A stretch of DNA of 64,000 nucleotides from Hydrolagus colliei. Its lineage: Eukaryota. The notes below the pieces were generated by a model. It worked only from the letters and a program-made list of their open reading frames with translations, had not been told where the DNA came from and did not search any database. The position numbers and the translations under genes were made by a program. Location: contig CM068769.1 in NCBI GenBank assembly GCA_035084275.1, forward strand, positions 1,984,001-2,048,000, written 5' to 3'. Below, piece by piece: positions 1 through 64,000 of this stretch. Position 1 is the first letter of the stretch. Each line of letters opens with the position of its first letter.

Positions 1-680
1 GAGGCGCTCTGCACGTGTCATTGTCTTGTTGTTGATATTGGGTTCGATACCAAGGTCAGTGCAACGCATTAGGCAGATATCCATATTCCACGGGCTTTAC
101 AACTCCATACTACTTGACAACATTCGCATTATGTACGAAATGTGCATAAGAGAGGATTCCACACACAGTGAGAAATGTGTTTGGAATCCACACAGGGCGA
201 AACCTTAGGCAAATTTCCTTCATCCACACGCTCAATAATAATCCATCCCACACCAAAAAATCTATCACCAATAATAAATTGGCCATTTGCATCCACTACT
301 GTGTTTGGGGACGTTGTTGTGCGCAATCGGCTGCCGGGTTTTTCTCTCCCATAAATACACAGTTAATTCAATTGACAATGTATTTTGTGAAGCGCGTTGA
401 GTCGCTTAGACAAGACGTGAAGAGCGATATAGCGAATGTAAGAATTATTAATATTAGTGCTGTTATTATCCACATGTCTTAATTCTAACAAACATTTATC
501 ACAATCTTCTATCCGTTGATTAATCAACACATATAATACACAGCTATTGATGCATTTCTGCTTCTTTAGTTGACTTGATATGACGTCAATAAGGTGTAAG
601 CTGTGGGGATAGTTAGCTGATAGTTTGTTACATGGTGTCTCACTGCTCTTTACTGTTTGCCAGCGTTTGTTTGTGATGAG

Positions 681-719
681 GGTTATTGTACGAGGCTTCC
701 TATGATGTATATCACTGTG
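681..719 (-). other. 23-bp-spacer recombination signal sequence (RSS) of the supporting TCR-delta V
   Basis: Minus strand reads CACAGTG + ATATACATCATAGGAAGCCTCGT (23 nt) + ACAATAACC immediately after the ...YHCGVSL coding end. Confidence 0.95.
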
Positions 720-1018
720 GTGCAGACTGACTCCACAGTGATACATAGCGGAGTCTGGCAGCTGCAGTCTGGCGATGGTTAAATGGATGATTTTCTTGGC
801 AGTGTCAAGAAAATCTGAAATATGATCTCCCTCTGCAGTAGAGTTTCCTCCCTCTCCAGTAGTGTTTCTGTGGATAAGGTTTTTCGGTGCCTCGCCAGGG
901 AACTGACGATACCAGGACACAACGAAATTCTGTCCACAGAATCCTAAGTATTGGCACTGTAGATCCACTCTCTCTCCAGCAACAGCCTTTGTTTCACGCG
1001 GTGACTGGTATATCGGTC
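720..1018 (-). CDS. TRDV: Leaderless 'supporting' TCR-delta V exon of a NAR-TCR cassette
   Basis: Open frame PIYQSPRETKAVAGERVDLQCQYLGFCGQNFVVSWYRQFPGEAPKNLI...DSAMYHCGVSL with Cys23, Trp41 and Cys104 plus an extra CDR1 Cys. Acceptor TTCCACGTAG at 1019-1028. No leader exon was found upstream. The upstream J donor (phase 1) joins it in frame. Confidence 0.9.
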
Positions 1019-1659
1019 CTACGTGGAAGAAATCACAGGATAGTGAGCATTGCAATATGGTAGCGTTGAAGAGCAATTAAGGAGGATATTAGTAGAATTG
1101 TTTATTTGCCAGATGTTTCGGGCAACTGTCCAACTTATCCCACTCCCATTGTTGCCCTATATTCTTGACACATGTTGATTCTGCATTACTCCACCTGTCC
1201 ATTTCCACTTTAAAATTGATTGTTTATCATGCTTTATACCACCATATCAAGCAGCGCGTTGAAGATTATAATAACTTTGGAATTTAAAACAAATTCTCTT
1301 TTTCTCTCTTTTGTTTCTGTTTTTTGGGGAAACAAAATCCGCTTTTAGCAGATAATATTTTCACATTCGTTGCGCTCATGATAACATGATCCCTTTGTAC
1401 ATGACAATCGCCTCTTCGCTGTACCCATTCTACTAAATCATCTTTCGACAATGTTCAAGAATTTAATATCCTTCTGAACCTTTCAAGAAAAAACACTTGA
1501 GAGCCACATTTCACCTAAACCATACAGTTACTAGGTTAATCATACTTGCATTTCTTAAAGCACGTCTCATGTCTTCTCGTCGCCTAAAAACCCTTCAACA
1601 TATATACTGTAAAGTGAAGAGATTATATATGTGGACGAAACGTGGCATAATAATCCAAT

Positions 1660-1960
1660 TTTTTTTTTTTGATATAGCGCTTTTCACAACATATCGACGT
1701 CTTAAAGCGTTTCACAGAATATACTGTAAAGTGGATTGATTGTATATTTAAGGGAGAAACACAGCAGCCAATTGCGCGTAGCAGCGACCCACAAAACTGT
1801 AGAGGATTGGAATTAACAATGTTTATTATTGTAGGTTGCCTGCACGGATTATTATTAGGCATGTGGAGTTAGGTAACTTCCCAAGGTTTCTCCCTAATCT
1901 TCCTGGATTCGAACACGGGTCTCACGCTTCGTTGTGATTGTGATATCCACTGAGCTATAA
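1660..1960 (-). mobile_element. tRNA-headed Deu-domain SINE with L2-type tail
   Basis: Head 'gtggatatcacaatcacaacgaagcgtgagacccgtgttcgaatccagg', core 'gggtcgctgctacgcgcaattggctgctgtgtttc', tail 'aaacgctttaagacgtc...aaaagcgctatatcaaa'. Confidence 0.75.
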
Positions 1961-2519
1961 TCCACAATAAAATAGCATTTTTAAAGTCTTCCATACATCT
2001 CAAAGCACAGCGTGAACCACAATGTAAGTTGAGTTGACTTTATTTTTGTTTAGACGTCATAGTTTGTACCATGGTTTTCTTTGAGATGTCTCAAAAAGGC
2101 GAAAAGCAATACAGCAAATGGATATATTGTGATCAGCAGTATTATTGTTGTCTCTGCCGAAAGAACAGTTTAGTTATCATTTGTTTGCCTTATTCTGTAT
2201 ATGTTTTCTGTAGCAGATTGTCCACATTGAATCTTTGGTTGTCTGTTAACATGCGTATGTTTAGCAGAGAATCCGGTGTTAGTGTGTACAGTTAACCAAG
2301 TTGGTTAAAAGTTGAGGAAAATGGAATTCCCCTCTGCAAATACTGTTACATTAAAGTCGCTGCTGGAGGAGGTGAATGTTGTCTCTGGCTTGTTTCCAAC
2401 ATGATTTATCTTTCCGTCTGTGAGCCTCTCAAAGCTGTTTCACTTCTGTGACAAGAAAACAGATTTCCTTATTCATTTTTAAAAAAATGTTTCTCGAATC
2501 TACTTATTTCGTTCTTACT

Positions 2520-2682
2520 NNNNNNNNNNNNNNNNNNNNNNNNNNNNNNNNNNNNNNNNNNNNNNNNNNNNNNNNNNNNNNNNNNNNNNNNNNNNNNNNN
2601 NNNNNNNNNNNNNNNNNNNNNNNNNNNNNNNNNNNNNNNNNNNNNNNNNNNNNNNNNNNNNNNNNNNNNNNNNNNNNNNNNN
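2520..2682. other. Assembly gap (163 N)
   Basis: Run of n characters inside the J-to-supporting-V intron. Confidence 1.
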
Positions 2683-3258
2683 GCATGCTTCAATATCTAC
2701 TTGCATATTGATGTCCAAGAAAATCAGTTTCTGTAGGAAGACTCAACGTATATGGAGAGAGGAAAATTAGTGAACGTTTCAATTTATTGATCTGTATTCA
2801 GACAAGGTGGGGTTTGAATGGAACTGTTTCTAGCACATTTCATATCGGATCCAATTCATTTCCAAGAAAAGTTGGCTTGTCGAGACAAATTCGTGGAACA
2901 GGAATTGAAATACGTCATTGTATCTAACATATATAGCGCCAGTTAGTTACCTAAACGTACACTCAACTTGTCCTCTCGTCAATTTGCTTTGGAAAATCTC
3001 TCCAGAAGAATTCAGCGACTTTAGAATATAATGAAATACACGTAGTTCAGCAAAGAAACAAGCCTCATATTGGGAGCTGTCCAATCTTTTGAAAATCGCA
3101 AACACATGTTTTAGTTTTCAAAAATTGATTGTTGAATTGACACAGTTTCAAAAAACTGGTTGCAATCTGTTAGAATATTGCACTATAGAAATTCAACAAA
3201 ATCAACAAATAAATGAATAGAGTTTTATTTTAATTTGATAGAAATTATCCACACTTAC

Positions 3259-3314
3259 GTTTTATTACCGTGACTTTGGTTCCTGATCCATCTAAGCTAT
3301 ATGGCTTATAATTA
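3259..3314 (-). CDS. NARTCR: NAR-TCR J segment
   Basis: Reads NYKPYSLDGSGTKVTVIK then C|GTAAGT (phase-1 donor at 3253-3258). The DGxGTxVTV motif resembles IgNAR-type J segments. Confidence 0.9.
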
Positions 3315-3352
3315 CACAGTCACACAGTTCTCGTAATACACGGTGGAAAACC
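3315..3352 (-). other. J RSS, 22-bp spacer
   Basis: On the + strand: CACAGTC (3315-3321) + 22 nt + TGGAAAACC (3344-3352). The nonamer is imperfect. Confidence 0.75.
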
Positions 3353-3667
3353 TAGTGTATCTGATCATGATTGAATACTGCTACAAAAAGATCTAAATGT
3401 TAACAAGATGGTTAATAGTTTCTACATCTCTACCACTGTCTCGTCACCCGACATTAATTTCGTCCAAATTCGGTTTAATTGATGTAGAATTTCCACCGAA
3501 CACGAACATATTCCCTCAACAAGAAAACATTTTTCGGTAAATAATTAAAGAATTTGCTGCTTGAAATAACTAACTCAGTAAGTAAACTACTGACAAGTTT
3601 AGCGTAATGAAAGAAGAAACAGTACTTAGTGTTCATGTGCAATATAATTCCATGTAAATAGCCGCAC

Positions 3668-3736
3668 GGTAGTTGTACTGATGGATTCCAATGTGGGTAT
3701 CAAATCACCACAGTATTTGCTGTCAACACAATTACA
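3668..3736 (-). other. NARTCR: NAR-TCR D segment (13 nt, 3696-3708) flanked by two 12-bp RSS
   Basis: + strand: GGTAGTTGT-12nt-CAATGTG | GGTATCAAATCAC | CACAGTA-12nt-ACAATTACA. Both spacers are exactly 12 nt, and the element lies between the V and J. Confidence 0.9.
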
Positions 3737-4062
3737 TTGCTTTGCAAAACAACTGTAATAGTGTCTGGTCATGTACAAATTACCAATCAATGATATCACA
3801 TGTACAATTGTGTTCAAGATATTCCTATTCAGATTTGATTTGTCGTCTAATATATATACTTAAATTGCGATATATGCCAATTGCACTCACATTCAACGTC
3901 CTTTAACACTACATAAATTTTCCTAAGTGTTCCCCAATAATGCTTGTTTGTCGAAGAGAATGTTACTAAACACCATTGCACATCACACAACAATGGATAA
4001 TGTGCATTGAATTCATTGACAAAGTCACATTGACTGTGTGTTGCCTTTGAATTGATGAAGAG

Positions 4063-4100
4063 GCTTTTTGTATTGTTGGAAGCCTGGATGCAGCATTGTG
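4063..4100 (-). other. RSS of NAR-TCR V, 22-bp spacer
   Basis: Minus strand: CACAATG + CTGCATCCAGGCTTCCAACAAT (22 nt) + ACAAAAAGC. Confidence 0.92.
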
Positions 4101-4389
4101 TCGTCCCACTGATATCGAGCTCTACATCTGTAGGTAGCGCTGTCGCCAACTTGCAAATCATTAATTTCCAGCAGAGATGTCTTTGTTCCCACTTTGATAA
4201 CATCAAACCGACTTTCGCGAGGGATGGACATCCAATCTCCTCCATTTGGAAACTGCCTTTGAAATGCCAAGCTGATAGATCTGTATCTCCCCGAATAACC
4301 TTCTGCAAAGACGCAGTTGATGGTCAGAGAATCGCATTCTTCTTTAGTAACAGAGTTTGGTGTCTGTGTTACGGTCTGACTGAAAACAT
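4101..4389 (-). CDS. NARTCR: NAR-TCR V exon (IgNAR-like variable domain)
   Basis: After acceptor TTTCAG reads VFSQTVTQTPNSVTKEECDSLTINCVFAEGYSGRYRSISLAFQRQFPNGGDWMSIPRESRFDVIKVGTKTSLLEINDLQVGDSATYRCRARYQW. QTP-SVTKE-(G/C)-SLTINCV, the short CDR2 region and INDL...TYRC match the IgNAR V pattern. Confidence 0.9.
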
Positions 4390-4744
4390 CTGAAACATGT
4401 GCAACAGGACATCAGGTTAATACTGGCAAAATCCTGAACTGCACAATCAGCAGCGATGCTTGGCCTGAGTTGAATTGATTTCAATTTGGACAATAATGAT
4501 ATAATTATCATGGTGAATGAATAGAATATAAGCAGAACAGATTAATCGATAGCAATCTTCTGCTGCTTTTCGCCCGCAAAATAAAAAAAGAAAATCTACG
4601 GTCACAATATATTCTGTGAAGCGCTTCAAGACGTTTCATCGATGTGAGAAGCCTCTGTTTCAAAGCGTGGAATTATGTAAATTATGATAAGGCACAGTTT
4701 AACGATGGTATTTATTCGAGCCGTGTAATTGTAACAAAACTCAC

Positions 4745-4787
4745 GCTGTAAGTAATGGATGGCGATGGCGATAGAGATGAGAAGCAT
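4745..4787 (-). CDS. NARTCR: Leader exon of NAR-TCR V
   Basis: ATG...MLLISIAIAIHYLQ + C|GTGAGT. It is 43 nt (phase 1) and joins the V exon in frame (C+AT = His). Confidence 0.85.
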
Positions 4788-4949
4788 TCTCTCCTCGCTG
4801 GACAACAGAGTGACTGTGTGTAACACAGGGATGTTCTGTAGCACCGCTAGAGACTAAATTACACTTGTACAGAGCCTTTCACGTCAGGAGAATCACATTA
4901 GATTGTGACGTGTTGGATGGTGACAGCGGATTTGAGAGTTGGAGGAGGG

Positions 4950-5990
4950 CGTGGCGAAAAGCTATTTGACGAAAGGGAGTGACAAACTGTGTACGTGAGC
5001 AGGGGGCAGAAGTGGGCTGATTATGCGGTGACTGTTGAGTAAATGGGCAATCGGCGAGGGCTGTGAGAGGAACGTAAATGATGACACTTCAAGTCGGAAA
5101 CCGACGGCGTGATGTAGAGAAGGCCTCTGTTGTGAGTTGGTAAAGACAAATTATCAACGACCGCAAAACAAAATTGATTGATCGAGCGCCTTTCAGTTCG
5201 AAAGCAAGGTGCTGCACAGCGAGGTCGGGAACAGAGAATTAGGGCACAGTATCATGGTAGGGTTTAGGGGAAGAGGAGTAGGAAATAGGGTGAGTGAGGA
5301 GGTGGAAATGGGGAGAGTTGGGATTAGATGGGGGTAAATTAGGGAAGGAGAGAGTTGGGATGGGAGGGAGAGATTCGTGTGCCTTATGAGAGAGTTGGTG
5401 GGGGAGGGGGAGAGATTTGGGAGGGGAGGGAAAATGTTGGCAGCGGAGAGAGACAGTTGGGAAACAGAGATATTTGGAAATGTGGCGAGATTTTGGAGGA
5501 CGCGAGAGATGGAAGAGGAGGGAGAAAATTGGGAGGTGAAGCAGAGTGTTGCGAGGGATCTGAGAGAGGTGGGAATGGAGAGCGAGAGAGTTGGAAAGGG
5601 AGTGAAAGAGTTGGAAGAGGAGAGTTGGAGAGTTGGGAAGGTAGTGCGAGAGATATGGAAGTCAGAGGGAAAGATTTGGGAGGTGAGAGAGCACGGATGG
5701 GAGGGAATTGGGAGGGGAGGCAGAGGATTGTAGAGAATGTAGAGAGTTGGGCATGGAGCAAGAGCGTTGGGTACGGAGATGACGATATTTGAGAGGGGAG
5801 CGAGAGAGATATGAAGGGAGGGTGGAGAGTTAGGAGGGCAGATGATGGGTGAGGAGGTCAAACTAGAAACTACGGAAAAGGCATTGTGTGTGGTTACAGT
5901 GGCTGGAGTCGTTTGCGGTAGAGAGAGTAATGGAGGGTTGCAATGTGACACAGTGGAAGAAGATTTGGCAGCCAAGTGATCAGTTGAACC
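4950..5990 (-). mobile_element. Degenerate LINE ORF2 fragment, probably L2 clade
   Basis: Purine-rich + strand with long low-complexity pseudo-ORFs, typical of decayed L2 endonuclease/RT sequence. Similar tracts elsewhere in the window end in L2-type tails. Boundaries approximate. Confidence 0.5.
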
Positions 5991-7559
5991 GTTTCAAAAC
6001 TTCTCAGCTGCTGTACAAAGTTAGAGCGTCTGCAGCATTAATATTTATATTATATCTCGGCCAGTCCATCTCTCTGCCTAAGTCTCTGTCATTGAAGTTG
6101 AGGCCTGTTGTGAAGACAATTATTTACCGATTTACAAAGCTGTGCTTAGGAACCCGCTTATTTGTCGTTTGTCCAATGGCTTTGGACGTTAAAAATTGCC
6201 TTCAAAATAATGTTAATAATTGGGTGATCGCTCATTCCACGTTTGAGTGTTGGATTTCGCTGTTCGTAATAGTCTGCAAACTCTGTCCACCAAACACACA
6301 ACAACAACAACAACAGCTTGTACTTATGTAGCGTCCTCCACTCCGGACGGCTTCTCATTGTGCTTCAGTTAAATGGTACCATCCAAGGACAGCGGGAGAA
6401 AGGTGACCGAATGTGAAACATTCAATACTCTTGTATCCTGTTAAGCGCTAGGAGCCCTCTCGATCACGTAATCAGGTGATTTATTCAATGTCAGCATTAC
6501 CAACGTCAAATTGTCTATTCTGACAGATAATAATCCTGTTTCCAGCTGACATTTGTATTAAGTATGAAGATGGTTGATGGAATGTGAGGTGGAGATGATC
6601 CGTAGTGGACATAAACGTTTTAGATTATTTTTGATTCCATGATGGAGAGTGAAGAGAATGCAGTTTGGGGCTTTGTGTTTGAAAGTGATGATACTGCCGA
6701 TCATTCTGGAGTTAATTTATTGCTGATAATCATATTAGTCATTGCAGTTCACATAGTGATTGATCACGTACTCGAGCCTCCTCCAAGTGCTTCACGGAAT
6801 GCGCGGTGGAACGGAGTGTCTTTGTGTTTTTGGGGTCAAACATTATGCAGTTACGCATTGCAGCATCTCATGGACAGCAGTGTATTTAATGATCAAGTTC
6901 TTGTATATTATATATTTATTATATTTTTGGAGTAAATTATTATTTTATTTATTTCCATTGACGTATCTATTTCTTATTGTTAACGTCTTACTTAATTATT
7001 CAGAATTGATTCTGTTATTTGGGTTCACTTACACTTACTATTTATTATTTTATGTATTTTTACCCGTATGTTTTTCATTATGTTATGGTCTATTAGACAA
7101 TGACTCGGTTTATCTATTTGTTTAAGGGATTATTGGCTGATTTATTTTACTTTTCCAAGGATAATTTCCAGTGGAACATGACTCGACAATAGACTAACAA
7201 CCGAGTTCCTATTTACTGTTCAGTAAAGAGAGGCATGTGTCATAATGAAACTGTCTCTAGGTTTCGTCCAGCCTGGGAATCGAATGCAGGACCTCTCGCT
7301 TGTGAGATAGAACCTCTCGCAATAAAATTAGAGGATTCCACCTGATTTGTTACATGGCGGCATCTGGTGGTGGTTCAGGAGAATGATAGCGTATGATTTG
7401 AGTTGATTTACGTAACATGCAAGTTGGTTTTCAGTTAACCGAGTTACCATTGAGTGCGGGATAAGTCGTACAACATTAATATTACTCTCACGTAAACACT
7501 CTCCTCCACAACCAAACCTTCTATACTGACTGAGTCGCCAGAGCTACACTCCTCCTCCC

Positions 7560-8530
7560 ACACTCTCCCATCCCGTTTCTCTCCCACGAATCGCCCCACC
7601 CCCACATGACTCTCCACTCCCCGTAGCTCTCGCCTCCCCACATAGCTACCATACTTCCCATAGCGCCTAACCCCCACCCCACTCTCCCCCCCCCCCCACC
7701 ACTCGCCTCCACACACACCTCAATCTCGCAAAGAGGTTCAAACAATGACACTCTTGCACCATTGAAGACAGTTAAGACTTGCTCTCCGGCCTTAAGGTCG
7801 GAACATCAATACAAGTTGTTATATCTGTTTTTGTCATCAAGGGCGCAATATATCGCAACATATTTTGCTGTGAAGTTACTTAACTGTGTATACATTGGGG
7901 AGCGTGACAGCCAGATAACAATGTTCAAGTGCGGATGGGTTCCAGATAAAGTTGTGAATGGAACCAACCAGCAGAACACACTATATATTTTGCAGCTGGT
8001 TCTGGAGCCATACGCTATGGAAAGTAGTCCACGGGCGCTGGGCCTCCCACACCCACCCATCCCATGTCTCTCTTGAACGAAAATCGCTTCCTCCCACTCC
8101 CCCACCGCCACATAGCTCTCCTCTCCCCATAGCTCTCGCCTCCTCACATAGATACCATACTTCACAAAGCCACCCATCTCAAACAAACCCCCCTACCCTC
8201 TACACACACCTCAAACTCGCAAAGAAGATCAAACAATGACTCTCTTGCACCATTGAAGTCTCAAATTTGCTCTCCGGCCGAAAGGACGGAAAATGAATAC
8301 AAGTTGTTGTATTTGTTCTTGTCATCAAAGGCGCAATGTATCACAACATATTCTGCTGTGAAGTAACTTAACTGTGCATACATTGGGGAGCGTGACAGCC
8401 AGAAAAAAATGTTCAAGTGCGGATGGGTTCCAGATACAGTTCTGAATGGAACCAACCACCAGAACACACTGCGTATTTTGCAGCTCCATACGCAATGGAA
8501 AGTAATCCAAGGGCGCTGGGCCATCAGGGA
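7560..8530. repeat. Tandem duplication, about 490-bp period, two copies
   Basis: 'caaacaatgac(a/t)ctcttgcaccattgaag...ttcaagtgcggatgggttccagata' occurs at about 7740-7950 and again at about 8230-8440. Confidence 0.85.
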
Positions 8531-8988
8531 TTTTGGAGTCCAGAGATAACTTGGCTGCACAGGTGGGGTGGAGCGCTGGGGTGGTACGGATGGAATGGTG
8601 ACACAAACTACGATCAAAGAGGAGAATTACAACAAGAAAATTAAATTTCTCTGGCGAACTGCATACTCGGCCGATGTCACAGGTTACTGGACAGTTAGTG
8701 TTTCGCACCAGATTTTGGACTCGGAATAGGGAAGGTTGAATGGCAGTGGGAGTTGGAGATTGATTGGAAACACAGCCGATATACAATGTCTAGAGATGGG
8801 TATTGAGGGAATTGAAAGAGAGAGAGGGCGAGACAAACGGACAGCAATATAGAGCTCCAGGTTGTGGGGGCGGAGAATCAGCCGACCATCAATGATTTCT
8901 TTAGTTTAATGGAACAATTAATCGAATCTCCGCAAGGCCTCAAGGCCAAGATTCCGCAATCTTTCCAAAAGATGTAGAAAATGAAGGT

Positions 8989-9340
8989 AGTTGCTGTTAG
9001 AGCCCTACAGTGTAGTCAACCACTGTGGTGAGACTGAAGGCATAGTGATGCACTGCGTTGTCAGATACCAGCAGCTCAGAGATTGATAAACTAGTGATAG
9101 AATTAGATTCCTGCAGCTGAGCATCGAAACGGTTTCCAAATCCTGTTCGTTTCTCTAGATCGCCATCACCCGAATATCACCGGACTATAAACTCTGGGTG
9201 TTTGTCTGGGTAATGTCTGTACCAGAAGAGATAGTATTGCATGCAGTAGTGGTGTAGGTACACACAAGATTGGAAGCTTCTCCTTCTTTCATAACCATCG
9301 TCGGCAGCTTTCTGACTGAAAGTATCGGCGTCAGAGAGTT
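8989..9340 (-). pseudogene. TCR alpha/delta V pseudogene with 23-RSS (RSS 8989-9027)
   Basis: YYLFWYRHYPDKHPEFIVR* has an in-frame TGA. FR1 has compensating frameshifts and Cys104 is replaced by Tyr (DNAVHHYAF). RSS: CACAGTG-23-ACAGCAACT. Confidence 0.88.
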
Positions 9341-9599
9341 CTGGAATAAAACAGGTAAAGCACGGCGAAACACTATTCACCAAACTCACAGCTCATTTGT
9401 AAGCACTAAAACAGTAGTGAGCCATACGTCTTACAGATCTATTATTGAAACATACGTAAGGCATTATTACCATCGGAAAATATATCTGCCTGTCTGGGAA
9501 ACAAAGGTTAAAATCGAGAAATATCTTTTAGTTTGATTATCAAGGCATGGGTTCAACCCGGTGATAAATCCATTGCATTCCTATATTCAAGATCCTGAA

Positions 9600-10330
9600 T
9601 GTAGTATCTTGAACGGTCCTCACATTTAAAGCCCTCCACAACCTCGCACAAACCCTACATGTGTTACCTCCTATCCCCTTAATACACTGACCGCCACCTC
9701 ATTCCCTCAGTAGGCTCTGGCCTGCTCCACCTACTCCAACCAAGGGACTGTTTCCCCTGGTAGGAGAATCTATAACCAGGGGTCAAAGTCTTAAAATTAA
9801 CGGTAAGCCTTTTAGAACAGAGTTGAGGAAATATTTCTTCACTCAGAGGGTTGTGAATTTATGGAAGGCTGTAGATGCTCAGTCCTTGAGCATTTTCAAG
9901 ACTTAGACTGACAGATTTTTGAAAAATAGAGTAATTGGGGTATATGGAGATAGGGCAGGTAATCAGAGTTAGGTGAGAAGATCAGCCATTATCTTATTGA
10001 ATGGCGGAGTAGGCTCGAGGGGCTGAATGGCATTCTCCTGCTCCTAATTCCTATGAGCTTATGATCTAACCTATCCGCACTACCGTTGACGGGCGAATCT
10101 TCAGCTACTCTGCCCACCAACTCTGGAACTCCATCCTAGACTCCACTACCTCATCCCTCCCTGGTCACATTGAAGTCCAGCCTCAAGACTATTCCTCTTA
10201 GACACCAAATAATAAGCATCCCCTTCCAGCCCACCCCCCAGTCCTCAGCACAGGTTTGAAGCTGTAACTGTCCAGCGACTAGGGACGCCCTGCTGTCGGG
10301 AATGGAGCTATAAAAATACAATTTGTTATG
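9600..10330 (+). mobile_element. L2 3' end interrupted by a CR1 3' fragment (about 9750-10070)
   Basis: 'aaagccctccacaacctcgc' (KALHNLAP motif) resumes after a CR1 tail ('gagttgaggaaatatttcttcactcagagggttgtgaatttatgg...cctatgagcttatg'). It ends in a 'gggacgcc...ctataaaaatacaattt' L2-type tail. Confidence 0.7.
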
Positions 10331-10751
10331 GTTGCTGTTGTTTGTTGCACAGTTTCTATAATGCGGGATAGATGGCTGTTTCATTTTGGAAGACGGTTGA
10401 GCTAGAGGTGAAGCTTTGGAGGGGACTGCAGCACACTACTGCAAGTCTTACTTGTTACAATAATGGCTACTTATCTAACGAAATGATAAATGGAAAGAAA
10501 CATTGTATTTCCAAACTGACTTGAGTGAAATGCATCTGGACGTGTAGCGCTCAACTCGTTCATGAATAGCTGTCTGCATTGTTTGCAACGTATAATGATG
10601 TGAGAGATTAGCTGTCAAGCTGATGAGAGGGGAATGTGTTTTCCTCTGCGTGTGGCTGCTGATGTCTCTGCTTCCCGCATGGCCTCAAGGCCTGACCAAT
10701 ATTCCGCATACTTTTCAAACAGACGGATCGTTCCCATGTTTTAAAACAGAT

Positions 10752-11103
10752 AGTTTTTGTACGAGCCCTGCAGTGTTGTCAACCCCAGTGGAGAGACTAA
10801 AGGCACAGTAATATACTGCGCTGTCAGATACCAGCAGCTCAGAGATGAATATACTGGTGGAAAAACTAAATGTCTCTAGCTGAGCAGAGAAGCGGTTTCC
10901 AAAACCTATTCCTTTGTCTTGATTGTTATCCAGAGAATTTGTCCAGATTATAAATTCTCGGTGTTTGTCTCGGTAGTGTCTTTACCAGAAGAGATAGTAG
11001 TAGCTGGCACTAGTGGAGTATGTGCAAACGAAATCGACAGTATCTCCTTCTTCCTTAATCACCGTGTCAGCAATCTGACTGACAGAATCGGCGTCACAGA
11101 GTT
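10752..11103 (-). pseudogene. TCR alpha/delta V pseudogene (paralog of 8989-9340) with atypical RSS (10752-10790)
   Basis: LCDADSVSQIADTVIKKEGDTVDFVCTYSTSASYYYLFW*RHY...DSAVYYCAFSL has a single TAA after Trp41. RSS: CACTGGG-23-ACAAAAACT. Confidence 0.9.
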
Positions 11104-11134
11104 CTGTAATAAACGAGGGAAAGCATGGCTAAAC

Positions 11135-11410
11135 ATTCATAAAATCATAGAGTCTTATGGCACAAAGGGAGGCCAGTCGGCCCATCGAGTCTGTGCCGGC
11201 TCTTTGAAAGGAGGAACTCATTCGCACTCCCCAGCTGTCTCTCTCCACATAACCACGCAAACCTGTGCTCCCTAAATATACATCTAAATGTCTTCTGCAA
11301 TTTCTTATCGAATCACACTCCACCAACTTTTCAGGCAATGCATTGCAGATTCCAACAAGTCGCTGAGTCAAAAATAATTATCCTGACCTCCCCTTTGTTT
11401 CATTTAGAAA
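11135..11410 (-). mobile_element. CR1 LINE 3' end inserted just upstream of the V acceptor
   Basis: Translation TQRLVGICNALPEKLVECDSIRNCRRHLDVYL resembles the CR1 ORF2 C-terminus (FTQRVV.LWN.LP...F...LD.YL), followed by a CR1-type tail. Confidence 0.75.
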
Positions 11411-12926
11411 CGGTCTCAATTAAATCATTTCAATTGCGGACTGATTGCTCCGTACCCTGAGATTGGCCTTGATTGAAGAACAGGAGGCGAAGGGATTGCG
11501 TGATGGAGTTACACGGATGGGGGACAGAGAGGCTGAAATCCCGACACTGATATTAGGGCGGATCTGGCGTGGGACACGGAGCAGGCCAGAGCCAGCTGCA
11601 CTGAAGCAGAAAGCAGGTCGGATAGTTAGCCGTGGGCAAGTTCTTGAATGCCCTTCAAATTGAGGACGACGTTTTTGAATTGGAAAACAATAGTATTCAG
11701 TCTTTGTCTGAATTTATTTTCCTGAGATTTGTCGCGACCTCAGGACAGCAAATCCCTTATGGACATCTCATTTGTCATTAACAATCAAACTATAATCAAT
11801 AATGTTTTACTTGGCACTTGATGATATGGTTGAAAGCGTGTAAATGCGCTACATAGAATGAGCTGCCAAATTCATGTCTATATATGGAGGACAGAAGATT
11901 GTATGTAGTTATCCTGTCCCGCCCGAAAATCTAACGAGTGTTCTATCACGTGTGAAGTTAATCCTCTTTACAGTCAGCTACAGGTCTCCCTCCAACAATT
12001 GTTGCTAAAATGCAGCTGACAATCCGCAGCGACACTGAATTAGCTCAACACCACCTCACCTGCCGTAAAGGTTCTCCGCACTAGACAGACAGCAAACAAC
12101 CTCAATGCTGCTCCTCAGCCTTCGCTGTTGTGTCCGCGACATCCTTTTGCTGGAAACCAACAGCAATAAGCGTCAATGCAGATCCCACAGTCGCACGTCA
12201 CATCATTGCTATCTCAATTGCTTTTACATTGTGCGATACACCATTACTGTCTGTGTTAGTGTGGCGGCGGTGGATGGGGTGGAGAGCAGGTGTGACGTGG
12301 GGTGCAGGGAATCCTCCCCCTCAGCTCCTGGTAACGTTACAATCAAACCTTACAAATATATAATCTATTCACGTAACACTATATGTTCCGTGAAGAACAT
12401 TGAGACGTCGATCAATTGTGAAAAACGCTATCTTTCCTTTATAATCAAATGCAAGTATTACTCATATTATTTTAATCCAATAAATGATGGTCATGAACAT
12501 CGGATTAGTTTACGTACCCGAAATTGTTAAAGCGTTTTTAATTTCACTCAAAGCAATGTTTTGTATTAATTCAAACACTTCCGCTATTTTGCAGCTCAAT
12601 GGCGGTTAGCACTTTTATTTAGATTTCTAACAGTTGTAAAATTACATTTTTCATCCATTCGAAGTCCTCCATGTATCTCCAGTGTTGATTCGTGAATTAA
12701 TTATTTCCTGAAAGATCATTGTTATATTAATAATAATTTCTTAGTTATAGTGTATTTAAATAATTGCCTACATGATGCCATGTAACTTTCTGTGGCCTCT
12801 GTTTTATTGCATGTGGTTGGGAATTGATCACGTGATTCCTCTGAGAGACACAGCAGTAAGGTCAAATAGGTGAACTGAGCGGAAAGACATATGTGCTGTG
12901 ATTAAACCCATTAACTCCTCTTTGTA

Positions 12927-13414
12927 GGTTTATGTACGGTGGTGTAGCCTGAAAGTAACAACGTGTGAGTGATGCCACAATAATATGTTGCTGCATCAGA
13001 TAGAGTCACAGCCAGCACAGTTACAGCGGATGACTTGCTGCTCGTGTCCAAACTAGTGGTGAAAATACCTTCAGCAAATTCAGCTCTGAAATAATCCCCA
13101 ACATGATCATGTCTCAGTGTGTACAGAGGAGGCTGGCCTGGATACTGACGGTACCAGTATATGTAGACATTCGTGTAACGAGCAGAGTAGGTCCTTCTCA
13201 AGGTCACAGTCTGGACTTCAGTGACAGAAACTTCCCTCTGCTTTGGTTTAACTTTATCTCCATTCGCTGTCGCTGTATCCAGAGAGAACAAGGTATTCCC
13301 TGTAACGCACACACCAGAGATAAAGCTCCAAGTGGTCTTCAGAACGAGAGTAATTTGCTTACATAAAAGGACCAATAACATTAAAATGATCAAAGCAGTG
13401 TGTTTACTCTCCAT
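12927..13414 (-). pseudogene. TCR alpha/delta V gene (leader 13363-13414, V exon 12966-13272, RSS 12927-12965) lacking Cys23
   Basis: Leader MESKHTALIILMLLVLL|GTAAG. The V frame is open, but TLRRTY has AGG at the Cys23 position. Trp41 and YYC are present. RSS: CACGTTG-23-ACATAAACC. Confidence 0.85.
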
Positions 13415-13929
13415 GTTTCCAAGCGAGCAAGTCATTCGATGGGAGGTTTTTGAGATGAGAGATTGTGTCCTGAATTGTGACTCAAAGCAGAGTGAAGAGC
13501 AGTGTGGACCACAGCACTGATGGATGCGCCTCTGTGTCAGATGACTATAGTTTCAAACCCCACCACCATATTTGTGAAACCTAACTGGTCAGATGACGCT
13601 CCAACGCCTTGTGACGTGGAAATAACAATGGATATTTATTCTTGTTGTTCTGATGCAATGCTGCGAGTTTACGTTTATAATTTAAGTATAATTTTTCTGC
13701 TTCATCCTTCCTCGACCCGTACCCACATGTGCTTGTCTCTATCCAAATTTTCATCGTATTGGGACGTCCTCTCGAAGTGAGAGGCGCTACATAAATGTAA
13801 GTTTCAATTGTTTGATTTCCTAACTTGTGAAGTCCTGTGGATCAGTTGTTAAAATAATCATATCACAAGCGCGACGCAAGGTAGTGAAATTAATTTATAT
13901 GATGTACACATTGTGGTAATAATTAATAT

Positions 13930-14190
13930 TATCCTTGCGTTTGACATAGCGCTTTTCACATCTTGACGACGCACAAAAACGCTTCACACAATATACGGTT
14001 AACTGAATTGACTGTATGCTTGTGAGCGAAACGCAGCAGGCAGTTGCGCACAGCAGCGTCCCACACAAACAGTCGAGGATTGAAATGTATAATGTTATTA
14101 TTGCATTATCTTTGGTGGGATTACTATTAGCCGTCTGGATTAAAGAAACTTGACCAAGGATTCGCCCTCACCTACCTGGATTCAACCAAT
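13930..14190 (-). mobile_element. Deu-domain SINE copy
   Basis: Same core (gggacgctgctgtgcgcaactgcctgctgcgtttc) and tail as the other copies. Confidence 0.7.
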
Positions 14191-14224
14191 CAAAGAATCA
14201 ATCAAAATTTAGATTCTACAGCCC

Positions 14225-14740
14225 CTTTCACGTCAAGAGTACATCTCATGGCGCTGTGTAGTAAGGAATGGACAAGAGTAGGGGGAGAGGACTCGGAGCA
14301 GGATGAAGAAGAGTGGGAAATTTGACTGTATTGTTGTGGGCGAAATGCATCAACCAAATTCCGCAAAGTAGTGTCCCATCAACAGTAATAGAATTCGGAC
14401 TGAGCGAAAAGGGGAGGAAATATGGCAAGACGAGGTGTCGGGGCAGGGGTGTAGGGGGAAAGAGAGTAGGAAAGCCGACTGCACACTTCTGCACGATAAG
14501 CGGAAATAAGTTGCGCACAGGAGTGTCCCACAAACATTCGCTGAAATGGGGCCAAGGTGGGAAAGGCGGTAAAGAGGGAAAGGGGGGAGAGAGAATGACA
14601 ACTGGGCTGGGGAAAGGTCAGGTTGGAAGAGGGGGGACAATAGAGTGTAACAGAGAGTGGGAGGGAAAGGTGGATGGAGGGCAAGATCAGGGAGAAAGGG
14701 GTGTCAGAGTGAACAGAGAGGGAAGCGCAAAAGAAGGGAC
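14225..14740 (-). mobile_element. L2 LINE 3' fragment
   Basis: Purine-rich tract ending (minus strand) in a 'TTGACGTGAAAGGGGCTGTAG' L2-like tail. Boundaries approximate. Confidence 0.5.
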
Positions 14741-16039
14741 AAGAGATCTCTCACACTTGCAATGCGAGTGCTACAAACATTGAGTTCGATCATGGTGTTT
14801 GTGATTGAAAGGCAATTAAATACATCAAGTGACATAGAAATTCAATTTTGATCAACAATAGCTTTGTGATAATCAGTTATTGATAATGCTTTGTGCAATT
14901 CGGACCAAGCAGTAATAGTGTACGTGAGGGAAGCAATGTCAACTGTAACATGAAACAACTGCTATGGTTGCCAATTACGTTAGTTACAGAAAAGCATGTG
15001 ACAAGTTACAGCAATGGAAACTGATGTTACACGTGTGCTTAGTTCACCACCTATTGGTGGCTTGCAGCTACAGCAGGTGTGTAATGGAGATATTTTAAAG
15101 CAAATCGTTGTATGACTGTCTTGAACTCGCTCTTCGTTTGTACTCCCGTGGAAGCATATACAATTGTCTCGTACCCGGTCTTTTCCTCATGTTTTCCCAG
15201 CTTTAATCGAAAGTTGGACGCGAATTTATTCCACAATCGCTTGATGTATTCGTGCTTATATTTGCGCCCCCCACCTCCCCTACCGCTCACCATACCCAAC
15301 AATTTAATTTATTTATTTGATTATTTCCTCTACCCGTTTATATTATTTGACTTAATATTTAGTTGACAATGGTCAGGTTACAGTACAATAAATTTAAAAT
15401 TAAAGAGTGTCATTCGCATTGGGAATAGTTCCAAATGCACGAACATCACCAGGCAAATTATGTATTGTAAGAATAAAATGAGTAAAATATTTTGATTGTA
15501 TATTTCTATATCAATAGTACAGCCTGTGTTCTCTCTTTGCATAGCCTATAGGTAATGTGTGAATAGTGTGCACTTTAATTCAATGCGTTAATTGAACCAG
15601 TTATAGCTGGGCAACATGAATTCGGCTATTCAGCAATGCTTGCCTCGTTCGCAGAATGTTCTCAAAATGATGTTTTGGACAGATGATAGAGCAGTCAACC
15701 TCAATGTGTTTCCGAGTCACATTCAAGTTACAGCATTAGTTACAGTCAGTCATGAAGCAATGCATTTATTTTGTCGTTGGGAATAAAACTCGGCCCTAAG
15801 CTTTGCAACTTTTCGATTACATCCATCTCCATCTCCGTCTCCCCCTGCTCCCATTAGCTCTCTTCACATTTCCCGTAAATGTCTTTCTATAGGATAGTTC
15901 CTTTTGTTACCAGACAGTTCTGGAACAAGCTCTGTCACTGCTATTCACTGTAGCATACTGCCCTTCAGGAAATGGGCTTAATGGGAACAGGAAATGTCAA
16001 TTGAACATCCCCGCAGACAGTTGGGAGTTTCTCTTACAT

Positions 16040-16990
16040 TCTGCGGATAGTTCAAAACTCCGTGACCATATTTACTCCATCCTCGATCGACTCCATTGTC
16101 TCCCCATCATCCAGAGGATATAATTGAATACCCTGGTCCTCACAATTAAAACCCTCCACAACCTCGCCCCACCCTACATCAGTGAACTTAAAACCTCTTA
16201 CCAACATGCCTGCCCCCTCCCGATCAGCAGGCTCACGCCTGATCCACGTGTCCCGATCCACCTGGCCAAACCGTGGCGAAAGGGCAAGGTTTCAGTCGCA
16301 CAGCCGCGAGCCACCATTCCGCAGTCCATTTGCTTCGCTCCCTTCCTGTCTTCCTTCAAGTCTCAACTCAACGTTCTCCTCTTCAATGGAAGAACATCGC
16401 AAAACTACGACTCCCATATTCCCCCACCCCTCATCCCACGCCCCCTTTCCCCACTCCAGGTCCCGCGCTCGGTATGATTATCCATCGTATCGGGACGTTC
16501 TCGTGACGTGAAAGACGCAATACAAATATAATATAGTTGTTGTTGTTACACCGGGGCTGAACTTCACCTCTACTTGAAATACATTTCCTTGCATACATCG
16601 ATGCCGCTCAGTTCTGAAAATGAAATCGATGCAGTATCCACAGCATTTTGGGAAGACTGCTCAACTACATTTTGCTTCAAGTAAACGCCTTTCGATTTCT
16701 CTACCAAAAGATCGATGTCATACCTTTAATTATAACATGAACCCCACTTCAGCGACTTTGCCCACAACCGCTGGAACTCCATTCCAATGTTGCCTTGCAT
16801 CGCCGCATCAAGAGCATCCTTCAAGACTTGAATCAAGACTCTCCACTTCGATGGAACCATCGGCAACTCCGTATCCCCCTTCCATTCCTCACCCCTGTTA
16901 TCAGCTCGGGTCGGAAGCAGTAACTGTCCAGCGCTTTAGGACGTCCTCCTGATGCGAAAGGCCTTATATAAATGTAATATTTTTATTGTT
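16040..16990 (+). mobile_element. Two L2 LINE 3'-end fragments
   Basis: LVLTIKTLHNLAPPYISEL is an L2 ORF2 C-terminal motif. Tails 'gggacgttctcgtgacgtgaaagacgcaatacaaat' (about 16490-16530) and 'gcgctttaggacgtcc...aaggccttatataaatgt' (about 16930-16980). Confidence 0.7.
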
Positions 16991-17599
16991 GTTCTGTATT
17001 CCCTCCACTCACTGCTGGAAAGTTTATCTGACACTGTAGGACTTAATTTATATTTAAACAACATAAACGTAGCTTGCTGATTTTTATGTTTTCCTACTTA
17101 TTGATTTACCACAGAAAAGCACGTACACGTGATAGCTCTCCTCATATACGAAATAGTTGGTAAGTATTCCGTGACAATAACATGATCGAATATAGCAATA
17201 TTTTTTGTGGTATTCTTGCAATTGATCAAATAATCAAGAAAGCTGAAAGTACTGTATGGAATGTATCGTAAATCAATTCACTATATATTGAGTGAACAAA
17301 ACGGTAGCCAATTCAGCTCACCAGTTTTCCATTGGTTTGAATGACCAGTTGGTTGTAGATTAGTCGTATTCTCAAACAGTTATTATTATTTTATTAAGCG
17401 ATAATTATCGATAACAACTAGTAAACCAATCGACATCGAAGCGGGTCCCTAGTTAACGGGAGGCAGACAGAGGCGTGCGGGTAAAATAAAGAAGGTTTTT
17501 GTTGAGTACAGAATATTTTGCTCTGCAATGAATGGAACCCAGGTGCTCTCACTTGCAAAGTGAATGCTCTAACCACTGAGCTGCAGGCCTCAGCATGTG

Positions 17600-18346
17600 G
17601 GTTGTTGTACGGCAGGAACACTGATCTGTGCCGCCGTAGGGCTCAGCGCACAGTAATACACAGCAGAGTCTGTCATTGTCACTTGGGATATATTCAATGG
17701 CACGGTTCGTCGCGTTTTATCCAAATTCGTTGTGAAATGTTTTTGTGCAAATTCTGCATGAATCCCCTTGCTGTTCCTTGTGTATACGTAAAGGATATAA
17801 TCTGGAGCTTTGTTGGGATAGTGACGGTACCAGAATATATATGGATCGCCGCCGCTTGTGGCTGTATAATTACACAGCAGATAGGCATATTCTCCTTCAT
17901 TCACTGTCACAGTAGATTGGAGCTGAGTCACTGAGTCTCCTCCACTAAGCCCTGGAAACCAGAAACACATCGTCATTCAATGCAACAGCAACAATTCCAA
18001 TCGTCCTCTTGAGTTTCATACGGCACCTCATTAAATCGATGGTACGTCTCCAAACAATTCACAGAATAAAATTAGCGAAAAACAATGTAGTTTGTGTAAT
18101 GTTTCACCCTGTCCTGTCAGGGGATCCTCTCGGATTTTGAGATACAGCATGATCCTCTCGGCTGTGAAGCCAGTGTTACAAACACTGAAATAATGGACAC
18201 TCCAACTCGTCAATCTGTTTCTGTATTATTATGCACTTTTTTCGATAAAACATTGGCGTTGGATAATACTTTCGGATAAAAATACAAATAGAATGCTTAC
18301 CTAATAAGGCAGCGATGGCTACTGCGACATGGATATACATTTTCAT
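17600..18346 (-). CDS. TCR alpha/delta V gene (leader 18301-18346, V exon 17639-17951) with intact ORF but defective RSS heptamer
   Basis: Leader MKMYIHVAVAIAALL-G|GTAAG. V reads LSGGDSVTQLQSTVTVNEGEYAYLLCNY...YIFWYRHYP...DSAVYYCALSP. The heptamer position reads TACGGCG, followed by 23 nt and ACAACAACC. Confidence 0.88.
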
Positions 18347-20423
18347 TTAATGGCCCGTTTTGTAGAGAGAACGTTGATAGTGTATTTGGAGATTGTTCTC
18401 TGGGAGGCAGTAAGATACCGTGAGGAGGGCTGAAAAGTGAATGATATACAGAAGTTGCCATGTGAGAGAGCAGTTCTGAGGTTTATGTACAACAACGTTT
18501 GTCTATGTAATTCAGCGTCATTTACTCTGCTTTGCACTCTCGCTCCTCCATTGGTTCTACTCCAAATCTTGCATGTCTTTGATCTGTCGTACACATTCAG
18601 CAACTTACACCAATTATTCTATTACAATTCGTTGAAACACATACGTGATATTCACGCAACTGTACTGTCTGCGCATTGCTAAAGCTTAGTGGTATAAACA
18701 CTCAACCCACAAGGCTGTGTTAGAATCTTGGAGGGCGAAATCTTGGATAAGCTTCCTTACTCTAACCCACTCAATTCTGTTTGCCAAGCTATCAGTAGCA
18801 GTTCGATTATTCCTCGGTTGATCTCGTTGTGTTTCAGTGTTAATAATCATTCATAAAATAAGCTATTGAATCCACCACTGTTTGTGTGACATTGCTTTTC
18901 TCCATTGGAAGCATGGTTTCGCCTGCAAATTGCCGAGTCACAATATTTTACAATGTAGTATGAAGCGATTGGTGAGGTCTCATGTTGGACAAAGTTTTCA
19001 GTGGAATCCACTGAGTAGGTACACAGGGCTAGATAGTGAACTAATCTTGTTGGATTCAAATTCCCTTGGGCAGCTTGCAATTTGTAAAAAGGTGATACAA
19101 ACCTTTGGGTGGGAGTTGGGTCGTGGCTGGGGGGAGGGGGGGCGGATTCAAAGCAAACGGGTATGAGCCATGTGGGGTCAGTAGTTTCTCAGGTATCTTT
19201 GCGTTAGTTTAAATTACCCTTCCTGCCCCGTTTCAGCTCCAAGCTTCTCGGTTTGTGCAATAAACACAAATTGTTCTAGAATAACTCGTGTGTGCATGAT
19301 ACGTGCTGCGCATTTTATTTCGCTGACTTCAGCTTCATATATTCACGTAACCATTTGCAAACAGTGGGTCTGAAGTTTTGGGTAAGCCATGCAGATGCTT
19401 GTGAGTATCCAGATCAAACTGTGTACTGTATTTATGATTGTATTTGCTAAATAAGCTTATTATGGAAGAGTCACTAAGCGTTCGATTTGATGTAACGTAA
19501 AGTCTACCGATGGTTTCTTGTGCACCGGAGAATTCCACACCACATCCTCTTGCAAACATTAATGGATCGAAGGCCATCCAACAATCCATTATCAACCAGA
19601 ATCCAGCTTACTTCTCGGCAGAGAAACCCCAATACTGGTAGTCATTGCTTTTGATACAGTGCTTTTGACATCATGTTAAAGTTCCAATGCGCTTCTCAGT
19701 GTATATCGTGAAGTGATACGAAAATAAAATCTGCTGGGAAAACGCAGTAGGTCAGGCGCATCAATGGAAATAGCGAAATGAGTCGGCCTTTCGGGTCCAC
19801 GACCCTTCGGCTGAATGTTGCTGGTTTTTTTTTAGTTTGTATACAGTAAAGTGAATTGACTGTAGATTTGTGTGCGAAACCCGGCAGCTGATTGCACACA
19901 GAAGTGTCCGACGAAGCATCCTGTGTTGAAAATGACCAATAGTTATTATTGTGGTTTATATTTCGGCCGGATTATTATTGGGCAATTCAGATAAGGAAGC
20001 TTGCGCAATGTTTCACCCTGATCAGCCTGGTCTCACGCTTGTAAGTTGACTGCTCTAACAACAGGGCTAAAGGAGTAGTTGGAACTAATCGCGTCTTCTA
20101 GATGCTACTAAATCTCTACTGGTTGTACAGTGATGTGGAATAACTGTGTATGTTTCCCGCTAAATGTGGCAGCCACACGTGCACAGCAGTGTACCACAAA
20201 TAGTCATCGAATGAAAAGGAACATTTTTTTTAATGAATAATTATCCCAACGAAAGCGATCCGCCAATCGACGAAAAACTGTATTCCTACTTAATGCTATG
20301 TAAATATGTGTGTGTGTGTGTATGTGTGGAATAAGGCAGCACGTCTATTATGTCGCCATCAAACTCAGGTCTACTCGTTTACAAGGCGTTTGATCTGAAT
20401 GTTGAGCTACAGTAAACTCAGCA

Positions 20424-20918
20424 TGTTTTTGTACAGGCTCCTCTTAGACACGCAGTACTGTGCTCTCTGCTGCACAGAAGTACGTGGCGATGTCTGTCAC
20501 CCTCACGTCTCTGATTGTCAGTGTGCTGTTCTTCTCTTTACCATTAGCCAAAGCACTTATCCGCTCCTCCGCCTTTACCTCTCTTTTTCCCAACACCAAT
20601 AAACCTATGGAGCCGTTTCCATACTGTTTGTACCATTGGAAGGCTGGGCTGAGCAAAGCCGTGTTGCAATCCATGGATACATTCCCATTTTCATTCCATG
20701 TAATGACCTGAGTTCTCTGTGACACTTCTCTTTCAGCCAAGACACCTGGGGATTAGAATGAACATTTTTGCAAAGAAATTCTGAAAATGTCTGCCACAAA
20801 ACTTGTCGTTATTTAGCAGTAAAACAAGTATGTTTTTTTCCAACCTCACACTGTACTTACAGAAGAGCGAAATAATGGAACTAAAAATAATACATTTTGC
20901 TTGGTAAATTGGCTTCAT
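20424..20918 (-). CDS. Apparently functional TCR alpha-like V gene (leader 20861-20918, V exon 20463-20745, RSS 20424-20462)
   Basis: Leader MKPIYQAKCIIFSSIISLF|GTAAG. V reads VLAEREVSQ...SMDCNTALLSPAFQWYKQ...DIATYFCAAE with all hallmark residues. RSS: CACAGTA-23-ACAAAAACA. Confidence 0.9.
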
Positions 20919-21059
20919 TCTCAATCCTCGTCGATTCATGTAAGAATCTCCGGGTGAAATGCAAGTAGACACCAGCTAACTGCTGATAAACGTTCATGAA
21001 TATTTGTATAGTGCCGCTAACGGTGTAGGTTATAAATATATTCTCGGTGACGCCTACAC

Positions 21060-22031
21060 TGACTTCTCATTCCCTGTAGGTTTCTGGTGTGACACTCATT
21101 ATCCAATCGACTGCCAGCAGCGTTCGTTCAGCCAACAATATAGTAAGTTCCAGCATAGTTCAATATAGTCTTTCAAGACCTTTGTATCATCTGACTGACG
21201 TAATCTTGTGCTACTTCTAATGCAACCAAATGTATACAAATGAATACTGTTATTCATATTATTATAGGTTTCAATGAGTTAGATAGATTTACAAATAGCT
21301 TGCATACATCATTATCAAGTAAATTCGTGGACGATTCTCGCAGATCCACGCAGGTTTTTCTCTCGAGGGTAGAGATTGTGTGTTTGACAATCTCATTCAA
21401 CTCGTTTAAAACAATGTTCACTCAATCATCTGTGAAGTAAGCAATCAATTGAGCTGATTGAATGTCTGTCCAATCAACAGGGAAACACTTGATCTTACTC
21501 GAGCAGAGACATAGCATCACCAACGACAATTGTTATAAACCGATTGGACCTCTGTTTGATGGTTCAACAGGAGGACAGCTTCTCTGACATTCTAGACACC
21601 CCACAGGCCTGCACTGGAGTTTAAACCCAGTGCATCATTCCAGAATCAAATATATCATTCACAGTGCGCAGGTACGCCGCTTTAGAATGCAGTCAGTGGT
21701 AGACGAACTAAAATTTACTTTGATTATTATATCTGCGAGCAACAATAATAATAAATGTTCCTTGAATTTTATAAAGTGAAGAGCTTTTAGACGTGTAGAA
21801 GATTTGAAAATGTACTACATCATATAGGTGGATTAGTATTGTTTTGCGAATGCATTCAATTGTGTTACTGTTGAATGCTTGAACTGCGCAGCCCAGTCTA
21901 AAGCAGTAAATATTTACTTTTATATTAAAGGCTTCACTATTTTGTTCAAAAGCGAAAGCTGCTACAGCCAAGACAGTTATCGTTTCCAGTGTTATCACCA
22001 GAGCTATACCGTTCCTTCCTTGGAATTGCAT
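21060..22031 (-). pseudogene. Candidate decayed two-exon gene for an unknown secreted protein (exon 1 21918-22031, exon 2 from 21429 to about 21060)
   Basis: Exon 1 MQFQGRNGIALVITLETITVLAVAAFAFEQNSEAFNIK ends at GTAAAT and has a paralog at 27235-27348. A good acceptor TTACTTCACAG precedes D-D-*-VNIVLNELNEIVKHTISTLERKTC..., which contains stops. Identity unknown. Confidence 0.35.
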
Positions 22032-22888
22032 CCAAGGACATAAGCTGCTATCTATGATTTCTAAAATTAGATAAAGTAAGTCAGATTTAAACGCTATCCA
22101 GAATTAAACCAATAAAAAATACTGATTTTTGTTATCGATACCTAACACCTTGATCGAACCAATATGATCCACTGAAGGGAAGATGTTTGCGCGAAGCACA
22201 ACAATATAGAAACAATCATGGAAAAATTGCTCCTTGGTCAATCGCTTGCGTTAATCGGGCTTTAGACAAACGTTTGTACATATCACCTGAGCCAGCGATA
22301 GTGTAACGGAGGGAAACAGTGTCAACTGTAACAGGAAGCACCTGCTGTGGCTGCCAAGCAAGTTGTTACAGAAAGCAACGTGGGAAATTACGTCAGTTGC
22401 TCCTGATGTTATAGGTGTACTAAGAGCGCCACTTTTGGTAGGTTGCAAATATAACACGTGTCCAAATGATTCCAAATTGTTTTCGACCCACCCTATCTTA
22501 CCTGTTCATATTCTATCCGTTGGATATTTACAACACATTCTCATTTCCCTGCTCGTTTCTCATACTACCTATGATTAACTGGGATATTCGACTCGAACTT
22601 CACCTCTTTTTGCGACGTGTCTCTGCTTATACTTGTTTCCGCTCTTTATTTTTGTTCCTTGCACTTAACTTGTACTTGTTATTGTTGCATTTCCTAACAT
22701 GTTCATTCAGCAGTTATATTATAACACCACAAGTATTGCATCAATTTAGATTTATATTACATTGACATAGCGCATGTTCTTATGATGCCTCGATGTGGTA
22801 TATTAACCTGGATGTAAATTGACTCTGTTATAATTTTTGCTCACGCAGTGACTCCCCCTGTCGTTTTACCAACAAAACAACCAGTTGA

Positions 22889-23230
22889 AGTTTTTGTATG
22901 GAGCCGCCATAGCCTAGCAGCAGTGTGGGTTCATTGGCACAATATTACATGTCACTGTCGCTGACCAGGGCGCTGCCAATGCTCAGTTCAAAAACCTGGC
23001 TCGTTTCATCGACGTTGGAGGAAACTCTAGCTGGGAATTCAGTGCTCCTGTGATCCTTCACTTCGGTGGGGCGAAGAATATAGACGGGAGCGTTGCTGGA
23101 AGCCTGTCTGTACCAGCAGAGATAGCAGTTGTCACTGATTGTCTTTAAGGTGCAGGATAACTTCACATCTTCTCCTTCTTCAACCGATCTCTCAGAAATC
23201 GATTGTTTCCCGGTGTCTTGTTACCGTTAC
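22889..23230 (-). pseudogene. TCR alpha/delta V pseudogene with 23-RSS (22889-22927)
   Basis: VKLSCTLKTISDNCYLCWYRQ...SDSDM*YCA has a TAA before Cys104, and FR1 is out of phase with the acceptor. RSS: CACACTG-23-ACAAAAACT. Confidence 0.88.
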
Positions 23231-23859
23231 CTGTGATCAAAATGCCTGCTAATAATCCGTCCAAAACATCCCACAACACAATAATAAGATTGTTCGTTTC
23301 AATCCACGACTGTTTGTGGGACAGTGCTGAGCACAATTTTCTGCCACGTTTCACACACAAATATATAGTCAATCCACTTTACTATGTATTCTGTGTAGTG
23401 CATTGAGACGTCTAGAGGACGTAAAAAGCGCTATATCAAATGGAAGGATTATTATTATTTACTTATTATTTATAAAATGATCATATTTGTTGAAAAGCAA
23501 ATTCATGCTAAGCGAAATTATGTCGAGTATTGATCAGATGACTTGTATCGTAAGTCAGAGTACTGATGTGACAGTATATTGGTATCTTGAGTTTTCTGAC
23601 ATTTGCTATAAGGCGCTAGAACAAACTCTAGGCTGAATGATACCGTAATTTTGTTTAAAGAAATCAAAAAGTGGTTAAAAGAGGAAGTTAATAAAAAAAA
23701 AGCATTACTTAGGGCCATGTAAGCTATGATTTACTGAGAGCACAGTACACGTCCACCACATGGGCATTGTGATCCAGTGACTGACATTCACTCTCCAACT
23801 TGTGGCTGTTTATTGGGAATGTTGAAGAAATGTGGAGACACACAGTGACTATACAGCCC

Positions 23860-24030
23860 AGATACAGAGCCACGCCCATACCGTTATGGCGCCGCCCACA
23901 CAGAGCCCAACCACACAGCCACAACCCCGCCCACACAGCCGCAGCCCTGCCCACACATTGGCCCGCCTGCAACTCAAAACCCCGCCCAAAACGACACAGC
24001 TCCCGCCCACACCGCCAAAGTCCCGCCCAC
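23860..24030. repeat. GC-rich degenerate minisatellite
   Basis: Recurring 'cccgcccacacagcc/ccacacagagcc' units. Confidence 0.55.
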
Positions 24031-25046
24031 TCAGTGTCAGTTTAACAGAGTGACCCGCCCTTATTCACTGCCAGCACACAATGCCACCAATACCCAGTCA
24101 CTGCCCTGACCACATAGAGGCAATTCACCCTATCACTTCCACGCTTATTAATTAATTGCCCTGCACACACAGAATGTTACCTACGCAGATACTATCCCGA
24201 CCAAATGATGTCCTTGAGAGAGCCAAGTAACAGAGTCCCTCCCTGTCCACACAGAGCACGACAATACGGAACCCCAATCACCCAGCCATACACAGCTACG
24301 TCTACAAATGGTAGAAGGCAGTAGCTGGTCTGACGTGTGGAATAGATTAATGTCAACATATTTAGGGAAAGTTGATCTAGGGGATTTTGCACTTCAAGTG
24401 CCTTGGTTTGACGACTGTCAATTTGGGAAAAGTGGGAGGACAGACTCGTGTTTCTCCCACAAACAATTTGTTGTTCAATGTTCCCTGTGAAGCGAAACCA
24501 GAATTTATCCCTGAAGAATATAAATATGATTTGTCGTTTGTTTTTAAGGTTTCCTACTTCGTGAATAACCACATAACAAAGAACTCTACGTGACAGTATT
24601 CCCCAGACAACAATCTATGCATTAATCTTTGTTACAATAATAGTATAAGCGTATTAATATTTTTTTGATAAGCCTTGCCTTTGGTGAAGCGCCTTATCAC
24701 GTTTCCAACACATCCCAACGCTCTGTATGGAAACTACTGTAAGTTAATACGTTACATATTATATGGGCGAAACACTGCTGCCAGTTGCAAACGTTATAGT
24801 TTTATTAGCTTAAGTGACAATGTCAAACAATTATGATTATTATTGGAAGGATAATTATCCTTGAAAATATCTCTTTCATGGTAATAAATGAGATCCTATT
24901 TACTGGTGGTATAACATGTAAACGAATAAACGTTTTGCTGTGCCATGACTCAACCCAGGTGCTCTCACTGCAGGCCTAAATATGTGTGTGTGTGTTTGTG
25001 GGGGGGGGGGGGGGGGGGGGTGTTATGGCAGGATCAGTATTCGGTG

Positions 25047-26107
25047 GGGCCCAGTGCACAGTAATATGCAGCGGAGTTTGGAAATCTCACTTTGGATGTT
25101 GTTTATGGCTCATTTCCCCATTGTATCGACTTTTCTTGAGAACCATTCGTTAGCAAATTCTGCAAGGTCCGTTTTGCTGCTTTGGAGAGAATGCTAAGGA
25201 TATACCCTATAGCTTTGTTGGGATAGTGACGGTACCAGAACAGATACAGTGTGCAGCAGCTTCCAACTGTATAATTACACTGCAGATACACATCCTCCCA
25301 TTCATTCACTGTCACAGTTGACTGGAGTGTCATAGTGCCTCCAAAATGTTTTCCCGGAAAACAGACACACAGCAGGGTTCAGTAGAATAATAGCAACAAT
25401 GATAATACAATACAGCAGCTTCTCGCGTCTTGTAGACGAATTAATTTGTATCATACACTGCATAATGTAAATCGAATAGCGCGCAAATGTTGCCCACAAT
25501 CGGTCGTGGAATGATTGTCCAAATTGTTATTAGTATCTGAAGTTTGTAGGTATAACTACTCTCACGAAGCTATCCGCCAAAACGCCATCTGTTGCATACC
25601 GAATTCGTTATATGTAAAAACCATGACTAGTGCGGAGAAAATAATCGTTGAAAATGTTTCCACCTGTTCAGTTGTGTGTTGCAATTTTTCATGTCCTCAA
25701 TGTTCAGTTCTGAACAGCCATGTCCCACAAACAGTCGTGAGTTTCTCGATCAAACTACTATCATTTAAAAATTATTCTTAGAAAGCGATTCGTTAATTGA
25801 AGAACAATAACAACAAGAACATTAGTATCGCGCCTTTTCACTCCAGGAGAACATCCCAAGGGGCTCGTAAAAACAAGTGGTTTCCTGCGTATGGTTTACA
25901 CACAGCGACTTGAGATGATAGAACGCGTGTTCGAGTTTTCTCCCCCGTTCCCGGGAATTGAACCCTGGCTCTCCCGCTTGAGAAGGGATCATTCTAAACT
26001 CTATCCTTCCGATAGTATATAATGTGCGCATCATGCATTGGTCATGTCCAAACATACGTACTGGTTATAGTGAGAATTGCTGTCAGTAATAGGCAGTGGG
26101 CTCCCAT
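25047..26107 (-). pseudogene. TCR alpha/delta V pseudogene, paralog of 17639-17951 (V about 25047-25353, probable leader 26062-26107)
   Basis: TLQSTVTVNEWEDVYLQCNY...YLFWYRHYPNKA is followed by a frameshift and stop. The acceptor reads CGG instead of CAG. The RSS is reduced to CACCGAA with a poly-G run at the nonamer. Leader: MGAHCLLLTAILTIT|GTACGT. Confidence 0.82.
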
Positions 26108-26319
26108 GCTGGCTGCTGAGCTGTGGGCAGATAATTGAGTCTCTTCATTGATAAGTGTTTGCTTTGCTGCTTCAGTTGAATGTTGTGAGGCAGCGGCGGG
26201 TCTGACCTGTGCAGTGTGCTATTGTCTACATGTGTAGGCGTTGCCCACTAACCAGTGGATCTGGAACTTGATCTACCGCATATTGGGACGTCCTCTCCAC
26301 CTGGAGCTTTTGTTTTTCA

Positions 26320-26600
26320 GTGATTGGAGCACTCGCGTTACAGGCTTGAGACATGATTTCGAATCCAGGCACATCAGGGCGAAACCTTCGGCAAGTTTCC
26401 TTAAAACAGACACACGCCTAATAATAATAAAAACGCACAATAATAAGACTTGTCTTTTCAATCCATGACTGTTTGTGCAATTGCCTGCTGCGTTTTCCTC
26501 GCAAATACACAGTCAATTCGCTAGACAGTATATTCTGTGAAACGGTTTGAGACGTCAAGTAACTGTGAAAATCGCTAAATGAAATGCAAGTACTAATACT
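26320..26600 (+). mobile_element. Deu-domain SINE copy
   Basis: 'gagcactcgcgttacagg...ttcgaatccagg...gtgcaattgcctgctgcgttt...gaaaatcgctaaatgaaatgcaag'. Confidence 0.7.
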
Positions 26601-28341
26601 ATCATATATTTATAGTTGTTTTTTTGTTGCTGTTTCGGTAATTAGCAGCTGGTGTATCTGGGAAAATAATGAAATGTAGACTTGCAATAAGCCCACAAAG
26701 AAACAGATATAGGTGAACGCAACTCACAAGTGAGCCGACTTGGGTTTGATTCCCAGGCAGGGCGATACTTGGGCAAATGTTCTTAATCTATCCACGCAGC
26801 TACATGTCGTTAATAATGAGTCGGATCCTGTAACTCTGTCTATTGGTGGATCCCGTTGCTGCCATAATCAATCCTTCTAATATAAATAATAATAATAATA
26901 ACAATGTGTTCCTTCCGTCACCGGCTGTTTTGGGAAAATGTTCTGGGCAATTCACTGCCACGTTTCACAAACGAAATATACAATCAGTAGTTTATAGAGT
27001 AGATCGTCTGTTGTACGTTTATGGGAAAGGTGATGAAACACTATATCGAAATTAAAAACAACAATTCTTATAACTCGCACAACAGTATATTCCTTGAAGT
27101 ACTTTGAGGCATCTTGAAGATTCGAAATCGGACTGTATGAATTATATGGATTGTTTTTGTTGTTGTGAATGCATTCATTTGTGTGATGAATGCTTTAATT
27201 GTGCAGCCTTAGACTTAGTGCAGTAAACATTTACTTTGTGCCTTCAAGGGTTTACTATCTTTTTCAAAAGTGAAAGTTGCTACAGCAAAGGCAGTTACTG
27301 TTGCTAGTATTATCAACAATGTCGTTCGTTCTTTTGTTGGCAATGTATCCACGGGAAGAAGCTGTTAACTATGTTTTCTAAAATGAGATAACGTAGGCCA
27401 GTATTACAAGTTCTCCCAAAATTATACCAACAAAAAAACTATTATAGAAATCTAACACCTTGATCAAAGCACTAAGATCCATGGAAGGGCAGATGCTTGC
27501 TTGTGAGAATTACAACAATAAACAAACCGTGATAGCAAAATTGCTCCTTAGTTAACCGAAGCCTTGTGTTATTCAGGATTGAGTCAAACCTTTGCACATG
27601 ACCGCTGAGCCAGCGATAGTGTATAGCAGGGAAACACTATCAGCTGTAACAGGAAGCACCTTATTTGGCTGCCAAGTCAGTTGTTACAGAAAGCAACGTG
27701 GGAAGTTATGTCAGTGGCTGCTGATTTTATAGGTGTGTTTAAAGAGCGACATGTGTTGGCTGATTGCAGCTATAACACATGTACTGCAGAGAAAAATGAT
27801 TGCAAATTGATGTCGATTGAATCTTTCCTGTTCCTGTCCTAATCGTTGAATAGTTACGCATTATTCTCATTTCCCTTCTCGTTTCTCATAATGCCTGTGC
27901 TTCACTGGGAAATTCGACTCCAAACTCATTGCGACTTGTCTCTCCGTATACTTGTCAGTCCCAATTTAACTTTATTCCTTGTGCTGTTCTTGTACTTAGT
28001 AATGTTACATTTCGTTTCATTGACGTTAAGAATTTACATTATAGGTGCATAAGATTTTCACTGATCCCAGAAATGGGATCAGCTGTAGTTTCGGTCGGAT
28101 ACGTCGGTGTTCTATCTACTGAGCTACAGGAGCTTACTATATTCACAAAAGAAGCGGGTTCACGCTTACAGCAAGTTAATCAGAGATGTGCGGAGAAAGG
28201 AAACTTGCATAACCAGAACACTTGTAATTACATAGCGCCTTCTACGCAGCTTAGAGACTTTCTCCCTCAATCAGAATCGAACCCAGGTCCTGCCGCTGTC
28301 GAGTTCATTGCTCTAACCAATATGGCACATAACGCCACAAG

Positions 28342-28674
28342 GGTTTTTGTACGGGTGTCTCGGGGATGCCTTCGCTGTGGGCCTCAGTGCACAAACATAG
28401 GCAGCGGTGTCGCTGAGCTGGAGGTTGTCGATCTTGAACTGGAAATGTTTCTTAGAAGAATCCATCAGGGCAGAGAAGCGTTCCTGACTAATATCCTTCC
28501 CGTAGGAATGCCTTCGGATGAGGAAAGCGGGCCCTTCACTGCGGCGCAGGCTGTACAGCAGCACTGATTTGCTGTCAGTAGTCGTGGAGACATTACAGCT
28601 GATAGTCAGTGTGGCGCCTTCGAAACGCCAGGCTGCTTTCGGGCTCTGCCTCACCGAATCCCCATCGCTGATTC
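28342..28674 (-). CDS. TCR alpha/delta V exon, open frame but Trp41 absent (RSS 28342-28379)
   Basis: ISDGDSVRQSPKAAWRFEGATLTISCNVSTTTDSKSVLLYSLRR...DTAAYVCALRP. RSS: CACAGCG-22-ACAAAAACC. No convincing leader was found. Confidence 0.75.
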
Positions 28675-28769
28675 CTACAGAACACAATTGTGTAATTAAG
28701 TGATGAAACTATCAATAATATGGTAGAAAACAAACGCTATTGTGTGCCACATTTCATAGAGCATATGTA

Positions 28770-29090
28770 GCTCCTGTAGCTCAGAGGTAGGAGCACTCGC
28801 CTTACAAACGTGTGTCCTTTGTTGATATGCATGCAGATCAGGATGAGACTTTGTGCGAGTTTCCTTACTCCACATGCGCGATTAATAATAATCCCTCCGA
28901 AAAAACACAATATTGTGGTAAAAACTGGTCATTTTCAACGCACGACTGTTTGTGGGAACTTTGCTGTGTGCAATTGGCTGCCGCGTTGCACCCACAACTA
29001 TACAGTCAGTTCACTTTAATGTTTAATCTGTGAAGCGCTTCGAGACGTCGATAAGATGTGAAAAGCGCTACATCAAATCAACGGTTATAA
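28770..29090 (+). mobile_element. Near full-length Deu-domain SINE copy
   Basis: 'agctcctgtagctcagaggtaggagcactcgccttacaa' tRNA-like head through an 'aagcgcttcgagacgtc...aaaagcgctacatcaaat' tail. Confidence 0.8.
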
Positions 29091-30039
29091 TTACTGTATA
29101 CTATGACACAATTTGAGACGCTTTTAGAATGTCTCCACCCACGCGGATATTTTGTTCTACAAGATGAATGTCTGTAAGAATTTGTCAGTCATTTGAAAAT
29201 TAAATTGCATCGTCCTTCAAATGAAAACGTGTAATAATAATCATCCTTCATCCTCTGCTTGTTCCCGAACACTCTGTTCCAACATCGGAGATAGCCACTA
29301 TTCCTCGAGGCTCTGGAACTCACTTTGTCACTCACTTCGCTTCTCGCCCTCCCTTCCCATTTTCATTTCTCAGCGTTAGAACTTTCTCTTCGACCTTGGT
29401 CTTCGGTCAGATTTCTCTCTCTGCCCCTGGCTCGCCCTCAGGATCGATTATTGGGAAGCGCTCTCAGACGCCGTCCGGCACGGAGAGCACTATATAAATC
29501 AGTGTTGTAAACCCTAAACCTCTGTTCTCCCAATGAGGAGAATCACTATTTGGACATTTGAAAATCGAGGTGTGTGTTTGACCACAAAATGACAGTGAAT
29601 AAGAATTAGCTGTGTGATTAAAGACGGGTAGTCTGTATGTAGTCTGTAATGAGTTGATGAACAACACTTTCTCGAATAAATAGATATAACATTGGATCAT
29701 TCAATGATTCAAAGCAAACTCCATTCTAAACGCGTTAAACAAATATTATGTGCATAATGCTTCGTATTGTAATGCTCTACATTGAGGATAGACTGGAGAT
29801 ACCAGCAAGGCAACGCTGACAACAAGACCACAAAGGTACATTGACACGCAACTGACTGGATATTACAAAATGTGGAGGAAATCCAAAATTTCATAAAAGA
29901 GATGTGTAATAAACAAAATGGTTATGATTTTGGTTTTGAAATGTATTATGGAAATGTTAATTCAATTGAGATCGACCCAAACACTGCAGAAACATGGGAA
30001 ACGAGTTTGCATGAGTGAAAAATATTCCCAATTCTTCAT

Positions 30040-30400
30040 TTGATATAGCTTTCATTTCACATCATACTGACGTCCCAAAGCGCTTCCCAGAATATACTGT
30101 AAAGTGAATTGACTGTATATTTGTATGCGAAATTAGGCAGCCAAATGCACATTGCAGTATCCCACAAAGATTCGTGGATTGAAATTTGCCAATGTTGTTA
30201 TTGTGGGTACTCCCGACGGCTCGATCAATGCAATTTTGTTCTTGTTGCGGTAGTGTTGGATTTTTTGAATGGATTATTATTAGGCGTGAGTTTGGAGTAA
30301 GGCAACTGCCCAAGGTTTCAACCTGACCAGCCTAGGGTCGAACACAGGTCTTGCGGTTCTAAGGCGAGTGCTCTAACCACTGAGCTACAGGATCTCCACT
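30040..30400 (-). mobile_element. Deu-domain SINE copy
   Basis: Minus-strand head 'atcctgtagctcagtggttagagcactcgccttagaa' with the same core and tail. Confidence 0.8.
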
Positions 30401-31839
30401 TTTATTATATTACAAAGTCCTGACCTGGAAAGCTGACAAGAGCTGCAAATTGAAATTGGCAATGTACGTTTTATTAGATACAACATGTGCTTCTCTGTTA
30501 ACTCTATCTCAACGTATTTGAAATAAGTGAAGCTTTCTGTGCAATAAATATCTTTTGTTGGAGCAAGTTTCCTTCTGGTATGGTCATGTGCCTCATAGCT
30601 GCTTGCGGTTGACGGGTTGATGACCTGTCATCAAAATCTTACAATTGATCATTTCAAACCAAGTCTGTTTTCGGGGACGCTGGTGTGTGCAATCGGCTGC
30701 CGCGTCTCGCTCTCCCACAAATAAACGGTCAATTCACTTTACAGCATATTCTGTGAGGCGATTGGAAACACCTCCAAGAAGACATAAAAACCGAGATATT
30801 AGATGCAAGGATTACTACTTTTATTACCTACACAAACAACGTTGGTTGATGAGCTCAAGCTCCACTCCAGATGTAGGATTTGAACACAGAATCTTCGCAT
30901 TCAATGGAGAGAGAGAGCGACCAAACTTCACACAGAGAAGGTATTACATATGGTGCTATACTGTCCTGAATCCAGTAGTTAAACAAAAACAACAGCAACA
31001 AAATGATATTACTGGAACACCTTTCACGTTGGTAAGATGTTCCTAGTTGCTGAACTCATTATTCTGAAAAGCGCTTTGCGACGTTATATAAAATGCAAGA
31101 TGTATTATTATTATGATTATATAACTGGGATCTGTCGAATCCTGACTAACCAACAGGGCAGGGCAGGAGACATATTCAGGTTTGGGTGGGACTAAAACCT
31201 CAGGCTATATATATTTGGATTCGAGAGGAACACATACCGAGAAAGTGAGAAGGAGAATGGGTACAACCAGCCAACCAACTAACTGACTAACTAGTTGACT
31301 GAGTGACAAACCAACCGGAAGCGAGAATGCGTGAGAAGGACACAGTGTGAGAAAGAGAGCGAGGCAGAGTGCTGATGAGAAGGTATGATTTGTCTCCTTA
31401 GGAAAGACAGGTGGAGAGTCTGTTGTTTGAACTGAGACACATACTCTGACTGATGCATAGACCTGCTGGGTCTATGGATATGTAGGGCTGTGAGGAACCA
31501 CAAGATAAACTGGGCAAGTTCTCAATGGATAAGGTGAAGTGGAACCAAAGTTTACGGCCTGTGATTCAAATACATAAAAACTGATCTAAAGTAAATGCGT
31601 GGAACAGGCTCTCGATGCAGATAGAGGGATGATAGAAGCAGAAATTGTTGATTCTTTCAACAATAAAGCAGATGAATTTATATTGGAAAATAAGATCTGG
31701 GGATACTATTATTTATAATGTATGTTTTTTGGGACACGACAGGTCAAGCAACTGCCATGATAGTGGATGGTGAATTGGTTTGTCATTGGACTTCTTTCGT
31801 CTTATGGACAAGTTCTTATGTCCATCTGTCTTTGGCTTT

Positions 31840-32260
31840 GTGTCTTTGTCTATCTCTGTGCATCTGTATATGGCTGTCTGTCTATTGTGTCTGTTTGTGC
31901 ATGAGTGTGTCTGTGTAACTGTGTGTGCGTGTCTATTTAGTATATTTATACGTGCTTGAGTGTGTATATCTGTGTGAACGTGTCCGTCTTTATGTGTGTG
32001 TGCATGTGTGTGTGACGATTTGTATCTGTGTGTGCGTGTCTGTCTACATACGTCTCTGTGTGTATATCTGTATGTTCTTGTCTGTCTATATGTGTCTGTG
32101 ATTGTTTGTGTATACTTGTGTGTGTATATCTGTGTGCGTGCGCATCCTTGTGTTTCTTTGTTTCTGTGTGTGCATGTCTGTCTACGTGTGTGTGTTTGTG
32201 TGTATATCTGTGTGTGTGTGTCTGAAAATGAATATCTGTGTAGATGCGTGTGGGGGACAT
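31840..32260. repeat. (TG)n-rich low-complexity tract
   Basis: Degenerate tgtgtg/tatc repeats. It produces several spurious Cys/Val or Thr/His ORFs. Confidence 0.85.
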
Positions 32261-33069
32261 AGACAAACTGAAGACTTTCAAAGTAGAAAGAGCAAATTTT
32301 AACCACTATGAATTATTTGTCGTCTACACCAACAGAAAACTGCTAACTTAGCCTTGGATCAACTTCATTTTCCTTCCACACACCAGGAGGTTCAAGGTGC
32401 TTCGAATCTCGTTGTTCTATTGTCTATTGGGAGACACTCTCAAGCCTGCAAATGTTCTTTCACCGATTTCAAGGAAGCCTTCTGTTCTGCTCAAGTCGGT
32501 GAGGAAGGAATCCTTGGCGCTGGCGGGTTTTTTCCAGCGCAATTGACCAATATGATTATACGGTGATAATATGAAGCCAGATTCACTTACTCCCTTGAAT
32601 CAAAAGCACAGATATATATGCAGATACGCAAACACAGACACATACACACGCACACAACTAGATAGTGAAACAACATCAACATATAACTTTGGACTGTTTT
32701 CCCTCGCGTTTTCTAAGGTAAGAGATGATCTAATTGAGGTTTTGAAACTAATAGTGCAGTTCGATGGTAGAGGTACAGAGAAATGATTACCTCTGTTGCG
32801 AGGAATCAAGAACAATAGAAATATATATTAATACTCATACTTGCATCTGATTTGCCGAACTATAATTTCTTCGAGACGTCTGAAAGACCACAACTGAATA
32901 AACCGTGAACTGTATTGACTGTTTCCTTGGCGAAACCACAGCATATTATCTTAGAATTAGATTTGAGACATTACGAATGAAATCACAAAGTGCATGTTGG
33001 GTGGAATGTTTAATACTGACGTGGATAAAGGTTTGGCAGGTCAGAGTATGAAAGTTTTTATATTAATAA

Positions 33070-33370
33070 CTTTTCCATTTGAGATAGCGCTTTTCATGTC
33101 TGATCGACGTCAAAATGCGCTTCACAGAATATACTGTAAAGTGAATTGACTGTCTATTATTCGCGGGCAACACGCGGCAGCAAATTGCGCACAGCAGACA
33201 TGGGTGTAAATTACCAATTTTTATTATTGTGTGTTTTTTGGGAACGGATTATCATTAGACGAGTGTGCTCAGCAAGGAAACTTGCCCAAGGTTTTGCCAA
33301 GGCCTGCCTGGTTTCAAGCACAGTTCTCACGCTTGACAGGCGAGCGCTCGCACCACTGACCTACAGGAAT
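33070..33370 (-). mobile_element. Deu-domain SINE copy
   Basis: Same head, core and tail pattern as the other copies. Confidence 0.72.
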
Positions 33371-34169
33371 CCGCAGCACAGAGTATCCCAGCTGATCGGC
33401 ATGTCCCGGAAGAATGGAACCTCTAACTGAACTCCTGTTAACCCTGCAGTCAAAACCCTGACTGCCGAGTGAGCTGCACAAGCAGTGAGAAGGTTGGCTA
33501 AACTCTTTTCTCAATTGCATACTACGTGGGTTTGAATGGTAAGATACCAGCAGTCACCCCAAAATACACTCTGGCCTGCCTTGAAACTTTACTTTTTGCC
33601 AACCAGCACCTAAATTCAAATAGCACCTTGTTACTTCCTCGAGACACCTCAAATTGATTCGTAGATCGTTGTATCAAGTGAATTGATTCAGTATTTGCGT
33701 GCGAAACACGACAGCAAATTGGCCACAACGTTGCTCTACAAACACTCGTGGATAGACTGACCAAACTATTATTATTATTCATTATTACGTTTATGGGAAA
33801 GAATGGGAACACTGCTGTATGAATTATTGTTGTTGTTTTGGAGAGGAATGGGACAGTTGTAGTGTAGATATTGGACAAATATTTTCAAAATTAACCCACT
33901 GCCTTTTATCTTATCTTTTTTCCAGTCGTAAGGGCCAGAATAATAAGTGGAACCGTAGTTTCGATGGACGAGAACAGTTTCACAAATTTGGCTCAATACA
34001 ACGTCAAACAAATGGAGGTATGTTAACGACACACTTAACATGTACAGCCAATTCCCTTGACAGTAAATCCTGTGAAGCACTTTAAGAAGTCAAAATACTT
34101 CATTAGGCGCTATATCAAAAGCATGGAATGTTAACATTACTATACTGTGTTCCAGCCAGGGCTGGCGAA

Positions 34170-34490
34170 TAATAATAATAGTAATGCTTGTTATTGCTAT
34201 AGCGGCTTTTCACATCTACATACAAGTCTCAAAGCGCTTCACAGAAAATGTTGTAAAGTTTATTGACAGTACTGTATAATTGTGGCGAAACTCGGCAGCC
34301 AATTGCGCACAGCAGTCGTGGATTGAAAAGACCAATTTTTATTATTGTGTTTTGTTTGTCGTTGTTATTATTAAGCATATGTGTCGAGCAAGGAAATTTT
34401 CCCAAGGTATAGCCATGATCTGTCTGGAAACGCACACAGGTCTCATTCTTGTAAGGCGAGTGCTCTAACCAATGAGCTAAAGGAGCTCAA
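34170..34490 (-). mobile_element. Deu-domain SINE copy
   Basis: Minus-strand head 'agctcctttagctcattggttagagcactcgccttacaag' with core and tail. Confidence 0.75.
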
Positions 34491-34659
34491 CTTCCATGAT
34501 TCTTTCATATCAGGGAAGCGTGCAAAGGAACTGGACAGTCAAAGGTCCGCTCCACCATCAGCCTTTTTATCCCACCCTACGAAAGTCCATTCGATTTTGC
34601 TTTGCCCACTTCCACGCCTAGTTCAAAACCTGCCTCAAACTACTCCTCAAAATAAATTG

Positions 34660-35340
34660 CATTAAGAGATATGGGGCAAATCTGGAGAATTGGCAATCGA
34701 TTTAAGATTAGTCTGGATCTTATAGAATAGAAGAACAGTCTTGATCGTAATCCAGATTGTGGGGGATGAGAGACTGAATCTCCGGCCACCAATGGTGGAG
34801 CGGTTCGGGTGGGGGACAAGGAACAGATCAGAGCCCGATGAATGAAGTGGATGGGCAGGCTGATAGGGGGACAGCAGAGAGAGAGGTGCGCGCAAGGCTG
34901 TTAATAGCCATCAGATTGAGGAAAAGGTTATTGATTTCTAGTGATGAGTGTAGTGATGGAAGAGAGATCTTACTGTGTGACTGAGAGCAAGTCCATTATG
35001 GCGAGGACTGTGGTGGTGGAGAGTGGGGAGGGTTTATGGTTGGGGTGGTCACTTGGGGGAGAGAGAGCATGCTGTGTGACAGGAAGCCAGTGGAGCCTGG
35101 TGCGGGCTCTGGTGGTGGTGTTGGGGCGGGCGGGGAATATGGGGGTGTGGAGAGAGTTTAGTGTGGTATTGGGAGCCAGTAGAGGCTGGCGAGGAGTGGA
35201 GTGAATGGAGGAGATTGAGTTTAGAGTGATATGGAGGAAGTGGTGTCTACTGGATTTGATTAATGGGCGATAGAATTCAGGATGTGTGTGTATGTGGGCG
35301 GTGGGCGTGGTGTTGTATTTACAATCGTCATTTTTTTCTG
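34660..35340 (-). mobile_element. L2 LINE fragments
   Basis: Translation ...STIGGRRFSLSSPTIW resembles the L2 C-terminal GGRAFS..APTLWN motif. The upstream part resembles decayed endonuclease-region sequence. Confidence 0.6.
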
Positions 35341-37049
35341 AGCAGTTATTCAAGGGATCGACAGAGATGCCGGAAGTTAAAAACATCTACACTGTGGGTA
35401 GTACTTAACTCTGTGGTTTTGTGCCTCGGACTAATTACCTAAATGATGACTATGTGCTATTCGGTGAGTATTGTGATTTATTATTGATTCGTTAATCCGC
35501 AAACACAGCTCTCTGTACCCAGCTCAGTGTTAATTTACTAGGTTTACCAGCCTAAGACGTGTGTTTCAACGCAGGCAGGACACGAACACTTCGGGCAAGT
35601 TTCGTTACACGAGCTCCATATTAATCCGTCCTGAAAAAAACAGGACAAAATTGGTAATTTCAGCCCACGACCTTTTCTGGGGACACTGCTGTGCGTAATT
35701 GGCTGCTCCATTTGGCCCAGAATTACACCGTCAATTTACACTAGGTTAGGTGAAGGGCTTTGAATACTGGCATGTGTTATTGTGTATGTATGAGAGTGCT
35801 GCTTTGAAAACGTTGTAAAATACGCAGGTGAATTTTGTGTCGTTATCATGGTTTCTCTCACTTGCTTTTCTCCAAACTCCACAGGTCGTATACACAAGTC
35901 CGACGGTATCCTTGTGCGCCTGTGTGAACCTAAGAAGCCCTGGAAAGGAATGACTGTCATTGTAAAGACTATACTTGTAGACGCATACACAGGCGTTTGC
36001 AATTGAAAGGTACTGAAATGTGTTTTGCTCAGCTGGGTCTCTGACACGTTTGGAAAATGAGGGCAATCATTAAGTTTCTCCAAACTCAACTGAGTTCATG
36101 CAATCCATTTACAAACGAAAACCCCAGAGATAGATTATTGGATTGGAAAGTGTACACTCTCCTATGTCTCTCCCTGGATTGACGCACCCTGCTCACCTAA
36201 TTCCGGGTAGTAAAAGGCGCAATTTGCGTTTGAGTGCCAATCCTCCAGGGAGTTTGAGTTGGGAGTAAATAAGGAAATCTATACAACCCAAATCGCATAC
36301 ATTGCCAGTAATATTAATACCAAAGTGGATTCCTACAGCTCAATGATTAGAGCACTCGCCTTACAAGCACAAGACCTTTGTTCCAATACAGCCACGTCAG
36401 GGCGATACCTTGAGCAACATTACTTACGCCACACCGCTAATATGAATCCATCAAAACAATAATAAATTACTCTTTTCTATCCACAAGAGGGACACTGCTG
36501 TGCACAATTGGCTGCTGCGTTTCATCGACAAATACACAGTCAACATTTACACGTCGAGAAAGCCAGAAAAGCATTATCAAGTTAATAGTATTATTATTAT
36601 TACCTAGGGAGCGTGTTGCATAAATTTACTACTCGTTTATTGGAGTGGTGTTTCCGCAGATGTGTAAATCTCCCTTGAAGAACAGTACATTTAGAAAGCG
36701 ATAAACCTAGGATGGAATAGCAACCTGTGTACAGGATTCGTGATTAATCCCAGATGAGGAGCCATGAATGCGAAGATTAAGCAAACAGTACCCCTCTCGC
36801 CCGGCATGCCACCCCTGTGCTTCTCGACCATACCTTCTGCTACCTCACCATAAATGTGTAATTTAATAAAACCAAAATTTAATAAAATATCTTTCAACTG
36901 CATTTTCCATCTCCAATTGTCCAACGGCAATAAAAAACAAAACAACAACAACAATAAAGTTTAATGTCAGGAAGACTTCGCAATGCACTTGACGCACCTT
37001 GAATAATGTTCATGTATTGATAGGAAAACTATAGTATATATCCGATATA

Positions 37050-37360
37050 AAGTGTAGATCATTGGTACGAGCACTCGCCTTACAATCACGAGAATTGATT
37101 CGAATATCTGTTCGAATCCAGGCAAGATGGGACTCAACCTTGGGCAAATTCCCTTCCTCCACACACGCGCCTATTAATAATCCTTCCGAAACAAAACACA
37201 GTAATAAAGATCCACGACTCATTGTGGGACCCGTTTGTGTGTGATTGTCTACCGCGTTTCACCCACGAAATATACAGTCAATTCACTTCACAGTATATTC
37301 TCTGAGACACAGTCTAGATGATGTGAAAAGCCCTATATCAAATGGAAGGATTATTACTAT
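37050..37360 (+). mobile_element. Deu-domain SINE copy
   Basis: 'gagcactcgccttacaatcacgag...ttcgaatccaggc...gtgaaaagccctatatcaaatggaaggattatt'. Confidence 0.75.
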
Positions 37361-38259
37361 CTTCTCAGCCTCAAGGTCAACCACCGCCAAGCGCTATAAA
37401 ATGCTGCATTGCGTGAACGGGGCTATTTATGTGCAAGTTGTTGTTGCTAATATATTCCCAAGTTCTGACCAGGAAAGCTGACCTGAACCTACATTCAACA
37501 TTCTACACGTAGTGTTTAACTCAGTAATATACATTGTTTGCTTCCCTGCCACTCTATCTTTCTTTATATATAAAATGAGTGAGCATTTCTGACTGCACAT
37601 CCTAAATAATAGATTTCTGCAACTCGTTTAGGTCTGTTACCGCCATGTTTCTCTTAACCTCGGGTCAATTTAGGAAAGTTTGGCTGAATTTCCTTAAGCT
37701 ACACTCATCTATTTACCCAGCGATATGTTGGAACCGGAAGGTTAGGTTAACGGCAGATGATGTTTTCCAGTAGTAATAATTTCTAAATAATACGAAAATA
37801 TTAATAACTTATAACAAATGGCTCGCTTAAATCTGTGAATCTTGATGGGGCAGTGCTTTATGCAACTGGCTGCTGTGTTTTGCGCACGAAATATATAAGT
37901 GTATTTGGCTCTTGTTAAGATACTGGCAGTCCCCGCTTAACGTTTGTTCGTGGATGGTGGAACTTTAAGCGAATCAACATTAACCGACTGCATTTGACCC
38001 ATAAAAATGAATGTATAAGTTGTAGTTAGCTTGTTTCGGACACATTTCGTCGAAATCTTCGAAACATTACATTATATTCGCTCAGTGACCGCCTGTCCCC
38101 AACCGTTGAAACTCCAGCCCGCAGTCCATCTGCCTCGCCCCCACACTGGCCTCCTTCAAGCCACGCCTCAAGATCACGGTAATATATGAAGGGGATATGC
38201 TTTAAAGCACTAAACCGCAACCAGTGTCAGTTTACAAAAGACACGTTTTAACACGTACA

Positions 38260-38610
38260 AGACTGTTGAGGGGCATGGAACAACAGACAGTGGGGAGATT
38301 GTTTCCCTGGATGGAGAAACTAAAACTTGGGATTATAGTCTGAAGACGAAGTGGTCAGCCTTTCGCACTGAGTTGAGGAAAACATTCTTCTCTCAGAAAT
38401 AACCGTTAATTTATGCAAATATCTGCCCTGAAAGGCTGTAGATGCTCAGCATTTGAAAATATTCAAGACTCATAGATTGCTTCTCGATCAAGGGGTTTAG
38501 GAATGTGGGGTTTGGGCGGGTAAGTGAAGTTAGATTTGTAGATCAACAGGATCTTACTGAATGGCTGGGAAGCCATGAGTGGCCAAATGGCCCTCTCCTG
38601 CTCCTAAGTC
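38260..38610 (+). mobile_element. CR1 LINE 3' fragment
   Basis: 'gattgtttccctgg...cagcctttcgcactgagttgaggaaaacattcttctctcag...ggccaaatggccctctcctgctcctaag'. Confidence 0.7.
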
Positions 38611-38729
38611 TTATGTTGTTAGAAATGGCCACAATCCCAGCTTTATTGTAGTAGACATGAACGACGAATAACAAGAAATAACATTTACATCAACTCACAC
38701 GTCTGGAGGACAACAACAACAACTTCGAT

Positions 38730-39030
38730 TTGTATAACGCCCTCAACGTGGGATAGCGTCTCTGAGCACTTCACACGAGCGGATCCCACGACCGAGCCAG
38801 CGGTAGGGGTAGAAAGGTGAACAAATATGCCGTTCAAGAGAAAAGTATTTATCTGTGATCTGAAACTGGGAAGAGAGGGGCGAGAGGTGAAGGGAGTAAG
38901 GAAGGGATTTCCAGAGACAGCCTAGCGGCGTAGTGATTGAAGGCAAGGCAACCGAAGATGGATTGGAGGACGTCACAAGACGATGACCAGTTAGGGATTT
39001 TGACGCTTGGGTTCTGGGTCAGGTAGAGGT
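38730..39030 (-). mobile_element. L2 LINE 3' end
   Basis: Minus-strand tail 'gctatcccacgttgagggcgttatacaaatcgaagttgttgttg'. Confidence 0.6.
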
Positions 39031-39759
39031 TGATGGTCGGTAGGGAGGGGGTGGATCTTCCGGAAATTGTCTTGAGACGGGTCTTCATGCTGGCAAGTGA
39101 GATAATGAATACCTCCCTTCCTTCCCTATCTCAGCATCAAGATTCAACCATCATCAGGCGCTGTGGTTCTCTACTCTGCATTGAGGCACTTTATAAATGC
39201 AAATTGTTTTTCCAATAATAATAGTCCTATGTTTCATATAGACGTCTTCTAGACGTATCAATTCCCATCACAGAGTGTACTGTGAAGTGAGCTGTCTGCA
39301 TTTTATGGGCGTAACGCAGCAGCGAGCAGCGCACAGCCGCATCCGCACATACATTCATGGATTGAAACGGTGCATTTATTATTGGGGGATTTTCGACGGA
39401 GCATTATAACGCGTGTGTGTGGAGTAAGGAAACTTCCCCACTGGTTCACCTTGATCTGCCTGGAATCGATTACAGGTATTACGCTTTTAAGTCGACTGCT
39501 CCAACCACTGAGCTAAAGGAGTTCCACTATTATTACGTTGCAAAGTACTGCAAATTATACAATTGTACAATTTGTGTTCTCAGTCCAAGGCTGTTTGTGG
39601 GGACGCTGCCATGTGCAATTAGCTGCCGCGTTTTACCCGCAACCATACAGTCAATTTACTTGATACTGTATACAGTGAGGCACTTTGAGACGCTTTCTAG
39701 AAGACGTGCAATACGATATATCAAATGCAATGGTTATTATTATTACCTAAATTATTAAG

Positions 39760-40200
39760 GCAGATACGTCTCCCGATCTGAATGGGATGTATCCTGGGTT
39801 ACTAAGGGAAGTACGGTACCAAAGAGCAGGAGATCTGGCTACAATCTTTGTATCTTCATTTGACACAGTGTTAGTGCCAGAGGACTGGAAGTTTGCTAAA
39901 GTTACTCAGCTGTAGAAAAAGGGGGCAGAAGGACAAATCTGGGAACTACATGCCAGTCTGTCTAACATCAGTAATGGGGAATCTTCTAGAGACTATAATC
40001 TCTCTTGGATCTTCACTTCGACAGATAAGGATAATAATGGACAGCCTGTACGGATTTACTGAAGGCAAATCTTGCACGTCGAATCTGATAGAATTTTTAA
40101 AGAGGTAAAGGAATGGGTGGTTGAGGGTAGTGAAGTTGATGTAGTTCATGTGGACTTTCTAAATGCGTTGGCACAGAGCCAGATCAAAGGCTTATAGAGG
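39760..40200 (+). mobile_element. CR1 reverse-transcriptase fragment
   Basis: DWKFAKVTQL*KKG..DKSGNYMPVCLTSVMGNLLETII...YGFTEGKSCTSNLIEF are classic CR1 RT N-terminal motifs. Confidence 0.8.
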
Positions 40201-43200
40201 TCTATGGCTTTAAACGGATAGTTGATTAGTCCGAGTTTCTCTTGCACTACATTCAGTATCTTAGACAATGTGTGGCGCATTAGAACTTACAATGAACGCG
40301 GAAAACTGATGAGGACACTTTGAAACTGAGCAAAGTATCAAACGAAGGCGTTTCCTGCAGAATAAAGTTTTGAACACAGGCTCTTAGATCGGCGGCCTGG
40401 AATTCTCCAAGATTCGTCTGCTATTTGACAAACTGTGAGAACCTCTGCAGTCTACGCAGCCAGGCAATCTTTGGAGATTGTTGCATTGTCAGGCATGAAT
40501 CCCTTTTACATGATACATTAACTCTAGGTCCCGTCTGCCTGCTCGATGAACAGTAAGGATCCCAATTCGTTATTTTGGCCAGATTTTCGAGCAATTCTCT
40601 TGATGCCCAAGTCAAGAATTTGCATGTTAAAGTTGATCCCCGATATCAGTATTGTATTATGTATTCTTATTGATATCACGCAGTGATAAAAACAACAGGA
40701 ATGCAATTCAATGTTGAAATAACAGGCCCCACTATAGTACCGTTTCACTCGTACTTTGTCACATTAGATGATAACAAGGTCACAATTATGGATCATTAAT
40801 CTGTAATTAATCTGTACCTCCATCCTTGCAGATTGCCGCCCTCTTCCTCACACACTCTGTCAGCAGTGGTTACTCAAGAGAGGACACAATACTCAGAATT
40901 TGTCTGTATCGAAATGGCGCGGGGAACTTCCTTTCGATGTGTTTTCATTCGCAATAGATAAATAATAATACTTGCATTTCAGTCAATTATACGCAGCTGT
41001 GTCCCACACACTGGTAGGTGAATTGAACAGTTTGTGTTGCTTTTCCTAACGAGCCTACTCCCCTATCATAATCTATAATTCGAAATTACCCAGTCACGAA
41101 CACCCTTGGCAAGTCGGGTGAACAAATGGCCGCTTCATCAGGAGAAGGCCCGATGTAAACTGGTGACAATCACTGGTGCAGTTGCTATTGTACAGTCATT
41201 TTGCTTTCCAACGTATTTAGTGAAGCTGTTTGAGAAGACTAGAAGACATGAGTAGCGCTATATCAAATGGAAGGATGAGTGTTGACAATAAATTAAAGTA
41301 ACGTATCAAAATATTTTCATCAGGAACATAAAAACTCAGAATGAATCTGGTTTCAATGTCTCCTTTATTCAACGTGATTTATTTACAAAGCTTTGTTCCT
41401 AGCGTGAGCAGTTTCAAAACAACTTTTGCTCAGTTCACAGCATTGTTGGCCTGGTTTACCTGATCTCCATACAGGAGGCCCAGACAAGCCTTCTGTATGT
41501 ATAACAGGCCTGGTCTCAACGTAACAGGCATAGTTTTCATGTGAGAGGATTAATCTCCGTTTAACATTTCTGGCCACTGTTCTACTGGAATCTACTTCCT
41601 GTGTGTGAGAGAAGATGTATCTCATCAGGTAGGAAACGCTGCAACACCAACACCAGCAGTCAGACGCCGAAGCGCTACTTCGCAGATGGCAGATCATTTT
41701 CCAGAATAAGTGGATGTGAAATTCTCTTGTGGCGCTACCCCCTCAAATGTATGTAATATTAATAATAATACTTGATTTGATGTTGTGGATCATCACATCT
41801 TATCGATCTCTCAAAGTGCTACACAAAATCTACTGTAAAGTGAATTGACGGTGTACTTGTGGGCGAAACCAGCAGCCAAGTTAGCACCACAGTGTCCCTA
41901 CCAACAGTCTTTTTGTTCGTTTTTTTTATAGCGATGATTACTTGGCGTGTAGAGAAAGGAAAGTGACCATGATTTCGCCCTGACATGCCGGGATGTCATC
42001 AACTGATGGGTGGGCAGTTATATGGGGACATGGACAACACACTTTGTAGTTAATTAATATAACACTTAATTCTCAATATGGGTTTAATAATTTGAGAAGC
42101 AATTGTTCGTATTTTGCATTTATAGTATATTCTGGTAATTAAATTTCATCCTACGTTGTTTGGGAACAGACTGATGTGAGGATTCCGAGTTATCATTTGG
42201 TTTGTTTGCTATATCGTATTTTGCGTCTTTGTTTCTTTCTGACTGTTTGATGAACCAAACGACATGCTCCCGTTGATGAGAAAGCTGTCACTTGGCACTT
42301 TTAAAATCCTTTGTTTGCATCACATAAGCAAATCAGTCAACAGCCTGCGATAACTGTTTCAAGCACTGGTTGGAGCAATAAGTGCATGTAAGCAAGTCAA
42401 CATTTTTAAAAAACTATCCCAACGGAGACAAACATTGACGTTGCAGTACCGCAGAAAAGGAAAATGTCAAATGCTTGACAGAGATTGTTTCTCACTTATT
42501 CCATCAATATTATCTATAACTGAAAGCATAAACAACTAAATCAAATCCCTTTGACTTACAATCGTACACTACATGAGGATTTAAATTGTTTTGATATTTA
42601 GCTAGTTTGGTTGAACTTTGGACTTACATGCCCTTGATACGTGATACGATTAAAACGATACTTTTGTTTATCACAATTCCCACCCACGAGAATGTTGTGA
42701 GTTTATTTCTGACTCAAATCCATCAAGGTTACTCAACAGTAACGCTGATCACCGCATGGTACCGCGTAAAGTGAGCATTGAGAAAAGAGTTACATCCTGT
42801 CCGTATATATTAGCGATAATTTTCCATCATTTGAATTCTGCTGTGCTCAGTGCTTAGAAAACGGTAGACTTGGATTCATTTCCAGGCAGGAATAAACGTT
42901 GCACATGTTTTTTTCTCGAACTGCCTGCTAATAATTCGTCGATAAAGAAAATAATAAATTGAGTACTTCAACTCACGTCTGTTTATGGGACATTGTTTGC
43001 GAAATTAGCTGCCATATTTTGCACGCAATTATACAGATTATTCACAATGCACGACACCGAGTGCTTTGCATCGTCTAGATGATGCGAAAGGTGCTATATC
43101 AAATCCAAGGACAATTACAAGCATTGCTTTCATATGATATTATAAGAAACGATCCTTAGCAAAACGCAGTCACATGTGACCCTGGTATCATTGTCGCCTT

Positions 43201-46200
43201 TAATTGAAATTTACGTGTTTAGAAAGATTGTATTCCAGCATAAGCACCTCCATTTCCAATGTCGCTCAGTGTACGACATTTATAGGCCTGATTTAACAGG
43301 ACTGGATTCTGCAAAACTGGACTGAACTCAGTATCGCAAGTCTGGTCTCTGGAAAACGGGCCTCGTCTCTACAAAACACGCACTTACTCTACATAACAGT
43401 TCTGGGCTCCGTACTACACTCCTAAACTCTATATAACAGACATGGTTGCTGTACAACAGACATGGTCTCTGTATTCTGGGTCTCCTTCCCCTGTTTGAGA
43501 GCAGATTAAGCTCCACAGGTGCGACGTATTGCTATGTTTATCCCAGCCATCGGCAATCCATTGGCCTGGATAACTGGTGTGTGATCGTCTTTCAAAATGC
43601 AATGAGTAAAAGTTATTTCGAGCTGCTGCCTGCTCAAGTGAACATCAGAAGTAGATCTTTCTGGAAGGAAACAAACTAAGGAATAAATGATAATAAATGT
43701 TACCGCACTTGAACTTAATGAATTTCGTAACCATTTATGCTTGGCTCCTCACCATCTCATTGCTTGACTTCTCATTTGACCAAGACAAAGTTTGTTACCC
43801 GTCAAATGTGTTTCTCTATGGGTGACAGGGACTGAGATAAGGGTCACTGCTGCGCGGGCAGCTACATTGAGATACGGCCACCTCCTTTCTTTTCCCATCT
43901 ATTCATTAATTGTAGTCCTCAGCTTTTTGCACTTCGTTTTCTGTTTTATTTAAAATCAAGCTTAATTTTGAATGCGTTTTACAATTCTGAGTTGTGTCTT
44001 GCAATTCTAGTATCGAATATTAATGAAGCTTCATCCACACCTGCTTGGGACCCGGCTGATCTTAGGATTCTGCATTATCCTTTGATTTATTTCCTACATT
44101 GTGCTATGTTTGTTGGTTCCTTTCTGCCTGTGTGATGATAGAAGCCACTCGTCGTTGGTGAGAAATCTGGCTGCATTGGAACTTTTAAATTAATCTATTT
44201 GTTTGAATCAGGAAATCCAGTCAGGGGCCTGCAATACTTGTTCAAACCACTAGTGGAGCCAATAGTCCTTGCAACCAAGTCATCCTATTAGCTGTAAACC
44301 AACAGGAACAAACATTGACATTGCTTTTCTGGTGCAAAGGAAAATGTCATAATCATGTGAAATCCTCTTTCTTACTTATTTAATCCACCTTGTTTGTTAG
44401 ACAATACAGGGTGCAATTGGCTTCCGCGTTTCGCCCAAAAATATACAGCCAATTTATTTATTCTGTGAAGAGCTTTTAGACATGTAGAAGATATTAAAAG
44501 CGCTATATCAAAAACAAGGATATTGTCTATCCCGAAACACATCAACAATCATATCAAATCCCTTTGATTTGCAATTTTTCTTACTAATTTAAATTTTCAT
44601 AATATAGCGCAAACATTTGAACATTTATCTCACACGAGTCTCTACATCCTGTCAAAATTGTTTTACTGTTCATTTGTCCCTAATTTAGTATATTGCAGCT
44701 CATTGGCTACACCACTGACGTTGCATATTAGAAATCTGCGTTTATTTCCCGGCAGGGGGCATCCTTATGCAAGTATCCTTACTTGACATGCATGATAATA
44801 AATGCAGGACAAAAACAACAATAAGTTGCTGTTTGCAATCGACGGGTGCTTGTTCGAGACTGCTGTTTGCAATTCCCTGCCGTATTGTTCCAATAAGAAA
44901 ACGATTATGCAATTTTTTAGCATATGGTTTGAATGGCTCAGAGACGTCTAGTTGTTGAAAAAAAGCGCTATATCAAATGCAAGTAATATAAAAAGCAATA
45001 AGTTCATATCATATAACAAAAGAAGACATGATGTAAAAAAACACATTGACTCTGACATGTTAATGTGGTATCAGTTTCTTTCATTTAACGTGATGCCTTT
45101 ATAAACATTCCATCCCAGTGTGAGGCCTTTCATTCATTTTTTGGCTCAGTAGACAACATTGATAAGCCTGGTTTAAAGGGCCTGCACTCTGTATAATGGG
45201 CTTGTTCTCTTTATAGCGCTTCTGGTCTCTGTAAAACAGACTTTGTCTCTATATCATATGTCCTTTCTCTGTACAACAGCCCTGCTTCTGTATTACTATC
45301 CTAGTCTCCATACAACAGACATTGGCGCTGTATAGCAGGCATGCTGTCTCTATCCTGGGATCTCCTTCCTCTGTGTGGGAGTAGATGTTTCTCCTCAGAG
45401 AGGTAGTACTGCATGTATTTATTCCATCAATCAGCAATGTAGCACATTGGTGTTGTAGTCTGCATGAAGAAATCCTCAAAAGAAACATGAAGAAATACAT
45501 TTACTGTGGCATGTAGCTGCGGCATCAATGTCCTTTATTTAACTTGATGTCATTCTAAAATTATATCCCAGCATGATGCGCGTCATTCGAATTTCTGCTC
45601 AGCACACAACATTGATCAGACTAACTTAGTCTATCGGAAACACTCCCTTTCCCTTATTAATAGGCCTGGTGTCTGTACTATAGGCCAGGACTCTCTATAT
45701 AAGGTGGTCTCTGCATCTCAGTCCCAGTCTCTGTATTCTGGGAGCTTGTTCCACTTGATGAGAGGAATTGAATCTCGTCAGATTTGAAATGCAGCAATAT
45801 CGATCCCACACACCCATCAGCAGTTTGAAGGCCTCGGGGGGTTGTGTCAAAATTACTTACCAAAGTCGAGATATTGCCTCTAGTTATATAAGTGCAGCAC
45901 AAGATGAAGATTTGTTGTCCCCAATGAATGACCCAGAAGATTTTGCTAACATTCAGATCAGTCCCCTGTCGCTGCTTTACTCGCTTTGCTCCACCGATGA
46001 ATGATTGATGAGGCCGCTTCAGGTAACTCGTGCAAAACTAGACCATTGAAGTTTAAGTTGCATTAATTGTTATTCGGGTTTTAATTGCAGTACGTTGTAC
46101 AGTTTTTTTCAGCATGTGAGTAGGGAAGTCCGTATCACAATGCGCGTGCAGAAACGTCTTGATTGTATATTAATGGGAATGAATGGTACGACTAATATCA

Positions 46201-47609
46201 AGGCGTAAAAGATCTGGCATTTATTTTTTCAGTGAAGCTTGTTGGGTGACGTTATTTACATATTCAAGTGAAGATGCTATTAATGTTCTCACTAATGTGT
46301 GGTTTCAACTGGTCTGTGATTCATTCACATTTAATACTAGAACATCACAACACAGAATTATGCCGATTGGCCCAGCGTCACTGAGTCTGCACTTGAAAGG
46401 AGTTCTCCAATATCTTCCATTCCTCTGTTCCATTTCAGGCGGGTTGGTCAAAGCAGGAACATTGTGAGATTTCTAGAAGGAACAAGATGAATATCTGAAG
46501 TGAATGAAAACACAATGGTAAAGTGAAAGACAGGTTATTTAGACTCGATCGGTTTTATTTTTAAAGACGCAGTGAAAGCCTTTCTGATATGCTGTAACGT
46601 CCTTCGGCCCTGTGCTATCTCTTTGGGTTGCAAAGAGTTAAATTTGCAACTGACAACTGATGAATCTGCGCTTCCTGCTCGATCTAGTTTTAAACCATGA
46701 GTATATTATATGTTTGGGTGTGTATGAGTGGGAGCTTATGTGCGTGTGTGTGTGAGACAGAGAGTATGTGTGTGTGTGTGACAGAGAGAAAGGCGGGTGG
46801 GGGGGCTGACTGTGAAAGCTAAAGAGACAGTTCACAGCAGTAGATTAAAAGTAACTGCGTGTGGATCCTGTATCATTGAAGTAAACACCCAGCTAAATAA
46901 TGTATAATCTCGAGTATCTCAATCCACTATAACTACTGTGAAGGTAATAATAAAAGCAATCATAATCCATGCCCTTGATATAGCACTACTTCACTTCATA
47001 TCGACGTCTCAAAGCGCTTCACAGACTAAACTGTGAAGCCAATTGTCTGCTTACTTGTGGGCGAAATGTAGCAGCGAATTACATTTTTTAATTCCAGGAT
47101 AAAGTGTAAAAATGACCATAAGTTTCAGATTCATTTTAATTGTACCGAGTCATGTGAGAACAATGTTCAAATAAATTTAGGTAAATATTGTCAACATTTG
47201 AATTAATCGTTTGGTTAATTCGCCACTGATCTGTACAATAAGCCTTGTCTGCGTTATCAAATTGATTATTAATGGGTTACTGAGCCACTGGTTTCCTGAC
47301 TAGGCCTAATTGCCGACATGTTATGTCCATTTTGCTTATTCAGCTGAGATGTGTCAGTTGGGCAGAACCATCAACTGGGACCATGGCTCAGGTGATATCA
47401 CAATTGCATCATGATAAATGTTTCATAGTATTATTAGTGAATCCAGATACTCGATCTAGAAAATTAATCAGGTTATTATTTGCTTCAATTTACACATATG
47501 GATGCATCGACAAAGCACCAGCAACACTGAAGCAGCCTGTGTCAACTACTCCAATTTTCTTCTCTCTTCTTGATCGTTCCCTGTTGGTTTTGATGGCAGT
47601 CCCGTACAA

Positions 47610-47867
47610 TTCATCACACACACAAACAGACACACAAACCTACAGAGACTTCGTCTCTCTCTCGAACTCTCCCTCTCTCACAGACATACAGAAACTCACA
47701 GACACTTTCTCTTATCACACAGAAACACACAAAGACTGCATCTCCCTTTGTTTCTCTCACCCACACACATTAGTAAACTTACAGAGACTGTCTCTCTACC
47801 TCTCTCACACACAAAAACTAACAGAGACGCCCTCACACACACACGCACATATAATCCCGCGCAGACC

Positions 47868-47904
<37 letters not shown>

Positions 47905-47920
47905 TCATACACACAAACAT
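47610..47920. repeat. CA/CT-rich microsatellite tract
   Basis: Degenerate 'ctctctcacacacacaaa' units and a pure (CT)n run at about 47870-47900. Confidence 0.8.
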
Positions 47921-48129
47921 ACCTTGGTTAAGATATGAACACAGGTGCTAATGATATGGAAATATGTACTTGGGAAATTTAGTGCAATAACACGTGAAAA
48001 GCCCATAATACTATTTTGTCACTCCTATTCTAAAATACAATATACTCTACTGCATTGCACCAACGAGGTGGACGAGTTCACAATTCCCTTCATTATACTT
48101 CATCTGCCACCTACTTGCCCACTCTCCTA

Positions 48130-49915
48130 GCCTATCTAAACCCTGGGATGCAAACATCCCAGGGTTTTGCAAGAGTTGGCTCGTGAGACAGTGGAGGCTT
48201 TGTGTATGATATTCCAAAATTCTTTCGAATCTGAAACGCCCCCCACCCCCCCATTGATTGGAAGATTGTAAAATTCACACTACTGTAAAAGAAGCGAGGG
48301 AGAGGAAAGATGGGGAACAATAGAACAGTTAGTCTGACATCAGTGGTAGGGAAAATTCTAGAATCTCTGATTAAGGGTGTCGTAGTGGGGCCCCATCAAG
48401 GGGGGAGCATCAGAATGGGGTGTTTATTTGGACTACCATTCTGTAAGTAAATCAGGGCAGATCTGGGATTACCCTGTTTGTAAATGCTCCCTATAAATAG
48501 AGGAAGCAGTCGAGTGAAGCGAGGAGGCCGTTGTGCTGGAAATTGCAACGAGAATAGAATTGTGTTTCCAAACATTTGGTGGAATTCTTTGTTTTGACGG
48601 ATATTTTTTTGCTGAAGCATAAAGACAGGGCCTTTGTGCATCTGGCACGTTGGGGATTATTTTGTTGTTTGGCTTGTGTTGTCACGGGGATGAATATATA
48701 CGTGTTACGATATATCAACCATATTAGATAGGGGGAGTGGGAGGTGGCGGTCGGGGTGATCGGTATTTGTAGTGTAGTTAGATATCCAAAAGCCATTCGA
48801 TGAGGTGCCAATTTAAACGTTAACACGCCAGACAAGGGCTGGCTTGTTCAATTAGCAATTGAAGAATGGCTGATGGGAAGAAAACAGAGAATACGGCAAA
48901 ACAGGTACTCCTTAGATAGGCAGGATGTGAATAGTGGAGTGCAATAAGGAACCGGGCTTAGCCCTCGGCGATCTGCACACTATATCAACGATGTGGATGA
49001 GGATACCGAACTTAAAATATCCAAATTCGCTAAATTAGGTGGAAGAGTAAATACAAAGGATGCAATTTACAAAATGCAAAGCTTTACAGATAGCCTAAGT
49101 GAGTGGGCAAGTAGATGACAGATTACGTATAATGCATGGAAGCGTGAACTCATCCACCTAGGTGGTAAAAACTGTAGAGTAGATTATTGTTTAGAATGGG
49201 AGTGACAAGATAGTGATAGCGTTCAAAGGGACTTAGTTGTCGCTATACACCAGTCACAAGTTTTTTGTTGTTGCAAGTACAGCATCTAGCTCGGAAGGCC
49301 AATGTTATATTGGCAATCGTTACAAAAGGTTTAGCAAATAACAGTAGGGATGTCTTACTGCAAATGTATAGGGCCCTAGTGAGTCCACAGATTTGGTCTC
49401 CTTATTTACGAAAGGATGTACTCGCCATGAATCTACAACGTAGAATCACTAGATACGGACCTGAGATGGAGCGGATAAGCTACAAAGATAGGTTGAGCAA
49501 TCGGTCTTTATTGTCTTGAATACAACAATCAGATGTGATTTGATTGGAACCTATCAGATTATAAAGGATCATGAGAAAGTGGATAGTGGAAGAGTATTTC
49601 CGCCGGTTGGAGAACTATAAACAGGGGTTCAGTCTTCAAATTAGTGGTCAACTCTTTCGCACTGAGTTGAGGAAAAACTTTTTCATTCGGAAGATGGCGA
49701 ATTAATTATCTATTCCAGAGGAGTGTACATGCTCATTCCGTGAACATATTCAAAACTGAGATTAATCGATTTTTTTCATATACAGGGATTATTGGATATG
49801 GGGATAAGGCGGGTAGGTGGAGTTAGATGTGAAGATCAGCCAATATCTTATTGAATGGCGGGGCACGAACGAGGGCAGAATGGCCTACGCTTGCTCCTAA
49901 TTCTTATGTTCGTAT
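48130..49915 (+). mobile_element. Degenerate CR1 LINE (RT region to 3' tail) with unrelated sequence at about 48400-48800
   Basis: DWKIVKFT..KKRGRGKMGNNRTVSLTSVVGKILESLI (48250-48380). KANVILAIVTKG...VLLQMYRALV (ORF 49265-49519). CR1 tail 'gaatggcctacgcttgctcctaattcttatgttcgtatgtt'. Confidence 0.8.
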
Positions 49916-50284
49916 GTTCACACCCACAAACCACAAAGACTGTTTCTCTCTCTCACGCGCACACACAAAGACACACACAAACTATTCGTGTCTATATCTC
50001 TATCTATGTCATATACACATGCACACACAAACTCACAGACTTTCTCTATTTCTATCTCTCACACACACAAACTCACAGGGACACTCTCTCTCTTACACAC
50101 ACAAACACACACTCACAGATTCACACATACGGTCTCAGTCAGGAAATTAGCAGCAGCCTTGATAGTATCTGACAGCAGCTGCCAATGTAACCCTTTATAG
50201 CAGAAAAGAGAAGTCATTCAAAAATACGTGTGATCGCATGACTGTTAAACTGGGATATGTCAGGGCAGACAATGTGGGGTGTGG

Positions 50285-50590
50285 AGCTCCTGTAGCTCAA
50301 TAGTTAGAGCACTCACCTTACCAGCGCATTAGACCTGTGTTCGAATCCAGGCAGATCAACGCACAACTATGGGGAAATTTCCTTATTCCACACACGTCAA
50401 ATAATAATCCCTGAATTTTTTCTTTTTTAAAATTGTCATCTTCAATCCACGACTGTTTGTATCGACGCTATTGTGCACAAATAACTACCGAGTTTCGCCC
50501 ATAAACATCAAGTCAAATAACTTGACAGTATAGTTGTGCAATGATTCGAGATGTCGATGAGATGTGAAAAAGGCTGGATGAAATGAAAAC
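50285..50590 (+). mobile_element. Deu-domain SINE copy
   Basis: 'agctcctgtagctcaatagttagagcactcaccttacc' head with core and tail. Confidence 0.75.
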
Positions 50591-51689
50591 GTTTTTATGA
50601 TATCACACTGTGAATTTATCTACAGTGTTTGAGAGGCATGTGATTATAGTACATAAATACGCAAAAATGATCTGCTGGTTCTGTTGTATTGTACTGATCC
50701 TCGTGGATTGTGCTAGGGTTCTTGTTAACATGTAGTTGAGCATTAATAGTGCATCCAGATACTCCATCTAAAGTTATAATTATGCCGGTATTTTCTTCAA
50801 ATTCCACACCCAGATCCTGTAGCAAACCATAACTTCTGTCAACCCACACAAATACTATCACATGTCTATATCTATCTTAATGATCTGTCTCTGTTAGTTT
50901 CGCTGTCAGGCCCGCTCCATCATGCAAAAACAGAGAGCCCACCCACCTCCCCACAAACACACATACACAAGCCCATAGAGAGCCACACACTTTGGCCTCT
51001 GAGTATGAATTCCGCAGAGACACCACCGTGACCGGCCAGCCCCCGCCCCACGCACAAACACACTCACACATACACACAGACCAACCCATCCGCACCCCCA
51101 CCACACAAATGTACACCCACCCACGCACAAACACAAATACATCACCAGTTATATGCAGAAACACGCAACCTGAGACCCCTCTCACCCTAGTACTCCCCTC
51201 ACTCACGCCTCCCCAACCTCACCCCCTCCCCCACACTCCCCCTCCCCCTCCCGCAGATATAAGCACGATGGCCTCTGAGGTTCGCATCTCAGAATGAATT
51301 GTTGAACAATGTTTGAGAGGCCTATGATCATAGCAAAGAAACGCTTGGCAATTACCTATTTGTTGTCAAATGGTTTATTTATTGCTGTGGATTATGTTCG
51401 GTTTATTTACATCCATTGTTATTAATAATATTGGATCCATGTACCTGAAGGTACTCGATCCAGGTACACAAATTATTAATTAGGCTGTTATTTATTTCGA
51501 CTTCCAATCAGCTCTGATATCTTACAATAAGCTCATTGGCACAGCCTGTGTCAACAAGTATAAGTTTTTTGTCTCCTAAAGATGTGCTTCTGTAGTTGTC
51601 TGGCCTGCTCTTTCCAACACAAACACAGACCACCACCCCCCAACACACAATTCTTCGCTAATCGTACACACACACATTCGCTTATTAGG

Positions 51690-52220
51690 ACATTGGTGAG
51701 ACCACAACTATAAAATTGTGTGCAGCTTTGGTCTCCCCATTTAAAAAATAAGTGTGCTCGCCTTGCAGGGTGACAGCGTAGATTCATTAGGTTGTTATCT
51801 GAGATGAATTGGAATGATCTATGAGGAATGGTTGAGCAATCTGTGCCTATATTCCCTCGAATAGAAAACTTAAATATTATTACGGGGCTCGACCGAATAG
51901 ATAGTAGAAGTCTGTTTCGCCTGTTTGGAGCAAATATATCCAGGAGTCACTGCATTAACATGATAATATTACCAATTTCAGCCCTTTCGCACTGAGGTGA
52001 GCAAACACGTCTTCACTCAGAGGGTAGTAGATTTATGGAATTATCTGCCACCGAAGGGATGTACAACATATTCAAGATTGAGATTGATAGATGTCTGGAT
52101 GATGAAGCGATTAAGAGTTATGGGGATAAGGCAGTTAACTGGAGTTAGAATAGATCGGCCATGATCTTGTGAAATGGTGGGGGGGGGCAGGCTCGAGGGT
52201 TCATATGGCCTATTCGTGCA
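51690..52220 (+). mobile_element. CR1 LINE 3' fragment
   Basis: 'gtgtgcagctttggtctccccatttaaaaaa...ttcactcagagggtagtagatttatggaa...ggcaggctcgaggg'. Confidence 0.75.
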
Positions 52221-53070
52221 GGAGGCTGCTCAGAGAATATCGGACATCAACCAGCAATATTCTGCATAAGAGGCGAGAGAATGTGTAAAAGCTACCATAA
52301 GATCCAGAATGAAAGTATCCAAATATGAATTCCTTCATTTTGGATCATGAATTGATCTCATTGATATGTGGACAAACGAAGCTTAAATACATCTCTTTCA
52401 ATTCCTTCCAAAGCATTTAAATGGCACTTTACCATTGAAACTAATGTGGTGATTAGCATGACTGCCGGATAGTTATTGATTGGTTCATGAAATTTAAGAC
52501 ATATAGAAGCAGGCGTACGACATTCTGCCACTCGAACCTGCCCCGGCATTGGATAAGATCATTAATTCACCTGAGGATAATGAGTGAAAATGATCGAAAA
52601 TCAAAGGCGCAGTTTAATTGGGACAATTACCGAGACTACTGTCAAAAACCAGTTAAGTGAATATTATAATCATTTGAATTAATAATCTGTTAATGGACCA
52701 TTGATTTGTAGAATGGGCCTAACCTTTGTGAAAAAATCCATTGTTACGCTTATTTAGATTAAGTATTTCAGGTGGACAGACACGTCAGGTGTGAATACGT
52801 CTCACATGTCAGGACACTAATTGAATTTGATCTGCAGTGTTTGAGGGGCCTGTGAATATGTCATAGAAACACTTGACAATGAACTGTTGTTAATCATACA
52901 CAGGTAGATCTCGCTTAACGTCGCTTTGGCCAATGTTGTTTCTCCATTATGTCGTCAATACTCATTGATTGTCAATGTGGTTGTGTTGTTTCTAACAATT
53001 TCTGTCAGTAGAAACAGTGGGTCCATGTAATCAATTCAAAGTACCAATTAGGTCTGTATCACCACCAGCT

Positions 53071-53220
53071 GTGACATCACCGCTGTCAGTGACATCACCG
53101 CTGTCAGTGACATCACCGCTCTCAGTGACATCACCGATCTCAGTGACATCACCGCTCTCAGTGTCACCACCACTCAGTGACACCACCACTCTCAGCGACA
53201 TCACCGCTCTCAGCGAAATT
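53071..53220. repeat. 18-bp tandem repeat, about 8 copies (gtgacatcaccgctstca)
   Basis: Directly visible: gtgacatcaccgctgtca x2, then variants decaying to the right. Confidence 0.9.
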
Positions 53221-53339
53221 ACCAGACAATCAATGGAAAGTATTGATTTTTCCTGAATTTACTGCATCTGTGGTGTCGCCTGCCTGAACGGACAAGTTTT
53301 ATCTGTTTTGTTGATCTACTCTGTGACTTTGCACTGGCA

Positions 53340-53600
53340 GTCCCGCTCAAACTGTCGCACGCACGCACACACACAGACACACTCACGCAGATTTTCCTGC
53401 CACACACACAGACACCCCTCCCCACACATAAGTACACAGGCCACCCACACATACCCTCACAAACATACACAAAGACTCGCCACACCCAATCCCCAACACA
53501 CACAAATACACAGACCTCCGCACATAAACATACACAGTACCCCTCTCCCATACTCTCTCACACACACGCAGAACTCCCACACACGCATTCACATACAGGC
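53340..53600. repeat. (CA)n-rich tract
   Basis: Degenerate cacaca repeats. Confidence 0.8.
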
Positions 53601-54359
53601 ACAGTTTAAAGCAGGACGCAAGCAGCAGCTAAGATCTTATCTGATAGTTGGTGGCGAATTTAACTCTTTATTCTCCAAAGTGACGTGAAAGAGGCTTAGA
53701 AATATGTAGCTAAGCACAAAGCCATTGGTGATACCTGTGGTCAATTGATTGTGACCTATCTTCAGATGAGCCAATCGTGGAGGGCACACCTGTGGGGATT
53801 GAGCATTTGGTCTCATTTGGCAGTTACTTCAGTGACACATTTCGGTTCTCCTGCAACGCATCAGAATGTCTGTGGCGCAGCCAATGTCGACTAAAATATA
53901 TTGATCTATTTATCTGATCAGACTCTATCTCTCACACACAAACACACGATTGAAAGCAGGAATTCAGCATGCTGCTCAGACGATAATTGAAATGTAACCC
54001 ATCGCTTGTCAAAGAGGCAACACAGAGCCATGGAAATTTTAGGACATTTAAGGAAACAAGCATAACAAAATTATCATGTTACAGGGCGAAGCTAAAGTCA
54101 TTGTCAAGTATGGAGGATATGGAATGTTCCAGATGCAAGATAAATATTTTTAATATACAGGTGGAAGTGTTTCTCATTGATATCAGTACATTTCCTAAGT
54201 GTTCTAAGGACAGCAAATAGGTGAAATAGCTCATTATTTCGTGCAAAATATGTCTTTCTTTTACCAAAAGCAAAAACAACAACAATATTACATTCATATA
54301 GCCGTTTCACGTCTGGGTGATTTTCCAAGGCGTTGGACAGTTACTGCTTAAGACCCGTG

Positions 54360-54650
54360 CTGAGGACAGGATGGGCGAAGGGGAGAATCAGGAATTGCTA
54401 ATGGATACATCGAAGAGAAGAATCTGGAGGCGAGACTAAGAAGGCAAGGGAGGGGGTGAGAAGGAGGTGCTTCGGAGCAGCAGAGTTTGGGTGCTGAGTG
54501 GCTAAAGACTCGTCCGCCAGTTTAAAGGCGGGTGGGTCGGGGGGGATGGACTTGACCAAACCCTGCTTAACGGAGGAAGTGGGCAGGTAGGTAAGGGGAC
54601 AGGAAGTCACGGATGTAGGGCGGGGAGAGGTTGTGGAGGGCTTTAAATGT
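54360..54650 (-). mobile_element. L2 LINE 3' fragment
   Basis: 'ggtaaggggacaggaagtcacggatgtaggg...gagaggttgtggagggctttaaatgt' is the reverse of the KALHNL motif region. Confidence 0.6.
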
Positions 54651-54799
54651 AAGTATTATTATTAATTTGATAAAGCATACAATGACAATTGAATTATAAG
54701 ACTTTCAAACAATCTGGAGGAAGTTCAGTGTCCGAAACCCTTCAAGGACACATTAGAGACATGGGAGCCTTCAACATGTTAATAGTAATAATAATAATA

Positions 54800-55100
54800 A
54801 TATTTTCAGTTGATATCGCGCTTTTCACATCTGATCGACGTCCCAAAGAGCTTCAATGGTTATACGAAAGTGAGTTGACTGTACATTTGTGAGCGAATCA
54901 CGGCAGCAAATAGCGCAGTCGTGGATTGAAATTATCAATTTTATTATTGTAGATTTTTGAAGGGAATATTAATAGCGTGTGGAGTAAGGAAACTTGACCA
55001 TGGTTTCATCCTGACTTGCCTGGATGCGAATACAGTTTTCCCCATTTTCGTCCCTCCAGCTTGCAAGACAAGTGCACTCCCCACTAAGCCACAGGAGCCC
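54800..55100 (-). mobile_element. Deu-domain SINE copy
   Basis: Minus-strand head 'ggctcctgtggcttagtggggagtgcacttgtcttgcaag' with core and tail. Confidence 0.7.
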
Positions 55101-58100
55101 CACAGATTGGCTGCTCATTGATAGCCATTAAATCAAACGTTCCCCCCAAGACATGTAATCCTGCATCAGATACAAACAAGCCTCAGGCTCTGTCTGATTT
55201 CATAGGCCACGTTTCCGCCATTGTGTCAGGCAGCACGATGAAAGTGAAAACACGAGCAAATATATCCATGTATGGTTACATGGCTGCTGATTGGTTACTC
55301 TTATCAGGGTACAATAAATATATGTTCTACATATTCACAATCTATTAATGATATTGCCGGAGACGTTGGTTTGTCTGGACCTGTTGTGTGGGGCTGCACG
55401 ATAAGGATTTTAGTGGCTGATAGCACATACTTTATGTCCATCACATCGCTCTCCCATTGCCCAGGACCGATGATGCGGTCGCTAGTGATTTACCTAATCC
55501 TGCACATTCTCCCAATTAAGTTAATGGTTACTGAACTATCTCCATAATATATATCCATAACTATCTCCATAATATAATCGCAATCATAATAAGCTTTGTA
55601 CTTGTTAATAGTAACTGTGGGTGATCAGTGGCTTTTAATCCTGAATATTGTACACACTAATAATATAATAGGTGGAATTCCTCTCCACCGAATCACTCAG
55701 ATTTATATAACTTTTCACATTATGGGCGTTTTGTTTAGTGTCCCATCTAAATATAATTAACTATTCTCAGTATTATTTGAGAATCAATTCAGTTGATGGA
55801 TTTTACAGTTGGCGATTTTATGATTAAGAGTAAATATATATTAACATTGCTTTGAACTATGAAAACATTGCATACCATTTTCAGCAAATTAAGAAAAGTG
55901 ATTATTTTCCCCCCAATCAGTCTCGAAGTAGAAAATCAGATTTGTTTGAAAATGAGATGGATGTACATATCTATACAGACTTTAAATGAAATGGTGAAAA
56001 AACGTTGTTGAAAGTGTTCAATTGAATGCATTGAAAACGGTAAGGGAGCTTGTGACATCAGGGGCAACGTGTATATTTGCTTTGTGTCTGGCATACTCCG
56101 TCCCGCAATCCCTTTGCGTCGTTGCCTCCCTTTCTTTCGTCCTTCACGTATGTCCTCAAGAACTTCCTCTGTAACCACGCTCTTTTGCTGCCCTACGAAC
56201 CGCCCACCCTTCTTTCCTACTCTCCTTCCCGCTGCCACTACCCCGACCTTTCTTCCCCTGCTCGAGTCCCCGCCTAACTCTTCATCCCCGCCCGACGTCG
56301 AAGGCGCTCTACAAATCTAAATTTGTTGTTTTGTTGTTGTACTTCGGAGCAGATTGTGGGTAATGTGAATATTCCAACGTTTGTTTCAGCATTTTAGATT
56401 AATTATTAAATAATATTCTTCTTTGTTTGATGGTGCACATAAAATTGGAACACGAAGAGTTTATCAGTTGTAACTAGTGTGTGAACTAACTAGAGGTGAA
56501 TTATCTGCTGCTGTGAGAGGCTGTAACTCCAGCTGTTAAATCTGTTAAAGCTGAACATTTTATAACATTTAGTTTTTGTTGAGTTACCGTTTAATTGAAT
56601 AACACTGGTATTTATAGCGAGGGTATAAATCAAACAGTACTGATATATGCTGGTTACTGTTGCTCTTCAATCTCCTCTTTCTAGAAATCAAAACAAGATA
56701 TATTGAAATAGCGACTAGCCTGCCAGCCAGGCGACCTGACGCTTTTAAAACTGGTGGCTGTGTGTGCGGAACCCCAATGGAACGTTGGCTTAACACAGCT
56801 GGCCACACACATGAGCCGGGGCAGGGAGCTAAGGGAGTGGAGTTGGTGTCAGAATTGACCGATAATGAGACTGCCTTGCAACAGACATGGGAGAAGGTAG
56901 CGAGGTGTGGGGAGGGTAGCGGTAGCTGCAGTACAGTGGTCCCGAGCGCGGAGATGCAACGGCTGAAGGCAACGCTCGCTGGTTGTGAGACACAAAAGGC
57001 GGGGGGGATGAGGGAGGGGGGCGCTGGAATGGTGGTGGTGGTGGGGGGTGGGGGGGTGGACATGTACACCAGGTCAGGGTGACGGAAGTACAGTCAATAA
57101 TCTTGGTTTAATGATTAAATTCAAGTTTGATTACAAAATATATACACCTGGACATCAATACTTTACTCTGAATTTTATTGACCAATAATCATTCGGCGGA
57201 ATGTTTTTGGCAAACAGGATGCAATTGACAGTGAAGGACAGACACAGATAGGATATTGCTGTTACAGTGGAGCTGTAGCTGAGCCGTTGCCTTCTGTTCT
57301 GCACCTGCCCTGCTCTGAGCGATAATAACACACTTGTTTCCTGTGAGAAACAGGGAATAAACAAATGTAGCGATTTGATACGACTTCAATTTAAAATCTA
57401 CTAATATAACGTTGATCGTGTAGTAATGATAAAAATGCTAATTGCTTCATTTGATATAGCGCGATTCGTATTTTCTAAATGTCCCAAAACACTTCACAGA
57501 ATACACTGAAAACTGAGTTGAATGTGGGTATAATGTGGCAGATAATTGCGCACAGCAGCGTCCCAACAAATAGTCGTGGATTACGTGAATAATTTATTTT
57601 CGTGTCTTGAAAGATTATAATTAGCCGTGTGTAGTAAGGAACCTGGCCCGATGTTTCGCCCTGCTTGGAATTGAACACAGGTAATGACAGTAGTTAAGGA
57701 GTGCTTTTATAGACAGGATTTTATAAATTCGGCAAATTTAAAAAAGTATATATTGGACACAAAGAAGCGATGAAAAAGTTGAATTATACACAGTTGCAGC
57801 TGCATTAGACTGACTGACTGGTTGATTTGCTCAGAGCTCTCTCACAGCGACTGATAAACAGATTAAAGATAAAATCTTTGAAATCGGCAAAATATTTAAC
57901 TTTAAAAACTAAATTGGTTTGGACGAAGAAGCAAGGAACTGTTAAGTTAAACATAGCCGAAAATGCGCACTATACTTTTTATAACTACTATCAAGTGTGT
58001 TTTAAATGTATCTGCATTTAATTAGAAAAGGATTGGAACCAATATATGTTTTATTACAGGAGCCTTACGCACTCTTAAGCATTTAACCAAACCACTCCTT

Positions 58101-61100
58101 TATATTCTGATCTTTTTTAAACTAAACACTCGCTCTCTCCCCCATCAGCCTGCCCGTTTCCTGCGTTCAGCAGCCTGCTCCGCTTCCCCCGCCCAAAACG
58201 GTGGCCGGGCTTTCAGTCTCTATGTCCTCCACACTGTGGATCACCATCCCGCTAACTTTTCGCCTCGCGTTCTCCCTTTCCTCCTTAAAAGACGGTCTCA
58301 AGACATTTCTACAGTGCCTTTTACTCCCCTCCGAACTCTCCACACTCTCCTACTCCTTTCCACCCTAACACTTCCCCTCTGCTTGGATCACGACCTAACT
58401 GATCTGCGCCTTGTGACGCCCTCCCGAGTCAATGGAATCCCAGAGCAGGTCATTGAGAAGTACAAGGATTAAATCTGTGCCATGGAGCCCGTCCCCCACT
58501 GCCCAGCCCTGTACAGCTCTGTGTGTGTCTATTTGGCTCTGTGGCTCTCTCCTCAAAGTGATGTCAGCCGAGAGATGCAGTATCGCATGTTGATAGGAGA
58601 CAGTGAAAGTGAATTGCTCTGCTATTGACTGCAGCTTTTCACTCAAGCTCTGACATGTATTTGATAAACAGCCCTACCACTCAATTAGAATTTCACAAAA
58701 CAATTCACAAAATTTACTGTACTGTGTACAGACTGTGTGTTTTGTGCGCAACGACAGTAGTCTGTTTGCATGCAACAATTTTCTCACTGACAACCATGAA
58801 GTGATCAATTTTAGTTGAAGGATTACTGGACAGCACACTATGAAAACCACTAATATATTTTCCAATCAGGCCGTGCGACCTTTAGCATATAACATAATGA
58901 CATCTCATGGATGTCAATAACTACAAAGCAGCACTATATCCCCCCCACCCACCCTCACCAGTGAATTATTATATCAAAGTCTCTACCATTCTTATCATTA
59001 AGATGTGGTATAGCTGTCAGACTGACGCTCGGTTGATGTCAGATACTCGTCCTTCGTGAAAATGTATTAATTAATACAATCCCATGAAGTTTTCAGCGAA
59101 AAAAAGAAAGTCTCAGAGAGTCGTTTTAAAATCATTTCATTGGATAGACATTCCTATTTGTACATCTTCAAGTGTTTCCAAACTCTTTAGCATTCAATGA
59201 AGATATACACAGACAAACAGGTGGGTGCAATGGTATGTTTCTAAACAACCATTTTAATCGGTTTTTAATAAAGTCATTAAATTTTGTGGTGTGAATCCAT
59301 TATCCGATCATCTAACTATTTTAATATAACGATCATCTAACCGTTTTCCTTCTTGTAATTTAAAACCGTTAAATCAGATATCCTCTGATCCAGAATAATA
59401 CAGAATTGATCCAGTCCAGAAAGTAATCCACACATATTCAGTCAATTAATTCACCTTGCAGTATATATTGCCAAGCGCTTTGAGACGTCTAGAAAATGTA
59501 ATCAGGCGCTACATCAAATGCAGGGATCTTTGCTACTAAAAATTTAGTCAATTTACTATGTATTTTACGATATATCCTGTGAAGTGCATTGAATCGTCTC
59601 AATGACATGATGAGGCTTTGTGTCAAAAGGATTATTATCATTATTAAGCACACTTTCCCTAATGGATCACGGCTCTGTTCGTCAGTTGCTTTGATGTTTA
59701 TATTGATCACAAACAAGAAGAGAAAATAAAGCAACTAATATAGTACTAACGCAAACCACCCACAGTAAATTAAAACTCTGCCATGCACAGTTGTTTCCAA
59801 TACCCTGGTGAATATTGTATCACATCCAGTAATAATAATGCTTACGTTTCATGTAGCGCTTTTTGAATCTTCTAAGCGTCTCCAAGTGCTTGACAGAATA
59901 TACTCTAAAGTGAATTGACGATATAATTGAGGACGAAATATTGCTACGATTTTAATATTATAATAATAATAATAAAAATAATACTGCTGTATTCACGGGT
60001 GCAGGAAAGAATAAGAATCGTTTCATTTGACACAATGCTGTATCACGTCCTTAAGACATCTCATCGTATTTTACATCGTACAGCGTGATGTTAGCTGACT
60101 TTAAAGCGAAACGCGGCACCTGATTGTGCATTTCAGTGTCCGACAAACTGTCGTGGATGGTCTGTCCACTTTATTATCCTTTTATTGCTATGCGCAATGC
60201 CTTGTCCGCTGGAATGCCCAGCTCTTCCCAACACTGTAGCCCTATCGTGCAGCTCGTGTCGTCTCCAGTACAAGCCATGACAGCCTGTCAGTCCTGCCTC
60301 ACATTGCTGTTTAGTAATGAAATGCCTCCCACCCCACACACACATATAGAACGGGGAACACGCTCCAGTTCAACAATGCAGGGGAGAGATAGAGTGGAAG
60401 AGAGAGAGCGGGAGAAGAGACACACACATTGTCCACATTAAACCACGTTAGAAATTTAATAATTTGATCAGTGAATCACGTAATTCACGGCTATTTGCGT
60501 GAATGCTCCTGAGTCCAACTGGATGCGATGACCCATCCACAAACGACACCGTCACCACACTGTTATTTTCTAAGATACGCTTTCAGAGTATCCAATGACA
60601 TAATAAGGCATGATATCCCATGAAAGAGTTCTCGTTAGTATAGTTATTATTATATCGATATTATTTGATTAGAAAATATCCTGTGTACGCATGTGTATAT
60701 ATATATAAATGAATATATATATATATATCTATATATATATAAAACGACGCAAGGGATTAGGGACATAGGATTGGGTGACGTGTTATAGAAACATTAATTG
60801 GTTCAAATCGTACATGTGCAATACAGTAACAAAGCCTAAATAGTAATTGTCTCGCATGATGAAGATCCTGGATACGATTCCCTGGCAAAATCGTAGGTGT
60901 GTTTCCCTATTCCACCATGCCTGTGTTTACACATCTATGGAAATACTATTGTGAGTGAGTACTACTGAATAGGCCGAAGGGCCACCTTCAACACAACCAA
61001 TGTCTAGATGAACTAACTGCTGATATTTTAACCGTTTAGGTCGGCAAGTCAACGGTCAAACTAAGAAATTAGGTGAGGATTATCTTAGTTTTAAATTAGT

Positions 61101-61864
61101 TATTCGCTCCACCGTGATTGTTCATGAGCTATTTCGATCTTTCACAATATTAGATTGAAGGAATATTTCATCTACAGGGATCATTATTATTTTCTGTTGT
61201 TTGAATGTCAACTGCAGTATTTTTGGGGACACTCTAGTAGTTCTGGTTGAGCAAAACAATTAAAAATATATTGATTGCCCTGTGATAGGGAAAGGAATGG
61301 AATGTAAACATATCTACTCCCCGATAACGCTAACGTCACTACTATTGTATTCATACCAATATCAGTGACATGATTTTAATATCCTTGTTCTGTTCCTCAA
61401 CTAATTTCGACGTGTAACAGGCTTATCTCCCGTTGCAAAATGCACACATCGATTCCAATCCAGTTTTCGCCTTGTTTGAGTTATGCAATCGTAATATTAT
61501 TGTGCCGAATCCTGATTAACTTATAACTTAAACGAGATATATTAGGAAACAAGTCTGCGGTGCCTTTTAACATATTGATTGTGAAAGCTCGAGAGGTCCA
61601 TGCTTGTTTGTCTCTGTGTTGCTCATTTATTTAAATGAGCAGCGAAGCAGTCCACGAAGCTCTTACAAGGCTTCGGATAATTTACTATCAAGAGCAGTAA
61701 CTCTTTGTAGTTAAGTAACTCTTTATAGTTACTTTTCTCAAGTAATGTGGAGAAATGCAGAAGCCAAGACACACATAAGGATTATTACCATCATTCTTAT
61801 TATCTTGTGTGATTAGAATTATTTTAAAATGAGCAGCTGATGTATGTTTGTGATATTGTTTCAG

Positions 61865-62188
61865 ATGATATGAGGTTGGCTAATGGAGGCAGCGCGTGTG
61901 CTGGGAGAGTGGAGGTTTATCACGATGGACAATTGGGCACAGTGTATGGCGCTGGCTCTGGCAATCATGGCTGGGATATGGAGGACGCGGCTGTGGTGCG
62001 TAAGGAGCTGGGCTGTGGAGCCGCGCTGTCAACGCCAAGAAGTGCTTACTTTGGGGAAGGCTCAGGTCCCATTGTGACGTATTATGTTGAGTGCAGGGGC
62101 AGTGAGGCTGCTCTGAGGGATGGTCAGTCACGGACCTGGAGTCACTATTCCTGGTCACACTCCTATGATGTCAGTGTCATCTGCTCAG
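61865..62188 (+). CDS. Single scavenger receptor cysteine-rich (SRCR, group B-like) domain exon of a CD163/WC1/DMBT1-like gene
   Basis: tttcag|...MRLANGGSACAGRVEVYHDGQLGTVY...GWDMEDAAVVRKELGCGAALSTPRSAYFGEGSGPI...VECRGSE...DVSVICSG|gtaaat. It is 324 nt, phase 1-1 and open. Four of the eight consensus Cys are missing, so it may be non-functional. Confidence 0.88.
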
Positions 62189-64000
62189 GTAAATAATTAA
62201 TTCTACGATCAATTTTCATTTCCCATGTTTTCGTTCAGATAGTTTGAGAAAATCTCGAAAAGATTGTTTACTAAATACGATGGTTTTAGAGTTCTTAAAA
62301 TCCCTATTTTGCGGGAATTAGGTTGCCCCACCTACTATGGCCTCCACCGCTTCTGCGCACGCCAATCTCCACCGCGTTGATTCATTTCTTCTCCATTTTT
62401 TCCAGCTCATCCGTTCAGAAACTGCACTCTTTGAATCAGTTAACTTTTAGAACGAAACTAAAAAGTCCCGAAGCATGCAGTATGTCACTAGGGTAGCGAT
62501 CAGGATAAAGTTTCTTCCAAGATAAAAACTTCAGTCGCTCAGCCAGTCCTACTCCAACCCAATTGGTAGTCACGTGTCTTTGCTGACTTGCAAACACTCA
62601 CATACACCCGGCTCAGGCTCTTCCTAATTGAGCACATTGTTGTCTCTCCTCTCCCTTCCCAGACGCTAAATACACAGCAGTCACTGTCTTTCCTCAAGTT
62701 CTCAAATTCCGATTACACTTTAGGTATTTTAACTCCTCATGCTCTGAGACACCCAATACACAGCAGCCGATGTTTTTTCATCAATTTCGCAGCCACCATT
62801 TTGTTGCATATTCTCTTTCTCCATATCCACTCAGAATCCCATTACGGAGAAGCTTGTGTCGGTACTCACATCCTGAAGCCCCCTTTACACAACAGTTGCT
62901 CTCCCTCCCCAAATTCAGAAGTCTCCATCACACAACAGTTACATTCTCTCCTCAATTTCTCAAACCAAATTGTCCTATAGTAAAAAACAGTAGAAAACTC
63001 AACAGGTCAGGCAGCATCCGTGGAGAAAGGAAAGTGAGTCGACCCTTCTTCAGAACTGGGTCATGTTCGGAGGGAGAGGATTTTAAGGACAAGTTAGCGA
63101 GAGGGGAGACAGGACAATGAAGCTAATGGAGAAAAAGAAGACAGAAAATGAAACAAAGGACAAAACGTATCAGTTAATGGTTTAAAGAGTTAATAGCAAC
63201 GTGAAATTATAATTGGTGTGTTTGAATCAATCTGGGGAGAAGAGGTGTTAATATTGAAGAGCAGGCAATAGACCAGAAAGAAAAGGATTGTAACTTTTGT
63301 TTCTCCTCGCACTACCAGGACCCCAGTACACAGCAATTATTCTCCCTCCTTACTCTCTTGTACACCCATTGCATAGCAAGCAATGTTTCTCCTCAATTTT
63401 TCACAGCCTGTATCTCGGTAGATACTGTCAATCCTCGCTCGCTCAGACCCCATCAAACAGCAGGTGCTGTAACTCCTCTTGATCACATCCCAATATTTCA
63501 GAGCAGGTTTCCTAGACATCGATTCATAACCGATAATTGTTCCACCCTCTCGGGCCACACTAAAGACAAGACCATTTCAGACCCACCCCACGCAATCAGA
63601 CACACACTGCACAACAGATACTGCCCCTGTTCACCTTCTCAATTCTGTGCATTACACAGAAGGAAATGCTCATACCGAGGCTTCGGTTTTCAATCCTTGT
63701 TTGCATCCCGTAACTAAAACATACTGAAACAAGCAGTACAGTATATCCTATGCATGTTAATTACATTTTCGTCTAAGGTAACACTTCAATCTCTTCAATT
63801 GCCACACTCCTACCCCTTTATCTCAGGTAGCTATCGAAGTTCCCCTTCTACAACCCCACAAGGAAACCCACCACCGATTTGGGTTCATCCGCTGTTTGCA
63901 TGTGCTAGCAGTGATACATAATCACAGGTTGCTTTTTTGGTAAATCCAGTTTCGCCTTTTTCGAGTGAACTGGTGCACATAAGTAATTACGACCCAAATT

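What the first reader, a model, noticed from the sequence alone, without database searches (positions are those of the whole stretch)
681..4787. Complete NAR-TCR cassette: IgNAR-like V-D-J spliced onto a leaderless TCR-delta V
Seen: L (4745-4787), V (4101-4389)-22RSS, 12-D-12 (3696-3708), 22RSS-J (3259-3314) and a second V (720-1018) with its own 23-RSS but no leader. The J donor is phase 1 and the acceptor gives ...KVTVIK-R-PIYQSP in frame. Known: cartilaginous fish NAR-TCR is a doubly rearranging TCR-delta chain with an N-terminal IgNAR-like V supported by a leaderless V-delta. Inference: this cassette is functional and needs two independent V(D)J events. It is a described system, but every part can be read here from raw sequence.
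Basis: partly seen in the sequence, partly recalled or inferred. Interest (0 to 1): 0.75.

Follow-up and report, generated by a model that had tools for sequence, protein, structure and literature searches.

The report
Germline NAR-TCR cassette, cartilaginous fish
This stretch is an intact, unrearranged copy of the known cartilaginous-fish "NAR-TCR" gene unit, in which an antibody-like V-D-J set is spliced onto a leaderless T-cell-receptor delta V segment; it is a clean textbook example, not a new kind of system.

Summary
These are a 43-nt leader (4787-4745), a NAR-type V exon (4389-4101) with a 22-spacer RSS, and one D (3708-3696) with 12-spacer RSSs on both sides. They continue with a J (3314-3259) that has a 22-spacer RSS and a phase-1 GTAAGT donor, then a second V exon (1018-720) with a canonical 23-RSS. 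The second V has a phase-1 acceptor and no leader.

The first V groups with NAR-TCR V domains, next to IgNAR V and away from conventional TCR Vs. It has the a-b-loop Cys and lacks the framework Trp, as published for this family. The second V groups with NAR-TCR "supporting" Vδ domains, closest to Callorhinchus milii, and has the family's CDR1 Cys.

Three shark loci show the same layout, with almost the same V-D and D-J spacing.

The 163-N gap lies in the J-to-V intron. No reading frame crosses it, but physical contiguity rests on the scaffold.

Expression, splicing and the downstream Dδ/Jδ/Cδ could not be checked. The system has been known since 2006, and in chimaeras since 2007.

The parts
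4745..4787 (-). Leader exon of the NAR-TCR V (MLLISIAIAIHYLQ, phase-1 donor GTGAGT)
   Evidence: It is the top-scoring leader candidate in the systematic scan (71% hydrophobic, 6/6 donor match). It resembles the C. milii leaders MSLLGVSISFLFLQ.
4101..4389 (-). NAR-TCR V exon (V-set domain with Cys23 and Cys104, an extra Cys in the a-b loop, and Phe in place of the framework Trp)
   Evidence: V-set E 5.9e-05, 23.7 bits, below Pfam's 26-bit gathering cut-off; best solved relatives are IgNAR V, E 2e-11; best library hit E 1.7e-31. NAR clade 95/96; alignment.
4063..4100 (-). 23-type RSS of the NAR V: CACAATG, 22-nt spacer, ACAAAAAGC
3709..3736 (-). 5' 12-RSS of D: TGTAATTGT, 12-nt spacer, TACTGTG (weak nonamer, 6/9)
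3696..3708 (-). Single D segment, GTGATTTGATACC (one of three frames is open: D-L-I)
   Evidence: It is the only segment between V and J that is flanked by two 12-RSSs.
3668..3695 (-). 3' 12-RSS of D: CACATTG, 12-nt spacer, ACAACTACC
3315..3352 (-). 23-type RSS of J: GGTTTTCCA, 22-nt spacer, GACTGTG
3259..3314 (-). J segment (NYKPYSLDGSGTKVTVIK), phase-1 donor GTAAGT
   Evidence: The DGSGT-VTV motif is shared with J regions of shark and C. milii NAR-TCR gene models.
1019..3258 (-). Intron between the NAR J and the supporting V. It is 2240 nt, including the 163-N assembly gap at 2520-2682 and a SINE-like repeat at 1647-1957.
   Evidence: No Pfam domain was found in any readable ORF of 40 aa or more that was scanned. 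The equivalent introns in sharks are 2455, about 2790 and 4600 nt.
720..1018 (-). Leaderless supporting TCR-delta V exon ((R)PIYQSP...MYHCGVSLH, with Cys in CDR1: LGFCGQ)
   Evidence: V-set E 1e-14; no leader found; supporting-V clade 96/82, and with C. milii 100/97. CDR1 Cys; 66% identity to C. milii P0001.
681..719 (-). 23-RSS of the supporting V: CACAGTG, 23-nt spacer, ACAATAACC

Best explanation
This is a germline (unrearranged) NAR-TCR cassette inside a TCR alpha/delta V-segment region of a cartilaginous fish, probably a holocephalan or something close to Callorhinchus.

Proposed mechanism:

1. In a developing T cell, RAG joins the NAR V (23-type RSS) to the single D (12-RSS on both sides) and the D to the J (23-type RSS). 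This follows the 12/23 rule.
2. Independently, the supporting V (23-RSS) is joined to TCR-delta D/J segments that lie further downstream, outside the window.
3. Transcription starts upstream of the only leader, at 4787.
4. Splicing joins the leader to the NAR VDJ, then the J donor (phase 1) to the supporting-V exon acceptor (phase 1). This gives ...KVTVIK-R-PIYQSP.... The delta J is then spliced to C-delta.
5. The product is a three-domain delta chain. Its membrane-distal NAR V is unpaired and probably tied to the supporting V by a disulfide between the a-b-loop Cys and the CDR1 Cys.

Shown here: all segments, RSS types, splice phases, open frames, family residues, clade membership and the conserved layout.

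Inferred: the rearrangement itself, the splicing, the disulfide, expression, and pairing with a gamma chain.
For: - Segments and phases read directly from the sequence.
- RSS enrichment, and a single D flanked by two RSSs.
- The NAR V's best solved relatives are IgNAR V domains (E 2e-11), against 9e-6 for the best TCR alpha.
- An exhaustive HMMER search finds cartilaginous-fish gene models with the same NAR V-J-supporting V build. These include a 385-aa Mustelus asterias chain that runs on past the supporting V for about 150 residues to a hydrophobic C-terminus. I read that tail as a TCR constant region by eye and did not test it.
- Maximum-likelihood tree: window NAR V in the NAR clade 95/96 and the NAR-TCR subclade 87/88. 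Window supporting V in the supporting-V clade 96/82, and with C. milii 100/97. The conventional Vs of the same window fall elsewhere.
- Hallmark residues as defined in PMC1845163 are all present: a-b-loop Cys (KEEC), Phe instead of Trp (AFQRQ), CDR1 Cys (LGFCG), and the J motif DGSGT-VTV.
- The leader scan recovers good leaders for the NAR V and for three conventional Vs in the window. It finds none for the supporting V: the best candidate is 47% hydrophobic with donor GTTTCC.
- Three shark loci (L001, L002, L003) show the same L-V-D-J-intron-leaderless V layout. V-D spacing is 381-392 nt and D-J spacing 370-386 nt, against 392 and 381 nt here.
Against: - No RNA evidence was available, so expression and the J-to-V splice are not shown for this copy.
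- The RSSs are slightly off consensus: V heptamer CACAATG, J heptamer GACTGTG, and a D 5' nonamer matching 6/9.
- The J has D-G-S-G in place of the usual F/W-G-X-G, although the whole family shares this.
- The D-delta, J-delta and C-delta that the supporting V must use are not in the window.
- A 163-N gap of estimated length interrupts the intron, so adjacency of J and the supporting V depends on the scaffold. A leader hidden in the gap cannot be formally excluded.
Confidence: 0.88

Rival explanations
1. The cassette belongs to the NAR-TCR family but is a silent or decaying copy. It is never rearranged or expressed because its RSSs or promoter are defective.
For: The RSS heptamers and nonamers are non-canonical. 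Several neighbouring V segments in the same window are pseudogenes, with stops in Va, Vb and Vg and no Cys23 in Vc. I looked only briefly for a promoter motif and found none. No transcript data were available.
Against: All four coding parts have open frames and keep the structural Cys residues and family hallmarks. The CAC/GTG bases next to the coding ends are intact in every RSS. Both splice donors are strong (GTGAGT, GTAAGT) and the acceptors have pyrimidine tracts. The supporting V's RSS is canonical.
Confidence: 0.09
2. The scaffold wrongly joins two contigs at the N gap. The NAR V-D-J (3259-4787) and the leaderless V (720-1018) would then belong to different cassettes or places.
For: The gap at 2520-2682 lies between the two halves, and its length is only an estimate. 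The flanks are unique sequence, and no repeat bridges them.
Against: Both halves are on the same strand and in the order the family requires. The implied intron (about 2.24 kb) is close to the 2.46-kb and about 2.8-kb introns of two shark cassettes. A leaderless supporting V needs an upstream NAR V-D-J, and the tblastn scan found only one NAR V in the window. Even a misjoin between two NAR-TCR cassettes would leave the interpretation unchanged.
Confidence: 0.03
3. The first V-D-J is an IgNAR (secreted heavy-chain-only antibody) cluster that only happens to sit next to a TCR V segment.
For: The best solved-structure matches are IgNAR V domains.
Against: - There is one D rather than the three of IgNAR (three is my own knowledge; one D here).
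- J is followed by a V exon. No Pfam domain was found in the readable intron ORFs scanned.
- The a-b-loop Cys is present and the framework Trp absent, the opposite of the four IgNAR sequences aligned.
- The tree puts the domain in the NAR-TCR subclade, not the IgNAR subclade, which has 97/88 support.
- The nearest relatives are from C. milii, whose genome is reported to lack IgNAR (PMC3964593).
Confidence: 0.01

Closest known systems
Elephant shark (Callorhinchus milii) NAR-TcR V and associated TcR-delta V genes (Venkatesh et al. 2007, PMC1845163; gene models XP_007909367 = P0001 and UPI0004576186 = P0006)
   Same: These are the nearest sequences for both domains. The NAR V is 48-49% identical and the supporting V 58-66% identical, and both pairs are sister groups in the tree. 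They share the leader style, the a-b-loop Cys, Phe for Trp, a CDR1 Cys (P0006; P0001 has Trp at that position), a two-residue longer CDR1 than in sharks (GQ[DN]F), and a J of the type DGS-TKVTV-K. The RSS spacer and 3' flank of the supporting V look conserved when translated (compared by eye, not scored).
   Different: The sequences are only about 50-65% identical, so this is either another paralogue or another species. The linker between J and the supporting V is three residues shorter (KR-PIYQSP against KRKSYTVSQSP).
Nurse shark NAR-TcR (Criscitiello, Saltis, Flajnik 2006, PNAS 103:5036). The paper itself could not be opened here; I know it through PMC1845163, PMC5931798 and PMC3457774.
   Same: A doubly rearranging delta chain with an N-terminal IgNAR-related V that has its own leader, V, D and J. 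A dedicated leaderless supporting V-delta carries a CDR1 Cys. Each V domain results from a separate V(D)J rearrangement.
   Different: Elasmobranch members have a longer J-V linker (TADSxSLVS) and a shorter supporting-V CDR1. Their identity to the window is 38-47%.
IgNAR variable domain (shark heavy-chain-only antibody)
   Same: It has the same single-domain V fold, and IgNAR V is the sister clade (95/96 for the joint clade). The best PDB matches are IgNAR V.
   Different: IgNAR keeps the framework Trp and lacks the a-b-loop Cys. Its J splices to constant exons, and it uses three D segments (my own knowledge).
TCR-mu of marsupials and monotremes
   Same: It is also a three-domain TCR chain with an unpaired N-terminal V on a supporting V (PMC3457774). 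The working principle is the same.
   Different: Its N-terminal V is VH-related, not NAR-related. It is regarded as convergent (PMC3457774). It sits at a locus of its own rather than inside TCR alpha/delta.

Membership tests
NAR-TCR (doubly rearranging TCR-delta) | The N-terminal V domain is related to IgNAR V, not to conventional TCR or IgH V | tested here: met
   PDB: IgNAR V at E 2e-11 against TCR alpha at 9e-6. Tree: NAR clade 95/96 and NAR-TCR subclade 87/88.
NAR-TCR (doubly rearranging TCR-delta) | The NAR-TcR V has a typical leader peptide | tested here: met
   Leader exon 4787-4745 with donor GTGAGT, phase 1.
NAR-TCR (doubly rearranging TCR-delta) | Cys in the a-b loop of the NAR-TcR V (PMC1845163) | tested here: met
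   KEEC aligns with the KEC/EEC of all 11 NAR-TCR V rows. The four IgNAR rows have no Cys there.
NAR-TCR (doubly rearranging TCR-delta) | The canonical Trp of the WYRK motif is absent in the NAR-TcR V (PMC1845163) | tested here: met
   The window has AFQRQ. Ten of the 11 NAR-TCR rows have Phe (P0015 has Leu) and the IgNAR rows have Trp.
NAR-TCR (doubly rearranging TCR-delta) | The NAR V domain is assembled from its own V, D and J segments with compatible RSSs | tested here: met
   V has a 22-spacer RSS, D has 12-spacer RSSs on both sides, and J has a 22-spacer RSS. Three shark loci show the same arrangement. The rearrangement itself was not observed.
NAR-TCR (doubly rearranging TCR-delta) | The NAR J splices in frame onto the supporting V exon | tested here: inconclusive
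   The donor and acceptor are both phase 1 and the junction reads KVTVIK-R-PIYQSP. Gene models in other species carry the same junction. No RNA data exist for this copy, and phase-1 compatibility is generic to Ig-superfamily exons.
NAR-TCR (doubly rearranging TCR-delta) | The supporting TcR-delta V lacks a leader (PMC1845163) | tested here: met
   No hydrophobic ATG exon with a usable phase-1 donor lies in the 2.2 kb upstream. The same scan finds leaders for the NAR V and for Vc, Vd and Ve. The exon starts at framework 1, with no second leader part. Caveat: the 163 N are unread.
NAR-TCR (doubly rearranging TCR-delta) | The supporting V has a conserved Cys in CDR1 (PMC1845163) | tested here: met
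   LGFCGQ aligns with SGFC/SGIC/SGLC/SGSC in 10 of 11 supporting Vs. The conventional Vs lack it.
NAR-TCR (doubly rearranging TCR-delta) | The supporting V rearranges to TCR-delta D/J and is expressed with C-delta | not testable with these tools
   The supporting V has a canonical 23-RSS. However, the window ends 680 nt beyond that RSS, so no D-delta, J-delta or C-delta is present.
NAR-TCR (doubly rearranging TCR-delta) | Lies within the TCR alpha/delta locus | tested here: inconclusive
   Seven conventional TRAV/TRDV-like V segments lie on the same strand upstream at about 9-29 kb. One of them groups with a C. milii conventional V at 99/90. No constant gene or marker gene lies in the window.
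IgNAR | Framework Trp present, no a-b-loop Cys, and J followed by IgNAR constant exons | tested here: not met
   (residues); no Pfam domain in the readable intron ORFs scanned. J is followed by a V exon.
TCR-mu (mammalian) | The N-terminal V is of the VH type | tested here: not met
   The domain lies in the NAR clade. The VH-like domain of P0005 falls elsewhere in the tree.

The most novel reading that the evidence does not exclude
The generic phase-1 compatibility and RSS types would let this one cassette give more than the canonical three-domain chain. First, the leader donor (4745) could splice directly to the supporting-V acceptor (1018), reading MLLISIAIAIHYLQ-R-PIYQSP. The NAR V would be skipped, and its leader would be lent to an otherwise leaderless V-delta, giving a conventional two-domain delta chain. 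Second, the NAR V's 23-type RSS could join directly to a downstream delta D or J 12-RSS. That would delete its own D, J and the supporting V, giving a NAR V-C-delta chain. Nothing in the sequence forbids either product. I found neither described in the papers I could read.
Probability: 0.08. Interest if true: 0.45.

Novelty: new member of a known kind. Interest (0 to 1): 0.2.

Why it matters
The cassette confirms that the whole NAR-TCR unit can be recognised from raw germline sequence. Leader, V, one D, J, intron, leaderless V-delta and all five RSSs are readable.

It also adds a further holocephalan-type copy to a family that bears on one evolutionary question: did the single-domain NAR V begin in a TCR and move to an antibody locus later? 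Venkatesh 2014 (PMC3964593) and Sci Adv 2025 (PMC12227049) discuss this.

One small new observation is the near-identical V-D and D-J spacing (about 380-390 nt) between this copy and three shark cassettes, despite only 38-47% protein identity.

Otherwise it is an ordinary instance of a system described in 2006.

Tried and rejected
- The word-indexed protein search found nothing, either with L+V or with the conceptual L-V-J-V product. It also missed C. milii models that are in that collection. Its negative result therefore says nothing about novelty.
- The founding PNAS 2006 paper and Ott 2021 are not held in the library. Family definitions were taken from PMC1845163 and from reviews.
- ARAGORN and Rfam do not recognise the tRNA-like head of the SINE in the intron.
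- Pfam found no domain in any of the intron ORFs scanned (all minus-strand ORFs of 40 aa or more, plus two plus-strand ones). No constant or leader exon is hidden in the readable intron.
- PDB ranking for the supporting V was uninformative, because multi-domain scFv chains dominate it.
- The species could not be established. The representative library is clustered at 50% identity, so a closer relative may lie hidden behind P0001.
- I did not fetch C. milii genomic DNA, to avoid any chance of reading the gap from another copy of the same genome.
- Structure prediction was not run. The tool returns no coordinates, so the Cys-Cys distance could not have been measured.
Full report
**Observation**

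Reading the minus strand of 1-5400 and recomputing every boundary reproduces the finding exactly.

- The leader exon is 4787-4745. It is 43 nt, reads MLLISIAIAIHYLQ, ends in phase 1, and is followed by GTGAGT.
- After a 355-nt intron and a tttcag acceptor, the V exon 4389-4101 reads (H)VFSQTVTQTPNSVTKEECDSLTINCVF...DSATYRCRARYQWD.
- That exon abuts CACAATG, a 22-nt spacer and ACAAAAAGC.
- A 13-nt D (3708-3696) sits between TGTAATTGT-12-TACTGTG and CACATTG-12-ACAACTACC.
- The J (3314-3259) follows GGTTTTCCA-22-GACTGTG. It reads NYKPYSLDGSGTKVTVIK and ends in phase 1 before GTAAGT.
- The second V exon (1018-720) follows tcttccacgtag. With the last J base it reads R-PIYQSPRETKAVAGERVDLQCQYLGFCGQNFVVSWYRQ...DSAMYHCGVSLH.
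- It abuts a canonical CACAGTG-23-ACAATAACC, which ends at 681.

RSS-like sites are far more frequent than chance in the V-J interval: 3 observed against 0.165 in shuffles. The only segment there that is flanked by two 12-RSSs is the proposed D.

**The gap**

The only run of N in the window is 2520-2682 (163 N). It lies in the intron between the J donor (3258) and the second V's acceptor (1019). No reading frame crosses it, and the in-frame junction depends only on the two splice sites.

Physical contiguity cannot be tested here.

- The flanks are unique sequence and no repeat bridges them.
- None of the readable intron ORFs of 40 aa or more that I scanned hits a Pfam family.

Indirect support for contiguity:

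- The strand and order are correct.
- The implied intron is 2240 nt. The same intron measures 2455 nt in locus L001 and about 2790 nt in L003, though 4600 nt in L002.

I did not try to read or infer the missing letters.

**What the two V domains are**

Both domains match Pfam's V-set family. The first scores 23.7 bits, just under the 26-bit gathering cut-off, and the second scores 54.9 bits.

- Against solved structures, the first 31 hits of the first V are IgNAR V domains or VNAR-type single-domain constructs by their molecule names, plus one engineered scDb (best E 1.9e-11). The first TCR alpha chain follows at 8.9e-6.
- An exhaustive HMMER search of 1.84 billion representatives gave 54 hits.
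- The best hits are Callorhinchus milii gene models. These are P0001 (XP_007909367), P0013, P0019 and P0020; P0006 (UPI0004576186) carries no organism label in the look-up but is P0001's sister in the tree.
- Next come shark models from Mustelus asterias, Cetorhinus maximus, Hemiscyllium ocellatum and Heterodontus francisci, and then Triakis IgNAR.
- Many of these models have the same build: NAR V, a DGSGT-VTV J, then a second V.
- P0007 (385 aa) runs on past its supporting V to a hydrophobic C-terminus. I read that tail as a TCR constant region by eye.

I built a maximum-likelihood tree of 40 V domains.

- The window's first V falls in the NAR clade (95/96). Within it, it falls in the NAR-TCR V subclade (87/88), with the C. 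milii sequences.
- The window's second V falls in the clade of supporting Vs (96/82). There it is sister to the two C. milii-type supporting Vs (100/97).
- The four conventional Vs from the same window, a C. milii conventional V and a set of conventional TCR-alpha-like V domains from P0027 all fall outside both clades.

**Family hallmarks**

Venkatesh et al. 2007 (PMC1845163) list four features. The NAR-TcR V has a typical leader, a Cys in the a-b loop and no Trp in WYRK. The associated TcR-delta V has no leader and a conserved Cys in CDR1.

The alignment shows the residue features in the window:

| Feature | Window | NAR-TCR relatives | Contrast |
|---|---|---|---|
| a-b loop | KEEC | KEC/EEC in every NAR-TCR row | KETGES, KDIGES, KEAGES in IgNAR |
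| WYRK position | Phe (AFQRQ) | Phe in ten of eleven rows (Leu in P0015) | Trp in IgNAR |
| Supporting-V CDR1 | LGFCG | SGFC/SGIC/SGLC/SGSC in 10 of 11 | no Cys in conventional Vs |

For the leader I used one scan for every V. It looked for an ATG-started open exon of 31-79 nt with a phase-1 GT donor.

- It recovers MLLISIAIAIHYLQ|GTGAGT for the NAR V.
- It recovers MKMYIHVAVAIAALL|GTAAGC for Vd, MESKHTALIILMLLVLL|GTAAGC for Vc and MKPIYQAKCIIFSSIISLF|GTAAGT for Ve.
- For the second V, nothing scores better than a 47%-hydrophobic peptide with donor GTTTCC.
- The second V exon begins at framework 1, without the few leader residues that conventional V exons carry.

**Layout in other species**

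I fetched three shark cassettes:

- L001, Hemiscyllium ocellatum, GCA_020745735.1.
- L002, GCA_902713615.2, which I believe is Scyliorhinus canicula (from memory).
- L003, GCA_004010195.1, which I believe is Chiloscyllium plagiosum (from memory).

All three show L, V with a 22/23-spacer RSS, one D with a 12-spacer 3' RSS (the 5' 12-RSS passed the scan filter only in L003), J with a 23-spacer RSS and a phase-1 GTAAGT donor, a long intron, and a leaderless V with a 23-RSS.

| Cassette | V-D spacing (nt) | D-J spacing (nt) |
|---|---|---|
| Window | 392 | 381 |
| L001 | 381 | 378 |
| L003 | 392 | 386 |
| L002 | not measured | 370 |

This spacing is strikingly constant, given 38-47% protein identity between the window and the shark domains.

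**Mechanism**

The RSS types obey the 12/23 rule for V-to-D and D-to-J joining within the cassette. The supporting V's 23-RSS needs a 12-RSS partner among the delta D/J segments. The window ends 680 nt beyond that RSS, so these partners are not visible.

After two independent rearrangements, one transcript from the single leader would be spliced L / NAR VDJ / supporting VDJ / C-delta. The two extra cysteines are the proposed interdomain disulfide (PMC1845163). [quoted passage not shown]

These steps are inferred from the family, not shown for this copy. The phase-1 match of J donor and V acceptor is a general property of Ig-superfamily exons, so it is weak evidence taken alone.

**Rivals**

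- *A dead copy.* This cannot be excluded without RNA, and several neighbouring Vs are pseudogenes. However, every frame, structural Cys, splice site and coding-proximal CAC/GTG is intact.
- *A scaffold misjoin at the gap.* This is possible but unlikely, and it would not change what the parts are.
- *An IgNAR cluster.* This is excluded by the residues, the single D, the V exon after J and the tree.

**Comparison and novelty**

This is a member of the NAR-TCR family described in the nurse shark in 2006 and in the elephant shark in 2007. It is closest to the holocephalan sequences, at 48-49% and 58-66% identity. That suggests a chimaera genome or a divergent C. milii paralogue, but the species could not be fixed.

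Minor differences from elasmobranch copies are a J-V linker three residues shorter and a CDR1 two residues longer in the supporting V.

Nothing here departs from the known system, so interest is low (0.2).

The least ordinary reading the data allow is that the same cassette also yields shorter chains, either by leader-to-supporting-V exon skipping or by direct NAR V-to-delta D/J joining. I give that about 8%.

Noticed in passing
window 1647-1957 (inside the J-to-supporting-V intron); other copies at e.g. 13940-14183, 33078-33334, 28806-29077, 54788-55033: A SINE-like interspersed repeat has 20 or more diverged matches (65-78% identity) scattered over the window on both strands. By eye, tRNA-like sequence lies just beyond its upstream (minus-strand) end, at about 1900-1975. 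Neither ARAGORN nor Rfam recognises it.
   Followed up: partly
window ~9030-9340, ~10793-11103, ~22928-23230 (minus strand): Three conventional TRAV/TRDV-like V segments are pseudogenes. Va has in-frame stops. Vb has a stop inside the WYR motif. Vg has a stop just before the second Cys, though it keeps a good CACACTG-23-ACAAAAACT RSS.
   Followed up: partly
window 17641-17951, leader 18346-18301 (minus strand): Vd has an intact frame and a good leader, and it groups with a C. milii conventional V (99/90). Its RSS heptamer lacks CAC, reading about TACGGCG-23-ACAACAACC by eye, so it may not be able to recombine.
   Followed up: no
window ~12968-13299, leader 13414-13363 (minus strand): Vc has a leader and an open frame but lacks the first structural Cys (LRRTY), and its heptamer is CACACGT. 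It is probably non-functional.
   Followed up: no
window ~20463-20745 and 28380-28663 (minus strand): Two more V segments with open frames and good 23-type RSSs. Ve has CACAGTA-23-ACAAAAACA and lies on a very long branch in the tree. Vf has CACAGCG-22-ACAAAAACC, and no leader was found for it within 600 nt by the scan.
   Followed up: partly
window 3315-4100 compared with L001 6490-7264, L003 3482-4275 and L002 13095-13863: The V-to-D and D-to-J spacings of the NAR cassette (392 and 381 nt) are almost the same as in three shark cassettes (381-392 and 370-386 nt), despite only 38-47% protein identity. This may reflect a constraint on segment spacing, as in cluster-type shark Ig genes.
   Followed up: partly
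window ~5000-6000: On the minus strand, a C/T-rich low-complexity tract lies directly upstream of the cassette's leader. GC skew on the plus strand is +0.41 over 4001-6000. It produces long spurious open frames.
   Followed up: no
L002 18877-19178: By the scan's filter, the supporting V in the GCA_902713615.2 cassette is followed by a tandem run of at least five near-identical CACAGTG-23-ACAGAAACC RSS-like units, spaced 59-120 nt apart (about 60 nt or a multiple).
   Followed up: no
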